A DNA stretch of 64,000 nucleotides from Kondoa subrosea (lineage: Eukaryota), in NCBI GenBank assembly GCA_039545335.1, contig BCIN01000002.1, positions 62,001-126,000 of the forward strand. Reading direction: 5' to 3'. The notes beneath the pieces are model-generated. The model did not search any database and was not told where the DNA came from. It worked only from the letters and a program-made list of their open reading frames with translations. Each line of letters opens with the position of its first letter. Position 1 is the first letter of the stretch. Position numbers and translations under genes: made by a program. Positions 1 to 64,000 of the stretch are shown piece after piece.

Positions 1-899
1 TCTGCTAATATTTCTGGACCAGCGTCCTGTACGCCGACGAAATCATGAAGCTGAAAGACAGCTCGTGACGACGAATTGCGCACCTCGTTAACTCTATTTG
101 AGACTGCTTCGTCACCTCCTGGAGCACGACCAATAACAGACCACCAATCCGCTGTGAGTTCATGACCGTCTGGTGCTGATTTGCCAGCTGGTAAAGGTTT
201 GATGATGCCTGTAATGACTATACTTGATTCGAGCGTTAAAGTAATTGCATCGTAACATTGTGCCTGCAATTTCATCATTAAACATATCCTGAGTATAGAC
301 AGACGAGGACGTACCAAGTTTCCGCTGAGCACGCATTGAAGATAACCAGTTCCATCCCTCAAGACCAAGAAAGTTAAACCACCTTGCTGTCTCAATCTAT
401 GCACCCAACCAAAGATTCTAACTCTCTTCCCTCTAGATTCAACAGCATGTTTCAGCTTGATCTTCTCCGCCGCTTCAGTGGGTTCCGACAGAACTATAGC
501 TTTGGCATCTTGTAATTTTTTGGCTTCGAGTTCTGCTTTGCCCGAAGCGTCTGATGCTTGCTTCTGAGCTAATTCTTGCTGTCTCGCTTGCTTCTTCACG
601 TGTTGCTCATACAACTTTTTAGCTTTTTTGACTGAGCTCGAAGTAGCTTCAGTGTAAGCAGGTGTAGGTTCTTCTGCTGTTGCTTGTTTCTTGACTAAGA
701 CATTGATGCTTGTAGAATCACGTGCAATGTAAGCTCCAAGAACAGTAGAGTAAGGTGAGGCTTCGGTTCCTTGTCCAGCTGAATCTGAGCCTGATGCACT
801 TTCGTCGACGTAAACTGTTTCAGACACTTTCAAGGCTGAAGTAGCAGCAGTCAAGGCTTCTTGCACTTGATCTACAGATTTCGAGAGTATAGCAGACAT
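1..899 (-). CDS. DED81: Cytosolic asparaginyl-tRNA synthetase, N-terminal part; runs off the window edge
   Basis: Hand translation from ATG at 899 gives MSAILSK...VYVDE...G.D..G.GT...PY, then the OB-fold segment RVRIFGWVHRLRQQGGLTFLVLRDGTGYLQCVL, TLTLESS and APDGHELTADWW. Introns at 264-314 and 27-83 are in frame and stop-free, so the ORF has no stop inside the window, which probably explains its absence from the ORF track. Confidence 0.93.
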   Translation of the reverse strand, partial: MSAILSKSVDQVQEALTAATSALKVSETVYVDESASGSDSAGQGTEASPYSTVLGAYIARDSTSINVLVKKQATAEEPTPAYTEATSSSVKKAKKLYEQHVKKQARQQELAQKQASDASGKAELEAKKLQDAKAIVLSEPTEAAEKIKLKHAVESRGKRVRIFGWVHRLRQQGGLTFLVLRDGTGYLQCVLSGNLVRPRLSILRICLMMKLQAQCYDAITLTLESSIVITGIIKPLPAGKSAPDGHELTADWWSVIGRAPGGDEAVSNRVNEVRNSSSRAVFQLHDFVGVQDAGPEILA

Positions 900-2165
900 G
901 GTGTATGCAAGTCAAGAGCTCAAATGATGCTGTTTGACTCGAAATGCGAAATGCGGTGTCGGACTTATCATGAGCTAAGGAAGTCTAGCAAGTGCATACG
1001 TAGAGCTAATAGACCTATCATACAACTGTCACCATTTCTTCACTTCATTTAGTAAATTCAAACTTGCAGTCCAATAACGGAATAGTTCTCCTTCCTCCTC
1101 CTTCTATACGTGCTAAGGCTTTGCAGCGAAACCTATTGTACGCCCATAATCAGCTCTAGATCATTCCAAACGAGAGTCATTCGATCAAGACAACAAGAAA
1201 GAGATCAGCCTCGAGAGCATCGCGTAGCGGCGATATGTAATTGCTAAGAGGTTTGCTTCTCTTTCGCCATATCCCTCGTTGCTTCTTCATCTTTTGAATT
1301 TTACCCTTTCTTCGCAAGACTGTCATGGATCAGACAAACCCAAAAGAAAAGACTTGCGCCAGAAATGTGAGTGAATGTACGCTTCGCATCCTCGTAGACA
1401 TGCAACATGGAGCTAGAGTTGTTCTACTGATAAGCGAGCTTTGATCAATGTGATCCGACATGATCAAAGAGACCAGTCATGACTGATAGATTCCTCTGAC
1501 AAATCCACCCAAACACCTGCTAGGATCTTGATGAGGTTGAGCTCTGAGGTACGGACAGATATAAGAGGAGAATATATGTAGGCTTCTGCTTTATACTTGT
1601 CCATCCGTGAAATTTCGTACGAGGAAAGCCAAATAAGAAGCCTTCTCGTGCATTCACAAAGTGAAGAACTGCACAAGATTGATCGGAACTCGCCTTTTAC
1701 AGTCTTTGAAAACCCTGTTGAAACTAGTTTAGGAAGACTCGGAATCGAGAACAAGCACATATTCCAGCACAAAGTGATTTTCAAAAGAGGTTCATTGAAA
1801 TCCTACATATGACAGCCCGTGTAGTGCAAAGAAAGAACACACAAGGCAAAAGACGGAAGCAACAAAGAAAGTCCAACTTCTCTAGCTGAAATTGCATCAT
1901 ATCTCGACAAACAAGGAAAGAGAATGGAACAGGAATGCAGTGAGGAAGATTCACCTGTGTTTCTGACGTGTAGAGTGAGCGTTGTTCAGCTTTCCATGTA
2001 GTAGATGTCGACCGTTTGCTAACAAGCTTCAATTTCTTGATTTGAGCAGCCAAGTGCTCTAGGCCGGTCACCGATATCAGGAATCATGCTCGATACCTTC
2101 TGACACGCCCTACATATACCCAAGAACTCTCATAATATTCCCTGTTCTAGTAGAGTCTTGTTGCG

Positions 2166-4175
2166 ATGTCTCGAAATCTGAAGAGACCTGCTCCTGAACC
2201 AGTCAGCGATACCAGCTCTTCTTCTTCTTCACAATTCGCCAGTCAACGGTCTTTCCGTCTGTCTATCTTCCATTCTAATCTCACATTTCATAGTCAGTGA
2301 CATTCGTCTCATCTGTCTTTCAAGTTGTCTTATGGAGATGTGCCAGTTTTGGAAGACAAGCTTGAAGATGGAGAGAAAGAGCTGTACGAATCAATCATCA
2401 GCAAACATGGTGGCTCAATCACCCAGCACTATAGCGAAGCTGATGTAATCGTCACTGAACTTCGAGGTCCTAAGAGATTGGCACGAGCTATCCCTGAGGC
2501 ATTATGGAGTGAAAAGACTTTTGTTCCTTTGGATTGGATCAAGAAGAGTATAGATGAAGAGAAACAACAACCATTCTCTGCTTTCGCTTTATCTTTTCAA
2601 GGCAAACCTTCTCCTTCAATGAAATTCAACTCACCTACATCCCAATCTCCTGTTACTACTCCTATTCCTGTGGCATCCACCTCTACTCTCCCTCTCGTAC
2701 CTCGAGCAAAGAAAACAGATGCTCTTCCAGCTGTTCAATTCACTATCGAGGAATTACAAGCGAGATACAAGAACTCAAATCTCGCTTGTTTCCGATTTTG
2801 CCCACTAGTATGCGTCAATGACAAGATCGTGCAAGAATTAGGAGTCATCAAACTAGGTAGATTATTGCTAGAGGGAAACGAGACTTCAGCTTTGAGTTAT
2901 AGTAGAGCTATATCCGCTGTTAAAGGCATGCGCATCAAATATCATTGTTAAGAACGTGCACGCTGATATTGTTATGCAGGCTATCCTTGGCCTATTACCC
3001 GCAAAACAAAATTGAGGGATATCCTCGGTATAGGTCAAGGCGTGGCCAGTAAGGTCCGTCTACAGGTCTGGTATGCTATTGAAAGCTGAAGTCATGCTGC
3101 AGATTGAAGAATATATGGATACAGGAGCGATGCAAGAAGCAAACATTTACCGAGCTAATGCCAAGTTGACCGAACTTCGAGCATTAGAGCAAGTGTATGG
3201 GATAGGAGCATCAACAGCACGAAAACTACACGATCAAGGTTATACTACACCAGAAAAATTACCCAAGGAATACAACACCAAATGGACCAAAGAGTTTGCT
3301 ATGAAGATTCCGAGGCAAGAAGTGGAAGAAATTGCAGAACTGGTGGCGGAACATTTGGAGAAGATCAGACCTGGTGCTGAATATGCTATTACTGGAGGCT
3401 TCAGGCGAGGCAAGCCAGCATCAAACGGTAAGCTCAGCGCATGCTATCAACTTGTGTGAATTATTGATCATTGGTACAACAAAAGATATTGATATAGTTA
3501 TGACTCATCGAGAAGAAGGCAAAGACAAACATATACTCTCCGAGCTCACTGCAAGTCTACAAGCAGATGGAGTAATTGTCAATATCATTTACCAAACCAA
3601 TACAAGTACGAATCGACCACCAGGTGCTCAAAATTTCCATGCAAGCAGACTGGATCCTCTAGATAAGAATTTTTGCGTCTTCTTACCTCCCAAAAGAGGT
3701 TGCATGCAGCAAATCCATCGAAGAGTCGATTTGATCGTTTGCCCTTAGTGAGCATCTTTCGCCCTATCATCAGCTGAACTAACACGCTTGAACTCAGTAA
3801 ATATTACTGGACAGCAATCGTACGCGGTCTTGTGTCTTTGGTATCACTAATTTGATATTTACTCTGTTACAAACAGGTTGGCTGGACAGGTTCAACAATG
3901 TTCGAAAGAGACATCCGACGCTGGGCTAATGAGTTCGGACTCCTCTATCTACTTCACCTGTACTCTGCTTGACAAGCTGTGCAGGAAGAACTGCAAATTC
4001 GATAGCGGAGGCTTAACACATGTTACTACATCGGAGGATTACATCGCGACCAGTGAAGAACATTTGTTTGAGCTGCTTGATTTGCCATACATACGTAAGT
4101 CTTCCAACTCTCGCGCAAATCGCAACTAAAACAACGTTTTCTTCAGCACCGAACTATCGCAACGCGGATGTATGA
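2166..4175 (+). CDS. X-family DNA polymerase (Pol mu/Pol4-like) with N-terminal BRCT domain
   Basis: BRCT-like N-terminus, ALSYSRAISAVKGYP, HhH motifs GIGQG and YGIGASTA, TGGFRRGKP, DIDIVMTH, RRVDLI, GWTGSTMFERD and terminal P.YRNAD. Confidence 0.92.
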
Positions 4176-4276
4176 ACAGCAATGTTATAAGGTCAAAGGG
4201 CATACGATTGTATATTGCAAACACTCTAGTACTATGCAAATGACCTATACAGCAATCACCCGTTCGTAATACCAAG

Positions 4277-6045
4277 TCATCGGCAAATGCCACACCGTTG
4301 CAACTGAGTGCCGGTTATTGAGCAGCTTTGCAGACTACTGGATTGACAGATGTTATAGGCTAACGAGCCAGAGAGTAGTTGATTATTGCCCAGGTAAAGT
4401 GAAGTGAGCCCAGAAGGTAGGCTTGACAGCGTTGAAAGGTTGTCCCCAGACAATGATCTGTGCTTGAAATCAAAATAGGTTCAATGCAAGACAAAGGTCT
4501 GATTACTCACAAAGTTTGGAGATTTTTCAAGTCGGAAAGATCTGGTGCGTCACCAGACAGGAGCGAATTGGAAAGATCCAAGTATCGCAGAGTGTTTTTC
4601 AAGCTAGAAGAAGAAGCGATGTTTTCGATTGAGCTAATATCGCTTATGGCCTGACCAGATAGCACACTAGGACTGTCTGTTAGCGATAAGACGGAGGTAA
4701 AGAAAGGGAAACGAACATTGTCTGCAGCTTCGCGCGATTAATACTCTTTGGTGCGGTATTTGACAAGCCAACATTATCGATGATAGAGTAAGAGTTGAGC
4801 TTGTTTAGATAATTGAAGAGACCGTCGGGCATGCTGCCATTCAAAGCTGTAGCCTCGATATGTAAAGTTTCGAGCTTCTTAAATTGTTGCCAAATAGAAG
4901 GATAGAGCTGGCTAGCTGGTGCTTCGCCGTCGCCGACTATGCTGAGAGTAATGAGAGAAGAGCCCAAAAGACCGAATGTCGCTGGTAAAGAAGCTGGAAC
5001 GGCGGGCGCGACAAGCGATCTAGACTAGCAATGAGCGAGATTTATGCCAGCGAAGACTGGAATCACTGACAAGTTAGAGACTCTCTGATCGGAATCGCAT
5101 GAAATTCCTCCCCAGCTGCAAAAGTTTGCATCTGACATCCATCGAGCTTGATTTAAACCACCTCCAAGAAGTGATGCATTCCGAGGATCGCTTGTAGCGG
5201 TATAGATGTCGGAAAGAGCACAGAATTGAAGAGCAGCGAGAGCTGATCTTGATTTGCCTTGATCAGTCGAAAGAATTGGGACGCAACTTCGGCAAGGGTA
5301 AGAAGTTGGATTCGAATTGGCTGTCAGATCGAAGAGTGAAACGCAGGCTGAGAGGAAGAATCAGTAATTATCATCGCATACTGTAGATGTACTCACTGGC
5401 ATAATTACTCGATGTAGCGCCTCCTGCCGTACTAGCACTTGCAAAGTTGTCGAATACGACAACCGATTCAGAAAGTACTGGAAGGACCTTATAATCGATA
5501 ACGAGGAGGTTTGCAACGACTAAAGTTGCAAGAAGAGATACAAGCAGACTGAGACATCGATGTGGTGTACAGATTCGTCTTTGCTTTTTCTGACTAGGTG
5601 GTGCTGTAGCCTTTTCGGCTAGGTTAATGTCTTCCCACGGGCAAAGTTGCAGCCTTCGTAGACCGTTGACCGTCTTCGTATCTGCTATTGGTGGTGCGTT
5701 CGTTCTGGTAGGAATCCAAGTCTGTCTTGTTTGCTGATGAATCTGATGAACAGGAACAGTAGGCTGAGGTAGCGGTTCAGATGCGGTAAGGAGAGAAGAG
5801 AATGGAGGAGAAGAGTGCTTGAGAGCTTCAGAGTGTCCGCTTTGTATCGGTACTGCTATAACTGAGAATCGTTCGACGAATCGACCAAGATCGAGTGCTG
5901 CGACCTTTTTCTTGACTTTGGGGATCCGTTCGCTTGATGGCGCACGCTGGGAGTATGTTGGAGGTTTGATGAATTGTCTTGTGGTAGTTTGTCCTGTTGC
6001 AGGCGTGATTGGGGAGAAGTAGCTTCCGAACGGTTGGTCAGACAT
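4277..6045 (-). CDS. Type II membrane protein with extracellular leucine-rich repeats (L domain-like)
   Basis: Start MSDQPF, a disordered N-terminus and one hydrophobic helix (LSLLVSLLATLVVANLLVI). A CSWGGISC LRR cap is followed by LRR-like segments (LETLHI...LNGSMP, LRYLDLSNSLLSG) and a Cys-rich end (CGICR*). Confidence 0.7.
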
Positions 6046-7049
6046 AGAAGTGGAATGAGAGTGAATGAAGAAGAGAAGAGCAGCAAAGCATAACGCGGCA
6101 TAGCTGCGCTCGAACAATAGCACATAGCGTTTGTTCGAGCAACAATGAGCCGAGCGGAAGAAACGAGTACAATAGACCAAACTACGTTCAAGAGCCTGAC
6201 ACATGCTATAATCGCTCAGGAGCCACCGGCGCACTGTGATCGTGCGGTCTAGATGCCTAAGGACATCTCGGAGTGACTGGACATGCACAATCCATGAATG
6301 TCTCATTGTCTCGCTCGCAAGAATGTCGAACTGGAGTGAATTTGCGAGCCGTTCTTTGCTCTTTGGAATCCAATACAGGTTGCAAAGCGAGAGAGATTGC
6401 TCAGCTAAGGTAGATGCTTTCGTTGATGAAGAGGTCTGTCCAATATTATTGTTCAACAATGGCCATGCAACGCGCGCAGTCTTCCGTCTGCTTGCTTCAA
6501 GATGAATCTCCTTCCTCAAGCACTCGCTCCGTCTGGAACCGGGCCTCGTGGACTGCTTTGGGATCAAGTCCGACGCATTCCTGAATTCAAGTTGATCCCG
6601 CAAACAAGGCTGTGCATTTCATCTGTTGAATATTATGTTTGCCGCAAGAGCTTGCTTCACAGCTGTGTTCATTTTATGTGTCTTCGCTGCTAGCCGAATC
6701 TCTCGATCTTCACGTCTTCGATCAATTCGTTTTGCGTTCTGTTTGACAATGCTCGTGCTTGCTGCTGGACCGCATCTGTACTGTATCGTTTCGGTGCAAT
6801 CATAAACGCCTGCTGAGCACTAGCGGGCGCATTCCGTCAGTTGGGCTAGAGTCAGACCCCGCCAGATAATAATCGGCTTTTGAAAAATCCGTTCGAAAAG
6901 CCGATTCACGCATGCCGGGCAAACACTAATTCAAAGAGCTTGGCGAGCGCTTTTTGAGTAATCCGCAGAGCTTTACCGTTGCATATCAAACAAAGTATCA
7001 AACCAGGTCAAGTGGTTTCTCATCTTATCATTATTATACCCTTTCCGAA

Positions 7050-9081
7050 ATGCACTTGACATTCGACAGCGATGAGAAGCAGCTACTGTCAACAACGACG
7101 CCTAGACTGACGCGCTCACGGATTCTGTTTCTTATCGCGTTGCTCTCACTTCTACTGGTCTCTGGGCTCGCTGGTTCGAGCGACGAGCGAATAGCACGCT
7201 TACATACACGCCTACAAGAGAAGACAGTCTCACTACTCAGTACCAACATAGATGAAGCATGCTCTAGAATCTCTCCAAACGCAAGGTGAGCTTTGGTTGC
7301 AAGCTATATCAAGTCCATACTTGACAAATCGGCAGATTACATATTGACAGCCTAAAGAACTTACCACACGGCGGAATAGCAATAACACACCGTGGTAGTC
7401 TGGTCACTCAACAGACGAAGCTTCGCGCTCCAGCACAGATCTGTCTCTACGCTGTTGTCGCCGCTCAAACTTCAAGCAATATCACCGAAAAGGGTCCTGA
7501 TGGCATATGGCGAAGTGAAGGCCCTGATGAACTGCATATCAGTCTATCCTCTGATCAAGCACATATCCAACCGGAAGCACCTCGTATATCACCACTGTTT
7601 CCTATCGAATACGCGAGTTGGACTGAAAGTAATCGATTCGCTCATGTATACGCTACTCCGCTCGAAGTGGCAGTCGAAGGAAACTATTCAGCAACAGCAG
7701 AGACAGGCTTGGTAAGGCATTCCTAAGATATATGCAAAAAGTAGTGACTGAAAGAAAATCAGGTTGCATGGGACTGGATCAAGGAAGAAGCAGAAGCTAG
7801 GTCAAGTTATGTCTACCACAATACAAGTCTAGAAGCAGCGACTTTCAGCGTTGTCTCTTCTTACTTCAGTACTGCATCAAAACCAGCTTGCAATGATCAA
7901 TTGGCCAAATCAATCCATTCAGTCGGGATTTGGTCCAAAGGTAGCGAAACTGCTCAACCACCACCTGATTTCTGGCAACTCTCATTCCAACACAGTCAAT
8001 GTAAAGCCAAATATTACAATCAACAAGAAAGCAACTCTTGCTTAGCTAACAAACGAATCAAGATCTTTGGCGATTCCAACGGTAGACGATTAGTCAAGAT
8101 GCTCCATTCTTCCAATCAGTGGTGCAAGGATCAGTATACTGTTTGTCAAGCTGAAGATTTGGGAGAGTCAACCACCGACATTGGTCCAGGTCATTACTTT
8201 TGGCATTCTTGCTACAACGATCATATAAGTTTTGGTCAAAACACGAATCTCACTTTTGCGTTCGCTGGAGGATTACGTGAGGTTGCTGGTTGCCCTACTT
8301 TGGAGCATTTGGAATGGATTGGGAGTCGTCGAAGGGGAGAGCTCGAACCCGCTTTCACAGAGGACGAGGAATACGATGTTATTGTGAGATGCATTCTTGT
8401 CTTCTATATTTTCACTGACAGTTCTGACCAGATGCTTTCTTTGTTGAGTTGGGAATTGGCAGTGAGTCGATGTCTAATTGATTCATCGGTTTTGCTGATG
8501 TTGAAAGTAGTTTCAACCGATCGAGGGCTACGCCGATACACTCTCTCGACTACACAAAGCAATAGATGCAGCTTATCCTAACAGCAAGATCTTGTTGCGA
8601 GAAGCTACAACGGTCTGTGAGTCGACGAAGAAGTACTGCGTGGTATGAACTCTGATCTTACGGCTCGTCAGGTTGCCGCGGAGGGCTCAAAGGATCAATA
8701 GGCATGGTAAGCATCTCTGCTTTCCTTTTTCCTACAAAAGGTTAAATCCAGACGCAAACAGAAACGAACTGTTCTATTCAACAAGATGCTAGCAGAAGAG
8801 TTTTCGCAAACAGACTCACGAGTACACATCATGTAAGCCTATTGCCTGAGCTGTGATTCTCGACGGCCGAGCTGATGAAATTGGCTGCAGTCCCGTCTCT
8901 GCCTTAGACGGAAGGTATTTCTCACACGGTGCACAGAATGGCATGCAAGTGTTTGCTGTATGTCGCTCATCTTCCATTTTGCTTTAACACTGAATTATTT
9001 TGCATTCAGAGCAATCACCTGCGCTCGACAGAAATTCACCAAGAGATTCAAATGGTGCTTAACGCTGTCTGTGGATCATGA
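7050..9081 (+). CDS. Membrane-anchored or secreted SGNH-like (PC-esterase/NXPE-like) protein, putative polysaccharide O-acyltransferase/esterase
   Basis: N-terminal signal anchor (ILFLIALLSLLLVSGLAG), CLANKRIKIFGDSNGRRL with the GDS block, and C-terminal NH...QMVLNAVCGS*. The family assignment is inferred from motifs. Confidence 0.55.
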
Positions 9082-9322
9082 AGAGGAGGTTCAGTATTGT
9101 GCATCTGTGTAATTCTATGTAATCGAGTGCTGGTCACATCTGTGTATCTCAATGGACCGGTCCATTTACCCGAGCTCGTGACTAGACTGAAATTTCACTA
9201 AGTCTGTTTTTTCCGAAGGCAGCGAAGCGAAAAGGTGAGCTATCCATTCCAAATGTTCAGCATCTCTTCTCCTCGCTCTATACGGATGACTACCATTAAG
9301 ACAACGAACAATTCAACTCTAG

Positions 9323-10093
9323 AATGCAAAGAACTGGATCTGTCGAATCTGGACAATTGCAGGAAACCTTCACTGGGATCCGCTTCTGTCTGGAGGATGA
9401 TGCATCTGGCTCGATATGTGGACTTACTTTACACTTGACCTGATTCTCTCTTCCTATCGCCTTCTCAAGTGCTCGAGCTGAGAGTATGGCATGCTGATTT
9501 GTGTCGTGGAACAGGTGATTACTCCTTTTCACATCCGATCTACGTATACAGAGAGTCCTGTGATGCTTCTTTACACCATCACTATCAAAGTGCACTGAAC
9601 ACTTTTCGTCTTTCTTCGGAAAGACGAGAAAACATTGAAGATTGTGTGCATATTTTAAGTTTCAGCCTTGTGAGTGTTGACTGGTATCATGGCCTGATAA
9701 TAAGCTGAGGGAACCTCCTTCTTACAGGTCTGAGGATCTCTTCACTTCTGTCCCAAGCATGAGTGATTGAAATTGAAGTTGACTGTCAAATTGTGTTTCA
9801 GACAGGCTGTCTATCGCACTTACATCATTATTATATCAGACTCGTGAGTGTTCTCTCTTCTTCCCCTTCTTCATCTTCTACCACTCCATCTGATGAACAC
9901 ATACCGACGTGCGGACTCGATTCGGATCCTAGGAGACGTACAAATCTCTGTTATGACGGATCCGCGATATGCAGAGATTTCTTGTTGTTTATTCTGATCT
10001 TCGCCTCTATGTATTGCATATGGCCTTGAAGTGATGAAGAGCTAACAAACTTCAGTAGGTTTCCGGCTTGCTTCAATCAAGCGGGATGTATGA
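9323..10093 (+). CDS. Hypothetical multi-exon protein with a C-terminal hydrophobic segment
   Basis: Short open segments separated by GT..AG introns (MQRTGSVESG..., EPPSYRSEDLF..., RDFLLFILIFASM). Ends are uncertain and no family is recognised. Confidence 0.3.
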
Positions 10094-10214
10094 GTATAAG
10101 GACTTGTGGTAGTGCTGTACAATGCTATTATACTTGAACACCTCGATCTTCGCCGCACCATCGACCAATCTGTTTTGATTACATAATCTCTTGACTCCCG
10201 ACGACCACTCATTG

Positions 10215-11543
10215 ATGGACTATGCTAATCTCCTTACAACGCTCAAATCGCAAGCTCCATCATGGAGTGCAACTCAAGAGCAACTCCTAGTCGAACCTTT
10301 TGATTACTTGACGTCTATTCCGGGCAAAGAAGTCCGAAGTGCTTTGATTGACGCTTTCAATGTTTGGTTGCAAGTACCTAAGGAGAATCTGGTAATCATT
10401 AAGAAGATTGTACAAATGTTACATACTGCTTCACTCTTGTGCGTTCCCTCAATATGTGCCAATTGCCTAAGCTGATGTAAGGTGATAGAATGGATGATGT
10501 AGAGGACAATTCGTTACTAAGGAGAGGCATACCAGGTCCGTCGTACTTTTCTCTGATCATCTGTATGAGATGTTCTGAGTAAGGTCGATGAGGACAGTCG
10601 CGCACAAGATTTATGGAGTACCAATAACTATCAATTCAGCAAACTATGTCTATTTCCTCGCTTACCAGCATATGTTCAATGTCATTCCTCCAGAAAGGAT
10701 ACAGGATATCAACGGTCAGTCTGGCCAAGGTTGTGCTTGCTGTGTTTGCAGCTGAACAACTCTTGGACACTGACAGACGAGTTGTTGGATCTGCATAGAG
10801 GTCAAGGAATAGAATTGTACTGGAGGGAGCATCTTCATTGCCCTACTGAAGAAGAATACATTTCTATGGTCAATAACAGTCAGTCTTTTGAAAAATGCGC
10901 AGAAAGTCAGAAAGCTGAAAAGTGATGTGATGCCAGAGACTGGTGGATTGTTTAGAATAGCTATCAAACTCATGCAAGGATCGGCGACAGCTAAATCGAG
11001 CAGGTCAGTAATGCCGTTCGGTATGACGAGAGGAAAAAGCTGATTGGCGTAATCCAGCGACTATCTGCCACTGGTCAATCTTATAGGCATTCTCTTTCAA
11101 ATACGGGATGACTACCAAAACTTACAATCAGATCAGGTGCGCTTCTGTCGCTGTGAATACCGATTGAGTATTCACACAGACCATGGGCACAGTATTCCGC
11201 AAACAAAGGCTATTGCGAAGATTTGACGGAAGGCAAATTCTCTTTCCCTGTCATACATTCAATACGTAAAGACACAACAAACCATCGCCTCATAAGTGAG
11301 TCTCACTTGCATTACATCTTCCAATTTCACCAACTAATGGTTTTCGTGACAGATGTTCTTCGACAAAGACCAACTGATGTAGAAACGAAAGCATGGGCAG
11401 TATCGTACATGAAGGAATCTACACAATCGTTTGCATACACTGAAGGAGTTTTGGATACTTTAGGTAAGCAATGTCGGGAAGAGATTGAGCGCTTGGGTGG
11501 GAATGCTTCGCTCAATGCTATACTCGATAAGCTTGCTGCTTGA
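10215..11543 (+). CDS. BTS1: Geranylgeranyl diphosphate synthase (type III)
   Basis: [28 protein letters not shown] (first Asp-rich motif), [25 protein letters not shown] and [11 protein letters not shown]. Confidence 0.96.
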
Positions 11544-11871
11544 AGTGTGCTCCTCCTCAACTAGTGGGTAATACTCGCTTGTCATGCCGCTCTAAGACCG
11601 AGCCTGGGCTCTCAGCCACATTTTGCCGTCTCAATTCATGCGCTTGGAGTTAGACAATTACGGCTGTAATCAGCACTATACCAATTGCTTTCATACCATA
11701 GACTGTCGCATATAGGGTGTCCGAGCTTTGCACTAGTCCTACATCCGTCCTTTCAAGTCTCAAGCAATCAATCCCATTTCTGCATTATACATTAGCTCAG
11801 CTTCTTTTCGTTTCGAACTCTAAACGGGCCGCCGTCGCTGTAGTCAACTTCAATCCAAGTGTTGTTATTAC

Positions 11872-14494
11872 ATGGCCTCTCCCTCTGCTCAGGCTCACAA
11901 GCAAGACGGCAATGCTCTCAAGGGAAAGATGGTCGAAAGAATAATTCCTGTTGGTGTGTCGACATTGCTTGCGGGTTCTTAAGTCTTGTACTTATTACGC
12001 CTACGTTGATGATGCACAGACAGTACAAAGGTCCACCTTGTTGTAAACGAAAGTTCTTATTCTAGGCATTACGATACAATGCAGCCGGCTAAGGAGATAT
12101 ATCAAGACAAGCTAGCGACTCACGGGCCAGAAAGCTCAGTACCTTGGTCAGACTTGGAGAAGAGTGTGCAAGGCTCTTTCTACCACAGACAACAGCAACC
12201 CAAAGAATTCAACTATTACAGCACAGTCTTCAATGCTGCCTGCACTTCTCCTTCTTTAGTTTTGATTTGTGTCGCGAATGCTCAAGACGTGTCTAAGATT
12301 ATCAAATTCGCAAACAAGCATGATTTGACCATTTCCGTCAAATCTGGTGGTTATAATGCAGCTGGATGGGCAATCCAAGGAGACATCATCGTCGATTGCT
12401 CAAAGCTTACGCACCTTTCTATCACTCTTCCTGGTCAAAATTCAGCTATTCAAGGTGATTCAAAGATTCTTTCCAAACGACCTCGGATTTCTACCGCTTA
12501 TACTCAAAATATCGACCCATATCCACCTCGAGCTATTCCCGGTTCTTCGACTGATCGAGCTGTCGAACGGAACTCTGGTGCTTCATCTTCTTCCGGAAGT
12601 ACTCCTTTCAGTAGTGGTGCAGAAGAGAAACCAGCTTCTTCCGCTGATGCAACTTCGCCTGATATTGAAGAATCTTCAGCAAAGAGGCAGCGCTCAGATC
12701 CAATGCGAGCAACTAACCAAACCCAGAACTGGATTGATTCCCAATACGCTTCTACTGGTCCTTCTTCTTCAACTTTCTTCATGCCTGCACCGAGCAACTC
12801 TACCTCCACTGAAGCGTCCAATAACCTTTTCCATCCTTCCCCAGCTGGCATGGCTACCTCGCCGGCTACAGGAGCTTCGTCTATCTTTCCTTCAAACTTC
12901 GCTTCCTTCTTCAACCCATACTCGCCAGCCAACCCAAACCCATCAGCTTTCACTTTTACAGGTCAAATGCAAGAAGCTTTGACGGATCGGCGGCAAGTTA
13001 CTCAACTCTCTCCACCACCTGCTTCTCCCCCTCTTTCTGTTACTCCACCAGAAGGAAGACCTTCAGCGACAATTTCCATTGGTCCAGGTGTAGCTGTCAG
13101 ACAGATTGATGAATTCACTGCTCCTCATGGGTATTACGTACCTTTATCTGCTTATCCTGTTGGATCCGCCTCCTGTCACACGGGTGGTTTTGGATTCTTA
13201 TCAAGAAAACATGGATTAACGTGTGATAATTTGATTGGGATGGAGATTGTTTTGAGTGATGGAGAAATCGTGTGGTTGTCCGATCCGGATTCGATTGAGT
13301 TCAGTTCGAAATCTGAAGAAGAACAGAAGAAACAAAGAGATTTGTGGTGGATGGCTAAAGGTGCTGCTACGACTATTGGGATTGTCACAAGGATGGAATT
13401 GAAAGCACACCCTGTTGGTCAAGTGTATGGAGCTGATATGATCTTGTGAGATTGTTCGATGTCTTCGCATATTTAATATGCTGAACCATAGCGAATCTCT
13501 TACAGCCCATTCAATCCCGCTACAGCACCTTCTCTACTCAAACACTGGCGTGATTGTGTCAAAGACGTCCCAAACGATCTTTTCTCCTCTTGCATCCTCA
13601 CAGCGGGTCCAAACCCTTCTTCTCATGTGATAGTCATTACCGTCTGTTGTCTCGGCCCATCTACTTCTTCCCTTGACACAACCGTTGGTGAAGCTTTCAC
13701 TCAAGCAATATCTTCTTGGCAAGGTGAAACTGCATTATTGAAATCTGTCGAAACTCGAACTTTCTTAGAACAGCAAGATACGAATGCTAAAGTATTGAAA
13801 TGCGATGCGGACATGAGATGGACTGTTCGATCTTCTTTATGTCCAAGTTTGAACGACGACATGATTCATGAGAGTTGTGCAAGATTCTACAAAATGCCTC
13901 AAAGAACGGTTTGGTTGTTTGAAGCTGCTGGTGGTGCTATTGGATCTACGCCTTCTTTCAGTGAAGGAAGTTGTTTCCCTGAAGCAAATAGGAAAGCTTT
14001 GTTTCAAGTTGCGGCTATACATCAATGGAGAGGGGAAGAAGAGGACGAGAAGGAGAAGTTGGCTGCCCAAGAATGGATCAATGAAGTCATCTGTCCTCAA
14101 AGCGTGAGCATCCTTGTACTTGGACAATGCTTGTGGAGCTAATTTAAGTGCGTTTGATAGGCTCAAGGAGGACCTTACCCGTGTTTCATCGATATGGATG
14201 AAGGAGCTGATCGAATTGCTGCTACGTTTGGCGAGAACTGGGACAGGATGCTTAAAATCAAGCAGAACTATGATCGTGAGAAGCTTGTCTCAGTCAAGTT
14301 GATGGTCAACTTATCTGGCTGGTGTGCTCTCACAGCGGAAAATGTCTTCAAGTTCAATTTCTTCCCATCTGTAAGCTTGAAGGCACTGAGGTCATGCTTC
14401 ATTTCTGATCCTCGCTGTTCGACAGGATGGAAAGATGACTGGCAAAAGAAGAGCAGCACAGGGCATCGTTGGTACCGTTCCAGTGGTCGCTTAA
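11872..14494 (+). CDS. FAD-binding oxidoreductase (PCMH/berberine bridge enzyme-like) with a long low-complexity insertion
   Basis: DVSKIIKFA..HDL.ISVKSGGY, GGFGFLSRKHGLTCDNL, DLWW..KGA...GIVT and a BBE tail FGENWDRMLKIKQNYD(P)ENVF. Confidence 0.88.
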
Positions 14495-14895
14495 GAAGGC
14501 CAGGATTTAGAAATCACACTGTACAGTCAAGTCAGTAAGTCATTACATATGGCAGTAAGAGCTACGCAAAGCAGAGAATGAGAAGTTTGGGAAGTCAAAG
14601 GCATTGTGTTCAATAGTATATGGTCAGTGGTTCTTATCGTTTCTCGCGCATTGTATATAGCACATTGAATTGAGCACGACTCGTCCTTGTTTCACTACGT
14701 TGAATCTGCTGTCGCAATCACCATGATGCTTCCCCCTTCCTGAGAGAGACCGGGTTGACTCACATCCATGACTGCATCCATGGCTAAGAGTCTTACTCCA
14801 AACATGGTCGTATAGTCTGTATTCTATCTGATATCCTTATGCCTCTCTTCTGCCCTCCCTTCGCTCGCCCTAATCGTTCGACCAGCATCATTAGA

Positions 14896-16222
14896 ATGTC
14901 AGCGCGAAATCTATCGAACAAAGCAGCTTGGTGTGTCGCAGACAAGGCTCCTCTTGTGATTGGTTCCGCTCCTATTCATCAGCCGAAGGAGAATGAAGTC
15001 CTCGTCAAAATAGCCTTTGCTGCAATCAAGCGAGTTCAATGACTCATAACCGCGAACTCTTCCTCACACTTCGAGCAGTCCGATAGACTACAAGATTGCA
15101 GATGGAGAGCGAAAACGTGCGCCTTATGGAAACACATACCCTAGATTGCTAGGAATGGATTTGAGTGGAACAGTTGCAGTCTCAAACTCTGCTCGATTTA
15201 CTCAAGGAGACCGAATTCTTGCGTATGCTTATCTTCACATGACAGAAGGGATCAGCTCAAGAACGATTCTGCAGATACACGCATCCCAATGGAGGAGCTT
15301 TCTCGGAATATCACACTGTTCCAGATTACTTGACTTGCAAAGTTCCTGATCATATGAACCTCAGTCAAGCTGCTTTGATACCATTAGCAAGTACGACTGC
15401 TTTTCATGCTCTGTTCTCCCACGAGAAACTCGCTCTTGATCGGCCTTCTTTACCTAAAGCAAATCAACTCGCGGAAAAGAATAAAGGGACTGTCTTGGTA
15501 TGGGGAGCTGGTAGCTCGTCAGTGATTTTCCCACAGTGATATCTCAATGACCTTTTGAGAACATATGAAAGTGTCGGAATGTATGCAACACAGTTCGCAT
15601 CTCTGGCTGGGTACAGAGTGATTGCTACCTCATCGCCAAAGAATTTCGAATATATCAATACTCTAGGTGCTGAAAAAGTGGTCGATTACAAAGATTCTAG
15701 AGTGATAGAGAAATTAGTACAATCTTGCAAAAGAAAGCCTGAATTACCTTTGGTTGGTATTTTGTAAGCCCCTTTTTTGCAAGCAAAGAGTAAGATAACT
15801 GCTGAGATTAATATACAGGGATGCTGCTGGTACTGAGGAAACGATCTTGACCTGCGCTCAAATTTATAAACAAGCATCATCCGAATCAAAATTGACGAAA
15901 GTCATTGCAGCAGTGGGAAGTAAGCCTGAAGGGTTTCCTGAAGATATAAAGCATGCCAGAGGTAATTAGTAGTTACTTTGCTAGGCTCGAGTCTCACTAA
16001 TATCGGAACTTAGTCGCTGTTCATGGAATGATGGCAAACGGACCAGATGCAGATTTACGACGCTACTACTGGGAAGAATGGCTCGAAGGAGCTCTCGAAA
16101 ATAGATCATTGAAACCTGTGCCTAAGGCTGTCATACTTGAAGGCTTAGAGTCAACAAATGAAGGCATGGATATGGTTCGCAAAGGGATGAGGGCTAGTAA
16201 GGTTGTAATAAATATAGGCTGA
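14896..16222 (+). CDS. MDR-superfamily enoyl-reductase-like oxidoreductase
   Basis: P.ENEVLVKI...AINPIDYK, LGMDLSGTV, VLVWGAGSSVG.YATQFA..AGY.VIATSSPKNF and LGAEKVVDYK. Confidence 0.88.
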
Positions 16223-16308
16223 GGATGGTAATTGTGCACTATTGTAACGCATTGATCGATACGTCTTGAAAAAAATCTCTGAGAAAGCTTGCTTGTTTCG
16301 CAACAATC

Positions 16309-17562
16309 ATGGCACCTTCCGCCATAAAGCTTCAAGACTCTCAAGATCTTTTCCAGATCGACTCAACAGGTTCTGCTTCAGTCAGACAACGTTTGCAATC
16401 AGATGCAAGACCACATCCAAGAAAGGGTGCAAGTAAACCTTTGAAGTCTTCCCTCATTCTAGCTGAGGCTCGAGGTGGTTCATCTAAGACACCTGCTTTC
16501 GTTACCAATGCCAAACATGCCCGACAGAGAGAGAAAGATGCAGTAGGCTATAACAAAGACTTGCATGCAAAACTACAACGTATAGTCAAAAGGAAGCAGA
16601 AAGTAGGTGAAGGCTTATGGGGAGTCACTGCTCAAGAGGGAGAAAGTGAGCAAGGCATTGTAGCAGGGAAACAGGATTACGATGTTTGGTCTTCGGCTCC
16701 AGCTGCATCAACTTCTGCTTCTTCTTCTGCTGTACAACAAGTCAGAATGCCTAAAACCCTACATCAGCATCATTTGTTGAAGGAAGATTCGAAACCTTCT
16801 GCTATTGCTTTACCTCATCCAGGTCAAAGTTATAATCCAACAGCTACTGCTCATTCTTCACTCATTGAAAAAGCTTATCAACTCGCTCAAACTGAAGAAG
16901 AGGAAACTCAGGTTGCTCAGGCTATGAAAGAAAGGTTCGAGTCCATGCGAAAGGAGAAAAGAGAAGTTTGGGAATTAGCTGAAGAAGATGTTGGGTCTGG
17001 AGGTGAAGAAGAAGTATCTGCTGTATCTGAAGAGATTGTAAGGAAGGTTCATAGGCGGAAGACTGAGAAGGAAAGGAAGCGTCGCTTGCAAAACATTACA
17101 GCAGAGGTGTGTCTTCTTCTGTGTTGATATCTAAACAAATGCTGATTGTGTTTATAGAAACGAGCTCAATACCATCGCAAGCTTCTGAAAGCGCAACGGC
17201 ATTCCCTCTCTTCTCTCCCATCTTTAGTCTCCTCCATTTCTCAATCATCAGCCAGAAGTACAACTCAGCAAAACCTCAAAGCAGAGGCTCTACGTCAAAA
17301 ACTAGCAACCGAAGGTCTCACATCTCGGTATCTGGGTAAAGCTCGAGTACCGGCAATGAAAGTGGATTATCAACTAGGCGAAGAATTGTCAGAATCACTA
17401 AGAGGATTGAAAGCGGAAGGCAATCTGTTCAAGGAATTTCAAAGCAGCGCATTGAGAAGAGGTCTCTTTGAAGCGAGCAAGAAACGCTTTGGTGAAAAGA
17501 AGAGGAAAGAGAGGAAGACCAAGAGCGTGGAGCGTTTCGATTTCAAGCGGTTTGATAAGTAG
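16309..17562 (+). CDS. NOP53: 60S ribosome biogenesis protein Nop53/GLTSCR2
   Basis: AIM-like LFQIDSTG, YDVW, PHPGQSYNP, RKTEKER and QLGEELSESLRGLKAEGNLF. Confidence 0.92.
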
Positions 17563-17576
17563 ATCAATCGATGAAT

Positions 17577-18152
17577 TTATGGTATTACTGTGCTTCTATG
17601 CTTATTCCTATCTCCTTCACTCTTCTTTTCGAGCTGTTCTGCTCGCTTCTTCATTGCCTCGTCGAATTCAACCAGACCAGCAGTCATCTTGCTCTTCATG
17701 CCAAACCAATTCAATAGAGGTGAAGCCAAATAGCCACTAAACTCTTCCCTCTGCATCATTCTCGTTTTGCCCTCTTCTATTTTCTCGAGCAGAAAGAAAT
17801 GTTTGCCTTGCAAGAATCGCGATTGACCATATGTTCCTAATGAAGCGAAGCCTTTTTCCTCTTCCAAATAAACAATCGTAGGAGTGAATTTCATTCCATG
17901 AGCACCTATCTTGACCTGTTCATTCATTTGCAAGGGATTGCTAGCTTCTACGAATTGAAGTCCAGGTGCCCAATCTGACCAAGATTTGAGGTCGAACAAG
18001 ATTGATTGGACTTGAGATATGGGTGCATTGATTAGAATAGTAGATTCGATTAAAAGATCTTTACGGTGATTGTAATTGAGTCCTGTTTCAAATTTCAAAG
18101 GTTTTCAGCTTGAAAGGCTTCGTCATTGCAATATCTTACCTTCGCCTGGCAT
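17577..18152 (-). CDS. SRPBCC (START-like / polyketide cyclase 2) family protein
   Basis: A short first exon MPGE splices to GLNY...IESTILINAP..QV.SIL.DL..W.DW.P, then G.H.F.LE...GKT...Q.EEFSG and F.EAMKKRAE. Confidence 0.8.
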
Positions 18153-18299
18153 TGTCGTTCGAGAATGAAGTACTGTCCACTAAAGCAGCAGAAGGCAGTC
18201 TTCTCGCTGACTACTGTGGATGTATGCTTCTGTTGTTTCACCTTCAATGTATCACGTTTTCTGACTAATGGGATTCCTTGTGATTCTCTGCATGGCGAG

Positions 18300-18973
18300 T
18301 ATCATCTCAAACTCTGTATTGCACCCTTACAAAGATTCAATCTACGCATCCGTTTACCAAAACACACGTCAAATCGAGATCTCCCCCAAATCTACCTCCT
18401 CTCTTGCTCACATAGCAGGCGACAAAGTAACGCTGGTCAAGAAACAGCTGAGTCTCTCCAAATCAGCACTTTTCTTTTCCACGAAGGAATTTGAAACTCA
18501 CTCTTCACCATCTACAGCCTCAAACTTAACACAACCAGGTTCAGTCAAATTGATATCCATACTCTTCATGTTATAGTTTCGAACTTTGGTAGGTTTGGCT
18601 GAATGACGTTTGGATTGAACTTTACATGCCAGACTTCCTCTTAAACGTTCCATTAGAAATTCACTCCCTTCCAAATGATTGTAATGAAATGAGACATACT
18701 TGAGCGCTTTCTCGCCATCGTAACCCTCTACCCAGAGTGAAGAAACTTTAGCGCCGACCATAGGTAATGGAATACCATGAGAGATAGTAGTGACGTTTGC
18801 TGAAGCAGTTCCAGAACCACAATCAGCGCCGGACCCTATTTCATGAGCGTTTAGCTTGATTGGAAATTGAATGGTTCGAGAGAGAAAGGGAACTCACAGC
18901 CGACATACCACAAAGCGTTAGCTTGTGCGGCAAATAGAACTGCAGGAAGCAGAAAGAGAGGATTGATGTGCAT
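18300..18973 (-). CDS. Small secreted Cys-containing protein of unknown function; 3' end approximate
   Basis: Signal-peptide-like MHINPLFLLPAVLFAAQANA, then an intron, then SGADCGSG...GCVKFEAVDG. Confidence 0.5.
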
Positions 18974-19388
18974 ATTGTGGACGATAAAGTTTGTGTGGAA
19001 GAAACAGTGGAATGAAAAGGAGCGAAATTGGAGATATAGTGATGGGATAAGAGCAAGAAAGCTGCACAGTCGAGAGATAGGAATACAGTCATCTCTTGGC
19101 ATACATCGACACACCGTCTGCCCGAACATCAATAGTCAGCAGAAGCGTGCTTCCAGGCGGTTTCAAGAGAATGGGATTGATTGGAAGAAGCAATCTGGAA
19201 AATACGCGGAGCATTATTCAGCGGAAGTGATCTTCTGGCGATGATGAACTGAAGGAAAGAGAAATCCCCAAGCCATTGCAGCATCCAACAGAGATAGAAG
19301 GTGCGCAATTGTGAAAAGTAAAGTGAGCACAAGCGAAAGATAGACCATAGATACATATTGCTATACATTGGCACCAGCCAGCGATGCG

Positions 19389-20301
19389 TCAGTGCATTTC
19401 CAAGCTCATCCCGCTGTTTAACACTGCCTCATTTAGCTGAATACAGCTGAAAAGAAAGACAGTACGAACTGATGTATCTCATAGTCTTTCAATGTGATAT
19501 GATCCTTATATCTAAATATCTGATCAGGACGATCATATACCCGAAGAGAGATGTACTAACATTGTATACCACTTCTTCAGAATGATCTGTTCATTGATGC
19601 ACAACTCAGCATACAGTTGTGTAAAACAGCTCATCGAACGAACCTTCTCTGGTTTTGTACCCTTCTGAGCCGCGATGAGCTTTTTCAGGTCACCGACAGT
19701 ATCATCAGGACTGCATTTGACCCGTACTGTAACAACTCATCAGCTCATATAACTAGAGGTATCAGAATAACTAACCTTTCCCGCCCAGCCTGTCATTCGC
19801 TATTACTTCAATCATCTCCATAGTAGGTGCAGGTCTAGCAGGAGCGGTTTGAGCAGCAGCAGCAGCATAAGCTTCTGGGTTCTTGAGTCTAGCTAATTCA
19901 TCCACAACCGGAGTAGCTTTCACTTCTTCTTCCTGCGGTTGTATAGGTTTCTCCTTTTCGATTGCAGACCTTTCACTCCTGTCGCTATCACGCCTCCTAC
20001 TATCACGCCTTGAATCATATCTATCACTATCACGCCTGTTGCTGTCCTCTCTTCGTCGGTATTCATCCCTGCTGTCCCTCCTAGGCGGTGATCTAGAACG
20101 AGACCTAGATCGTCTCCTATTGGATCTGCCATCGTCTCTGTATCGATTGAAATCTCTAGAGTCTCTTTTAGGCGAACGAGAGCGTGAGCGATAATTCCGT
20201 TTGGCTGAAGAAGAGGAGGTTGAAGGTTTAGGATCTGCTCGAGATGAAGAATTGTTGTTGTACTCCCTAGGAGGTGGAATTCGCGGATCTTGGTCTGACA
20301 T
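19389..20301 (-). CDS. HUB1: Hub1/UBL5 ubiquitin-like splicing factor with a long N-terminal RS/RD-rich extension
   Basis: Spliced C-terminus reads [71 protein letters not shown]. About 160 aa of RSRS/RD repeats precede it in frame. Confidence 0.93.
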
Positions 20302-20503
20302 GTTGATGCTGGTTTGCGAAAGAGAGCCACTTGCAATATTATGTAAACTTGTACTCGAAGGGACCGTTCTGAACACTTATATGACAAGAGAGACCCCATT
20401 ACATTAAATAATGTACCCCAAACAAAGAAAACGATACAAGCACACATCAATTCAACACATAGAATATTACGGACCACTTGTTGTACTTCTTTATGCTACA
20501 TTT

Positions 20504-22149
20504 CTACAGGATACCAGAATCCCTCAGTGCGTTCTGAAGAATCGTTTCTGTCGGTATTGTTGGTCGTTAGCTTGGCAAGAAGCAGCGAACAACCAATGGA
20601 ACCAACCTTTTACAGCTGCAAAGACCAATCGGATATTGCTCGTATCCGTCGCTTGCGTCAAGCTAGGAACAGCATATCAGCTCAAGTCTAATCGGTAAAT
20701 GGAAAAAGACATACTGAGGGTATATACTCAGTTTCGCTCGATTGAGTTGAGTAAATCGCCAAAGAATGTATTTAGCTGCTTTGTTCACATCAGAGCCACC
20801 TGTGTATTCTGGAAAGTATTGCTGAAGCGGTACTTTCGGTAGCTTGGTCTTGAACTGTAGAAACCAGTGGTCTTCGAATCAGATGTGATCTGATATCGGT
20901 CACTCCTGGACTTACCAGATCGATCTTGTTGAGGAAGAGGATGATGGACGTCCGTACGAACCACCGAGAATTGATGACACTTTCAAACAGTACCAAACTT
21001 TCCGCCATTCGATTCTGTGATTAAGGCTACCTTGTCAGCAAAACAAATTTGCCGAAACAGGACGCCTCCTCACCTGCCCGCTTTCTTCCAGCAACACTTG
21101 ATCATACTCGCTCAACGCTACGCAGAAGATAATAGAAGTGACGGCTTCGAAACAATGTATCCACTTTTTCCTGTGATTCTACAGATTAGCATGATTCATA
21201 AGTCTTTCTCAAGCAATGCTGACCTCTCTGATCGCTGGCCTCCCACATCGAACATGCTGTACGGGAACACCAAGACTTTAGCTGACTCGCGCAGCTAAAA
21301 CCTGATGATCTTCACGCACTGTATGCTCAATTGCCCACTCTTGAACTTTGTCTCACTAATCCCAGTAGTTTTCGTTCTCGCTCTCAAAACATCCGATTCG
21401 TTAGGTACGTAATCTGGAGCTCCAATCCGTTGAACTTCATCAAAGAAATAAGTTGCAGAATCCATCAAGTAGAATTCTGAAGTTCGATCCAAGACTGTTG
21501 GAATAATTGGATCGTGCCAGAGTGATTCGATTGCTCGAACTATTTCGTCTGATAGAGCTTGTGAAGGATCTGAATCGATTCGGTAGTCCAATATCCGATC
21601 AGCATAAACCTGTGCGCAACGATCGAAATGTCTGAGCATGAGATATGCATAGACTCATGCCACACGCACCCTGTTGACTGGTTCTAATGGTTCGAATTTG
21701 AATTTACGCATAGCTACGACTAGTCCTTGCGCCGAATCCATTACATCTGCCGAGCAATATCAGATTGAGCAAGAGTATTAGTTTTGGACCTACTCTTGTA
21801 CACAGTGACTTTGAAGAGGAGTAGCTCATCCTTGGAGTAGCCATTTTGATGAATAATCTTCATTTGTTTAACAACTGTAGATTTCCCACTTTCTCCTGAC
21901 CCTGTTTCCAGTAAAATACCTTGAGTCAGTCTTTGTATTCTATATCCTGAGTAAGAACGCACCTAATAATAATATCTTGCACTCTTTCCTGAATTGCTTA
22001 CTATCTTGCTCCAACATTTTATCAATCGCATAACTTCGATTTCTCATATCTCTAGCATTGCCTTGAGGGTTCGAAGAAGTAGCAGAAGTAGTTTCATTGC
22101 TGTTTGCGTGGTTATTGCCTGATGAAGAAGAGGACATGCATGACCCCAT
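20504..22149 (-). CDS. Heterotrimeric G-protein alpha subunit, probably fungal group III (cAMP-signalling type)
   Basis: MGSCMS lipidation motif, [47 protein letters not shown] and terminal ALRDSGIL*. Confidence 0.96.
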
Positions 22150-23844
22150 TTTTGTGGTTTGTCTTTGTTGACTGAAGGTGGAGAGGGGGAGCAATTGCAC
22201 CAGCCAAGGATCAAAGGTTCGACCGAGAACTTGTGCTTAGAGGCTTAGGGTAGTTGTCAAGTGGAGCAAGCCGAGGCCAGAAGCAGGTCGAATAAATTCA
22301 GGGTTGCGATGTTTAGTCTTGTTTGAATCGGTAAAGATGTGACGGAGCACAGAGACCCAGCGAGCAAGCGACTATGTGTGGCTTGACGGACGAGAACGTT
22401 CAAGGTAGATAGACTGTGGCCCTCTTCCACGCGAGGAATATGAAAATGGCTTGCGGCCAGACCAAAGAGATTTCTGTTCGCAAGGTAGCTAGTGCTTTAG
22501 TGCCTGGACAACGTGGGTATAGTTGAAGCGAGTGTGTATCTTGTGCCAGAACTTAGGCAAAAGTCGTTGGTCCAGGTCAAGGTGGAATTCCGATCGAATA
22601 ATGCGCTCGTCAAAGTGGTCAACTCTAATTTCAAATGTCCAACTTTTAGTTATGCAGGCAGGCAGCGGCAATGCGACTACGTGTCCACGTATACTCCATT
22701 GGCTTACGAGGAATCGCATTATTCCTTTTGCCTATCATTGAAAAGAGATTTCATTAGGACCTTCGCGCTTCATCTAACTCTTCCAACGAATACCGCTGTA
22801 TAGCAAGAATATATGAATCATCTACCACCATAACAGTCAGCCCGTCTAGCGCTGAAAAGGGACGCGACGAAGTTCACCTAGTTCTGGGTGCCGATAAACG
22901 AAAGGACTTTTCCTAATCCGGCTTGACTGGACTTTTGAATGCTTGATAATTCCGCGAATCCAGACCATTGAAAGGAGAACAGACCGACAAAGGTTTTGAA
23001 AGCAGGAGTCTTCTTTATATAGAATGGGTGTTGGAACAGGTTCTCATCTCTTCGGGCGGAATCGACGAGGAACGGATACGCATTGATAGATCATCATGGC
23101 AGTGCAGTCAAATTCATATAACACTGGCTGCCTGCTGACACTGGTCAGCTGGCCTGAATTATAGCACCTGAGTGAGCGAATTACTAACCTCCACCAGTAT
23201 AGTGTTGGGTGATATCTTATGGACAGGTTGAATTTGCTGCCGACAATATGCTGACTGTAGACGTGCAAAATCCTTGAGCAGATGTATTGCATTCAATGTT
23301 TCGAAACACTTGCAGTGATGCTCTTCAGTTAGTCGACAGGAGTTCGGACCAATGCGGAAGAGAGCTCCTGTATAAGAATAGCATGTTGGCTCTGCTACGT
23401 TATGACCAATATGCCGCTTACCCAGTAAAGCTTTATCGGCCGGACTGATGAGCGTCTCGAAACATTATTTAAGCGCCCCTTCTTGTGCCATCTTGCCATA
23501 TTTTTTAGTCGGATTCAAAGAGAGCGGAAGCCGTAGCGTGCCCATATCGCAACGCCAGCAGAAGAAGATTATTGATCGTAGAGATGTAGAAAATTGATAG
23601 ACCAATGAACGAGGATGAGATGAGTACAGATAAAAGCGACTGAACATGCGAGTCCTGCATTTAGCTTGCAAGCGGCAAAAAAGATATTCGACACACCATT
23701 TCTCGAGATTTGCGTAATAACCCTTTGCAGAGAACGATTCTCAGCTTGCCTTCACGTCCGTTGCGAAGATGACTACTCTTGCGCAAGACCTCTTCGCTGT
23801 CATGAACCCTTTGGAATAGATTTCTTGCAATGCACACCAAGCGT

Positions 23845-24956
23845 TCATGATTCATCAGGCGAAGTCGAAGTTCTTCCGATACATCTCATTTTGTGTCCCG
23901 CTTTCCAAGCCTCTTTTGCGCATTGTTGTCCACACTATCGTCGAATTAGAATGAGAGTCGACACAGGCATTACGCAGAACTTACATATGATGCAATACCG
24001 CAGGATCCACACAATTTGAAAGCTTTGTCCTTATTGTTGTCCGCTGCTATACCGCAATTGAGGCACCCCGTTGGCTTGTCCCGTCTTTTCGGCAACTCCA
24101 TCTTGCCAATGCGGCACACAGCATGAACTCTTGCATCGAAATCACTTATGCTTGCTGCTTGTTTCATCGGCGGCTGTAGATGGCGATACGTTGGCAATAA
24201 AGGAAGCTTTTGAAATATTGCAAATAGACATATGAGTGCCACTGTACATTGACTTGGTTTTTTGATCTCATCCGCGATAGCTGCTTGGTTTGCTATAGCG
24301 TCCAAAATGTGAGTCGTGATATAGGAGCTGAAAGATGCGTTGTCGCTGTTCAGCAAATTAGCTGGTCTTTGTAGCACAGCCTGGAGATGTTGAGGCGCAG
24401 CTTGAGCGAGGCTGACAATAAGGTAGACAAGCGTATAAATTTGCGTGCTGGCTGTCTGAATGGCTACGATATCTGTCAGATAGTGTATGAGATATTGATT
24501 GCACGCTGCCGAGTACAGAAGCGAAGAAATGAGACATGTCTCTATTGCAGATGAGGTGAAAGAATAATTGAAGTTGCGTAGATAATCAGAGGCAGCGACA
24601 ATAGATGTGAGCCGATCATCAGCAGTGTCCAATATCAATAGTCCACGGCGGTCTTGCGGTAAGGTTTGCCCGAATTCTTCTCTGAGATATTTTATTGAAG
24701 CAGGAAAGAAGAGAGGAGCATATTCAGACATGAGCATATAATCTCGCATAAGAGTTAGATGATGCAATCTGCTAGTTGTAGATCCTTCCGTAGTAACAAA
24801 TTTACTTGAATGCCATGAGCCGTTCTGTACATGTTCAACCAGCTTCTCGATTTCCTTACGCATATCAACAATATCTTGAGCATGGCTTTGAAGATGTTGA
24901 ACATCGCTGCAATTCGCTAAAAGGTCTTCTATGGTGAGGTTCGAGGGCGCCGACAT
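23845..24956 (-). CDS. MYND-type zinc-finger protein with an uncharacterised N-terminal region
   Basis: CLNCG...CGSCGIASY, an intron, then CGQQCAKEAWKAGHKMRC. Confidence 0.85.
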
Positions 24957-25101
24957 TCTAAGAAGCAAGCAAAGTCAGCAATTGCATCAAATACCCAGCT
25001 TGCGGAAGACAGTAAATATCATTGGAAGGAAGATTACTAGATTATACGGATTGCACAGCTGTCGGTACAGCTGGCACGCGCGTTTGCTTTCGAGACAGTA
25101 C

Positions 25102-25161
25102 CAGACGAGCGAATCTATGTACCGAGATCCATCAGACGAGCGAATCTATGTACCGCGATCC
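25102..25161. repeat. Two-copy tandem direct repeat with 31-bp period
   Basis: cagacgagcgaatctatgtaccgagatccat is followed by cagacgagcgaatctatgtaccgcgatcc. Confidence 0.9.
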
Positions 25162-25649
25162 AGACAAAACAACGGGGAGCCTGCGGCTGAAGCAATAGAT
25201 TCGCATCTACCTGTCAGGACTCCGAGACTCGTAGACGATGAATGTAGGCGATGGTGCAGTCCGAGAGCAGAGGTTGAAAGAGCAGCGAGATGAATCGAAA
25301 GAACCTACATTGTACTCTGGGTCTTTATGGCTGAAACGGGATTATAGATATACTTGAGCTTCGTTCGATGCTATAGCCTACAGATCAAAGCTGAAATATA
25401 GCGAAGTGAAACTCAAGTTTGGTTGTCGTGCGAATAGAGGGATTTCGAGAGATACTCAAATGTTATCGAATCAGATTGGCTCGGAAGCTTGAATTTGCGA
25501 TCTTTGGCAACGGTATTACAACATTCCATTTGGCAAGCTTCGACAAAACTCATTACATCCCAATCCCAAGCACACGAAAAACATAACAGAACAAAACAAA
25601 TAACTTTCCCATCTTTCCCTTGCACTTCCGTTGCTTCCTTTTGCTGCAT

Positions 25650-27593
25650 TTACCTCCCTTCCCTCGCTATCGCTCTGAGCAGATCACCACTATCTCCTCT
25701 AGGTCGATCGATGAGCAAGATCGAATTCCGGGGTAGCAAACTTGATTCTTCATTCGATATCGAATTTGTTGACAGAGCAGAATGACAAGCTGTCAACCTT
25801 GATCTAGCGTACGCTTGAGAAGTTTTGCGGAATTGATCTAAGCGATGAGTAGTGATTTGAACATTTGATGCCTTTTTTTCGCCCAAATTTTGCATTAGCA
25901 AGATGTACAATACTTAGAAAGGAGAGAGGTAACTCACTTGCAATCGCAAAGCAGACAATGAGATTCCTAACTCCGCTTCGACGTCCACTACTTGACTACT
26001 TTTCGAAGAAGGTTCAGAACCAGGTATGGACGGTTTAGCTAGCTTGAGCTTCGCAGTTTGCTGTAAACTTTGTCCGTAAGCTACTACTTCCGCTACGGAT
26101 GATAGTTTAGTAGGTAAAGGTGAAGAGAAATCGTAAGGTAATTGCTGAGGTGGTTGGGATGATGAAGAAGCGGCTCGAGCTGCTGTATCCCTGAATAGTG
26201 AATATTTCTTGATATACGCTCTTCGTGATTCGTCTTCTTTAGTGACGCTGTCCGTAAGATGAGACTATTGAGCTCAATATTGAGCAAAGCCACACTTCGA
26301 CGAACCTAGCTATCCAATCTTCCAACCCAGTCATCTTTTTCTGTAAAGCTTCATTCTCCGGGTTCGGTAGCAAAACGACTTGAGTCGTTTCTTTCTTCTC
26401 ATTATTACCAGAAGTCGACAACCAATTCACATCTACTTTCTTATTGCAAACATCATCGATGAAATTATTGATGATTTGAGAAGCTTTCCGTTTAGCTCTG
26501 TCTTCTATCGATTCTGTAGTAGAAGTTGTCGATGATGAAGAAGGGAAAAGAGGTGCCACAGGAATTGAGGAAGTCAAATTGTCATTGAATCTTCTAGCGG
26601 ACCAAGAAACCAAAGTCAAGAATCGAATCGGAGGTGGTTCGTTTGCGTCTATATGCCTATAGAGCGTGTTGTCCTTCACTGAAGGATGCGGTGTAGCTGT
26701 TTTATCTTCTTTGGTCAGCGTTGGCCAGTTTGTATAAAATGAACAGGATAAGAACAGAAGACTAACCTTCAAAACCCGAACCTATCGAGCTAGCCCTTCT
26801 TCCTCTTCGACCTACACTTGCTGATCTAGACGTAGAACCGGGTTCTTCAATCTCACCTCTTCGCATAGCAGCATTTCGGTTGATTCGAGGTGTCTCAGAT
26901 TCAGGTATCGGCACAACTTGAGTTGTTTTATCTTGCTCGTGAAGTAATGGATGTAAGCGAGTCGTTCCCCTAGGCGACAAGAAATGGTCCGCTGGAGGTT
27001 CTTCTATCACTACTTCTGCTGATTTCGATTTCGCTCGAGTATTGTTGGCTCGATGAGGAGGAGCTAGATCTTGTTCGGTAGCTTTCCGTTTGCCTTTCCT
27101 GTCTACTGTTGCAGGTTGTGTTGTGGTCATGGAAGTAGAAGCGACAGGTTGAGCTTTGTAAGGTATTCGAGTAAAAGTGAAAGCATCATCATCGTCTGAA
27201 TCCGAGTCAAGCGTTGCTTTCTTCTGTTTCTGCTAGGCTCATCGATCAGTTTACCAAATGTTAGATATGATAAGGTGAACACACCTTGTTCGGCGGGGCT
27301 TTCTTTGGTTCTATCCTAACACGCTTCTTGTTGCCAATGTCCAATTCCTGCTGTTCCCCTTCACTCAGGATATCAGATACGCATCCTGTACCATCTACAG
27401 CATTTCCAGTCCCCAAAGGTTTGCGCTTGAGCTCTTCATAACCGGACAGACTGCTGTTTGAAGAAGACTTGCCATTCGTTGAGGTCGTTTTCAATTTGGT
27501 TTTGACTTGCGATGACACTATTCCAGAGGCACTTGAGTACTCCTTACAAGTTCCAGCTATAGACTCTGAAGCGCACTTTGACTGAGAATGCAT
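25650..27593 (-). CDS. DSN1: Kinetochore Mis12-complex subunit Dsn1/Mis13; start uncertain
   Basis: DDAFTFTR, ETPRINRN..MR, RGRRASSIGSGF, PHP.V....LYRHID...P.P.R...L..W...R, PNPEN and terminal DLLRAIA. Confidence 0.85.
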
Positions 27594-27611
27594 AAATTTC
27601 GTTACAAAATC

Positions 27612-28170
27612 GCGAGCGGGCGGGTTCCAAACAACAAATCAAGGAAGTCAGAGTCGTGATGACAGACAGCAGGGTATAAGACTAAAGGAGTGTATGTAAG
27701 CAGGCAATCAGCAGTTCATGCGCCAAATCAGTCGTCGCATCAAAACAACAAAGGACTCGAGTTTCTGAAAGCGACGATACAGACTCGGTGGCCTCTGAGC
27801 AGGGCATAGTCTGTATGCTCATGTTCAGCCTTCGGCCGCTTTGATGTCCGCTCTGTCTCTTTCAGAGGGATCTGCTTCAAATCCAAAGCTTGTCTGTCCT
27901 TTGCGAATTCAAATCAAGAAGGCTTCAGGCTGTCATTTCTGTCTCGCCTCTTCTTGATCCTTGCAGACATGATATTCGCCTGCATGTCTGTCGAGCTGGC
28001 ATCAAGTGACACGTAGATCAATGAGATCTCTAAATGGCTTTTGCTCGGTATGAGCGTCATTCTATCTACCTATAGAAGGCCTTTCTCCTTTTATGCCTCT
28101 CTGGCAGCTAGTTTACGTGATGCTGTCAAACACTTCACTTCCTTTTAATGCCTTGCCTCTGTTTGTCTGC
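27612..28170. repeat. Left flank A of the duplicated cassette, copy 1; homologous to 30419-30950
   Basis: About 110 bp from 27682 (ctaaaggagtgtatgt...gatacagactcgg) is near-identical to sequence from 30439. Similarity then decays toward 28170. Confidence 0.93.
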
Positions 28171-28495
28171 CGCGACATGGAGTTGGCGCCGTCTGTTGCG
28201 TGACTCTGTTCGTTGCCTCCTAGTCCAGCTAGTCGTCGTTGCTGTTCCAATCCAGACATCCGCCTAACCACTCGGCTTAGGCTTCGCTTCGCTTCGGTAT
28301 TATTACGTCTTCTTGTTCATAAATCCGATCTCTCTCTTTACAACAATCAATGTCAAGCTCTTCCTCTCTTCAAACTCTTCCTTCATACAGAAAGTCGCTC
28401 TTCCCCTATACAGAAAATCGGAATATACTGTATGTCGGTCAAAGATGAATCGATGTTCCCTTGACTGACCTTCTTTTCTTTGTCATCCATAACAG

Positions 28496-29112
28496 ATGCC
28501 TAACGTATGTCTTTAGCCATGCCAACCATCTGATCTGATCAATGATACTACTTGCAGTCCGGCAACCGATCGGACCGCCGGCCAGCCCACACTCCTTTTG
28601 GACGTGGTATCCTGGATGAGCAGGTATATTCTTTTACTTGCAACTCACTTCATCCATTTGCTCATCTACGATACTGTTACAGCTCAAAAAAGCCGATGAA
28701 AAGGAAATTCAGTTGGGATCAGCCAATATTCTTCAAACCTCCTTTGCTTCCGAGCTCGCCAACGAATTGAACGAGCACTATGGATACCACGGAGAACATC
28801 AATTTCGCTATGACAAGGATGCAGCAATTGTGAGTTACACTTTTGTCATTGTTTGGCGACTTGCTGACTCGAAGAAAGAGAACTCTTTCCGAGCACAAAG
28901 GTAGAAAACAGGTTGCAAGCCGGGGTGAGATTCACGCTCGCGTAGATGCTGTCGAGAAGAGAGCAGCAGAGCAGAGTTCCGCTCAAGCCTCACATCCCAC
29001 AAATGTTGTTCATCCTAAAGCTACTCCACAAAACCATTTTGGTCCCGGAGGCTTTATATTTCCTGAATGGAGTCAAGATTCGCACCACTCAAACGATGCT
29101 GCACGCAGATAG
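28496..29112 (+). CDS. Orphan gene X (about 150 aa), possibly helix-turn-helix or Myb/SANT-like
   Basis: Four exons splice in frame to MPN-SGNRSDRRPAHTPFGRGILDEQ-LKKADEKE...SELANELNEHYG...DKDAAI-RTLSEHKGRK...DAARR*. The fold assignment is speculative. Confidence 0.5.
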
Positions 29113-29236
29113 TGGTGGCCCAATCATCAGTACATAGATCAATTATTAGCAGTCTTCTTTCCTCAACCCAAGCTCTTCTTGTAAAGCTCCGAAAAGGTGA
29201 AAGGAAGGCTCAGCCGAATAATGTTTGCGAAGCATT

Positions 29237-30420
29237 TCACGTCGTGCAATCGAGGCAGGGTGCATGTTTTTTGTTTTGAGCAAACGGACGAAGACAGTAT
29301 AGCAGGAGATAAGCCCTATGCATTGACTTGAGTATCAATTCGCTTGCTGTTAAATCTTCTTCTCCTTGCTCCAACATATCCGCTCTTTCAAACCCAACTT
29401 TCCTCAAAACTGTTCTACAACCTTGATTCTTGACAAAATCCAACTGTTCCTCATATTTGACCATAATCATCCCAGCAAAAGCCAAAGAATTCAAACTGAG
29501 TTTATCTTTATCTTCTTTTTCTGTTCCTTCGTGGAAATAGTAATTCGCACTTGATCTGGGTACGAGCATCATCCAATTGACCGTCATGATGAGATTGTAA
29601 GACAGCTTGGACGCGGATGTAGGGGTAGTAGAGGATTCAGGAAGATGTCGTATGTTGTCCATAAGGGAATCGAGCAGACCGAGGTATGAAGTTGTCAAGT
29701 ATTGTTTGGCTTCAGATGTTGAGAGAGAAGGTAAAGAAGACAGAGATGAGATACTGTGACAAGTTGGCAGAAGATGGGCGGGCGAAGAATAGGTTTCGCC
29801 TGTCCAAAGGATAAGCAGATGAAGAATACGACTTTGAAAGACGTACCAGGTTTCAAATTCTTTGGCTTGGAATCTCGTATACACGGCTGAAAAGGCACAG
29901 CACCAGTATTCAAATGGATGAATTGAAGATGCTTGTGGGGCTGGTAGCGGCGAATCAGCTGCAGAGTCATAAGAATACCTAATGACTAACTTGACTTGCC
30001 CCGCTACGAGGCAACATCTTTAGCTGAGCATGCATATACAACGCAGAAAGACATCCAACTCACGAGTAGGGGCCTGAATTGAAAAACATCGCATGGGGAG
30101 CCGGACCATTGTTCTCGAAAGGAACTTCAAACTGCTGCAAGATTCGATACGCCGTATACAGCTCAGAAGGCGTCAACGGTGACTCTTGAGGTATGAAGTC
30201 TTTAGTACAGAGTAAGAAATGAGCTGGAACCACAGCACTTCATGGTGACTTCAGCTCAGACTTGACGAGCTCTGGCGACAAAAAACGGACAATTTATTCA
30301 GTAGTATCCTGAAGCCTTCTTGGTCTTCTTCGTCATCGTATTCGCAAACAATAGAATGCTTTCCAGGGATAGACAGCGCAAATGGATCTTTACAGCGACA
30401 TCAACAATAGACACAGATCC
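29237..30420 (-). pseudogene. 5'-truncated second copy of Ap4A phosphorylase; exon 1 missing and C-terminus frameshifted
   Basis: Collinear with 32560-33665 and retains DPF, LLNK, HFLL.TK.F.PQ.SPL and FFNSGPYSGASQPHKHLQF. Homology stops inside intron 1 at about 30420. A net +1 indel near 29345 bypasses the stop codon. Confidence 0.85.
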
Positions 30421-30950
30421 GAGCGGCAGGGTTCAAGGCTAAAGGAGTGTATGTCAGCAGGCAATCAGCAGTTCATGCGCCAAATCAGTCGTCGCATCAA
30501 AACAACAAAGGACTCGAGTTTCTGAAAGCGACGATACAGACTCGGGGGCCTCTGAGCGGAGCGTAGTCTGTACGCTCATATTCAGCCTTCCGCCGCTTTG
30601 ATATTGGCCTTTATCTCTTTTCAGAGTTATCTGCTTTCAATTCAAAGTTTGTCGCATGCGAATTCAAGGAAGCTTTGAGCTGTCATTTCTGTCTGGTACC
30701 ATCGTATCGTTCAGCCTCTTTTTAATTCTTTCAGGCATGGGCGTCTCAGGCAGCTCTTTTCATATACCGAGTCTTCAGCCGACCCGGCATTTGCACATAG
30801 ATCGAGGAGATCTCTCAGCTGGATTACGTTGGCATGACAGTAATCTCTCTGCGTATAAAAGCTCTTTCGTTCCGCGTCTCTGTATCAGATATTCTGGCGA
30901 TCCTGTCAGACCCTTGACACCCTTCCGGTGTCACGCCTCTGTCAATCTGC
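30419..30950. repeat. Left flank A' of the duplicated cassette, copy 2
   Basis: Homologous to 27612-28170, with about 50 bp deleted near its left end. Confidence 0.93.
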
Positions 30951-31242
30951 AAGGCCCTGGGTAGAGTTCGCAGCCTCCACATCCGTCGCAAATACGCTGG
31001 TATACAACATTTTGCTTTATGACGCGTAGACTGGCAAGTTTAGTTAGGTCAGTACAGGGTTTTAAGAATTCAGCTTCAGCTATTGAAGTTATTTTCATAT
31101 TGTGCACTCAGTGTACGACTCCCTCGGATCCATCGGCTGTACTTGATCATTACTTTAGTATTACTTTGTTGAGAAATCCGGAGCTGACCGGCACACCATG
31201 CTTATTCCATTCTTTTTGAATCACATTGTTCTTGGCTGCCTA

Positions 31243-31260
31243 TCTCTCTCTCTCTCTCTC
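31243..31260. repeat. (TC)n microsatellite upstream of gene Y
   Basis: About nine TC units within a pyrimidine-rich tract. Confidence 0.8.
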
Positions 31261-31336
31261 ACACTCTTTCCCTTTTTTTCTCTCTATTACTCTCTCTGTT
31301 TCGATCGACTTATCAGTCTATCCTCTGGCTCCTAGT

Positions 31337-32496
31337 ATGTTACCCACAGTCGAGCATATAACAATAGAACAATTCAAGACGCTCGCCCACAAAGAGCAGG
31401 CAGAGACATACATCGTCGTCGGTTCGCTTAATAGAAAAGACGAGGCGCCATGCTGTTCCGCTATCAGTAAGTCCAGGCGTTCTCTGAGAGAAAAAAACCT
31501 TAGCTGAAAGAATGGCAGCTGCGACTTTGAAGAAAGTGCTTGACCATATGTCCGCACGGATGAGCCTCAACCGCACCGAATGTTCTGCAGAGAAGCGGCA
31601 AAAAGTACTTGAGAAGACACTTCTTGTGGTTGGTGAGTTCGCCATTGCGCTATGTCGACACGTCAGATTGAATAGTATGTTACAGGTGAGACTGGGCCTG
31701 GGGAAAGACGTCTAGGAGCTCGCTTGAAGCAAATACGAAAGGCATTACAAGGAAATCAAGCCAAAACGAATGGTTGGGATAACGTTCTCATTTGGTGCAT
31801 ATTTTCGGAAGAATGCAATAGAAGTGGGCTGAAGTCCATGTAGGGGCAAATACAAGCTGCCAAATGCACCGACACCCAGGGGTGCAACCACGAGGAAGCG
31901 AAAGCGAAGAGACACCAGAAACACCAAATCGCGAAGAGCCCATTCTTTAAGCGAGGAAGAAGAAGAAGAAGAGGAGGGGGAGGGGGAGGAAGAAGAGGAG
32001 GAAGAAGAGGAACCAGCACAGGAAGAGGAAGAGGAAGAAGCAGCAGCCGCAATTGAAGAACCTGCAGCCACAACACACAATCATGCTCCAACCGCGCATG
32101 CAATGGAGTCAGATGAGGATGGTTAGTCGCTCAGCCTATGTCCTATGCAGACCTTGAGATAGCAGAAACAGAGAAACCGGAAATCATTGCCAAACCAGCA
32201 GATTCGGTAAATTATTTCGATGTTAGCAAACAATTGTCTTACGATGATTTCTTCAGATATTGCGAATCTTCCTAGAGCAAAGGTGCCCTGGTTTATGGTC
32301 CGACGTGTATCGCCAGCTGACAGCAGCAAATATCACTTTGAACAAAATCAAGCACCTTTCCACCAAGGAAAAGTTCAAATCGATTCTCTTGTCTGCTTGT
32401 GGTCCAACTACAGCTCAAGATCGCAGACTAGCAGAGATCGATTTCGAGCTTTTGATGGAAGCGTTTGAAGCAAACGACTTCAGAAACGGTGCTTGA
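31337..32496 (+). CDS. Orphan gene Y: probable nuclear protein with NLS, poly-Glu tract and C-terminal helical (SAM-like?) domain
   Basis: Six exons splice in frame to MLPTVEH...AETYIVVG...QAKTNGWDNVLIWGKY...RKRKRR...poly-E...ILRIFLEQRCPGLWSDVYRQL...EAFEANDFRNGA*. The first intron is unusually short (37 nt). Confidence 0.65.
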
Positions 32497-32574
32497 TTTT
32501 TGTTGTGGGTTGAAGAAGTACTTAGAGGAAGCACAATATCGCAGTGCAGTACTTTGTATGCATTGAATTGAGTA

Positions 32575-33895
32575 TCATTCAGCTTGTGTCGAGTCTTCTT
32601 CTCCTCCTCCTCGTTCCAACATATCCACTCTTTCAAACCCAACTTTCCTCAAAACTGTTCTACAACCTTGATTCTTGACAAAATCCAACTGTTCCTCATA
32701 TTTGACCATAATCATCCCAGCAAAAGCCAAAGAGTTCAAACTAAGTTTATCTTTATCTTCCTTTTCTGTTCTTTCGTGGAAATAGTAATTCGCACTTGAT
32801 CTTGGTACGAGCATCATCCAATTAACCGTCATGATAAGATTGTAAGAGAGTTTGGAAGTGGATGTAGGTGTAGTAGAGGATTCAGGAAGGTGTCGAAGGT
32901 TGTCTATTACGGAATCAAGAAGACCGAGGTATGAAGTTGTCAAGTATTGTTTGGCTTCAGATGGTGAGAGAGAAGGTAAAGAAGACAAAGATGATATACT
33001 GTGACAAGTTGGCAAAAGATGCGCAGGTAAAGAATAGGTTTCGCCTTACCCAGGAATCAGCAGATGAAGGATACGACTTTGGAGAACGTACCAGGTTTCA
33101 AATTCTTTGGCTTGGAATCTCGTATACACGGCTCAAAAGGTACTGCACCCGTATTCAAATGGATGAATTGAAGGTGCTTGTGAGGCTGGTAGCGGAGAAT
33201 CAGCTTCAGAGTCATAAGAATACCTGATGACTGACTTGACTTGCTCCGCTATGATTTAACATCTCCCGCTGAGCATGTAGATACAGCGCAGAAAGACATC
33301 CTACTCACGAGTAGGGTCCTGAGTTGAAGAACATTGCATGAGGAGCTGGACCATTGTTCTCGCAAGGAACTTCAAACTGCTGCAAGATTCGATATGCAGT
33401 ATACAGCTCAGAAGGCGTCAACGGTGACTCTTGAGGTATGAAGTCTTTAGTACACAGTAAGAAATGAGCTGGAACCACAGCGCTTCATAGCGAATTGAGC
33501 CCAGATTTAAAGAGCTCTAGCGGAAGAAAAACGGACAACTTGTTCAGCAGTATCCTGAAGCCTTCTTGGTCTTCTTCGTCATCGTATTCGCAAACAATAG
33601 AATGCTTTCCAGGAATAGGCAGAGCGAATGGATCTTTGCAGCGACATCAACAATAGACACACATCCAAGCCTCATAATGAACCACACCCTTCTTCTCCTT
33701 CTTAGGTTGCTGTTGCCCATCTTTAGGCATAGGTTTGGCTTGCAAGCTCTTTGCATGACGAATCTCAAAATCCACTCCGTCCTCTCGCGAATAGGTGATC
33801 TCGCTCGGTATAAAGGTCACTTCGCCTGCTTCCAGAGCATTCTTGTACGCCGCAGCTAGCTTTGACCGGAAGCCTGGTATCAATTCCGCCGTCAT
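32575..33895 (-). CDS. APA2: Diadenosine tetraphosphate (Ap4A) phosphorylase / ATP adenylyltransferase
   Basis: FEIR...SLQAKP, DPF, LLNKF.VVP.HFLL.TK.F, FFNSGP.SGASQPHKHLQF (HxHxQ motif), SYNLIMT..WMMLVPR and SLNSLAFAGMIMVK. Confidence 0.93.
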
Positions 33896-34051
33896 GTGTA
33901 TGATCTCGCTGTTTCGAGATGAGCAAGGTTGGAGAACAACTGTTCGCAGGTCAGTCGTGCTGCTAAAATTCTGCTGGCTGCTCTTCTTCTCTTTCCTATC
34001 TGGCTGCAGTTCTCTCCGCTGTGTCTCCCTCATTTCCCTGGCCGTGTCGTC

Positions 34052-35690
34052 ATGTTGTTTCGTCGACTCTTGTTCTCTATTTCACGCTCGCCCTTGACTT
34101 CTAATATTACTATCAAATCTACTTCTGCAGCTGTGAATGCAACAAAGAGGAGTCTATCTACCGCGCAAACAGCAAGACAGCAATACAAGCGATTTGGTCA
34201 ACAACAGCAACAAGCTCTCCCTTTTGGTCGTGGATCAGCTAGATATGGGCCTGGAGGAAAAAGGGTACCTCCTGCGTTTTATGTTGTAGCAGCTGGTGGA
34301 GGAGGTGTTTATGTTCGTTCAGGATCCTTTAACAGAGCAAAGGATCTTGTTTGACTTATATCTTTGCGTTCTTTGACTTGTATAGTAGTGAGTCAATATT
34401 TCCTCCTAGCGGCATTAGAGCTCAAACGGTCAGATAACAGTGTATATCATCTAGAGAAGTAAGTCGAACTTCTGATCCTTCATATCTCAAGGTAGCTCAT
34501 CTTCGCCTTACCGTTCGAAGAGTACCAGAAACCGGTCGTTGGCGATTTATTGATGTCTCAGAAGCGACCGAACGGGAAATGGGAGACCAAGCAGCGGCAG
34601 AAGTCTTGGGTCAATACAAAGGTCGGATCTTACCACCAAGAGATCCGCGGGTAGTCCAAGTCAATCGCGTTGTACATCGAATTCTTGAAGCTTCTGGCTT
34701 GGATCCTGACAAACACTCAAGCGGTGGTATTCAGGAATTGGACAAATGGAATAGCAAAGGAAAGATGAAGGGTGTTGATTGGAAAGTGTAAGTGATAACA
34801 CTTTAGCATGGCAGCTCATACTGAAGGTGTTGTAGATATGTAATTGACGATCCTCAAGCAAATGCTTTTGTCTTGCCCAATGGCACAATATGTGTATTTA
34901 GGTCAATCAGTCTATTGCCTTGCAGAACATCTTCACTGAACTTTTATTTCAGTGGTATTCTGCCTATCTGTGCAAACGAGGATGGTCTTGCAGCAGTACT
35001 AGGTCATGGTGCGTTCTGGCGGGAGGCATCTGACCAAAAGACGTGTATTGATGATCCCTCTATGCAGAGGTCGCGCATCAGGTCAGGACCTTTGTGCTGT
35101 ATCTTGTACAAGTCTGAGAATCTACCAGGTTGCTCGACACTCTGGTGAGCGAATGAGGTGAATTGTTGATCGTTTTATGGGCCGAACTCATACTGACATG
35201 ATTCGCAGCGGGCAGAAAGTAACGACTGCTTTGCAATGGGCACTGTTCTCGTTAGGAATAGACATGGGAATCGCTCAAGGGGCTCTACACTACTTCATGA
35301 CCCTGCCCAACTCAAGAACGAACGAAACAGAAGCAGATTCGATAGGTAGCGTGCAGCTTCTGCGTTGCGCTTAATTGACGTTAAACCACCCCACCCGTAG
35401 GTCTTTCATTAGCTGCTTCGGCTTGCTACGATCCGAGAGAAGCCGTACACCTGTGGGAAAGGATGGCGAAAGCTCAAGCGGCACAGGGAGGTGCTCCACC
35501 TTCTTTCCTTTCTACACATCCTTCAGATTCAGCAAGAATAGATAAAATCAAAAAGTGGTTGCCGGAAGTGAGCTGTTTCTTTTTGGCGACTGGCAGAGCT
35601 AATTGTGAGTTTGTGATATAGGTGATGGAGAAACGCGTAGATAGATGTGGTCCAGCCAATGAATTCGAGACAGCTGTCAAGCGAATGTAA
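34052..35690 (+). CDS. OMA1: Mitochondrial metalloendopeptidase Oma1 (peptidase M48)
   Basis: Targeting-peptide-like N-terminus, HLEKVPETGRWRF, NAFVLPNG.I.VFSGILPIC, GLAAVLGHEVAHQ (HExxH), LPNSR.NE.EAD.IG and FLSTHP. Confidence 0.95.
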
Positions 35691-35734
35691 AAACTAATCA
35701 TGTACAATGCTTTCTGAACTCTCCATAATACTTG

Positions 35735-38448
35735 TCACACCCTTACCAGACCATGCTTGATCAATAATTGCCTGCTTAGCTTTGGGTTAACAGCTTCTAC
35801 ACTTTGCATCGACAAAGTTGCTGCCTCTTGAGCTATTGCGACCATGACATCGCAGGTTCTTTCATAGCTGTGAATCGGTATGCTCGATTGAGTAGCTTGA
35901 AGACATGCAATCTACCATCGACGTCAGTGTAGCATTTATACCAGAACGATCGGACGTACTAAAGCACCGGCAAGCGAATCGCCAGCTCCTGTAACGCTGA
36001 CAATGGAACTAGCAGGTATTTGTAAAGGCGTGTAGTATCGGATGACGAGATCTTCTTCTTGAGGTGTTCGCCATACAACAACATTCTTCTTGTTTGAGAA
36101 ATCGGTAGGTTGAGATGCAAGTTGAACCATCAGTAGTCCTTCATTGCCTAATTTGACCCATATCGTTCCGAAGAATTGTAGAAGCTGGATCGACATTTGT
36201 GCAAGACCTTCTTTCTGAATAAAGGAAGGGAGATGTCGAGCCAGAACATCAGTGAAGCTATTGCTGAGATTCAGACTATTGATCTTGTCGAAGGCTGTGC
36301 TATACTTAGCTCGAACGCGCAGAATATCATAGAGTACATACAGATCAAGTTCTTTTCCTTCGCAGCCATCCACAATGCTTGCAACTCTATCCTATTCGGC
36401 GAAACATGGGTAACTTTCTGCTCTGAAATACCAGCTGCAGCTTGTTGCTCAAAATGCGGCAAGATACGCAAAGCCTTTGCGGTAGAAGTAGGTTCGAAGA
36501 AGGTCTGCTGAGCTGGAAATTTCTGGTTCTGAGATCGAAGTAGTTCAGTTATGGTTGCCGAGCTGAGGTTGCCATCAAAAGCGAGGATATCCGGCGGACT
36601 TTGAGCCAGGACAGACTCAATCTATTACTGTTTAGGCTTCATATTGGTCTCGAGAGCACAAACACTCACTTGCGAAACTTTCAATTGCTCAATAGAGAGC
36701 ATATCCGCTACACCTCCAATCAATGACCCATCCTTGTCCAGAATAGAATTGCAGACAGGCGTGTGAACCTTTTCATTGACAATCAAACCATGAACAGGTA
36801 AACCGATCTTGGACATCCCAGCTTGCAAAGCGGAACCAAACAGATCCTTTCCTATATTTGAAATAAGTAACGCGGGACTTTCCATCAACCTCGATGCAGC
36901 TTCCGCCATGTTGCGTCCGACTCCTCCTGGTTCAGCATAGACCACACCAGGCGAAGTAGTCTCTGTTGCTGGACCGTATGCTTTGCTTGTGATATCTAGA
37001 GCTGCAGAACCGACAACGACAACTTTGGCGACAGGGTTTGGAGCAGGATCGAAAGATCCTATAGTTTCAGAATCTTTCGTTGCGAAGGAAGAAGGTGGTG
37101 GCATTGACGGTTGAAAGGAGGAAGGTCGCGGTTGGTCTTGATTGATTAGCTCTTGATGATGTTTAGCTATTTGTGCTGCATGCTCTGCATTATTCTTGAT
37201 CAGAGCAATGTCTGGTTCGATCGTGAGAAGCTATCATTCAGGCGAAGAATAGACTCACTGCTCTCGACACTGCTTCCTCCAGTAAGCTCCTTGACTCGCG
37301 AAAGAAGCCAAGCTAGATGACCCTTAGTATGTTCGTTATGTCTCTGTATCTGTACCAAGCTCACGAGTTACATATTTCCCTCGTGAAGCTTGTCCATTGA
37401 TCTCAGATTCTGCTACAGCTTGTTCAACAGCTCTTTGTATTGGTATTGCTGCAGCCTCAGCTGATTCAGGTATGGGCACGCCTATCAAGATTCCAGATTG
37501 AGTTCGAAGAAGGTCGTTTTGGTCTGTTAATTACACCATTAGCTGCTATGGTGTATTCAATTTTAGGCAGCGCTCACAAATCAGCTCAGCAGCCTCTTTT
37601 TCGCTCGCTAGGGTTACAGGACTCGCATATCCTGACTATCACGCCTAGTGTTAACACTTACGAACGAAATAAAGGTCTTAAGGCTCACAGATCTACCATA
37701 AAAAGCAGGAAAGTCTGGAGATCGCATAGTAGCTACAGTCACGCCTTGAGTTTCCTTTATTCTTGTCAGCTTGTGTCTATTCGAAGTCCAAGCGACAGAT
37801 GCTTACCAGGTATTCGAGAGTTCGACCAATGTCCAGAATACTTTTCGCTCCAGCACAGATAACAGATACAGGAGTGCGTCCTAGCAAAGACATCGTCAGC
37901 TTCTGCTTTCTAGGCTCTGCTAAAGAACATTCACCCAGCTCAGTGAGATCTGCTGAGACATCAAGCGAGTTTTCTCCTCCTCTATGAACTCCTCCTATTC
38001 CGCCCGTGCAGAAGACTTTGATTCCAGCTTGATGAGCGAGAAACATAGTAGCTGCGACAGTTGTTCCACCATTCTTTTGTTGTACTAAAGCTTGAGCGAT
38101 ATCTCTTCTCGAGACTTTGAGCGGTTTCTCTGCTTTCACTAATGCATGAATTTCTTCGTCTGATAAACCGACATGAATCTTGCCATTGATGATTGCGATA
38201 GTTGCAGGACAGGCATTATGTTGACGAATGATCTCTTCCAATTCCCTCGGCAGAGTGTAGGATTCAGGATAATCAAGTCCATGAGTAGCAATAGTGCTTT
38301 CTAGAGCTACAATAGCTTTCCTGCTTTCCAATGCATGGCGAACTTCTTCCGTGTAGACAATAGGCAAACGCGAGGAAAACGTAGAAGCTTGTCTCCGGTT
38401 GAGAGCGGTGCAGCGCAATCTTGCCAATTGGAGCAGTCTGGTCCGCAT
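35735..38448 (-). CDS. Bifunctional pseudouridine-5'-phosphate glycosidase (IndA/PsuG) fused to a PfkB-family pseudouridine kinase
   Basis: VALESTIATHGL.YP, KVSRRD, GGTTVAATM, TGGIGGVHRG and GAKSILDIGRTLEYL, followed by PfkB motifs GGVGRNMAEAA, FEPTS and SVTGAGDSLAG. Confidence 0.95.
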
Positions 38449-39488
38449 GCCGGCACAAGCGGTCGCTCAACTCAGAAATTCGCAATGTTGTTCCGCAACC
38501 ATGATTTTCGAGCAATACCGGATATCATGCTGAGAGATACCCAAGCTGAGGATACCAGCAGGTCCTCAAGCGTTGTATTGAGGGACGAAGGACAGCAAGA
38601 AGTGGAGACTGGAGCATGCGCGAGATCAACGAAAGGTTGAAGGGATATCCTCAAACGCCAGATTATCCTGGATAGGCCCGAAGCAGCTCTGCCATGCACA
38701 GTAGAAGGTCATCTTTGGGCTTCTCCTTTCCCCTTCGAATTCAGCGATTTGCGATTCCCCATAAGTAAAGCGTTTGTCATCTTGCCGTGACTGAGGCATC
38801 TTCAAGCTCAATATCTCTGGCTATTGTGATGTATCACAATTCATTTGCTGTTCTCATATGTTGCTTTACGCGCTGCAAGTATATACACGCTCTCGGAAGA
38901 CGACACAATGCCATACATCCACCGTCCTGTAGCTGTCGCCGACGTGTGATGTAGAGGTAATCACTCACTGCATGTACATATGCCGTGCCAGACATCTATC
39001 AGAGCAAAAATGCCCAAAGCCAGCTTCGTTCGATTGATCATCTACACATTCTTGACATCTTATGGTTCCTTGCTTGAAGCACAGAGAACCCTCGCAAGTT
39101 CTCATTGGGTTGCTCTCGGATACACATCTTCAGTACCCTCCCGCTCTTGCCAGCTGACTGAGCTTTCCATGTTGCGATTACCACAACACAAAAAAACAGA
39201 GTAATTATACTATAAGTTCGCGTGTCTATTTGACTGGTTCGATCATGAAAGCAAAATGAGAGATATGCAGTGCCTTCGATATGCCTTGTAGAGTGTGGTC
39301 GCTTCGAAAAAAGAGGCTCGTTCCGAGTCACTGCTCTGGGCGACTGCACTATAGCTAAGATAGACCCAGGACTCAAGGCAAGCTAAGAGAGGATGAAGTC
39401 GAGCAATCTTGACATAGTAAAGAATTAATCATCGTTGTCAGAATACCCTGATAATACTGCACTTGTTCAATGCGATTGTCAACATCAT

Positions 39489-40005
39489 TCAATGCCTTGC
39501 TGATCCATTCCCATTCCCGTTCCCAGCAGCGTTATGTCCGTTATGCTGCTGATTAGCTGCATGGTTCTGATGAGCAGCGGGTGTATGTGCTCCATGCTAT
39601 TATCATGTCAGATGGTATTTAGCAAAATTAATGAGTATTTCGCCTGGTTGGCTGTTCTGGCATGAATTGGAACAGGCGATGGTGGGGGACCAGCGGGGCG
39701 CAAGAAAGTTACAGGACCAGCGAATCTGGGAAGAGAGGGCATTGAAGGTCTTTGACTCTGCGCATCTGTAATGATCATTTAGCTAGAGCCTTCTATGGAA
39801 GCGAGAGAAATATCCTACTGAGACGATTCGAATGAGCATTAGCTTCTGCTTGAGCGAGACGAGCATCAAGCTCTTGGTTCCTCCGCTGCATCTCTAGGTC
39901 TTGTTTCTTGGTAGAAGAAGGAGGCAGAGAATTGAGATCAGGCATAGTAAGACTGAGATGAAGAGAAGCAAAGAGCAAATACAGAACGAAAGCAAAGTCA
40001 TTCAT
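39489..40005 (-). CDS. Small putatively secreted His/Asn/Pro-rich protein
   Basis: Signal-like MNDFAFVLYLLFASLHLSLT, then MPDLNSLPPSS. Three exons, ending HNGHNAAGNGNGNGSARH*. Confidence 0.5.
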
Positions 40006-40091
40006 GCTGTGGGGCTGTATATAGTCTCCCGAAGATAAAGGGAATCGGCTTGTCAATTTCATCATACATCGCCCAGAGGCGCTAATCTCTG

Positions 40092-40668
40092 CTAATGACC
40101 AGTGATAGGCCCATCCTCGACTACGCCTTGGCGCGGCGGCTGGACCGCATAGCTAACGGGTCTAGTATTGCCATGAGTTTGAGGGGAAGAAGAATGTCCT
40201 TGTCCAGTATGCCCATTGTTGACTAAATGATTGGAATTAGAAGGTGATGAAGGAGGGTTGCCCGCGATCTGGTGATGAGCTGCCATAGGATGAGTAATTC
40301 TGGCCTAACATTTAGGTCAGCTATACGCTGTTATGTAATGGGCATATAACTCACCGCGTTCACGCGTAGCGATGTAGTTGATGGATCTGATGGCGGCGCA
40401 GGCGGAGATCGAAGCGGAATCAAGGGAGACCCAAGCTGGAACGAATGATGAGCTGCTCCTGGTCTTTCGCCTTGTCCAACTTTACGACAGAGATCAGTGA
40501 CATCATCTATTCTGCGTATCAGAGCCATATACCATTGATTTGATGCATTTCGTGCCATCGAGCCGCGTTATGAGAATGATCAGAGATTGGCTGATGCGAA
40601 AATTGCGATATATGGTTTGCAAGGTTGGGCTCCCTAGACGAAGGAGACAGCGTGTTAATATCGGGCAT
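40092..40668 (-). CDS. Small His/Pro-rich protein, probable paralog of the adjacent gene
   Basis: Starts MPDINTLSPSS. Three exons splice through VGQGERP...LRSPPAPPS and ARITHPMAAHH...ITGH*. Confidence 0.45.
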
Positions 40669-41155
40669 GATATCGTTATATGATAGAGCTGGAGCAAGAC
40701 AGTAAGACTTCGAAGCCACGTTCTCAAGCCGAATTAGAAAGGGATTTTATCGCTCGAGCTGGAGCAATACAGGTAATTGGACAGAGATAACTCCGCTCTC
40801 CTTGAAGGCATGCTCAAAGGATGAGATACAGATATGGAGATTGAATGTCGATGTCAAGTCCGAGTCGTTTCAACGCGACTTGCAGCCTGAGCCATTTAAA
40901 GAGCAATGTAGACCAGACTATAGATCAAATAGCAGCAAAACGAATCGAGACAAAACGCGGTTCGCGGTCAACCTCGTCGACAGAAATTTGGAACGAGTTG
41001 TTCTTACCTGAGAACAACGAGTCAGACGTACAAGACTCCCAGATATCCCAGCAAGTGATCAGACTTGATATCCTAGAGCCTCCATACCCTTGCTTGCCTG
41101 TTAGAAGCCTCAAACCAACTTTTCAAGCTCGCACCTATTCTTCAGTAGAGCAGCT

Positions 41156-43058
41156 ATGTCGCTACAAGTACCTAATGCCGGGCAATCGCTCTTCAAAGGT
41201 GGTATGACGATGAGCAGTGGTATAGAAGAAGCAGGCAAGTCAATGTAGCTCGTATTGACCGCAAATGCTCATCATTGTACTTGTAGTCATTCGCAATATC
41301 CAAGGTCTGTAGCATTTACAAAGTGTGCAGACATATCTCACTCATACTATGCAGCTGTCTCCAACCTTTCTGATCTCGTTCGGACTTCTTTTGGTCCTCA
41401 AGGTCGAAACAAAATCATTGTCAATCATCTGGAACGAACCTTTGTGACTTCAGATGCAGCAACCATCTTGAAAGAACTCGAAGTCGTTCATCCAGCAGCC
41501 AAAGTACTGGTACAAGCTTCTCAGCAGCAAGAAGCTGAAGTTGGTGATCGAACGAATTTGGTTCTTATGCTAGCTGGAGAATTGCTCAAGAAAGCTGAAT
41601 ACCTTTTGACTATGGGTCTACACCCTTCGGAAATCATTACTGGCTATGAATTGGCCAGAGACAAAGTGGATGAAATTCTACCTAGTCAGTCACATCTACG
41701 ATCAGCATAGTAGTATGCTGAGAACACTTGTGAATTTGACAGCACTCGAAGTCTCTTCAGTTCAATACCCTCTTGAACCAAAATCTCTCGCTTTGGCTCT
41801 TACTCCAGCTCTAGCATCAAAGCAATACGGAAACGAAGATCTCTTAGCAAAATTAGTAGCAGAAGCAGCTCTTTTAACTTTACCTAAAGACCCGAAAAAC
41901 TTCAATGTTGATTCTATTCGAGTAGTGAAAATCATGGGTGGTGGTTTATCTCAATCTCGAGTAGTGAAAGGAATGGTTTTCAACAGAGAACCAGAAGGTA
42001 TTATCAAATCATGCAAGAATGCTAAAGTTGCAGTCTTCACTTCTGGAATCGATATCGCTCAAACAGAAACAAAAGGAACAGTTTTGTTAAAATCAGCAGA
42101 TGAATTGTTAGGGTTTTCAAAAGGTGAAGAAGCGCATATGGAGAAAGTTTTCCAAGAAATTGCAGATTCAGGAGTTAAAGTCATTGTTGCTGGTTCGGGT
42201 GTTGGTGAATTGGCTTTACATTTCCTTAATCGATACAATATCTTGGTCATCAAGATTCTAAGTAAATTTGAACTCAGAAGATTAGCAAGAGTGGTTGGTG
42301 CTACTCCCTTGACTCGATTAGGTCCACCATTACCTGAAGAGATGGGTTTGGTTGATGTAGTAGAAACGATTGAAGTGGGCGGTGATCGAGTGACAGTCTT
42401 TAGACAAGAGGAAGAAATCACAAGGACGGCTACCGTTGTCATTCGAGGAGCTACAACTACTCAAATGGACGATATCGAACGAGCAATCGATGATGGTGTC
42501 AATGTAGTCAAAGGCATTATCAAAGATCAACGAATGGTACCTGGAGCAGGAGCAACTGAAGTAGAACTAGCGAAGAAGGTTGCTGAATATGGAGAGAAGA
42601 CACCTGGTCTAGCTCAACATGCTATCAAGAGGTTTGCGGATGCTCTAGAAGTCGTACCACGAACGCTGGCAGAGAACGCTGGTTTGGATGCAACAGAAGT
42701 TCTGAGTAGGCTGTATGCTGCGCATTCAGCAGATGATAAGGGCTTGATGGGCGTTGATATTGAAGCGGAGAAGAGTGAAAGTGGTTTGCTAGATGCTAAA
42801 AAGGCTGGCATTGTGGATCTGCTTGTCGGAACAGAATGTGCGTTTCAAAGGATTCTCTGACTGGTCTTATCTAAGAATGAATTTGTTGGCAGGGGCTATC
42901 CGGTATGCAACACAAGCGGCTATTACTATTCTGCAAGTCGATGCAATCATCATGAGCAAGGTATATTTCTATTCCGGGCCATTCAAGCATGCCTGATTGA
43001 TTTTTAGGCGGCTGGTATTGCTCCGCCAAAACAAAACCCAAATTGGGATGAAGATTAG
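41156..43058 (+). CDS. CCT8: T-complex protein 1 subunit theta
   Basis: RTSFGPQGRNK, VTSDAATILKELEVVHPAAK, EVGDRTN, IAQTETKGTVLLK, SKFELRRL and terminal IIMSK...NPNWDED*. Confidence 0.97.
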
Positions 43059-43168
43059 AGTGAACGGTAACGATGCAACAATGCTAGTGCTATCACTTGA
43101 CAATTTAGACATACAGCCCGTGAAATCCATCCCGAGATAGCTATCGACAACCCAGAGACAGTAGCTAA

Positions 43169-44805
43169 TCAAAGTCCGACGCAATTAAATTCTTGTGCGA
43201 GATCTGCTTGGAATTGTCTCATTTTCTCTATTCGCCGAGCTGCTGCTGTTTTGCCTTCAGGTGTCATCATGAGTGGAAGTACTCTGGCTTTGTCCATCTG
43301 ACCCGAGTAATTTTCAGCTGGTGCTGGTGCAGACACGACAGGCTTACGACATGATGCATAGCCGTTCCTTCTATAGACTCTGTACTGACGTGACTAGGTC
43401 CACTTTGCCATAGAGGGCGGTGTGATGTTCCGAAAGTAGCGGCAGCTCTGCTTCCTGGATCAGCTCAATGACTGCAGTTACGTTGTCTACTTACCTTAGC
43501 ACTCCGAACAGACCAATGCACTCCAGCTTGTCTGCGTCTTGCACGCAATGTAATTCGAGGCAGGTCTTGTGAAAGTCCGTTTGCCGCCCTTCTTTCCTTC
43601 TTCTTTCGTCTCGCTTCAGACCGACCGTACTTGCTATCCGAGCAATCATCTCCCCTTGGTGCGAATTGAAGATGTGTGCGTGTGCTTTTGTGTACGGCTG
43701 AACAAAATCTTTCGGATCTTTGATTGAGTATTTAGGATCATTCACTGCTGAAGTAAAGAGGGCAGATACTAGATATCGCGATTAGCGCAACGAACACATT
43801 CTGCTTGCAGATGTCTCACCTTCGACTACTTTCAGGTCAATCTTCTGACCTCTCTTCTGCATCGACTTCGCCAACGCAACAGCCTGTCTCCTCAACCTGT
43901 TTTAATTGTCTCAACGAATTGAAGCAAGATGAATCGAGCTAATTACCTGTCCGCATGCAGAATATCGTGAGAGCATCTTCCTTCTCCCAAGTGCTGCTTA
44001 ACCTTATCTTCTGCATCAATCAGCCAAGCTGGTTTCTCTTCCGCAACGTCAACCGCTTCGAAATCAGTCCTGCTGTCATCAAAGTAACCTGAGCCTTCCG
44101 GTGAAGTCATTCGAGGCGCATCCGAAGCGTCCATATCTACTTCTTGTGATTCTTCTTCTTCGTCGTCTTCTTCATCATCGTGAGCTGCATGCATGACTTC
44201 GAATTTCCGAAATTCTGGATGTCTTCGCCTCAATTCGGTCCATATATCGCATACCAAGCCAGAAAACCAAACGGAACGAAGTGTTGCCAATTTCTGTCTC
44301 GATTCGTTTCGGGAGGCTATGTATTCCGGACGTGGTTCCAACGCGGGCGTAGTTGCTGGTAGACCTTGAGTCTCTGGTATTCTTCTGTTGATTTCATCGC
44401 ATACATCTTTCGAGGAATCTTATATTAGCTGTTTTGCTCAGATTTAAGGCTATGCTAATTTACCGGTCGTCAATTCTGCCATTTGCTTGATAGTAAGGAC
44501 TGCTAACTTCTGTAAGCTTGCTGAAGTTGATATCTCAGGTTCTATAGAGAGGCAACAATCAGCCAAAGAAAGCCTTTTTCGAAACAAAGATCAGAAGAGC
44601 TAGACTTACTTTGACCGGTCAGAGTCATAAAGCCCCAAAGACCTTGAAAGCATAGCTTCAATTGTGGCAGATGTTCATCAGGTAGTAGCAATTGACCGCG
44701 TTCAGGTTTATGAAATGGAGGGCGAGCTTCATTTCTGCTGCTGTTTTGACGAGAAGGAACTCCTAGATTCTCTCTTTGCTTGAAAGAGCCAGAGTAGCTA
44801 CTCAT
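43169..44805 (-). CDS. HD-superfamily (YedJ-like) domain protein with a degenerate metal site and long N-terminal extension
   Basis: SHDILHADRV, DLKVVEVSALFTSAVNDPKY, ELHCVQDADKLECIGLFGVLR and MMTPEGK.AA.RR...M.QF. Confidence 0.75.
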
Positions 44806-45258
44806 TCCAGCCAAGGAACGACTAAACGGCGAAGTATGGAAATGGAAGACCAGCTTCAAGAAAGATTCATCCAGGAATAGTTTCCCTTTCATAAACATTA
44901 CGAAAAGTCGTCTGCCGAGGGAGTCAACATACCGAGCCAAATTATCATTCGCACGCAAGACTCGGAGGTCGTACTTATACAGATTAAAAACAAACACAGA
45001 AGCGCAGGCAGAGCAAAGAAATACGGTACTTCAAGAAACAGCAAAATCAGAAGCTGCCATCAAGCAATTCACAGACAGCGACACGAAGCGAATCCAAGGC
45101 AGAACAAATGAGAGCAATATGATGAAGTAGAATTGCCAGTATACGGGCGTCGACGTTGCAGACAACAGATGTTGCTCTCTCCCAAACCAAAACAAGCGAG
45201 TTGTGAAGATATCCGGATCCTGAACCTAGCTTGACGTGATACCTCTGGGCCCTTCTGA

Positions 45259-46991
45259 ATGAAGCCTCGTATCCCTTTGCAGCGGCTTCAAGCGCTGGCA
45301 GCAACTTCCGCCCGCTTCAATGCGATTCGCTTGGCAAGCACTTCAGCTGCACCGACTACTAGTACAGGCAGTGTGTATGCAACCCAAAGTGGTCTCTTCA
45401 AGCTCGCATTGCCTTTGAAGCCGATATCAGCTTCAGCGATACATGGTCAAGGGACTGAAAGCGTTCCAGCTTTGGAAACCGACTCTGACGATAACGTCAC
45501 TCTCTTCCTCTTACATCCTAGACAACCTCTTTCTTTCATAGGATCATTAATACAAACAGAAGTAGCTGCTCATCAAGATAAACCACCACAAAAGATCACC
45601 TTTCATGGATCGGATGAGAAGAAAGATCATGCAGATACGAGTAATATTGGAGGAAACAAATCACATTGGGCTAGTTCAACTGAATTAGGTAGATTCATAC
45701 AAGAAGCAGCAAGCGGTTCTTCTTTTTCTATAGCTCTATACGAAGCAGGTTCCAATATCCCTAGAACGATTCAAGTCAAAGTACCTACTTTTGATGAAAG
45801 AACCTATTATCTGAGACAAAACTTGACCAAAATTTCGGAAGAAATGCAGACTTTGCTTGATATAAAGAAGGAATGCGATCATTTAGCTTTAGTCGGCGCA
45901 AGGAGATTCGCCGTCGGAGGTTTTGCTGGACTTCGTGAGTGTCTCCTCTGTGTCTTTATGGAAATTTTTCTGACTGTCATTAGTTGGGTAGTGAGTCGCA
46001 AAAAGATGTTCGACGGAACTTTACCTAATCATTTGTCAGCTGGGGCGTAGTTTATCATCTGAGTAAGCAACTTGATAATTACTGCAAGACAGTATTTGGC
46101 TCACTTGTTGTACAGCTTTCAATGTTTATGGATGGTGAGCACCTGCTGCCGGTCTGTTTCATTTCTCATAGTATACGGCAGGGATTTGATGGAACCGGTG
46201 AGTCGTCACGGGTCTAGCACGATTGTGCTTAGATCTGTTCGTCAACCCACAGGTCACTGTACGTCCATTGATCAATATCACGAACAATGAGATGAATCTT
46301 TCGACAGTACTTAACCGGTTTGACAACGGTCGTCTGCGGCTAGTGAGCATCTCATACTCCTCAAGTCCCTCTGACTGAAATCTACCGCCAGCCTATGGTT
46401 CTTGTATAACCAGAAGGTTTGCATTTCTATGTTTTCCCTGAAAACTTTGCTCAAAGCGGACGGCAAATCAGGAAGTTTCGTACCGGAGCGTCTTTGAGAT
46501 GAGCAGCTCAAAGAGAAGAGAGATGCTTTAGTAAGTCAGAATGCCACGACTGCTTGATGCAAGCTAAATTTTATCCATAGTGATCAGAAAGGCTTTGATC
46601 GTCAGGTAAGGAAGAACGAAGAGGTTGAGGCTGTCTCTCATTCGCCTCAAATCACCTGCCTTACAGCGATGGGAAGGTCAGTTACAGGCTCAACTAGATT
46701 TGCCAGCTTACTGAAATGCCAATTGAGTAGACCTCGTAGCTGAAGCGGCAACATTGAGAAGAACGATCCGAAGTATTGCAGCTGATTATGGAGTGAAATG
46801 GCACTTGAACAAGGAAGCAGGTAAGTCTTCATCTTATGTCTTGGCGATTTTCTCGGGCAAGTATTAACCACTCTTGTTTAGGCGATCACGAGTCAACTGA
46901 GCATGAGATCATCAAACATCAAGAGGAGAATGATGATGATGATAAGAAGCGGAAACGAAAGAAGGACAGCTCGACACCCAAATTTGCTTGA
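45259..46991 (+). CDS. MCU: Mitochondrial calcium uniporter pore subunit
   Basis: LLHPRQPLSFI..LIQ.E, VPTFDERTYYLR and IKKECD.LA. The spliced pore region reads [26 protein letters not shown], containing the WDxxEP filter. Confidence 0.93.
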
Positions 46992-47160
46992 CAAATGAAT
47001 GGGCCGCCATCGAATGTCGTCGAACGTTTCTTGAGTAATGCATATCTGTACAGTAGATAACACGCATAGAAGCAAGCATCATACACGTAAGCGTGAACAA
47101 GGGCACCGGGATCTGCACAAACCAGGCTTGACCTGTTACCATGCTCTGCATTCAGCAAAT

Positions 47161-50648
<3,488 letters not shown>

Positions 50649-50763
50649 GCCATTCCTCTTTCAGGTTTAACATATTTTAGAGACAAGGGTCGTTTTTGTT
50701 TGCATTGCATTTACATTTGACTACTGCTTGTTTCCTTCATCGTTCATGCATTGTATATCTGTA

Positions 50764-51710
50764 TCATACACTGAGCTTTTCGAAGATGGGCTGAAAGGCT
50801 TCTGCATCTTGTGCACCCGAGATCCCGTATCTCTTCGATCCTTCTCCATCTTTGTGCAGAATGAAGAACGGGACGCCGCTATGGTAGACAAGAAGTACAG
50901 ATATAAGCGAACATTGGTGAGGAGGCTCTTAACATACTTAATGCCCAGATCTTGCGCATTCTGAATTCCTTTGGCTACTTCTGCCTTGCCTTCGTTGCTT
51001 TTCAGAAAGTTCAGCATCTCCTCTTCTGTGCCTAAACCAACTTCAGCGCCTTCCTTCGCCAGCCAAGATGGTTCGGCAGGATCTTGAGCCTGTTTTTTGG
51101 GTTAGCGGTGAGAAGCTAGACCAGGCTTCCGAAAAACAAACATGCTCGAAATAGCCAGAGAAGAGCCTATCGACCAGAGCCAATTGTTGTTTCTCGCCGC
51201 CCTTCTCGTATGCCTTCCAGATCATTCGGTGTGAATCGGTCGTCTGCCTGACATTGCCATCATAGCTGAAGTTGATTCCGTACTCTTTGCCTCTAGCCCT
51301 CATGCTCTCCTCCATGGCAGCGACCTTCTCAGCGCCGCCGAATCTCTTAATGTATCTTTCGCGCTTATTTACACCATGATCTGTTGGAAGTGTTGGATCC
51401 AAGAGGAAGGGCTGTTTTCATGGAAGTGTGAGAGGTGATAAGCTTGTGATAATATACCAAGTACCTCGAACTTCAAAGCAAATTGGGTTGAGGGAGATTT
51501 CTGCTGGAAAGTCTGGATCGCTGTTTGCAACTTTCGTAGACCTAAGCTGCGTGACACGATCGCAACCACATAAGTATGTGAATATGCAGAGAATTAGGTC
51601 GCCCACAAACAGAACGGGCAAATCCTGTTTGAAAATTGAGACCTATGAATGACGCGCCTGTCTTATGCAACTCACGAGTCCGAGACGATTGAGATGTTCA
51701 CGAGCGCCAT
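50764..51710 (-). CDS. DsbA/FrnE-like thioredoxin-fold protein
   Basis: ISIVSD..ICPFC, PF.LDPTLP...VNK, T.DSHR, LF.GYFE, GVPFF and ISGAQ. Confidence 0.9.
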
Positions 51711-51907
51711 TGCTGCAGATTTAAGCGAGATGTACTTGTCCTTTGGTGTGTCGGAGGTGGTTGCAGCGAGTGGAGAGAAGAGAAAATCAATTGATGAATC
51801 ATCATTTGCTGATTTGTTTATCCACTTTGTCCACAGCGGCACTTTCTCGCAATTGAAAGGAATAGCAAATGTCGCGTGTCCATTGTTGACTCGTGTTTCA
51901 CGAGAAG

Positions 51908-53808
51908 CTAATGCGATCGTCTAGGCGAAAGAAGGTACTCGTTGACCCTTTTGAGTATTGAGCGAGAAGGATTGAGTTGGCTATTAGTGCTTTGAAGTAT
52001 TCGCTGGAGCTGCAGTCTGACACTAGCTTTGTCTATGGAGCCGTGACTGTCAAAATATATGCTGAAAGCCAACAATTAAAAGCTGACCCAGCTTAACTTC
52101 TTCCTTGTATACCCAATGAACTGCAGTGGCAGTCAAGAGAATATCAGTCAAGAGGATATTCTATCAGAAGCTGACACTTACCTAGTAGTATTAGAGCAGT
52201 AGCGATCATGGCATCTTGACCGTCCTTTCCGAGTGAAGGTGATGTAGCCAATATCACATGATCTTTCTTCGATAGTCTTTGAACCAGCGCAGGCATCATC
52301 TTGAAGAGTTCATCAACACCTTTCTTTCCATTCGACAGAGATATGCTATTTCCTGTAGCTACTTCATTGCTGGAGACGAAAAGCAGACCATCTATAAGTT
52401 CAAAGACAGGTTGACAATGCAACCAAAGTCTAGTTTTGCCGATTCGAGTTGCTTCTAGAGCCTTAAGAGAAGACGAAAGAGAAGTTCGAGATACCACATC
52501 TTGTGTCAGAGCGGGTAGCTCTGTTCTTTCGCAACCAAGCAATTGGGACCGATATTGCCAGTATAGCGCAGGCGTAAGACCCTGTGAGAAGGTCAGCAAG
52601 ACTTCATAGACGCGAAGATAGACAGACATTGCTCCATAACTCATGATCGTCTCCGCTCTATCGGTAAATCAGCCGTGATCCTTTACTAGCATTGCGAACT
52701 TACACCCTGAACATAATAACGCTCAACGCTGACTTGATCCAGGGAAAGACACCGACTAGCGGAAAGGCAGATCACAGGATGCACCTCTTTCGGAATCTCG
52801 AGATGATCAAGATCCGTTACAGGCGAAATGAAGATCGGCTTTAGAGGTTTTGTAAGCGATAAAAGTACAGAAAGATCATAAGCCGAGTCCTGCTGAACGT
52901 CAGACCAGTATTGTAATGCGATCGATTCAACTCACTATCAGGACCTGGGACCATTTGGGAACGCGAGCCTTGATCTGCGCATGCTCTGAAGCTGAGACTG
53001 CTTCGATAGGTGTATTGAGATCATAGTCTTGCTTTTCCCACTTCAATGATGGATTGGATTGTAGAACAGCAGCATTGAGAGTCGCACACCAGATCGGGAT
53101 CGATTTTGACAAAGCATCCGGGAACCGCTGTAGCATCGCCTTGCTCAATTATCTCTCGAGAAATCATGAATCAATACCCCTACCTTGCCTCTTCGAGTGG
53201 AATCGATTAGGATAATCCTATATCGACAGATCAGCTTCCATTGAACTCGACTTAAACCGACTGACCCGTCATGCTCCTTTATAGCACTCAGAAGTTGTAG
53301 ATTTGCTCTCCTGAGGTTATAGTTCCATTCACCATGGTGACCATCGGTAGACTTGAAATAAGCCCAAATGTCCAATGCCTTCATCCCTGTTCAGCCGCGA
53401 CCTCGCGCTTCTAGTAATTTACTCACCTTGGCTGGATTGGTGTACCAAGCACCACAGCGCTGGTTCGCTGTAGCATGCTAATAATCGTGATCCCACAAAT
53501 GTTGTAAACTTACCGATCAAAGGTAGGCCCAATCTATCAGATACAGCATCGACAAACTTGCTGTCCAGATCAATAGAATGAAGACGATTGTATCTGTCAT
53601 GTCGCATGCATTGATTTATCGCACAGGCGGAAAAGCAAAGGGAAACGAACGGGTCAAGTAATTCTGAACGCAGAGTTGCTCGTGTTTCTTTCAGCGAAGG
53701 AAGCAGAGATAGATCTGACAATGAAGAGACAATGTCTGAAGCCTCGCATGAAATTTCTGGAGAGTCGAGCGATGCAGCGGAATCAAGAAAATAGACAGAA
53801 CTCTGCAT
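51908..53808 (-). CDS. RIT1: Initiator tRNA A64 2'-O-ribosylphosphate transferase
   Basis: YNRLHSI, NQRCGAWY, AYFKSTDGH.GEW...LRRANL, DSTRRGKRFPDALSKSIPIWC..LN, KPLKPIF, YVQG.GDDHE.W..GLTP and NPSR..LKRVNEYL. Confidence 0.95.
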
Positions 53809-54543
53809 AAATAGAGTAGCAAGAGATGAAAAGAAGATAACAGAGATATTCAGACGCGGTCGTATGCGCTGAGGCAAGAGCAAATATCGATTATTCCGCA
53901 ACACGAAGGTTGCTCTTGAACAACGCATTGGCCTGTCCGAAAGCCAAGATTTCAGGCTGCTCTGTCTGCCTGATATCCTAATGATGTCCCGCGGCCAACT
54001 TAAGACTTTTAACAGCTTGCTTTGATGCTGCATTCGATAAAACACGACTTTTGTTCGGACCCTCGTGATGAACGCGTACCATGCTGCTCTGATTCACACT
54101 GCCTTGTCGCTCTGCTCCCTATCTTACTGTTCGTTGAAAAGTGTTCGCTGTTGTTGTGTCCTGTCATCTACCTTTTATACTGAACTTTGACCATGCCCCT
54201 GGGTTCCCGCCCATTGGTCGCCGTCAGATGTATCACATCGCAATGCTAGATGCGCATACCAAACAGATCAAAGCTGTATCTCAGGACTGAGCTGTTTTAA
54301 GTCACGAAGTCATGTTGTATATTACTGGTCGCTTGCTAGTCGTCTTTGATGGATAAAATAGCTCTTGTGGTTTGAAGACTGCCTGATACTTTGAAACGTC
54401 AATCGCCTTTGTGCCTTGGAAGAGAAGTTCGGTTCTTTACCTGGCAATCCTCGTAGAGAAGTTGCTTCTTTCTCCCTCTCTTACCTTGAGGACGATCTCG
54501 CTTCGTCAGCTGTCTGCATCTTCACTCCAAGCCAATCTTCAGC

Positions 54544-55421
54544 ATGACTACTCAAGGCTCTGCCAATACCACTCAAAGCTCTGCCAGTATACAAGTTGCT
54601 CTCTTCCAGCGAATTGGAAACGAGCTGCTTACAGATGCAAACACCGTCGACGCAAACAACGTTCTCGTTATCAAGCGCCTACGTAGTGACTTGAAAAGTT
54701 TGGTAGAGATCCTGCTGCATAAAGCTCATAGCTTCTCGGTTTGCCTTTCAGACCTTTCCCTATAGTCAAGCTAATATAGCTTATTAGTTGGACCACCTGG
54801 AAAAGATACCCCTATATGTCAGAAATATCATGAATCGAAGTGATTACGGCATACGCGCCAATGGCACCATTGAAGCCAATACAGTGTCTCTCTACATCCA
54901 GCATCATTTTACGAAGATCCTACAGCTGAGCCCCAACGTTGGCAATGGGATTGACAATGAGATTGCTCAACATGTACGTACTTCCTCCAGCCGATTTCTT
55001 CGTGAAGGGTCCACTCTGAAACTTCCCCTGAAAGGTACATCTCATGGTCCAATTGTATATCAGCGCTTGCGCAGCTTTCTTGCTTGAGATCTATATGAAA
55101 AGTTATGCTGGAATGGATCATCATAGTTCCGCAAAAGCTGTGGAAGACGCAATTACTGTGCGCCCGAAAGTCTGTTTATGGCTTGATAACTGATTTGCAA
55201 AACAGGAATTCACCAGATTCACTAACACCTTCATGATACGGCGACTGTTGTCACTCAGATTCGGGCTTACAAAAAGCCATGCAGGAGCTCATGAACATCT
55301 TGGCAAAGTCGAACAAGTTTTTAAGAATTTCGCATTGGATGAAAAGTCCAAGTTCTCAAAACAGGGTCATGTTGCTCATGTTAAGGAACTTGTCTCAGCA
55401 TTGCGTGCATTGGAGAATTAG
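54544..55421 (+). CDS. Hypothetical protein
   Basis: Successive open segments on the + strand separated by intron-like gaps. No family recognised and the exon structure is unresolved. Confidence 0.4.
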
Positions 55422-55941
55422 ACTACTTTGTCTTTATTCGGATACCTGTAAATAGCTCCATGATCAACAACTATATGAATGTACTTCTCTTTTAGATCAC
55501 TGATTTTGCGCAACAGAGCATTTCACGCTCTTCTGCACCCAATTGACTTCGAGAAGTTTCCTCAAGATATGAAGAACAACTGTTGCACAACGCGTCCTGG
55601 GTGGGATCGCCTTGGTCTTTGAGAGACAACTGATGGAGAGAAGCATCGGAATGCTGATTCGAGAGAAGTCTTCAGCCCAAACTACCCAAGACTTGCGCTT
55701 CGCATGAATCACTCTGTCAAGCAAGATGCCTGCCGAGAGCGAAGAAAGTCAAAACGAAAAGGTTTCATATTCATATCTATTGCGTCGATATGAAGCGACA
55801 GAATGCGAAATAGACAGCGTGCTGAATGAACGCAGCAGTAGAGAACAATCAAGCTACAGAGGCAGAGAAGAAGCACGGTCGCCAGGCTGCGAAGTTCATG
55901 CACATTATAATTTCGCGCAAGGGTTGCTCTCCAACCAAGAC

Positions 55942-57021
55942 ATGTCTGAATTGGAAGACATCAAGCCTACTCTGCCCGCTCCCACAACTGCAGATGACGA
56001 TCAAGTGATAGACGATGAATCATCAGCCAATACTTGGAAACGGCCTGCACCAAAAACGAATGAAAGTAACAATGTCGAGCAACCTGAAGCGAAGAAAGTC
56101 AAAGTCATGGATGATAGAGCTTCAAGACAAAGAGGTGCAAGAATGTTTGGCATGCTTAAAGGAACTTTAAACAAGTTTAAAGAGGAGAACAAGAAACAAG
56201 GGACGAGTGAAGCTTCCAAACGTAGGACTGCTTTGGAGTCTCGTTTGAATGCGAAATTGAGAGCTGAGCAAGAGTTGAACGAGAAAAAGACTAACAGAGC
56301 TAAACTGGAGAAGAGCTTGAGACTGGATGTCAATCGGAAAATCGAAGAAAAGCAATTACTCGATAACATTGTACGTCTGCCTATATCCTGTGTTTCGTTG
56401 TGATCCTAACTGAATGTTTACTGTCGTTTAGTACAAGAAACGACAAAGCGCAGCTATTCATTTAGCTCATTTCTTAGTTACCTCTCACACAAACAACGCA
56501 AACCCAAGCGCCTCTTTAGCAAAACGACCACCTCTTTCTACTTCTCATCCTCTTCATTCTTCACCTGCATTAGATCCTGCACCTATCTATTATCTGCCCT
56601 ACAAATTGACTTTGGCTCAAGAGCGATTAGTAGATGATCAGGTTGATGCGGCTAAGCTGAAGGTTAATATCTCATAAAGACAATTCAAGCTCTAGTAGCT
56701 GACCATTGATTATGTATGCAGGTCGAAAATGAGAAAGAAGATTATGCAGCAAACGAAGGTGCAGCGAGAGAAAAAGAAATTGAAGATTTGAAAACAAAGA
56801 GGGATCAAGGCATGGAAGAAATTGAGCGTGAAGAAAGAGAAGAAAGAATCATTCGAGAAAGAGCAGAAAGGGATAGAGAAGAAGCTGAACGACCTGCTGC
56901 TGCTACAAAAGTGATTGAGAGAGCTGCTAGTGAAGCTGCTTCGACGACGAAAGAGGATACACCGATGAGAGCTGCTACACCTCAACAAACTCAAGAGGGA
57001 GAAGAAGCTGTCGAGTATTGA
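55942..57021 (+). CDS. Pinin/SDK/memA-domain protein
   Basis: RQRGARMFGMLKGTLNKFKEE, RR..LE.RL..KL, LAHFL.T, PIYYLPYKLT..QE and a charged C-terminus. Confidence 0.85.
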
Positions 57022-58025
57022 TGGATTTGTTTTGGCTTTGAAAAGGGTTGTGAGTCAATCTGTCTTTGGCTTATAGGTGGAGCTGATATCATTATTAGAA
57101 TGTAAATGTAGTCGGTGCAAGTTCAGACTCTCTTTGCGCTGATTTTAGCTTCATGGACGAATGAGCTGAAAAACTTGGACACGACGGTAAGTAAGTCGAA
57201 TTGCTTGTTCTCCTGTTAGCTTGTCGAAATCAGTCCAATAGAGCGTTGTCTTGTTCTCTCGTTCTGCTCTCGATGACATGCTTGACCTTGTCTTTCCTCT
57301 TCTCTTATGACCTACTATTTTCTCTCCTGTCGATGCGTTCTCTGCTATGTCCTTGCTTCGCTTTCACTCTGCATATCTCAAAGATACCTGTATTTGATGT
57401 GCTGACTGCTCTAGGGTGTCTATGTACCAAGGTTACCGTATAGTATTCAAATTGTAGTGCCTGCAAGGAAGAGCGTTTCAATTCAAATTTGTGTTAGGCA
57501 GTTCATCAGTACACTGTAGCATAAGTATTACACATAATGACAAATATATCGGCCCAAAACCAGCTCGCCGGTTGTCCTTGATTTTCATGCAATTCACTGC
57601 TTGTCCTGCACCACGACTTTTGACTTATTCTCGCTCTTCTTCGCTTCTGGACTGCTTACCATACACTGCTATACCCTCACTTGCTCTGCTCTCCTCTGCT
57701 GTCCAGTCTTGGGCTGAAAAAAAAAAATCAGAAATTGTGTGAACCCGTTTCCATTCTTACGTAAGCTATCCGGTCTATCTTTCTCTATCTGCTCTCTGCT
57801 CTACTCTACACGATGAATATCATGTTGGCACCAGGCTCAAGTCTCTGCTTAGGCATGCTCATTGAGGTGTCTTCGCTTTTGACGCTGTGGACACCAAACC
57901 CCGGAAGAATAGATCTTTTAATATACATATACGCATTCTTTCCTGAATCTCCTTTGCTTTCTTATTTAAAGTTTTGTCGGAGAAGAAAGAACGAAATGCT
58001 GATATTTGGTGTTCGATTGGAACAG

Positions 58026-59739
58026 ATGCTTGGGCGACGTCTTTATTCAGTCCAGAGAACGATAGATCAGTCTTTTGATGTCCTACCAAGATTCTCAGCA
58101 AAAGGCAACCAGCTTCGGTTATTGCAAAGTCCAACACAATTTCATGATTGGTTGCTTGTAAGGCGCGCCTTGTTTGCAGCCGGTTGTATATTCTCAACTA
58201 ATACGCCTATGATAGCATAAAATAGGTACTGCAAAGAAGAGGCTCGTTTTCGCTACTCTTTACCTTGGAAAAGAAGAGGATTCACTTGTGGGATATGGTT
58301 TCTCGCACCTCAGTCTTGATCTGATTGTGCTGGGATCAAATGCACAGATCGCTGCTGTTCATTCCGCTCTGAAGAAGAACCCTGCTTTGACTTTTCACTA
58401 CGTTTCGGATTTTCTCCGTTCGACACGAGAATCGCCAAAGAAATGCTCTGCCTCTCTATTAGCTCCTCTCAAAGCCTCTTTTCCTGATCGAGTCTTCCTG
58501 AGCCTGTATCATACACCTAATTTGAACGGATTGACGAAACGACTCGTACCGAGACGGTTTGATGAAGGATGGGGTTTATGGCATGCAAAGGCTTATATAG
58601 CGGACGATGATGTGTTGATATCAGGGTGTGTAGTCTTGTTGCAATGTGAATATCGTTCTTACAAAACGGTATCAGAGCCAATCTTTCGAAAGACTATTTC
58701 ACTAATCGACAAGATCGATACATGCATGTCTCTTCTCATGCTGAACTAGCAAACTATTTTCACGATTTCATTCTTACTTCTCAATCCCTTTCTTATACTC
58801 TCGATGGTCAGCAATCCATCACTTGGTCCGAGTCGAACAAAGTACCAGAAGCTACTTGGTCTTCCGTTGCCGAGAACAAAGAGAAAGCAGCTGAACTGTA
58901 CAAAGGCTTGCAAGCTCGTTGGATCAGTAATGATCTAGCAGAAGGAACAGATACTCTAATCAGACCGTTCTTGCAAATGGGGCATTATGGGATAAGAGAA
59001 GAAACGGATCTGTGCGTTCTCTTTCATATATACAGTGCACACAGGCTGAGTCCTTGTAAATAGAGTCGTTCCGCAATTACTGCGATTAGGAGAAGAAGAA
59101 GGCGTTGGCAGAATTGATTGGACTTCTGGTTATTTCAGTTTGGATCAGACAAATCAGCGACGGCTATTGGATAGTCCTGTCAAACAGATCAAAGTCGTTT
59201 GTGCTTCTCCTAGAGTCCGTCATGTATTCGTATTTGGTAAACCAGAACTTTCGCTAACATTGGATGAAGGCAAACGGATTCTTCGAAAGCGCTGGAGTCA
59301 GCAAATATATCCCGCCTGCATATACTAGAGCGGAACAGCGGTTTTGGACCGAAGTTGAGCGAAGAGGGTTGAAAGATAAGGTCGAGCTACGCGAATGGGG
59401 AAGACAAGGTTGGACTTATCATGCGAAAGGTGTGTCAAATAATATTGAAGATGCTCAAACTGATGTATTGGAGTAGGAATTTGGCTTTCTGAGAAAGATC
59501 AACCTTTTGCTACTGTTATTGGTTCTTCGAATTATGGACCGCGATCTGCTACGAGAGATATGGAAGCGAATCTTCTAGTCACCACGACAAACAATGACCT
59601 GAAACAACAACTTGGAGATGAGGTGAAGAGGATAAGAGAGTATACGGAAGTAGTTAATTCCACGACTTTCGAGCGACCGGATCGAAAAGTTGGACGAGGT
59701 GTGAGGTTTGCTGCTTGGTGTATTCGTGATATGCTGTAA
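58026..59739 (+). CDS. PGS1: Phosphatidylglycerophosphate synthase (PLD superfamily)
   Basis: DFLRSTRE, LYHTP.L, PRRFDEGWGLWHAKAYIADDDVLISGANLSKDYFTNRQDRY, ASP.ANGFF.S.GVS and WTYHAKGIW...T.IGSSNYG.RS..RD.E. Confidence 0.95.
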
Positions 59740-60037
59740 AGGACTGTTGTTCATGTTGAGAGAGAGATGGAGTGAGGGTGCGTCATTACTCTTAATCCGT
59801 TCAAACCATTTCGCTAACGCTGCTCAGCTGCTGCCAGTGTAATGTGCATATCCTGTGCAAGTCTGCGTGCCCTATGCATGTCATACGTTATGCCATTATT
59901 CATCTACGTCAGCGACGATGTAGAGAATTGCGGAATGTTCCTTCTCGCTTTCACGTAATTCCCTTGCTTCCATTCTTTTTTTCGCTTCTCTGCTTTTCAG
60001 GCTTGTTTTGCTTCAACCGTCTTCAGAATTCAGGACG

Positions 60038-61558
60038 ATGGTCCGGTATTTGGATATTCGTCCAAGCGACTTGGCTCAACAGCTTTTTCCACACAAGGCA
60101 GAACAATATTTACTCGTGCCTAGAATTTCCATGGGAGGACGCGGACGCGGCAGCGAATGCTATCTGTGCAAGACTGAGCGTCAGTGATCTTCTATTGCGC
60201 TCAGGCATCGTACTCAAAGTCATGCTCTCAGTGAGGAAGCCCTGCGAATTGGAAAAACACCTCAAGGCTCACGAATTATGCCGCGAAGCTATCAAGTATC
60301 TGACTGTCGTGATCCTCAGACCTGAGCAAGCAGCTCTTCGGTCTCCTTATGAGGCTGATGCGGTTTTGTCAGGCAATGCTGGCAGCGAATGCATGCTCTT
60401 CACTGAATTTCAGCAGCTTGTCGAACTTGATCAGCAGGCAATTGATAATGGCTGGCGAGATGCAAAAGTCTTGTGCGCCTCTTTTCTTTTAATGCACTAA
60501 GTATTTGAACTTCATATTCATCAGCGGACTTTGGTTTCATGACACTGCCCTCGCAGATGCCATTCCTGCCATTCCTCAACCAGTGTTTACTGCTGTACCT
60601 CGCAAGCCTCTACTACCTCCAGCCTCTGCGCGGTCATCCCAAGCTGGCAGATCAAGCAAGGTCAGTTCTACTAAACGGGCTGCTGTACCGTATGCTCGGC
60701 CCAAGCCTCAAGAAGCAAGAAAGTTGGACAAGAAGCAGGTTACGAAGATTGTACCTGTACCTCCTCAGGCCGGCGATCTATCAAGTGTAAGCATTATTTT
60801 GCCTTGTGGACTTCACTGACTTGTTGCCGAAGAGTCTCACACCTCAATCCCAATCAAGTGAATCCCTACACAATTCCTCTAGTCGAACACCTTCAGCTCA
60901 TCTGCCTTCACCTCGACCTCAGACTCCCATCGATTTCCCGCCGCCTCCGCTTTCTGCTTTGCGGAATCGATTAAAGCGCAACAGTAAGTCCACAAACGAC
61001 GCTCATTCTCACAACTTATGTGATTAACAGCTGGCGCAAGAGCCAACGAAATTCCAGTTGTCTCGCCTGCTCGAGATATATCGAACGCGGAGAAGAGCTC
61101 TGCGCCATCTCAACCAGGTCTTCCACAACAAGAGCAGGTAATCAGAGAGCGTTCTCCCTCTGTGATCGCATTGCCTGATCCTATATTAGAAGATGGTAAG
61201 CTACAAGTATGTTCTTATTTTCCCGAGCCTGATTCGCTCCCTGCATGTAGATAAGTCACAAGTCGTCAAAGAACCGCCGGAAATGGTCAGTGATGTGTGC
61301 GCCGATGATCTGTCGCTCAAATCGAATTCTATCTAGAAAAATCTTCGTACTTTCTTAAGACTCCGTGGACGCTTTCCCAAATGTAAAGAAGCCTACAAGA
61401 TGATGGAGCTCGAGCCGGGTTGGGATTTGGAATTGATGAGGCTACAAGGTAATGGCGACCGATTGAGAGCGGAGATGGAGAAGACATTCCCAAATATGCA
61501 GTCATCTATTATTGGCGCGGTCGTTGCTGCATTCTGCAAAGAGGGAGATTTCAAATAA
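60038..61558 (+). CDS. Orphan protein with a C2H2 zinc finger, Pro/Ser-rich linker and C-terminal helical (SAM-like?) domain
   Basis: Removing a 52-nt GT-AG intron (about 60180-60231) gives CYLCKTELRKPCELEKHLKAH (C-x2-C-x12-H-x3-H). The last exon reads NLRTFLRLRG...AAFCKEGDFK*. Confidence 0.65.
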
Positions 61559-61652
61559 GGCGTGTTCAGGGTTGTGTATATTCTGCTTTGTTTGGTCAAT
61601 GTTGTGTGCTTTGCTTGGATTATGTAATATTGGTTGCTCCCAAGGTCTAATC

Positions 61653-62722
61653 TCAACAAAAGGCTACTATAATGAAAACGAATGCTGCCCTAGTTCCTCT
61701 TCTATCTATTGAGACTTGACCGAGTTTCTGGCACAGTACATACTGCGAGGTAACATTTGCGTGCAAGACGCTGACGCAGGATTGGCTAAAAGTAAGTTGG
61801 CCATCAATCAGTGCGTCAGCAATCAGCAGGAACGACTCACAAGAAATGAAGAGTCCGTTCGCAGCATTATAAATGCAGGTCTTGGTTGTATCAGTACCGA
61901 AAGCTTCGGCGGTGACTGTGAACTCGTGTTTGTTCAATAGCTTGTAATCAAGACGAAGCGCTTACATGAGCACGCCAATTGAGCATCATCGTACCGGCTG
62001 CTGAGACTACCTCTTGCGAAATAGTCACCATTATCTCTTCTCACACAGGAATTGTAGCACTGGAGAGACTCAGCAAGGAACAGAGGAAGGCCAAAAAGAC
62101 CCTTACTAAATCACCAGTGGTGAGAGCAACTGTGTTCTGTGCGGGACAAATCTGAGTGGTGATGCCAGCGGTAGCTTGTTGATAGTTCAATTCGCCCGAA
62201 TCGCCGTCATATTCGCAGTAAACTGTATCTACTGACCCACCGCTAGCGGCTGTGCATCATCGTTTGGTCAATGCTTGTTGCCATGTGTCAGCTGGGTTTC
62301 GCGTACCAGGATTCAGTCGCTGGTAGACACATAGGACCAGGTTATGTTTGTTGGGGGTCTCGGCAGCGTATTTCTCCGCGGCTTCAAACGACTCTGTGAA
62401 CGACAGGAATCAACTAACTATCGTCGAACACCGGAAGCAAACAAACGCGCAAAATCTTGGCCAATATCGGGGCATAGAATATATTGGCTGGTGGTCATTG
62501 TAGGAACAGCAGATGAGCCGGCTTGTCTGGCAGTCAAACGTCTTGTGCCACTTCGAATAGCAGCGGTGTCGACCTGCACAATTTCATTTGACGATGCAAG
62601 GAAGACGATTGAAGTAACCATACCTGACGCTTTGCAATGACATGGGCAACATCGTCAGTTGATAAAGCATTGCTGAAGATGGCCACGTTTGTGAGAACGG
62701 CGAAAAGAAAAGAGAAATGCAT
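61653..62722 (-). CDS. Secreted Cys-rich protein with internal CxY repeats; 3' end approximate
   Basis: Signal peptide MHFSFLFAVLTNVAIFSNA and a Kex2-like KR site. Repeated LCVY / YCEYDGDSG / TCIYNAANG and SQYILCP / SQYVLCQ. Confidence 0.6.
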
Positions 62723-63077
62723 AGTATTAGTAAAGAAAGTGGATGCTGTGTGAGCGTGATGTATATAGAGGAAAACTAGTTTAGCTGTGGAACGAAGAAG
62801 AACGGACGACAAGCCTCGACGGGATGTGAGGAGCACGATGCTTCGACAAAACAACCTTGAGCAATCATGGGTCTAACGAGAAACGCGCCAAGGCGGGAAA
62901 GTGTTCTTAAAGGTCGAATATAGTTTGAAGCTATCTCCTCGCTTCACAACAAATCCATCTAGGTTGAGGCCGGCCCAAGCTGTGCGATTCGCATTGAAGG
63001 CAGCCGTCAGAGACATTCTTGAAAAAATTCTGGATGTCGTCGTGTGCGGAGCTGAACTTGCATTTGGGGCACGTAGC

Positions 63078-64000
63078 CTAAATCCATTGAGTCAGAACGG
63101 ACTCTACTTGATGAGATGAGAAGCCGACATTACTTACAGCTGGAGTTGTATGATTCCCTCCAAGTATCGCCGCGTGTTGGTTTCTGGTCGGACGCGGACT
63201 TGGGAGTTCACCAGGTCTGATTCCATTCCAATTGTGGATATAATGAAAAGCTTGCGGATTTTCGACTTTGTGGTAACCTCGAAGATTATGCTCAGGGTGG
63301 TAGTTGTCCGGATTGAATTTAGGATGATACCCAGTGGACGCAAAAACCTGGTATCCAAACTCATTGCTTTTAGCATGGTGAAGGTGAGGATTATGTAGAG
63401 GATGAAAAGCAGTCTTGTTCATAGACGGATGGAAAGCCTCTGGGTTTTTGAGTGGATGGAAACCTTCTCTGTTCAAAACTGGGTGATATTATGTTGAGCG
63501 TGTACTGGATGATACCCCGTAGGGTTGTCTGGTCGCCATAAATCAGGGTCAAATCAGCAAGTTCTTTCCAATTGATATTGGGATTGAAGTCAGGATGAAA
63601 AGCCACTTTGTTCAATTTTGGGTGGTATCCTTGAGGGTTCTTCTCTGGATGAAATTCATTTGCGTTATACGTTGGATGGAAGTTGTATGGGGAATGAATA
63701 GCATGGTAGCCTTTTAGATTATCTGGCCGCCAAGCATATGGATCTTGAAGCTCGATCTTCTTGTAATATTCATGTTGAAGCCTCATCTGAGGCTCCTCTG
63801 CTGCCATTCGATCTGGTGAGCGAACGAGTTTAGAGAATCTGCCATCTTCTGCTCGAATAGAATGAATAGAATGGTCACCGAAGGCGAAGGGAAGAGAATC
63901 TTGCATAAAGATAAGTCTATTACTCTCCAAAACCGTGGATGAAGGAGGGTAAAAGCTCGATGAGAAGATCTCTTCGTAATGGCAAATGAGAAGAAAGGGA
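63078..64000 (-). pseudogene. His-rich 9-residue repeat protein ([FY]HPxxNxxx)n interrupted by two -1 frameshifts; 5' end beyond the window, 3' end uncertain
   Basis: The repeat register continues across three reading frames, with shifts near 63552 and 63489. This could be a pseudogene or assembly indel errors. Confidence 0.65.

Follow-up and report, generated by a model that had tools for sequence, protein, structure and literature searches.

A head-to-tail tandem of the interval between DSN1 and APA2, with unrelated middle genes and a conserved, 5'-truncated APA2 copy

Two head-to-tail units with shared flanks and unrelated middle genes, X and Y, lie between the kinetochore gene DSN1 and the Ap4A phosphorylase gene APA2 in the 64 kb window (i.e., the whole stretch of DNA analyzed here). 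Among the explanations considered, an old duplication in which the 5'-truncated copy of APA2 (APA2') is a functional paralogue whose 5' exon has escaped detection, and in which both units are used, is the one that we tentatively favor, at somewhat less than even confidence. New here are the breakpoint in APA2 intron 1, the retention of splice sites and the selection in APA2', its missing exon 1, and a highly conserved block (S1) upstream of DSN1.

Self-BLAST of positions 26000-36000 gave two collinear direct matches, 29317-30424 vs 32557-33670 (90.1% over 1115 columns, E 0.0) and 27669-27944 vs 30426-30694 (85.3% over 278 columns, E 6e-86). A repeat search of the window recovered the same repeat families, and self-BLAST found no further matches to the tandem flanks elsewhere in the 64 kb. 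Base-by-base reading of the duplication junction (30424-30426) showed that right-flank homology stops at 30424, that an unmatched G occupies 30425 and that left-flank homology begins at 30426, which corresponds to 27668/9. These homology limits, together with the repeat search, self-BLAST and, for unit 2, the APA2 model, therefore place unit 1 (A - X - APA2') at 27668-30424 and unit 2 (A' - Y - APA2 exons 2-6) at 30426-33670; units, junction, left flank and block S1 carry no strand assignment. Common to both units are the left flank, which corresponds to sequence upstream of DSN1, and a right flank of 1.1 kb with APA2 exons 2-6, while APA2 exon 1 (33688-33895) lies outside unit 2. The distal end of copy 1 abuts the proximal start of copy 2, as in a tandem segmental duplication. 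The breakpoint is inside APA2 intron 1, of which 37 nt are retained upstream of exon 2' and joined bluntly, with the 1 unmatched G, to DSN1 position -75. Base-by-base reading found no repeat or mobile element at this join, and the layout supports a head-to-tail tandem produced by one non-homologous join.

The DSN1/Mis13 gene (26242-27593, minus strand) was identified by Pfam MIS13/Dsn1 matches to the minus-strand ORFs 26242-26781 (E 3e-10) and 26762-27130 and by an in-frame splice model, which covers the 5' part of the gene with exon 1 at 27593-27285, a 55-nt intron and exon 2 from 27229; the start codon is probably at 27593. DSN1 itself is outside the duplication, and left flank A (27668-28190), defined by alignment to its partner A' (30426-30950), starts 75 nt upstream of the DSN1 ATG. 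Toward the middle, identity between A and A' drops from 98% (115/117 at 27684-27800) to 78% (105/135 at 27801-27944) and 65% (155/238, with 32 gap columns, at 27945-28190), and then vanishes; past 28190, the 131 identities in 293 columns are at the noise level of the alignment. The outermost stretch, block S1 (27684-27800, partner 30441-30557), exceeds the coding exons in conservation and differs from the neutral proxy with a Fisher p of 1.6e-7; neither an Rfam match nor a convincing RNA fold was found for it. The innermost stretch, 27945-28190, is more diverged than introns and synonymous sites (65% vs 81%, p 1.5e-5). An earlier, sequence-only reading had described head-to-tail units with shared flanks, identified these as the Dsn1 upstream region and an Ap4A phosphorylase, and noted similarity decaying toward the center; self-BLAST, the Pfam matches and the alignment bear out all three, with unit coordinates shifted by at most about 55 nt.

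APA2 (32575-33895, minus strand) is a complete gene encoding 351 aa in six exons (33895-33688, 33633-33537, 33482-33309, 33248-33236, 33185-33092 and 33044-32575) with GT-AG introns throughout and Pfam matches to PF19327 and PF09830; it also weakly matches the yeast Apa2 structures 4i5t/4i5v (E 0.005). Alignment to APA2, a splice model and Pfam define APA2' (29237-30387, minus strand) as a copy of exons 2-6, with exons at 30387-30291, 30237-30064, 30003-29991, 29940-29847 and 29799-29237. In both right flanks Pfam recognized Ap4A_phos_N and ATP_transf (E 3e-23 and 1.3e-23), with equal scores for APA2' and APA2 (82.5 vs 83.7 bits). With 82.5 bits to PF09830, an intact reading frame and intact splice sites, APA2' belongs to the family; exon 3' by itself scores 19.1 bits against PF19327, short of the 23.1 cut-off, and the lack of exon 1 leaves the N-terminal domain incomplete. 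Both copies keep an HKHLQ stretch, which we take to be catalytic.

All splice sites of APA2' are kept (4/4 donors and 5/5 acceptors), and its exons are closer to those of APA2 (780/842 identical) than its introns are (208/247; Fisher p 1.5e-4). Across 268 codons, 43 differences are synonymous and 11 are replacements, giving dS 0.289, dN 0.018 and dN/dS 0.062 (p 1e-20). This pattern of substitution indicates purifying selection on APA2'; a pairwise dN/dS of 0.5, for one copy being a pseudogene throughout, was rejected (p 1e-10). In simulations, a neutrally drifting copy kept its ORF and splice sites in none of 3000 trials at 10-14.5% divergence, and about 2-3% neutral divergence was tolerated at most (P intact 0.04-0.17 at 2%).

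The start of APA2' is less easily placed. Without exon 1 the copy lacks the first 69 residues, its first in-frame Met is codon 82, and the 81 codons preceding it have a dN/dS of 0.04 (13 synonymous, 2 replacement). The unspliced frame meets a stop 4 codons upstream of exon 2', and the scan of about 950-1300 nt upstream gave no plausibly placed ATG exon with a GTNNGT phase-1 donor, and hence no credible first exon, but only candidates with weak donors; a second copy of APA2 exon 1 was not found in the window. Only at its extreme 3' end does APA2' change frame: there the C-terminal tail is frameshifted and longer, extending 80 nt into unit-1-specific sequence. Right-flank homology breaks off sharply, 18 nt beyond the stop codon. 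Per quartile, synonymous differences on the APA2 side number 10, 14, 11 and 4, fewest adjoining the middle, so that flank divergence rises toward the core on the left and not on the right. From the APA2 start codon to the ORF of the next gene (34052) there are about 150 nt.

Gene X (28496-29112, plus strand; spliced model and in-frame codon score) encodes 151 aa in four exons (28496-28504, 28558-28623, 28683-28829 and 28879-29112) separated by GT-AG introns of 53, 59 and 49 nt. Gene Y (31337-32496, plus strand; spliced model) encodes 308 aa in six exons (31337-31466, 31519-31632, 31686-31794, 31844-32121, 32151-32206 and 32257-32496), and its protein consists of a basic stretch, a long acidic run and an 80-aa four-helix C-terminal domain, in that order. 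Both are complete GT-AG spliced reading frames with intron sizes and signals like those of the neighboring genes (introns seen in this DNA are 29-60 nt), and both have positive in-frame codon scores where the other two frames of the same strand are negative. No family match was found for either: on 13 ORFs/exons from both middles and the left flanks, no Pfam family reached E <= 0.01, rows at E <= 5 on the middles were at chance level, and Pfam gave no alpha-box, HMG, homeodomain, pheromone/receptor, HET or NACHT/NLR domain in X or Y. Comparison of the two cores by tblastn and sensitive blastn did no more than lengthen the left flank, to 28170/30950 (66% over 187 columns, E 1e-13), and the Smith-Waterman score of X vs Y was equalled or exceeded by 51 of 500 shuffles. 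The downstream end of core 1, past X, and the upstream start of core 2, before Y, have nothing in common, and no relic of Y in unit 1 or of X in unit 2 was detectable. BLAST, shuffled alignment and Pfam thus agree with the initial description of X and Y as unrelated genes of no recognized family, and the spliced models have the starts and stops first given for them. Insertion of X or Y as transposon-borne or foreign DNA is not supported: no transposase, reverse transcriptase or terminal repeats were found, GC content of the middles (0.42-0.49) is like that of the surroundings, and the introns resemble those of the neighbors.

Read depth was compared with single-copy flank contigs of 88 kb and 110 kb in two runs, X1 and X2, of one sample that is possibly the assembly's own source. 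In run X1 the X-core and Y-core contigs had depths of 148.6 and 136.1 (flank contigs, 156.5 and 143.8), and in run X2, 49.3 and 52.8 (flank contigs, 51.8 and 53.2); the 290-nt contigs within each APA2 copy were at single depth too. Reads covered 30/30 bins, and among the pieces listed there were no variant letters, joints or loose ends, nor a contig spanning 30424/30426. Metagenome scans turned up no relative. Since independent contigs put both middles at single-copy flank depth, mis-joined haplotigs at half depth, which had been raised from the outset as a possible artefact, are ruled out.

These observations could be accommodated by a tandem segmental duplication that is genuine and fixed on a fungal chromosome. 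An end-joining type event would have fused APA2, broken within intron 1, to the position 75 nt before the DSN1 start codon, so that the stretch reaching from the DSN1 upstream region as far as APA2 exon 2 came to be present twice. The duplication would be old (dS about 0.29) and both units presumably in use, with unit 2 retaining complete APA2 and gene Y, and unit 1 retaining gene X and the 5'-truncated paralogue, which is probably still translated and now directly follows a copy of the DSN1-proximal upstream block. For its first coding exon this paralogue would depend either on one further upstream that is not visible or on APA2 exon 1, joined to it by splicing over about 3.3 kb. The difference between the middles would have arisen after duplication, possibly from two ancestral neighbors, X and Y, of which one was lost from each copy, or by replacement of the middle in one copy; because relics of lost X or Y are undetectable, clean deletions or replacement must be assumed. 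Against an old duplication stand the lack of exon 1 in a copy whose 81 codons before the first Met are so constrained, the 3.3 kb intron that splicing from APA2 exon 1 would need, compared with the 29-60 nt introns seen, and the excess divergence at 27945-28190, which a single duplication date does not predict.

One alternative to an old duplication remains, in which divergence of the flanks would have taken place in two still complete loci, with the junction formed only recently; this includes the idea of fused alleles. A DSN1-A-X-APA2 chromosome and a DSN1-A-Y-APA2 chromosome, long diverged as alleles or brought together by hybridization or introgression, would recently have undergone a non-homologous exchange from APA2 intron 1 to DSN1 -75, so that the dS of 0.29, the purifying signature and the conserved DSN1 upstream block would predate the junction, and APA2' would be a young fragment, dead on arrival. 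Such a late fusion would explain, with a single blunt junction and no extra assumptions, a dN/dS of 0.04-0.07 in a copy that has neither exon 1 nor an early ATG, as well as 115/117 identity in a DSN1-proximal block that no longer adjoins DSN1. It would also account for a left flank that is most diverged, beyond neutral sites, beside the middles, and the frame change confined to the extreme 3' end of APA2' fits a short neutral phase. There is precedent in MAT idiomorphs, where PMC3583454 describes a truncated MAT1-1-1 within the MAT1-2 idiomorph of Grosmannia and Ophiostoma, left by unequal recombination. However, the second haplotype is unseen, the DNA being in one sample only with no variant letters among the pieces listed. 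Moreover, alleles separated by a dS of 0.29 are extreme anywhere but at mating-type or het-like loci, X and Y have none of the domains of such loci or any other Pfam domain, and divergence on the APA2 side does not rise toward the middle, where homology ends abruptly. Long-term balancing selection or hybrid ancestry would be required, with no independent sign of either. We regard late fusion as unlikely. Its more specific form, in which X and Y would be the cores of ancient, idiomorph-like alternative haplotypes between DSN1 and APA2, unrelated to known mating-type or het genes and recently fused here by a non-homologous event, with APA2' and the orphaned DSN1 upstream block as undecayed relics of the second haplotype, is quite improbable. 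Even if once alleles, the X and Y forms are now in cis in this genome.

It is distinctly unlikely that an older, slightly larger tandem duplication gave a complete second APA2, with exon 1, a short promoter and possibly a second DSN1, that was long functional until a recent deletion removed its 5' end and made the junction. Such a history would explain the selection signature without a start codon and the intact body of APA2' and would need no diverged alleles; given the gap of about 150 nt between the APA2 start and 34052, a complete duplicate needs only about 300-400 nt more. Nevertheless, it requires an extra event, by the simulation the fragment would have to be seen during about the final fifth of its history, or less, the different middles and the excess divergence at 27945-28190 are left unexplained, and so, in its small version, is the 98% identity of the DSN1 upstream block.

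Wrong joining of two haplotigs or dispersed paralogous loci, with the tandem unreal, is highly improbable: none of the contig pieces listed bridges 30424/30426, and since short-read graphs are unable to phase the identical blocks of ~100 nt common to the units (27698-27798; APA2 codons 230-264), which of X and Y adjoins which outer flank depends on the assembler, but both middles and both APA2 copies match single-copy flank depth in two runs, all 30 bins are covered by pieces with no loose ends, joints or variant letters among those listed, and APA2' stops within an intron directly against A', so that any path using each piece once yields the tandem.

If an old duplication is the true history, this locus would show clearly how a partial gene copy has outlived the loss of its first exon under strong selection, kept behind a copy of the upstream region of a kinetochore gene, with each unit keeping a different orphan gene. 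The source of the APA2' start codon, a new exon or long-range splicing from the parent gene, would then shed light on how genes are born in compact fungal genomes. If late fusion is true, the locus would reveal two alternative haplotypes of great age, frozen in cis at a site not known for any and pointing to an undescribed balanced polymorphism. The two readings predict opposite outcomes for RNA and for this interval in related strains.

Fused idiomorphs are known in homothallic species, and the locus described here resembles MAT idiomorphs in its shared flanks around non-homologous cores and in a truncated gene copy of the kind left by non-allelic exchange. In contrast to the SLA2 and DNA-lyase genes named in PMC3583454, the flanks here are DSN1 and APA2. 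Also unlike a fungal MAT locus, an alpha-box or HMG domain is absent here by Pfam, and the locus is known from one genome, with flanks 10-35% diverged. Compared with het/allorecognition loci, Pfam found no HET, NACHT/NLR or other described domain in X or Y; spore-killer genes, to our knowledge, share no common family.

Reciprocal (differential) gene loss after duplication is a general class that the locus resembles in that the repeat copies have each retained a gene of their own alongside the parts still shared, with DSN1-X-Y-APA2 as the putative ancestral order; unlike in that class, the lost partner has left no detectable decayed remnant here at dS 0.29. With the Ap4A phosphorylase / ATP adenylyltransferase family (yeast Apa1/Apa2; PDB 4i5t, 4i5v, 4i5w), both copies share matches to PF09830 (E about 1e-23) and PF19327, whereas APA2' differs in lacking the 69 residues of exon 1 and in its different, longer C-terminal tail. 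Partial-gene tandem segmental duplications form another general class, in which a captured promoter comes to lie ahead of a paralogue that is chimeric or 5'-truncated. Although the copies here hold unrelated intact middle genes and a new first exon for APA2' is not visible, the locus is like members of that class in repeating head to tail, with its one non-homologous junction placed within an intron, and in having a truncated gene that stands behind the upstream region of another gene and is kept under purifying selection.

A self-comparison of the region from 26 to 36 kb revealed exactly two collinear direct matches, one on the right flank (29317-30424 against 32557-33670; 90.1% over 1115 columns) and one on the left flank (27669-27944 against 30426-30694; 85.3% over 278 columns), and no further matches to the repeat were found elsewhere in the 64 kb window. 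A more sensitive blastn search lengthened the left match to 28170/30950 (66%, E 1e-13). Read base by base, right-flank homology ends at 30424 and, after a single unmatched G, left-flank homology runs from 30426; the locus is therefore a seamless head-to-tail repeat of unit 1 (27668-30424) and unit 2 (30426-33670), with A and A' denoting their respective left-flank copies. The junction is blunt, and neither a repeat nor a mobile element was found at it. The repeat starts 75 nt upstream of the start codon of the kinetochore gene DSN1, given a splice model with its ATG at 27593, and the right breakpoint, 33670, lies inside intron 1 of the Ap4A phosphorylase gene APA2, 37 nt upstream of exon 2, so that unit 1 has exons 2-6 only (APA2'). 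The non-shared middles (about 28191-29316 in unit 1 and 30951-32556 in unit 2) showed no similarity to each other at the DNA or six-frame protein level. Tandem units with shared flanks and unrelated middles, as proposed in the sequence-only reading, were thus borne out by self-comparison, blastn and six-frame comparison, and the structure is genuine and somewhat unusual; the puzzle that it clearly poses is a coding copy that is under constraint yet has no start.

The new result, as judged from the sequence, is that APA2' appears to act like a working gene, yet has no start. Identity between APA2 and APA2' was 780/842 in exons and 208/247 in introns (p 1.5e-4), and the retained donors and acceptors of APA2' are all intact. 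Over 268 codons, 43 synonymous and 11 replacement differences were counted (dS 0.289, dN 0.018, dN/dS 0.062), and a dN/dS of 0.5, the expectation for a pair in which one copy had been drifting as a pseudogene, was rejected (p 1e-10). In simulations at 10-14.5% divergence, none of 3000 neutrally drifting copies remained intact; at 2% divergence, 4-17% did. The reading frame of APA2' changes only at its extreme 3' end, where a 6-nt deletion and a 1-nt insertion lead to a different, longer tail. Yeast Apa2 was considered as an outgroup to polarise the 11 replacements and proved too distant, the only PDB match having an E of 0.005 over 92 residues. APA2' lacks exon 1, a stop lies 4 codons upstream of its exon 2 in the unspliced frame, and no in-frame Met occurs ahead of codon 82; the 81 codons preceding this Met are constrained like the rest, with 13 synonymous against 2 replacement differences (dN/dS 0.04). 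No upstream ATG exon with the usual phase-1 donor was found within approximately 950-1300 nt, and no second, diverged copy of APA2 exon 1 was found in the window.

Divergence along the flanks was compared with a neutral proxy composed of introns and synonymous sites (344/426 identical, 80.8%). The block S1 in flank A (27684-27800, -91 to -207 from the DSN1 ATG) was more conserved than this proxy (115/117, p 1.6e-7), the segment at 27801-27944 resembled it (105/135), and the segment at 27945-28190 was more diverged (155/238, plus 32 gap columns; p 1.5e-5). On the APA2 side, synonymous differences numbered 10, 14, 11 and 4 per quartile, with none in codons 230-264 of the exon 2-6 frame, and homology breaks off sharply 18 nt beyond the stop codon. 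The decay of left-flank similarity towards the centre described in the sequence-only reading therefore holds; on the APA2 side, divergence does not rise. Within exon 6 of APA2, a stretch of approximately 105 nt (about 29440-29545 and 32683-32788) is identical between the copies, against an expectation of about 5-6 synonymous differences. Gene conversion, ectopic in the case of the exon 6 stretch, could explain the two identical blocks of about 100 nt, as could strong constraint on them. S1 had no match in Rfam, and its folding z-scores ranged from -1.2 to -2.7, with folds that differ between the two copies; lacking an Rfam match and a consistent fold, S1 is unsupported as an RNA gene. Within S1, CAACAAAGGA occurs at 27746-27755 and 30503-30512, its sole two occurrences in the window being those in the two repeat copies, and we take its AACAAAG core to resemble the binding motif of HMG-box factors. 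The outer edge of flank A carries a TATA-like GGGTATAAGAC (27672-27680), some 80 nt upstream of the start codon of DSN1; its counterpart in A' (30429-30437) reads GGGTTCAAGGC, so the TATA-like element has been lost from the copy in front of APA2'.

One plus-strand gene lies in each middle and converges with the APA2 copy of its unit: X in unit 1 (spliced model of 4 exons, 151 aa) and Y in unit 2 (6 exons, 308 aa). In both models the reading frame is complete and the introns are of local length (49-59 nt), save the predicted intron 4 of Y (32122-32150), which is 29 nt long and which the model requires to bypass a stop at 32127. Codon scores of both genes were positive in frame; the two remaining frames of that strand scored negative. 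In the Y protein, a basic stretch precedes a long acidic run, which is followed by an 80-residue C-terminal domain; an imperfect GAA/GAG-rich triplet run at 31954-32052 encodes the long acidic stretch. The X/Y alignment score was reached by 51 of 500 shuffles, and the two predicted proteins are, on sequence, unrelated to each other. No family match to either was found in Pfam and no match in PDB sequence searches, in agreement with the earlier view that both middle genes lack a recognised family; no paralogues of X or Y were present within the window. A single-sequence AlphaFold model of the last exon of Y, covering the C-terminal domain, showed four helices (pLDDT 77, pTM 0.63), with no Foldseek matches in the PDB at E <= 0.001. 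Atlas look-ups of the two genes gave best scores of 0.88 and 0.80, under the lead threshold of 0.9, and SAM-like rows scoring 0.80-0.83 for Y count as no more than leads. A phmmer search of the same Y exon against 1.84 billion representative proteins gave 3 matches at E <= 0.001; these were rejected as repeat-inflated chance, being long repeat proteins with 4-7 weak stretches at 26-38% identity (two of them were inspected). A word-index protein search at the length setting "longer" returned no matches for the last exon of Y, exon 3 of X or the APA2 last exon used as a control, and these negatives for X and Y are uninformative because the control failed even though Pfam recognises that exon (E 1e-23). 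In a metagenome scan, 1 of 312 pattern stretches was confirmed for exon 4 of X and 0 of 180 for an APA2 exon; the single X hit (L001) was rejected as a relative, since it rests on the seeded 8-residue word in a contig of 55% GC with no APA2 or DSN1 near. X may provisionally be regarded as an orphan. Composition and intron style argue against a foreign or transposon origin of the middles.

A eukaryotic, apparently fungal origin of the window is indicated by its short GT-AG introns of 29-60 nt, its Pfam matches to families such as MIS13, Nop53, TCP-1 and pinin, and its lack of tRNA or Rfam matches: ARAGORN found no tRNA in the entire window, and Rfam returned for 26-36 kb one chance-level lncRNA row (E 0.67), under its gathering score. 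A scan for bacterial promoters and terminators was empty, its bacterial models being not applicable to a fungal host. On the minus strand, DSN1/Mis13 is supported by Pfam and a consistent splice model, and APA2 has 6 exons (351 aa), all introns GT-AG and both family domains in Pfam. The stop codons of the convergent pairs are 124 nt (X/APA2', 29113-29236) and 78 nt (Y/APA2, 32497-32574) apart, and because of these short distances the 3' UTRs probably overlap in each pair. An ORF at 34052-34354 (plus strand), with an R/S/T-rich N-terminus and no Pfam match, runs divergently from APA2, the two starts being about 150 nt apart, and the APA2 promoter region must therefore be very short. Neighbouring ORFs at 36628-38466 (minus strand) carry PfkB kinase and Indigoidine_A (pseudouridine-5'-phosphate glycosidase-like) domains and are probably a single fused or split pseudouridine-salvage gene.

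Explanations for the locus were weighed by setting their priors against the missing-start problem. An old partial duplication in which the truncated APA2' became a functional paralogue is the standard reading, because dN/dS is far below 1, and we favour it tentatively, at somewhat less than an even chance. Under such a duplication, APA2' would take its start from an unseen first exon or, alternatively, from APA2 exon 1 through a splice spanning 3.3 kb, in which Y lies on the other strand, and the copied DSN1 upstream block would serve as promoter or regulator of APA2' and/or Y. A constrained APA2' without a start, as well as S1, would be accounted for without added assumptions if, as in the sequence-only reading, the flanks had diverged while both loci were complete, with X and Y on separate haplotypes or homeologous chromosomes, and a recent non-homologous exchange had fused them; this requires haplotypes diverged to a dS of 0.29, for which there is no independent evidence, and we consider it unlikely. 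It seems improbable that the old duplication was slightly larger and included a complete second APA2, the present junction being the product of a recent deletion. Some of the probability was assigned to no particular reading. The different middles are unexplained by any of these three alone, as each needs loss of X from one copy and of Y from the other, or replacement, and no relics of a lost X or Y were visible in the opposite middle.

An assembly artefact is very improbable: in independent contigs from two DNA runs (X1, X2) of one sample, possibly the assembly's source, 30 of 30 bins were covered without variant letters, joints or loose ends, and the half depth that the sequence-only reading had named as the sign of mis-joined haplotigs was seen on neither middle (depths in X1 and X2 of 148.6 and 49.3 for the X-core contig and 136.1 and 52.8 for the Y-core contig, against 156.5 and 143.8 in X1 for flank contigs of 88 and 110 kb, and 51.8 and 53.2 in X2 for a 6.8 kb left-flank and a 2.7 kb right-flank contig), while none of the pieces listed visibly bridges 30424/30426 and, since identical blocks of about 100 nt are common to both units, the placement of X and Y with respect to the outer flanks depends on the assembler.

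No literature pairing APA2 with DSN1 by whole-word names was found. Unequal recombination at MAT idiomorph regions can reportedly leave truncated gene copies (PMC3583454), and the present locus is similar to MAT idiomorph regions reshaped in this way. Testable features of MAT and het loci were absent here, with no diagnostic domains in Pfam, and X and Y would be idiomorphs by analogy, as they are known from one genome and allelism is the defining feature of idiomorphs. Structurally, the locus belongs with tandem segmental duplications that carry a partial-gene copy, and it departs from the usual case in its unrelated, intact middle genes.
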